Source: Eledone cirrhosa (Eukaryota). From it: a stretch of 64,000 nt of DNA. A program made the position numbers and the translations under genes. The notes beneath the pieces were generated by a model. That model was not told the origin of the DNA, searched no databases, and saw only the letters and a program-made list of their open reading frames with translations. The first letter of the stretch is position 1, and the number at the start of each line of letters is the position of its first letter. The stretch is taken from the NCBI GenBank assembly GCA_964016885.1, contig OZ024740.1, positions 378,138,001-378,202,000 on the forward strand, written 5' to 3'. Positions 1 through 64,000 of this stretch are shown here, in pieces.

Positions 1-961
1 CAATCCCATTGAAGAAGCTTTCATCCTATTGGTAAAAAAAAGTCATCAACAGCAGATATGACATCATCACTGTGATACTGGTTCTCAGCCAAGTGTTTTT
101 TCATCTTGGAGAACAGATGGGGCTAAATCAGGAGAATAGGGAGGATGGGCAACCAGTTCAAAGCCACAGTCATGCACAGCAGCCATTGAAACCGAGAACT
201 TGTGTGCTGAAGCATTGTCCCGATGAAACAAGTCCTCATTCATCAGTTTTCCTGAGCACTTGGCCTTGGTAGCCTTTTATAACTGCCTTAGCAAGTTGGC
301 ATAGTACTTTCCATTGATGGTGTGGCCATTTTGAAAATAGTCAATAAACACAATGCCATTTGTGTCCCCAAAAACTGAGGCCATCACCTTCACTGTAGAT
401 GAAACAACTTGGCCTTCTTTGGAGTAGATGAGGAGGGTTGTTTTTACTGCATGGATTGATGAAGCCAACACTCCTCCTAGGTTAGGAAATGTTCAAGGAA
501 ACCAGCTGGATCTGCCTCAAACAATGTCAGATTTTCACATGATGTGATCAACCTGGTGCACTTTTGATCAGGTGTCAGAAGATGTGGCACCCATGCCAAG
601 TTCATTGTGCAGAATATTCTCAACTCTTTCATGGGATTTGCTGATAGCACTGGCTATTTGATTTATATTCAATCACCTGTCATCTATCACCATGTAGTGA
701 ACAAGATCAATGTTTTCCTTGGTGACAGTTGCAGGACGTCCAGACCTTGGGTCAGCTGCCCACTTTTTCACTGTTGATAACGCTGGAGCGTCATCCCTTA
801 ATGTAGCAACCATGTCAGCATGAATGTTCTTGGGGGCTAAGCCCTTTTTGTGCAGCATAGAACCGGGTGGCACCACTATGGGGATGGACATTCCAGTTGA
901 CCGCATCGAACCCCTCTCACAGCGGCACCACAGTTTGGGAGCTTGGGACTGGATGGCATCG

Positions 962-1021
<60 letters not shown>

Positions 1022-1334
1022 TGATTGTCTTGCTCGCAGTCCTATGCGAGCAAGACAATCACTCTTGCCTCAAGTGGGAATACCCACGTCCAAACCCATG
1101 CAAGCGTGGAACACGGACGTTAAACGTTGATGATGATGATGATACACACACCATTTTCAAGAGAAGTTTTTACTAGTTACTTTTGAAGTTTTCTTTGAAC
1201 TGTCACATGTCAGTTTACCTGGAAAGAAACAATGTAGTTATTAAGAAGAAGAGTTGAAATTAATGCATGCAAGATTTCACAGCTCTAACATGATTCCTTC
1301 ATAGTCAGCCTATGAACTTTTCAGCCCAACTTCA
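1..1334 (-). mobile_element. Degenerate mariner transposon (partial, runs off window start), interrupted at ~855-1148
   Basis: Minus-strand fragments KVMASVFGDTNGIVFIDYFQNGHTINGKYYANLL and LSTVKKWAADPRSGRP; colinear with the copy at 7775-9009; TIR at ~1304-1334 followed by TA. Confidence 0.9.
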
Positions 1335-2469
1335 TATATTTAAAGATATTTTTTGCTAACTCATTACAGGATGTTGAGAGATAACTAGCATACTCCATAC
1401 ATCACCCATACAAAATACTCATCATAAGAATTTGCACTTGTGTTCCTTGTCTGAGAGGAGTACACAACACATCCATTCTCCTCTGCAGTAACTTAAAAAA
1501 ATTTATTCTATTGCCATTTTCATCTTTTAGTTTTCTATACTTTCCACCTAGTTTCTTGGCATAGTCTTATGCTATCAATTCCAGCTGATTACTTCTTAAC
1601 ATAATTGGCCATTTGCTCTATTCACAGTACTGTCTAATGACCTTTGTGTTGTCTTATAGCTAACTGTCCTCACTCCTATATGAATTCTTAATTTTTGTTT
1701 CATTGTTTATGGTGCTATAAGGAATCGGGCTTTTATAGATGCATCGTTCAGTTCTTGAATCCTTCTTCTGGTTGGTATTCTTTGCCTTACATTCACTTCT
1801 TTCAACATGAAGTGACTTATCTTTAATCTTTATTAATATCTTTATAAGAGATAGTCTCTATGTACACAATGGTTTCTACCTCTCTTCCTAGTCTGGAAAA
1901 ACTTGATATTGATTTTACCTAGACCTCATTAACAGGTAATCAGTTTATACTTTGATTTCCTGAACTTACAGCAGATAAATTCATTTCCATTACAAAACTC
2001 TAAATTTATACCATTGGAATCTCTTGCTACAATTTCAACCTCCCTATTATGTAATTTTGATGGGTGACATCTGTTGAAATTGGAATGAAACAGATTTTTG
2101 ATATCCTGTAAATGTTGTGTAAATGCCAGGTGGAATTCTTAGTACAGGAAAACTTTAAGATTAAAGAGACCTTTTTGTGATTATATATAAAGATTGTTTG
2201 AATTAACATTTTAGTTTAGTTTACTATTAATTCACTTAAAACGTGATTATTTTTTGACAAACTAATATCTACACCTTTCATTAGTGATTCCTATGTTTAT
2301 GATGCTCATCAGATACTTAAATCAACTGCTGATTTAGTTAGGTGTTTATTTTTTAATTACTTTCTTAAAAATATCATTATCATCATCTTCATCGTCATCA
2401 TTTTACGTCCACTTTTCCCTGCTTGCAAGGGTGGGACAAGTCCATTTCAGCACGAACGCAGAGAGAGAG

Positions 2470-3245
2470 AAAGTGGTGTCATCCTGTCCGCAGCTACCAA
2501 ACAGTGGTTCCACTGTGAGAATGGTTAGATATGGCCAACTGGCCTGTCCCTCCCCATAGTGGTGCCACCCAGTTCCACACTGCAAACGTGGTTGTGATGC
2601 CCAAAATATGGTTACGATGTGAGAAGAGTTTGGCGTAGCCAATCGGCCTGTCCCTCTTCATAGCGGTGTCATCTAGTACCGGGCTCCAAAACTATGGTTC
2701 CGCTTAAGATGGGTTTGGCATGGCCAACTGGCCTGTCCCTCCTCATAGTAGTGCGATGCGGCATGTGAGTGGGGTTCAGCGCAGCCAACTGACCTGTCCT
2801 TTCTCATAGCAGTGCCATGCGGCACGGTCAACTGGCCTGTCCCTCTTCATTAGCGGCACCATCCAGTTCCAGGCTCCCGGACAGTGGTTCCGCTGTGAGA
2901 GGAGTTTGGAACGGTCAACTGGCCTGTTCCTCCTCATAGAGGTGCCACTCTGTACTGGGCTCCAAAATGATGGTTCTGCCATGAGATGGGTTTGGCACAG
3001 CCAACTGTCTAGTCCTCATAGTGGTGCCATGTTCCACTGTGAGAGGGGTTTGGCGCAGCCAACTGGCCTGTTCCACCTTGTAATGGTGCTATCCAGTACC
3101 GGGCTCCAAAACTATGGTCCGCTGTGAGATGAGTTTGGCATCCGGTGCCATCCGGTTATGGGTTCCAAAACCATTGGTTCCACTGTGAGATAGGTTCGGT
3201 GCAGCCATCTGGCCTGTCCCTCCTCATAACGGTGCCATCCAGCTC
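2470..3245. repeat. GC-rich minisatellite, ~80-85 bp degenerate unit
   Basis: Repeated gcggtgccatccag...ggttccgctgtgagatgggtttggc..gccaactggcctgtccctcctcata, roughly ten copies. Confidence 0.85.
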
Positions 3246-3901
3246 CACACTGTAAAGGTGGTTGGTGTTAGGAAGGGAGTCTAGCTGAAAAATCCCCGGC
3301 CAAATTTACAGTTCCGTCGGAGCAAGGTATGGCATGGCTAATTCTGGCCAGACTTGTCTCCTGATGTGGATGACCTATCCCATGCAAGTATGGAAAAATG
3401 AATGCTAAATGTTGATGAAATTTACATACATATATATCATTTTTCTGCTTGGAGAACTTGCAACTCAGTGATCTTAGATTGAAATTAAACACTTTAACTA
3501 GGCTCTGCTAGCTACTATTGCTGACCTCTGGCACAATACAAAATAACTATGGATAGTAACACTATTGCTTATTTTATTTTGTAATATTATATTAAATCCT
3601 AACACCCTGTTAGGATTTTGCAGAAAATGTTTTAAAACAGGTTCATTCAAATGCTTATAGTTGTAAAATTTGCAGTATTAAAGCAAAAGCTTTAATTTTG
3701 ATGCAGTTATAGTACAGTTTTATACTTTTTAAGAGTATCTTGCTAGTATGGTTTCATGTGGTACAGAATGTTAAGAATTAATATGTAGGATTGAAGGAAT
3801 CTAATTCTGGCTATAAAATGATTTTCACTGTTACATTTGAAATTTTACTGAACTTTTTTTTTTGAAATCTAATAATTTTGTATTATTAAACTTCATTTTA
3901 G

Positions 3902-4095
3902 TGCGGTGGATTGGCAGTAATGGAAGAGAGTCGGACGCCATGCTTTGCAGCATAGAGTTACGCCTCTTTATGGTCTGAGTTCAAATCCCGCTGAGGTTAA
4001 CTTTGCCCTTCATCCTTACGGGGTTGATAAAATAAAGTACCAGTAATGCACTGGGATAATTGCTGGCCTTGTGCCAAAAGTAGAAACAATTATTA
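3902..4095 (+). mobile_element. tRNA-derived SINE family 1
   Basis: A-box-like tggcagtaatgg, B box gagttcaaatcc, central motif ttcatccttacggggtNgataaaataaagtaccag, (ATT)n-like tail. Related copies at ~6255-6430(-), 14876-15068(-), 28870-29060(+), 54028-54148(+); more diverged at 44760-44945(-), 50253-50395(+). Confidence 0.85.
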
Positions 4096-4404
4096 AACTT
4101 CATTTTCATTCTGGCTTTTAATTATCTAAATAAACATTGAATCTATGTAGATAATTGATTTTACTGTATAAGTTTCTTTTTACTTTTAAATTTAGTTGGC
4201 TTTGTTTGAGTAGACAATGGCAATGAAGCACTTAAAGATGACCAATAAAGCCAAACATACTACATTCAGTGCAGAATTTTAAGTCTTTCAACTGTAGTCA
4301 CGTTATTGATCTTGGAAAAATTGAGTGTTATGTCAAGACCTGCAGCTTTGTAAGCTAGTGTGGTGACAACTATATTGTCTCTAGTGGTGTCCTATGAATC
4401 TTCA

Positions 4405-5700
4405 TAATTGTAATTCATCATTGTTATTTTATGTTTGTTTCTTTACCCTTGCATATGTGTTGGATAGGTTTTCTCTAGTAAAACATCTCACCATTTGTTG
4501 TGCACCTTTATCATTTACCTATGTCTTCCTCTGTCTTCTTCTGCAGGTTCATTCCATTTGAATCACATGGCACTTCTTCATTTAAATGTTAGCTTCCATA
4601 TACATGCTTCTCTTGAGTATACATCTGATTCCTCTTATACCCATTTTTTCCTTAATCTTGTTTGGGCCCTGTCTTTTATGCATGTTAAAATTACATAGCT
4701 AAAGGAGCATGTTAACTTAATTTCTTCTCATATCCCTAATGACCATATGGCTGTTAGCTTCAGTAGCTGATCCCTCTCTCATGTCTACTGTCCTTCTGTC
4801 CTGTAAGTAGTCTTTTCCATGTTTCTTCTTGGCATCAGTGAGGTGCAAATGTACTGTTATCATACTGACACACTGCTTTGAAATCCTTAATGTCTCATGC
4901 CTCTGGTCCACACTCCCAAAACATTGGCAAAACTGTTACTTTCTACTACTTTCTTTGCTAAGCATATCCAATATCTGTCCTCTTTTCTAGTTACCTGATG
5001 TTGTTCCTCGGCCCCCCTCCTCTTTCATTCTTTGCTTTCATAGCTCTAGTTACCATACTATTTCATCACCATGTTACCTTGTGTCAGATTGGAACTTTGC
5101 TCCATGCACATATCTGGTTTGTGGTTCTCAGCATGGTGTCTAATAAAAACTCAAATTTGTTTTTAATATTATAGGTATCTATCTTCTTCACCATCTTGAC
5201 ATACATTTCACCAAGTTCTTCTTTGACCCTACATATGGAATCTGTCAATTTCCATACTTTCTTTCTCCATATTGTCTTGTTTCAGGCCATCTAGTTCTTA
5301 CTCTGATGTCACTAATCACTAATCTATGTTGGCTTGTACATACTTCTCTAGGGAAAGACTTAGTGTTTACACTATTCACTTCCTGGTAAGTATGAAGTAT
5401 ATTTGACTTCAGTGTGCACCTGACAGGAAGATGAAAGTTTCTAGTGACATTTTGTTTGTGTGGTGTCTATTAAATACATCTGAATGGAAGAAAGTTAGTG
5501 TGATTGTCTGATGACAGTTGAGGAGTTCTCATACATGGCCAAATGTTACCACATGGCAACTCCACACCTGTGTACACCACTAACATGGTATTAGCCCTTT
5601 TTACACAATAAGGTCTTTCATTTATTGTGTATTGGTAAAATCCCAATGGAGAGGACTCACCATTGTGGAGCACCCAAACATGCATTATGCATGACCCTGA
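4405..5700 (-). mobile_element. Old, highly degenerate RTE LINE fragment
   Basis: Translated remnants QRHETLRISKQCV and LTDAKKK resemble RTE VFRIARQCV...LTDTDNK; RTE-like tail near 4410-4470; boundaries approximate. Confidence 0.55.
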
Positions 5701-7774
5701 TTTGTGGTCATCCTGAATCCCCTATTCTGTAAACACTATTTGTGTGTACTTTTACGTCTACAAAGTCTTGATGATGGTGATGAGTTCAGTTTGATATAGT
5801 AAGTTCATAGAATTATTAAAGGTTTCTTAGAAAACAAACAAACAAACAAAAAGCTTGTTTAGTCAGGGCTAAAAAAACATAATAGTAATATTGTTTTCTT
5901 GGAAAGGTGCAAGATTCAATATTTCTTGGAGAAGATTTTATTGAACCAATGCCATTATATTATTTATTGGCTTGGGAGGAGTGTAAAATAATGTAGAATC
6001 TGGCAGCCTGGCAAGGTTTGAATTAAAAAAAAGTCCATTATGTAACTAAATACTAGTGCTGTTGTTTTTGGCTTATTTTTGACTATCTTCATTACTTTTG
6101 TGATAGTTAAATTTTTCTAATTAATATTAATTGTGGCTATTTTGCATGACTGACATATGCTAAATTACTGAGTGCAGGAACTATAGTTTTTTCTTGTGCT
6201 AGTACTATGGAGCTTGAAAGAAATTAAAAGTATCTTACCATAGTAAAATGTATGGTAATAATTGTTTCTACTTTTGGCACAAGGCCAGCAATTATCCCAG
6301 TGCATTACTGGTACTTTATTTTATCGACCTCGTAAGGATGAAAGGCAAAGTTAACTTCGGCAGGATTTGAACTCAGATCATAAAGGGTTGTAACTCTTTG
6401 CTGCAAAGCATGGCGTCCGACTCTCTACCGATGTGGATTAGCTGAGATGGTAGTATGTATGAACCTGTAACTCCTGATGGAGTTGTAGGGGCACTGTAGT
6501 GACCTTTTGGGCATTTAAAACCTGGTGGTGCCCATCCCTCTCCAGTTCTGAATACAACTGATTTCTTCCAGAGAGTGAGAATGAGATATATTTGACAAAT
6601 CAACTGTAGTACTGGGCTGGTACTTTTAATTATTGACCTCAAAAGGCAAAGTTGAACTCATAGCACAGAGAGCTTGAATGAATACTGCAAAGCATTCTAT
6701 TGGACGTGCTAACAACTCTTCCAATTCACAGCCTATAGAGTTGGTGGAGCAGTGGATAAAAATGCCATGCAATATTTAGTTGTCTGTTCAACTTTGCTTT
6801 TCATCAAAGGTTGATAAAATATGCACCAATGATCTATCGGGATGATATAATTGATTATACTTCCCCTCCCCATATGTCAATGTAAGGCATTGTGGTCCAG
6901 TTAGAAATGAATGTTGCTATAGTAAAATAAATATTCTTTGGGAAGGTATGTTTGAAAGGATCCGTTAATATTTTGGAACAGTGAAAATTCTGAAAAATAA
7001 GGGCTGTAAAATCATTTGATATTTTGATACCTTTTGTAATATTTCTTAGCCTATCATGTGTTAAATTCATTTTGCCCCCCCCCCCCCCCCCCCCCCACAC
7101 ACACATTACATTTGATTGATTTAAGGTTTGTTCCTGGACACCATCGAGACTTTTCTATCTATTCTTGTGTATTGGCAAATGTTAAAATAATTACCGCTAA
7201 CTGAAATGTTAGACTTGATTAATTATTATATTATCCTCTCCTCTTAGAAATTGTTACGTCTAGCTGGCCTCATATGGCATTGCATGTTACTGGAGGTTTC
7301 TTTGGTGTTTTGCTGATAGGCTCCAGTCCTACCTTAACACAAATATAAAACATTAGTTTTCACCTTACTTTAACTCCTTGATCCAAAAATCTGTTACATG
7401 GCATTGTGTGTAGGCTGTGTAGCAGGGAAAATTTTGAGAAATGAAATTATAGCTTCTGAGGTTAAATGAAAATAATTATAAAGTATGAATCTTTAAATAT
7501 AGAATGTGTAAGTAAGTGGAAAAAAATGGGGATCATTAGAAAAAAAAAAATTCTAAACATATCAATAATTCCCAGCCTGGGTGACTGTGAGCTAAGGTCA
7601 ACATTTCAAGTTCTTTGTGAAAAAAAAATAAAAATTATTAAGTATAAACATTTCTTTCTTTCAATTGTTATTTTCACTGTATTGGGGAGGAAAATGATTG
7701 TAACAGTGGGTCCATGGGAAAATTAATTTATGTATAAAGAACTTTTGGTTGTGAAAAGGTTTGAAACTACTGTA

Positions 7775-9009
7775 TGGGGGTCAGCTGAAAAGTTCATAGG
7801 CTGACCAAGATACTCTCATGGAATGGGGCCAAATTATCTTTATTTTTCAACAGAGCCCCCCTTGCAATCCTCACACTTCTTCCATTAGTGTTGTAGTGCT
7901 TGGATCCCATATTGGTGAAGAAACTTTCATCCTGTTGGTAAAAAAAGTCATCAACAGCAGATATGACATCATCATCATCACTGCAATACTGGAGAACAGA
8001 TGGTAGTCAGATGGGGCCAAATCATGAGAATAGAGAGGGTGATCAACCCATTCAAAGCCACAGTCACACACAACAGCTATTGAAGCCAAGGACTTGTGTG
8101 CTGGAGCATTTTCCTGATGAAACAAGACCTCTTTCATCAGTTTTCTTGTCCATTTGGTCTTGATAGCCTTTCAGCAAATTAGCATAGTACTCTCCATTGA
8201 TGGTGTGGCTCTGTTGTAGGTAGTTAATAAACATAATGCCTTTTGCATCCCAAAAAACTGAAGTCATCACCTTCCCTGCAGATGAAACAACCTTGGCCTT
8301 GTTTGGAGTATGTGAGATGTTTCCACTGCATGGATTGTCTATTTGTCTCTGGCTCAAACACTCATCCTGTGTTAGGAAATATTCAAGGAAACCAGATAGA
8401 TCTGCCTCAAACAATGTCAAATTTTCCTATATGATCAACCTGGTGCACTTTTGACCAGGTGTCAGAAAACATGGCACCCACCGAGCAGAAACCTTCATCA
8501 TGCCAAGTTCATTGTGCAGAATATTCTTAACTCCTTTACAAGATATGCTAATAGCATTAGTTTTTGATTTATAGTCAATTGCCTGTTATCCATCACCATG
8601 TGGTGAACATGATCAATGTTTTCCTGTGGTGGCCATTGCAGGATGTCCAGACCTTCAGTCATCTTCAAGACTCTCTCTTCCCTTCCTAAATTCAGCTGCC
8701 CACTTTCACACTTAATAAAGTTGGAATGTAATCCTCTAATTTAGCAACCATGTCAGCATGAATATCTTTGGGGGATTAAACCCTTTTTCTGCAAGTACTT
8801 GATAACACCACAATGCCAAATTTTGTCCACTTTCAAGAGAAGTCGCCACTAGTTACTTTTGAAGTTTTCTTTGAACAATCAGATGTCAGTTTACTTGGAA
8901 AGAAACAATGTAGTTATTAAGAAGAAGAGTTGAAATTAAATCATGCAAGATTTCACAGCCTAACATCACACCTTCATAGTCAGCCTATGGACTTTTTAGC
9001 CCACCCTTG
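7775..9009 (-). mobile_element. Full-length degenerate mariner (Tc1/mariner) transposon with pseudogenised transposase
   Basis: Imperfect ~30 bp TIRs (gctgaaaagttcataggctgac / gtcagcctatggactttttagc), TA at both ends; motifs GKVMTSVFWDAKG, FHQENAPAH, HPLYSHDLAPSDYHLF (YSPDLAP-like); frameshifted. Confidence 0.93.
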
Positions 9010-12000
9010 TATATTCTTTTAGAATTGTAAGTAAAAGCTTGCTTGAGAGTTTTTCCTTCTGTGGCATATTCTATAACTTTAGTGAAGATGTGTGGTCCTG
9101 GGTTCATGACCATAGGTTTCTGGGTTCACTTTCTGGATCAGGCTGTGCATTGTGAACTTTATTTCATGTTGCTCCTTTTACCAATTGTTATGACTGACAG
9201 ATATCATCAGTAATGGGAAGACCAATTAAAACATTGTTGCCTTGATCCAATCTGAAGTTTGGCATTTTTCCAAAACTTTGAAGATATATAGTTCTTGTTT
9301 ATGAAAATCAGTTTGATTGTAAATGACAAAATTATGCGCTTAGATTTAATTCAGTTATTGTGTGACAAGAATTTTTATAATGTTGACATTACAATCATTA
9401 TACTACTGGCTGATGTGTGTGTGTGTGTGTAAAGGGATATAGCTTAGTAGCTACTGATGTGACACTGCATTGACAGAAAAATATTTTTATTAGTTAAAAA
9501 TTTGACTTTTAAACTCTTCAATGCAAATTTGGGTAGAGTATTTAGAAAAATTGTTCATATTAATATTTATTTGATTAATTTAATTTCCAAAGTAAATGAA
9601 ATGAATATTTTGACATAATTTATTACCCCTTTAAAAGAGATGGAAGAGAAGCAAAGTGTTGTGAGCAAGAAATATTTTGATGTGACAGGCAATGTTTAAA
9701 GTAAGTGGTGACATTTGTTTATGCCAGCTTAAACAATGTCCCCCAGCTTACTGGTTTGATGAACTTGAGCAATGTATGTGTGTGTGTGTGTGTGTGTGTC
9801 AAGTATGGATTGATGTCGGAAAGGGTATCCAGCTGTAGAAAAACTGCCTAAAAAAGTCTTATCCACCCAATGCTAGCAATGGAACATTAATTATATCTTA
9901 AATGGGTATGAAAACTAATACTAATAATTATCTTGTAATAATTTGATTAGTGAAAGTGCAACAGGATATATTAATTGACTTTCCCCTCCCCTTAAATTGT
10001 TGGCTTTGTGCCTAGATCAGAAACCATTATTAGGGCAATAGTTAACTCTTAACCTTCTGTGATGATTTAACAGAAAATATCAGTTTCTTTGCTAGTGGAC
10101 AAATTGTGAAATTTTGCAGTAAACTAAGACTTTGATTTTTAATTTGTTGCAATTATCATGCTGTTTTGTACTTTTCAAGAATGTCTTTCTAATGCAAATT
10201 TATGTGGACAGGATGTTAAGAGTTACTAGAAATGGTAATGCCAGGCCAAATACTTTTAGGTTTTGACAGTGTATGTTTTGATTTTAAATCCTTCTGGGAA
10301 TCAAATTTACTTTCCATCCATTCACCTAAGGGGGACAAAATAACTTTCACATGGAACTCTATCTCCGCATGTCTGAGGCTAAGTCCTACGTTATTCACAT
10401 CGGTAGTATTTTTGGTCCCCAGAAACAGTAAAATTGATTTTAAAGCATTCATAAATCTATGTTCTATGACTAAATTGATGTGGTTTTTGAAGCATCCAAT
10501 TTTTGCTTGTTTACTTTTTACAACTTAGCAGGCATTGAAATGTGTATGTATTCTCGTCATAGATTCTAATGAAGGCTGTAGCATTTTATAGCTGCATTTA
10601 TAAACTTTCTGAGATAGCATGTTGCAACTACTGATTGTCTGTGTCATCTGTTCCTACAAAGTTATTTGTCAGTGCCCTCTCTTCTCAGTGTTGATCTAAA
10701 GCAGCTATTAGCAAGGATTTAAAAAAATGTTTTCTTATAAATCTTTTTATGCATGACCAGATGTAAGATTTGTCTAACTTAAACAGTTTTTTTGGCCAAA
10801 AGTGCCAATTTTTTAGTCATTCTTTTTTTTTGATATTTTATTTTTATGGCTGATAAGCTTTACAAACTGGCTGACTTAACATCACATTAGTCACCTTGGA
10901 TGGAATTGACTCTTAATTTGATTAAAACTATATCTTGACATGCCACTTCCAACTGCACTTGAAAAAAGGCTATTTTCTAGCAGGTATAGGTGGAGAAGTC
11001 TTTTGAATAAAGGCTTGCTGCTATATATAGCAATCTAGGCTCATGTGTAACACCTTGGGAAGCTAATCTGCAGCTGGCACATAATCCTATATTATCTTTT
11101 TCTCCAGTTTGTAACTGATGCCTCTTGAAGCACAGGATTTCAAGAGGCTTTTCTGCAGCCATCATTTCTAATCAGGCTACTTAACATGAATCTCACTGGT
11201 TATCATCTTCCAAAATCTCACTGGTTATCATCTTCCCATCCGACAAAAAGACAACATGATATTGACATATATCAGGCATATAAACAGATCAGTTGGACAA
11301 TTATACTTCCTCTATGCGAACCTCCAGGGACTTCAGTCTATTCTTTTCTTAGACAAATCTACCACATAATTCTGCTGATTAGGCTACATGGTTCACTTAC
11401 CATCATACTTCAACCACTAAGCTCAAAACTTTGCAGTTTCTTCTTTCTGTTTTATCAACAGCCTCTGTTTTACTGAACTTGATATTTGTATACCCACTTT
11501 ACCCAGACCCACATACGTCCATATCCTTTATCGTGTCCCATTTTCCTGATCCCTTCACTAAATATTTTGTTCAGTTCATCTTCCCTATTACTATAACATT
11601 TTTCACATCCTACTTAGCTCATGCTTTTCCAGCAAATATTGACCTACAAATCTCCCTTAATCTCACTAACATATTTAGTCTTGTACTTAGATATTTATAT
11701 CTACAATTATAAAATTAAAATATTTCCCTAGTCAACATTGTCTTCCTCTGCATGTTAATATGCAATTTTTCTATGAGAATGAAATGTGCATTAACAGTTT
11801 TAAGAATTACATTTATTTCAATGGTGGGTTCACTATACTGATAAATATTTTAAACTCACTGCAAATGTAATTCACTCACTTTTTCACAGTCCATTGTTAA
11901 ACACTTCCAATTAAATTGAAATATTTTATTCATTATTCACATTAATCATTAAATAATCATTATTATTTCCAATTTGATTGCCACTTAGAACAAAGTTTCC

Positions 12001-12013
12001 ATTGTTTTTGTAG

Positions 12014-53947
<41,934 letters not shown>

Positions 53948-54191
53948 GTAAGAAATCATTGTTTTTCCATTTTTCTAGCTTGTATTATACTATTCTTTTC
54001 ATTATCTTTCATAGTTATGCCCCTAGTCATTCTGAGTTCAAATCGTGCCAAGGTTAACTTTGCCTTTCATCCTTACGGGGTCAATAAAATAAAGTACCAG
54101 TAATGTACTGGGTAATTGCTAGCCTTGTGCCAAACGTAGAAACAATTATCTTTCATAGCATCACTTAAAACATTTAAGTGCTGGCCAATAT

Positions 54192-54236
<45 letters not shown>

Positions 54237-56390
54237 GTGAGGACCAAAAACGTGAGGTGTTCAGGATTGCTAGACAATGTGTCAAGGAAAACCGTGATAT
54301 TGTTGGGGAGAAGTGTGTCCGTAATGATAATGGTGTACTTACCCTCACTGATACTGATAACAAGATAGCTTGGAAGTGTCACTACGAGAGACTATTAAAT
54401 GAGAATAAATGGGATAAAGATAGTCTGCCCCACATCGATCCAATAAAAGGACCAGCGGTGCAAGTTAAAGGTAGTATAATAAGTAAGGCAATCAAAGATA
54501 TGAAGACAGGCAAGGCTGGGCCTTCAGAGATAGTTGCTGAGATGTTGAAGGCATCTGGAATGGTGGGACATACTATGGTCACCCGTATAGTTAACCAAGT
54601 AATATAGAATGGAGTCATACCAAAAGACTGGTGTAGCAGCATCATCATTAACTGCTACAAGGGTAAAGGGGATGCTCTAGATAGGGGAAACTATAGAGAC
54701 ATTAAGTTAATTGACCAGGTCATGAAAGTCACAGAAAGAGTTATAGTGCAACTAATCAGAGAGCGAATTGATCTAGATGAAATGCAGTTTGGGTTTGTGT
54801 CAGGTAAAAGTACCACAGATGCTCTTTTCCTTGTACGACAACTACAGGAGAACTACCTAGCTAAAAGTAAACCCCTCTACTTAGCTTTTGTAGACCTGGA
54901 GAAAGCCTTTGACAGAGTCCCCCGCTCCATTATCTGGTGGGCTCTTAGAAAACTAGGTGTAGAAGAATGGCTTGTGAGAGCTATACAAACTATGTATAAA
55001 GAAACAGCCAGTGAGGTTAGAATTAACAATGAATATTGTGAAAAAGTTGGTGTTCATCAAGGCTCTGTCCTTAACCCCCTCCTATTTATTATTGCCCTTC
55101 AGGCTATAACAGAGGAGTTTAAGACCAGCTGCCCATGGGAACTCCTATATGCAGATGATCTAACTCTCATAGCTGAATCTATGGCTGAACTAGAGAAGAA
55201 ATTCCAAACATGGAAGCATGGCCTAGAATCAAAAGGCCTTAAAGTTAACTTGTCTAAGTTTGTAGAAAGGAAAATAGGGCACAGGTGCCCTCAGGGAAAT
55301 GGCCATGCTCAGTGTGTAGGAAAGGAGTAGGCAGAAATTCCATTTTATGTCCCAAATGCAAACTATGGGTTCATAAAAGATGTAGTGGGATCACAGATGA
55401 ACTATCTAAGAACATAGATTTTATATGTGGCCGATGCACATGTGCAATAAGTAGCAAGTGCCCAGAGGATACTAGCTCTTTCTATTGCCTAGATGGTTCT
55501 ATAGCAATGGTGGACACTTTCTGTTACCTGGGTGAAAAAATTAGCAGTGGTGGAGGGTGCTCTGAAAGTACAGTAGCCAGAGTCAGAACGGGATTGAAAA
55601 AGTTCAGAGAGCTTATACCGCTGTTGGTCACAAAAGGTTTCTCTCTGAAAATAAAAGGCAGATTGTATGATGCCTGTATACGAACAGCAATGCTACATGG
55701 CAGTGAGACATGGGCATTGTGTGCAGAGGACCCGCGCAGACAGGAAAGAAACGAAGCATGCATGCTCCGTTGGATGTGTAATATTAATATATGTAAACAG
55801 CAAAGCATAAATGAACTAAGTGAGAAATTAGGAATAAGAGGGATCAGATGCCATTTACTTCAGAGAAGACTATGTTGGTATGGTCACATCAGGCGCATGA
55901 AAGACGACAGCTGTATAAAAAAGTGCAGGCCCATCAAAATTGATGGTAGTTACGGAGTAGGTAGACCCAGAAAAACCTGGGACAATTTGATAAATTCTGA
56001 CCTTACACACTTGCACCTCTCTAAGACAATGTCACTGGACCGAGATCTTTGGCGCTACGCAGTAATACAGAAGACCCACCTTGCCTATGTACAAAGCGAA
56101 ACCTACAGTCAGTAGGCACCTTTTAACCAAATATACACCCCAATCCACTACCCCTACCCTATCCTCCCACTAACACCACCCTCTCTCTGTAAAGTTGGTA
56201 CCACAACATCCAGTCCAAATAAATGAGATAATGAGATCGAGATCGTGTAGGTGTCACAACAAAAAAACACACAGTCCACACTGTAATGTGGCCGTGTAAA
56301 AAGTTCCCAGTTCCATACTGTAAATGTGGTTGGTGTTAGGAAGGGCATCCAGCCGTAGATAACCTGCCAGGTAGTCCTATATGAGCAAAC
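54237..56390 (+). mobile_element. RTE LINE subfamily B, 5'-truncated and missing its terminal tail
   Basis: ORFs 54257-54607, 54722-55330, 55285-56115 (one stop, one frameshift) with RT motifs LLYADD and DLEKAFDRV; starts directly after (CA)n(TA)n. Confidence 0.95.
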
Positions 56391-56522
56391 TTTCTCGTGA
56401 AGAGATTTCTTTGAGTTTCTAAACCACATTTCATGGACTCATATTCTCAGAGCGTAACTTTCCAGAAAACTTTGAATATGTTGAGAGATGTTTTGTTTCA
56501 TAGTGACGCCGAAGATTGTACT

Positions 56523-57133
56523 CTGTTTACTCGAGAGAAGACTACGTTGGTACGGTCACGTGATGCGCATGAAAGACGACAGCTGGATAAAAAAGTGCAG
56601 GGCGATAAAAATAGACGGTAGCCACGGAGTAGGTAGACCCAGAAAAACCTGGGACAATTTGATAAATTCTGACCTTACACACTTGCACCTCTCCAAGACA
56701 ATGTCACTGGACCGAGATCTTTGGCGATACACAGTAATACAGAAGACCCGCCTTGCCTAAGTACAGAGCGAAACCTACAGTCAGTAGGCACCTCTCACAA
56801 AAATACACCCCCGGCCCCCACTACCCCCACCCCATCCACACCACCCCTTCCAATGTAAAGTTATGTTGGGACCACAGCATCCAGTCCGAAACAAATAAGG
56901 GCGTGTAGGTGTCACGACAAAAAACACACAGTCCACGCTGTAATGTGGCCGTGTAGGTAACACGGTAAAAACCTCCCAGTCCACACTGTAAACGTGGTTG
57001 GTGTTAGGAATGGCATCCAGCCGTAGAAAACCCGCCAGACAGTCCTATACGAGCAAGACAACCAATCTTGCCTCAAGTGGGAAAATTCCCGTCCAAACCC
57101 ATGCTAGCGTGGAAAATGGACATTGATGATGAT
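56523..57133 (+). mobile_element. 5'-truncated RTE LINE subfamily B
   Basis: [13 protein letters not shown]...GRPRKTW; 3' UTR; GAT tail running into (TA)n. Confidence 0.92.
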
Positions 57134-57134
57134 A

Positions 57135-57175
<41 letters not shown>

Positions 57176-57580
57176 ATATATATGTGTATATATGTGTGTG
57201 TATATATATGTGTATATATATGTGTGTGTATATATATGTGTATATATATATGTGTATATATATATGTGTAGATATATATATATATATATATATATGTGTA
57301 TATATATATATATGTGTATATATATGTGTATATATATATGTATATATATATATATGTATGTATATATATATATGTATATATATGTGTATATATATATATA
57401 TATGTGTATATATATATGTATATATGTATATATATGTATATATGTATATATATATATATGTATATATATATGTATATATATATGTATATATATATATATG
57501 TATATATATATGTATATGTATATATATGTATATATATGTATATATATATGTATATGTATATATATATATGTATATATATA
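57134..57580. repeat. (TA)n/(TATG)n microsatellite
   Basis: Seen directly in the sequence. Confidence 0.97.
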
Positions 57581-58493
57581 TGTAGAAACAGTAGACAGCT
57601 TCTGCTACCTAGGTGACCGAATTAGCAACGGAGGTGGGTGCTCAGAAAGTACAATAACTAGGGTAAGAACGGGATGGAAGAAGTTTAGGGAACTACTACC
57701 ACTGCTAGCTGCAAAAGGCTTCTCCCTCAGAATGAAAGGCAGACTGTATGATGCGTGTATCCGAACAGCGATGTTGCATGGTAGTGAGACCTGGGCGCTG
57801 AAGGTGGAAGACTTATGTAGATTAGAGAGAAACGAAGCCTGCATGCTCCGATGGATGTGTAACAGTAATATACGTGAACGACAAAGCATAAATGAATTGA
57901 GAGAGAGACTGAGCATAAGAGGAATCAAATGCTGCGTGCAGGAGAGGCGGTTACGCTGGTATGGACATGTGATGCGTATGAAGGATGACAGCTGCATAAA
58001 AAGGTGCAGAGCACTAGAAGTTGATGGAAACCGCGGAGTGGGGAGACCCAAGATGACTTGGGATGAGGTGATAAAAGCCGACCTTACCCAACTACACCTC
58101 TCAAAGTCAATGACACACGACCGTGACTTCTGGCGTCACGCAGTAATACAGGGTACCCGACCTCCCATGGGTACATGCTGAAGCATATAAACAATATGCC
58201 CCCCCCCCCCCCCCCCACCGCAAGGTGGTCGTGGAGGTGCCACGGCAAAAAAGCACCCAGCCCACACTGTAAAGTAGACGTGTAGGCGCCACGAAAAAGC
58301 ACCCAGCACTCACTGTAAATGAGGTTGGTGTTAGGAAGGGCATCCAGCTGTAGAAATCAAGCCAGATCAGTTCCTGTATGAGCAAGGCATGGTCAGCCGA
58401 CCAGACACTGCCCACAACAGGACAACCCGTCTAACCCATGCTAGCGTGGAAGAACGGACGTAAAACGGTGATGATGATGATGATGATGATGAT
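57581..58493 (+). mobile_element. 5'-truncated RTE LINE subfamily A
   Basis: [12 protein letters not shown]...TRPPMGTC, nearly identical to the 18107-20375 copy; (GAT)n tail. Confidence 0.95.
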
Positions 58494-58707
58494 ATGTATA
58501 TATATATATATATGTATATATATATGTATATATATATGTATATATATATGTATATGTATATGTATATATATATGTATATATATATGTATATGTATATGTA
58601 TATATATATGTATATGTATATGTATATATATATGTATATGTATATATATATGTATGTATATATATGTATATATATATGTATATATATGTATATATATATA
58701 TATGTAT
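58494..58707. repeat. (TA)n/(TATG)n microsatellite between tail-to-tail RTEs
   Basis: Seen directly in the sequence. Confidence 0.97.
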
Positions 58708-60000
58708 ATCATCATCATCATCATCATCAACGTTTAACGTCCGTGTTCCACGCTTGCATGGGTTTGGACGGGGGTAGTCCCACTTGAGGCAAGAGTGATT
58801 GTCTTGCTCGCATAGGACTGTCTGGCAGGTTTTCTACTGTTGGATGCCCTTCCTAACACCAACCACATTTACAGTGTGGGTCTGGGAGGTTTTTACCGTG
58901 TTGCCTACACGGCCACATTACAGCGTGGACTGTGTGTTTTTTTGTCGTGACACCTACACGATCTCATTTGTTTCGGCCTGGATGGCGCGGCGCCAACATA
59001 ACTTTACATAGAACGGGGTGGTGTGGATGGGGTGGGGGTGGTGGCGGGACGGGGTGTAGTTTGTTAGAGATGCCTACTGGCAAGGCGGGTCTTCTCTGTT
59101 ACTGAGTACCGCCAAAGGTCACGGTCCAGTGTCATTGTCTTGGAGAGGTGTAAGTGTGTGAGGTCGGAGTTTATCAGCTCATCCCATGTTTTTCTAGGTC
59201 TGCCTATTCCGTGGCTACCGTCTATCTTTATTGCCCTGCACTTTGTAATACAGCTATCGACTTTCATGCGCATCACGTGTCCATACCAACGCAGCCTTCT
59301 CTCGAGTAAACAACATCTGATCCCTCTTATCTCTAATTTTTTCCTTAGTTCGTTTATGCTTTGCCGTTCACGTATATTACTGTTACACATCCAGCGGAGC
59401 ATGCAAGCTTCGTTCCTCTCTAGTCTGCGTATATCCTCTGCACACAATGCCCAGGTCTCACTACCATGCAACATTGCTGTTCGTATGCAGGCATCGTACA
59501 ACCTGCCTTTCATTTTTAGGGAGAACCCTTTAGCAGCTAATAGTGGTATAAGCTCTCTGAACTTTTTCCAACCAGTTCTGACTCTAGCTACAGTACTTTC
59601 AGAGCACCCTCCCCCACTGCTGATTTTATCGCCCAGGTAACGGAAGCTGTCCACTATTTCTATAGAACCCTCTGCGCAATTGAAAGAGCTAGTATTTTGT
59701 GGGCACTTGCTGCTACTTATTGCACCAGAACACCGGCCACATGTAAAGTCTATGTTCTTAGTTAGCTTACCTGTGATCCCACTACATCTTTTATGCACCC
59801 ATACTTTGCATTTAGGACATAAGATGGAGTTTCTACCTACGCCTTTCCTACATACCGAGCACGACCATTTCCCAGAAGGGACCGCCGCCTTGTTTTCTTT
59901 CCTACAAACTAGAACTTTGGTCTTAGCCAGGTTAATTTTAAGTCCTTTTGACTCTAGGCCGTGCTTCCATGTTTGGAATTTCTTCTCTAGCTCGGCCATA
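58708..60000 (-). mobile_element. 5'-truncated RTE LINE (B-related subfamily) with open frame
   Basis: ORF 59064-59999(-), 311 aa uninterrupted; GAT tail at 58708-58728. Confidence 0.95.
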
Positions 60001-61692
<1,692 letters not shown>

Positions 61693-62220
61693 GGAAAGTT
61701 ATATTTAAATTGTTGGGTTACAACTAGTAAATATTTATAACTGATATAAAAGCACTCAACAAGTATTTGGAGTATATTTACGATATTAAATAAATGGAAA
61801 CTATATTTATAAAACCATATTTATAACTGATATAAAAGCACTCAACAAGTATTTGGAGTATATTTACGATATTAAATAAATGGAAACTATATTTATAAAA
61901 CCATATTTATTTCATTATATATATTTCAGGGATATCATGTTAACAATATGTTATGCCTTCCTCAGACAAAATACAATATAGACAGTTTTATAGATAAATA
62001 GATTTGACATACCGTTCAACACCGACTTGTATTTGCCAAATCAACTTTTTCAAATACAAGTCGGTGTTGAACGGTATGTCAAATCTATTTATCTATAAAA
62101 CTGTCTATATTGTATTTTGTCTGAGGAAGGCATAACATATTGTTAATATGATATCCCTGAAATATATATAATGAAATAAATATGGTTTTATAAATATAGT
62201 TTCCATTTATTTAATATCGT
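61693..62220. mobile_element. Palindromic hammerhead-bearing element 2 embedded in (TA)n
   Basis: Arms 61866-62035 / 62051-62220, 15-nt spacer; left extension contains an 86-bp tandem duplication. Confidence 0.7.
62113..62178 (+). ncRNA. Type I hammerhead ribozyme (mirror copy 61908-61973 on minus strand)
   Basis: Stem I tattttgt/atgaaata; CTGAGGA 62121-27; stem II AGG-CAT-AAC...GTT..ATG..CCT; GAAA 62159-62; palindromic stem III ATATATAT; cleavage after A62170. Confidence 0.7.
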
Positions 62221-62985
<765 letters not shown>

Positions 62986-63642
62986 AATTAGTTTTGCGAG
63001 GTTTTTTATATGAAATCGTGTGTCGAAACAGATATTGTTATATTTGGGGAGGGTCATATTTGCGTAATATTGCCAGAATTAATAACAGAACACACTCACT
63101 GTTTGGTTGGTTTTCGCTTCTCGCTGTCTTTTATATATATATATCTGCGATCTAACTTACTCGGTCCTCAATGTTGCCATTGACTGACCGGCGGTCAAAA
63201 TAATACAGATACAATATAGACAAACACATATATATATAGTTTACATAAATCTTTCGTTGCACATCTGCAACATCGTCAGTGGTGTTATATTCATTGTTCC
63301 TCCTGTTGTGTTGTATGTCTACGCCATTTTTTTTGTTCAAAAAAAATGGCGTAGACATACAACACAACAGGAGGAACAATGAATATAACACCACTGACGA
63401 TGTTGCAGATGTGCAACGAAAGATTTATGTAAACTATATATATATGTGTTTGTCTATATTGTATCTGTATTATTTTTGACCGCCGGTCAGTCAATGGCAA
63501 CATTGAGGACCGAGTAAGTTAGATCGCAGATATATATATATAAAAGACAGCGAGAAGCGAAAACCAACCAAACAGTGAGTGTGTTCTGTTATTAATTCTG
63601 GCAATATTACGCAAATATGACCCTCCCCAAATATAACAATAT
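62986..63642. mobile_element. Palindromic element 3 with hammerhead-like core, embedded in (TA)n
   Basis: Arms 63032-63335 / 63338-63642, 2-nt loop, one 1-nt indel; 46-bp unpaired left extension. Confidence 0.7.
63383..63440 (+). ncRNA. Hammerhead-like motif with weak stem I (mirror ~63233-63290 on minus strand)
   Basis: CTGACGA 63394-400, T, stem II GTTGCA-gatg-TGCAAC, GAAA, near-palindromic AGATTT, A63427; stem I has only 2 contiguous pairs. Confidence 0.5.
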
Positions 63643-63667
63643 ATATATATATGTATATATATATATG

Positions 63668-63697
<30 letters not shown>

Positions 63698-63698
<1 letters not shown>

Positions 63699-64000
63699 CT
63701 ATAGAAATAGTGGACAGCTTCCGTTACCTGGGCGATAAAATCAGCAGTGGGGGAGGGTGCTCTGAAAGTACTGTAGCTAGAGTCAGAACTGGTTGGAAAA
63801 AGTTCAGAGAGCTTATACCACTATTAGCTGCTAAAGGGTTCTCCCTAAAAATGAAAGGCAGGTTGTACGATGCCTGCATACGAACAGCAATGTTTGCATG
63901 GTAGTGAGACCTGGGCATTGTGTGCAGAGGATATACGCAGACTAGAGAGGAACGAAGCTTGCATGCTCCGCTGGATGTGTAACAGTAATATACGTGAACG
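63698..64000 (+). mobile_element. 5'-truncated RTE LINE running off the window; inverted twin of 59365-59666
   Basis: [20 protein letters not shown]...; identical to the minus-strand copy except for one extra T. Confidence 0.93.

What the first reader, a model, noticed from the sequence alone, without database searches (positions are those of the whole stretch)
61866..62220. 170-bp-arm palindrome containing a second, AU-rich hammerhead family
Seen: arms differ by one substitution that I noticed (gttaacatg vs gttaatatg), with a 15-nt spacer. The core is CTGAGGA...GAAA with a long bulged stem II (AGG...CCT), helix III ATATATAT and an 8-bp stem I extendable by atatt/aatat and aaaac/gtttt. Helix III is itself a TA repeat, which could speculatively relate to TA-tract targeting.
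Basis: partly seen in the sequence, partly recalled or inferred. Interest (0 to 1): 0.72.

Follow-up and report, generated by a model that had tools for sequence, protein, structure and literature searches.

The report
Head-to-head Penelope retroelement ends, octopus
The palindrome is two mirror-image stumps of the hammerhead-bearing end of a Penelope-type jumping gene that landed in a TA repeat inside an octopus intron, a known kind of insertion whose small ribozyme fold is conserved across copies.

Summary
The palindrome is real: 170-bp arms (61866-62035, 62051-62220), one mismatch, 15-nt spacer. Each arm carries a type I hammerhead motif. In public reads it is a multicopy family. The core varies only at N7. 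One contig from another organism, phased by inference, shows three both-side changes in stem II. The left arm runs on into an 86-nt tail, and the family has both 3' ends, with the short one joined to (TA)n. Head-to-head arms, a one-sided tail, a minimal hammerhead with palindromic helix III and TA targets are the published anatomy of inverted pseudo-LTR insertions of Penelope-like elements (PLEs). Two unrelated palindromes of the same build lie in this window. The host is an octopus USP47 intron. No ORF is linked, so membership is inferred. In a read-through transcript the 170-bp hairpin (-266 kcal/mol) abolishes the ribozyme fold, so this copy is probably silent. The idea that helix III guides TA targeting is not supported. 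New member of a known kind; modest interest.

The parts
61694..61865 (-). Extension present on the left copy only: an 86-nt 'tail' beyond the short 3' end, lengthened here by an 86-bp duplication
   Evidence: 9,230 X12 reads leave the window at 61820 into sequence like 61709-61733, and X12 depth falls from about 10,200 (61822-30) to about 15 (61804-12).
61731..61910 (.). Rare or copy-specific tandem duplication, period 86 (94-nt match 61731-61824 / 61817-61910, so 8 nt of microhomology); holds no hammerhead
61866..62035 (-). Left arm: 5'-truncated copy of the element end, sense on the minus strand; carries the private change at 61939 that breaks one stem II pair
   Evidence: The family has the right-arm base in 98% (X1), 93% (X12) and 88% (X5) of depth.
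61908..61973 (-). Mirror hammerhead motif (core starts at 61965; predicted cleavage between 61916 and 61915)
62036..62050 (+). 15-nt spacer; probably family sequence belonging to the right copy, which reaches 15 nt further 5'
   Evidence: one X5 contig continues past the arm with 7 of 9 letters like the spacer's complement (compared by eye); X1 depth 1,600 over the spacer; 3 X12 reads join 62015 to 62060 on opposite strands. Inference.
62051..62220 (+). Right arm: 5'-truncated copy with the short 3' end, joined directly to (TA)n
   Evidence: The same end class is seen as loose ends into (TA)n in 5,368 X12 reads, 33 X1 contigs and 3 X5 contigs.
62113..62178 (+). Type I minimal hammerhead motif: stem I 62113-62120/62171-62178 (extendable to 62105/62185), CUGA-N-GA 62121-62127, stem II 62128-62158, GAAA 62159-62162, palindromic helix III 62162-62169, predicted cleavage after A62170 (triplet AUA)
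59998..61693 (.). Left TA/TATG microsatellite (insertion target; any target-site duplication is unreadable)
62221..62984 (.). Right TA/TATG microsatellite
52276..64000 (+). Host context: intron of a USP47 gene transcribed on the + strand
   Evidence: 100% over 89% of the 44-aa query to Octopus sinensis USP47; residues 14-746 of 1,497 map to 12014-52275, and no later residue maps in the window at 80% identity or more.

Best explanation
This is a stump-sized insertion of an endonuclease-bearing Penelope-like element (PLE): two 5'-truncated copies of the pseudo-LTR joined head to head, with no ORF left. SHOWN: the anatomy; a multicopy family in at least three organisms; two alternative 3' ends 50 and 136 nt downstream of the predicted cleavage site; insertion in TA repeats; conservation of the hammerhead core and stems. 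INFERRED: an autonomous partner elsewhere supplied RT and GIY-YIG endonuclease and nicked the TA tract. Two cDNAs were then made from one template type, one started at the distal site (left copy, with tail) and one at the proximal site (right copy). Both aborted about 120-135 nt upstream of the cleavage site and were joined at a short inverted match around the spacer (about 50% for this twin-priming step; self-priming is the alternative). The hammerhead is the family's dimer-type, probably protein-assisted ribozyme and was under selection in the master elements. At this locus it is a passenger: USP47 pre-mRNA would form the 170-bp hairpin instead.
For: Anatomy matches Adineta Pen2a (inverted pLTR adjacent at the 5' end, tail on one end, head-to-head palindromic junctions; PMC3846280) and the general PLE scheme (PMC8557442). 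Dual minimal hammerheads 100-700 bp apart on opposite strands, long helix II and palindromic helix III are described for PLEs (PMC4209133). The tail equals the stretch between two RT start sites, and both target strands are cut and extended (PMC11167929). Family data: 31,121 X12 reads, 4,191 X1 contigs, 81 X5 contigs and 3 X7 contigs laid; both end classes present; X1 depth falls from 937k at the core to 1.6k at the spacer. None of 11 invariant core positions has a listed variant, while N7 is G, U or A. Three both-side Watson-Crick changes in stem II in one X5 contig (P 0.0007 by permutation); one of them recurs in an X7 contig. Both arms share a base (62022/62064) that almost no family read has, so they come from one event. 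Two unrelated inverted hammerhead elements lie in the same window. PLEs are 6.83% of the O. vulgaris genome, with 31 recently active families.
Against: No RT or GIY-YIG ORF is linked. None was seen among 108 window ORFs scanned (108 of 275 candidates), and no genome was available. The tail (86 nt) is longer than the 30-40 bp in print. No target-site duplication can be read. Rfam does not recognise the motif and the fold is no better than shuffles. The unphased pair test is weak if most changes are transitions (P 0.02 at 60%, 0.09 at 80%, 0.27 at 100%), and core invariance alone gives P 0.03-0.11. Two of 42 variant rows were not shown. Two distal stem II pairs are lost in the X5 and X7 contigs. 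The closing pair is A-U in the covarying register, not the usual G10.1-C11.1. Contig depth is not copy number, RAD reads over-weight a few loci, and hairpin DNA may sequence poorly, so the 5' decline is not proof of truncation.
Confidence: 0.85

Rival explanations
1. A stand-alone non-autonomous retrozyme- or SINE-like unit with its own short RNA, mobilised by PLE proteins and never part of an ORF-bearing element.
For: Most laid family sequence covers only about 150 nt around and downstream of the hammerhead. Non-LTR retrozymes carry type I hammerheads and are proposed to derive from pLTRs. Six X12 reads from 2 starts show a head-to-tail join 61919 to 61865.
Against: Retrozymes are tandem arrays with a hammerhead in each unit; this is head to head, and the one local tandem (86 bp) lacks the hammerhead. 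The head-to-tail join is not at the cleavage site: it starts 4 nt upstream with 4 letters between.
Confidence: 0.08
2. A MITE or foldback DNA transposon whose long terminal inverted repeats happen to carry a hammerhead; the whole palindrome is the mobile unit and TA is its target-site duplication.
For: Near-perfect 170-bp inverted repeats flanked by TA; no coding capacity.
Against: The ends are asymmetric, and both end classes are common in the family. Depth is not flat along the arm. Only 3 X12 reads cross this centre, against about 3,200 depth in the adjoining bin. The hammerhead shows strand-specific RNA-type conservation with G.U-tolerated changes. Caveat: hairpin DNA can be lost in library making.
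Confidence: 0.04
3. The motif is a chance match in 75% AT sequence, or the palindrome is a fold-back artefact of sequencing or assembly.
For: No folding z-score and no Rfam hit. No laid contig spans the whole stretch.
Against: 0 of 60 shuffles give the motif. N7-only core variation and covariation in other organisms. A non-palindromic spacer, one mismatch, unequal ends, and three such hammerhead palindromes in 64 kb.
Confidence: 0.03

Closest known systems
Inverted pseudo-LTR insertions of endonuclease-bearing PLEs (Adineta vaga Pen2a/Pen2, Arkhipova et al. 2013, PMC3846280; scheme in Craig et al. 2021, PMC8557442)
   Same: Head-to-head inverted end copies of about 170-185 bp, a slightly shorter inverted copy, a tail on one end only, AT-rich or microsatellite target.
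   Different: No ORF or second direct pLTR remains; the tail is 86 nt instead of 30-40; the target-site duplication is unreadable; a private 86-bp duplication is present.
Minimal type I hammerheads of metazoan PLEs (Cervera and de la Pena 2014, PMC4209133)
   Same: CUGA-N-GA and GAAA core, long helix II, palindromic helix III that needs a dimer, pairs of motifs on opposite strands 100-700 bp apart.
   Different: About 25% G+C; helix II of 12-14 bp with internal mismatches; 8-nt AU palindrome; covariation favours an A-U closing pair. A U-to-C variant at 62158 (15-21% in organism A) would restore the usual extra nucleotide plus G10.1-C11.1.
Poseidon element PAc of Anolis (Frangieh et al. 2024, PMC11167929)
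   Same: Two alternative 3' ends downstream of the hammerhead that bound a tail; AT-rich target.
   Different: In PAc the hammerhead overlaps the ORF start; here no conserved start codon is seen (the ATG at 62171-62173 is followed by a stop and varies in 12-43% of depth).
Non-LTR retrozymes (bioRxiv 10.64898/2026.07.22.740005)
   Same: Non-coding, type I hammerhead, PLE-related.
   Different: Not a head-to-tail array of hammerhead-bearing monomers.
Naiad_Ovul and Naiad_Obim (octopus Naiad PLEs, supplement of PMC8557442)
   Same: Octopus PLEs with (TA)n preference.
   Different: Listed with only a half core or no hammerhead. Four short words of this family were absent from the supplement, and the Naiad_Ovul 3' end does not align by eye.

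Membership tests
Endonuclease-bearing Penelope-like elements | Single ORF with telomerase-like RT and GIY-YIG endonuclease linked to the pLTR | not testable with these tools
   The copy is a stump; no genome held; no GIY-YIG among 108 window ORFs; pattern scans of prokaryotic, viral and metagenome collections were empty.
Endonuclease-bearing Penelope-like elements | Inverted 5'-truncated copy adjacent head to head | tested here: met
   compare.
Endonuclease-bearing Penelope-like elements | Optional tail on one end; two 3' end classes in the family | tested here: met
   5,368 X12 reads end into (TA)n at 61859, and 9,230 run on through the tail. The length, 86 nt, exceeds the published 30-40.
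Endonuclease-bearing Penelope-like elements | Type I hammerhead near the 3' end of the pLTR | tested here: met
Endonuclease-bearing Penelope-like elements | Multicopy with frequent 5' truncation | tested here: inconclusive
   Multicopy is met and depth declines 5' in X1, X5 and X12, but contig depth and RAD sampling are biased.
Endonuclease-bearing Penelope-like elements | Target-site duplication or AT-rich/microsatellite target | tested here: inconclusive
   TA target met; a duplication cannot be read inside the microsatellite.
Type I hammerhead ribozyme | Invariant core C3 U4 G5 A6 N7 G8 A9 ... G12 A13 A14, A15.1-U16.1, H17 (numbering recalled) | tested here: met
   All present; 0 of 11 invariant positions has a listed variant, N7 varies (40 of 42 variant rows seen).
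Type I hammerhead ribozyme | Stems I and II supported by covariation | tested here: met
   Stem II: three both-side changes in one contig phased by inference. Stem I: only one-side changes that keep pairing.
Type I hammerhead ribozyme | Match to an Rfam hammerhead model | tested here: not met
   Minimal PLE motifs were found in print with custom descriptors, so this lowers the Rfam label, not the functional likeness.
Type I hammerhead ribozyme | Self-cleavage at the predicted site | not testable with these tools
   Needs an assay.
Non-LTR retrozyme | Tandem monomers, each with a hammerhead | tested here: not met
   definition.
MITE / foldback DNA transposon | Fixed, symmetric unit bounded by terminal inverted repeats | tested here: not met
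   Asymmetric ends and uneven family depth.

The most novel reading that the evidence does not exclude
The AU palindrome of helix III does double duty. As RNA it pairs two hammerheads into the active dimer. As DNA it is a built-in TA site where the element's own TA-preferring machinery inserts or attaches the next copy, creating the partial tandems that supply a promoter and a dimer partner. The only support is one head-to-tail join seen in 6 reads from 2 starts, where a short 3' end meets another copy inside helix III. The tail on one arm and the extra 15 nt on the other would in addition record twin priming from the two RT start sites, which a single fold-back cannot give.
Probability: 0.12. 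Interest if true: 0.55.

Novelty: new member of a known kind. Interest (0 to 1): 0.25.

Why it matters
As it stands it adds an AU-rich octopus family to a known class. I found no paper describing octopus PLE hammerheads, but the O. vulgaris repeat library is on Zenodo and could not be read, so the family may already be catalogued. Its use is as test material. How PLEs make head-to-head ends is called unresolved in print, and this window alone holds three unrelated examples. Counting which arm owns the tail and which owns the spacer across an octopus genome would separate twin priming from self-priming. A near-perfect 170-bp hairpin in USP47 pre-mRNA would also be a likely substrate for A-to-I editing (own knowledge of cephalopod editing; not tested).

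Tried and rejected
Rfam at gathering and E-value thresholds: no hammerhead, only generic hairpin (miRNA) matches below cut-off. Own genome search: none held. Exact-pattern scans of metagenome (2), viral (1) and prokaryotic genome (1) collections: 0 hits each. Sequencing runs: no RNA holder listed; this says nothing on expression. No pile-up of molecule ends at the predicted cleavage site in DNA reads; the only listed place is 61999. Pfam on 108 of 275 window ORFs: only LINE RT and PHD, mariner transposase, UCH and weak hits. Folding the cDNA end as DNA gave no stable fold-back primer (-1.6 to -3.1 kcal/mol). Identity with the octopus Naiads: rejected. The O. vulgaris repeat paper's supplement holds no sequences of this family. 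Lunse et al. on dimer-cleaving PLE hammerheads is not held; I saw only its title in a reference list. A fold-back literature search returned general DNA-repair papers (listing only). Earlier scan notes by sequence and place: none.

Full report
Observation. The palindrome is as described: arms 61866-62035 and 62051-62220, 170 bp, one mismatch (61939 against 62147), 15-nt spacer. The hammerhead core starts at 62121 on + and at 61965 on -. Stem I has 8 bp and 7 more after a bulge, stem II has 12 pairs, and helix III AUAUAUAU is self-complementary. Predicted cleavage is after A62170; core numbering is recalled. A type I descriptor, written after seeing the motif, hit only these two sites and none of 60 shuffled windows. 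Against this, the fold is no more stable than shuffles, stem I is weak (pair probability 0.04-0.07), and Rfam does not recognise it.

Wider anatomy. The left copy continues to 61694. After removing an 86-bp tandem duplication it has an 86-nt extension that the right copy lacks. The element lies between TA/TATG tracts in an intron of USP47. An exon matched Octopus sinensis USP47 at 100%, and residues 14-746 of 1,497 map to 12014-52275 on +. Two unrelated inverted elements with hammerhead-like cores lie at 62987-63642 (304-bp arms, 0 mismatches, 1 gap, 45-nt extension on the left only) and 31099-32183.

Family evidence. Ten runs from 6 studies hold part of the stretch. Four of 14 listed runs were laid on 61795-62060: 4,191 contigs (X1) and 31,121 raw reads (X12) of organism A, 81 contigs of organism B (X5) and 3 of organism D (X7). 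Two 3' end classes appear: 5,368 X12 reads leave at 61859 into (TA)n, the end of the right arm, and 9,230 run through the tail without the duplication. The ends lie 50 and 136 nt downstream of the predicted cleavage site. Depth falls towards the centre (X1 937k at the core, 1.6k at the spacer). Contig depth is not copy number, RAD reads over-weight a few loci, and hairpins may sequence poorly. Both arms share a base at 62022/62064 that is replaced in nearly all family depth, so both came from one template or were later homogenised. The 61939 mismatch is private to the left arm.

Ribozyme conservation. Of the 40 variant rows shown (42 exist), I analysed the 18 between 61912 and 61993. None touches the 11 invariant core positions; N7 is G, U or A in all three well-covered runs. 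Chance of no core hit is 0.03-0.11. Seven of 10 variants at paired positions keep pairing (P 0.0005 to 0.27 depending on the transition share assumed). One of the three breaks, at 62158, would give the usual G10.1-C11.1 in a shifted register (noticed afterwards). One X5 contig could be phased by depth sums and distance to its end, with its loose part aligned by hand. It has G-C to A-U (62129/62157), U-A to C-G (62133/62153) and a mismatch turned C-G (62135/62151), an intact core, and two distal pairs lost (permutation P 0.0007, one contig, inferred phase). An X7 contig repeats the third change. Stem I shows only one-side changes that keep pairing. The motif was therefore selected as RNA structure in the family.

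What it is. Published PLE anatomy fits point by point. PMC3846280 (passages) describes an inverted pLTR adjacent at the 5' end, a tail on one end and head-to-head palindromic junctions. PMC8557442 (passages, section 11, supplement rows and one supplement part) gives the same scheme and (TA)n bias, attributed to the endonuclease linker. PMC4209133 (parts 1-2 of 4) describes minimal hammerheads with long helix II and palindromic helix III, low dimer activity, and pairs on opposite strands 100-700 bp apart. PMC11167929 (parts 1-2 of 4) shows that the tail lies between two internal RT start sites, that both target strands are cut and extended, and that the hammerhead is protein-assisted and dispensable for insertion in vitro. 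PMC13282606 (passages and supplement rows) reports PLEs at 6.83% of O. vulgaris, 190 families, 31 recently active. PMC6765202 (passages) reviews the dimer model. The retrozyme preprint was read in part 1 of 5. PMC7943196 (passages) added nothing. The defining ORF link could not be tested.

How it arose (inferred). A PLE protein-RNA complex nicked the TA tract. The tail is on the left copy, while the spacer seems to belong to the right copy (one X5 contig, 7 of 9 letters by eye; X1 depth 1,600). A single cDNA folding back cannot give a second arm longer than its template, so two priming events, one from each start site, joined at the short inverted match around the spacer, fit best. No stable fold-back primer was found. 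This rests on thin evidence for spacer ownership; I give it about even odds against self-priming models.

Function here. In USP47 pre-mRNA the left arm is made first and pairs with the right. The hairpin is -266.3 kcal/mol against -6 to -11 for the hammerhead stems, whose pair probabilities fall to 0. Each strand has one sense motif, so there is no dimer partner in cis. The local copy is probably silent.

Helix III need only be palindromic. It carries a G in 36-66% of family depth while keeping dimer pairing, and the two neighbouring TA-inserted elements have other helix III sequences. One join seen in 6 reads from 2 starts places a short 3' end inside helix III of another copy. That leaves open a role as DNA target, kept as the novel case.

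Earlier scan notes. One AI note on a shark genome reaches a similar reading. It pointed me to PMC3846280 and is not independent evidence.

Verdict. Real, conserved, and of a known kind: a head-to-head pLTR stump of a PLE-type family. Interest 0.25. I found no description of octopus PLE hammerheads, but the Zenodo library and subscription papers were out of reach.

Noticed in passing
window 62987-63642: Second head-to-head element: 304-bp arms with 0 mismatches and 1 gap, 2-nt centre, 45-nt extension on the left only, hammerhead-like core at 63394 (+) and 63279 (-) with a clean 6-bp stem II but only 2 bp of stem I next to the core. It shares about 13 letters with the finding's element.
   Followed up: partly
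window 31099-32183: Third, more rearranged inverted element with a typical minimal hammerhead (cores 31337 on -, 31875 on +; helix III ACUAGU), arms about 98% alike, with internal duplications, in a TA tract of a USP47 intron.
   Followed up: partly
window 59365-59666 and 63698-64000: Two LINE fragments are inverted copies at 99.67% over 303 bp up to the window end, while other copies of the family here are 79-84% like it. They enclose both palindromes and the TA tracts, which suggests a larger local inverted duplication; unexplained.
   Followed up: partly
window 57522-57880 and 63644-64000: Two LINE copies are 5'-truncated at almost the same codon and preceded directly by TA tracts; possible truncation or attachment hot spot.
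   Followed up: no
window 61928 (loose ends): A sister subfamily (80 X1 contigs, 1,860 X12 reads, 1 X5 contig) shares everything from GAAA downstream but has a different stem II; consensus agreement is only about 0.6.
   Followed up: partly
window 61859-61878 (joint): 21 X12 reads from 3 starts join two 3' ends on opposite strands, so tail-to-tail arrangements also exist in the family.
   Followed up: no
window 61695-61820, minus strand: A 42-codon open frame runs through the tail region despite about 78% AT; no start codon and no Pfam match.
   Followed up: partly
window 12014-52275: Twelve exon matches of a USP47 gene on the + strand at 80% identity or more; introns also hold RT-bearing LINE pieces (15550-20391, 54140-56112) and mariner-type transposase remnants (280-492, 8067-8426) lie upstream.
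   Followed up: partly
window 27605-27948 with 33779-34123; 3922-4106 with 6245-6429: Further inverted repeat pairs a few kb apart (97% over 345 bp; 91% over 185 bp).
   Followed up: no
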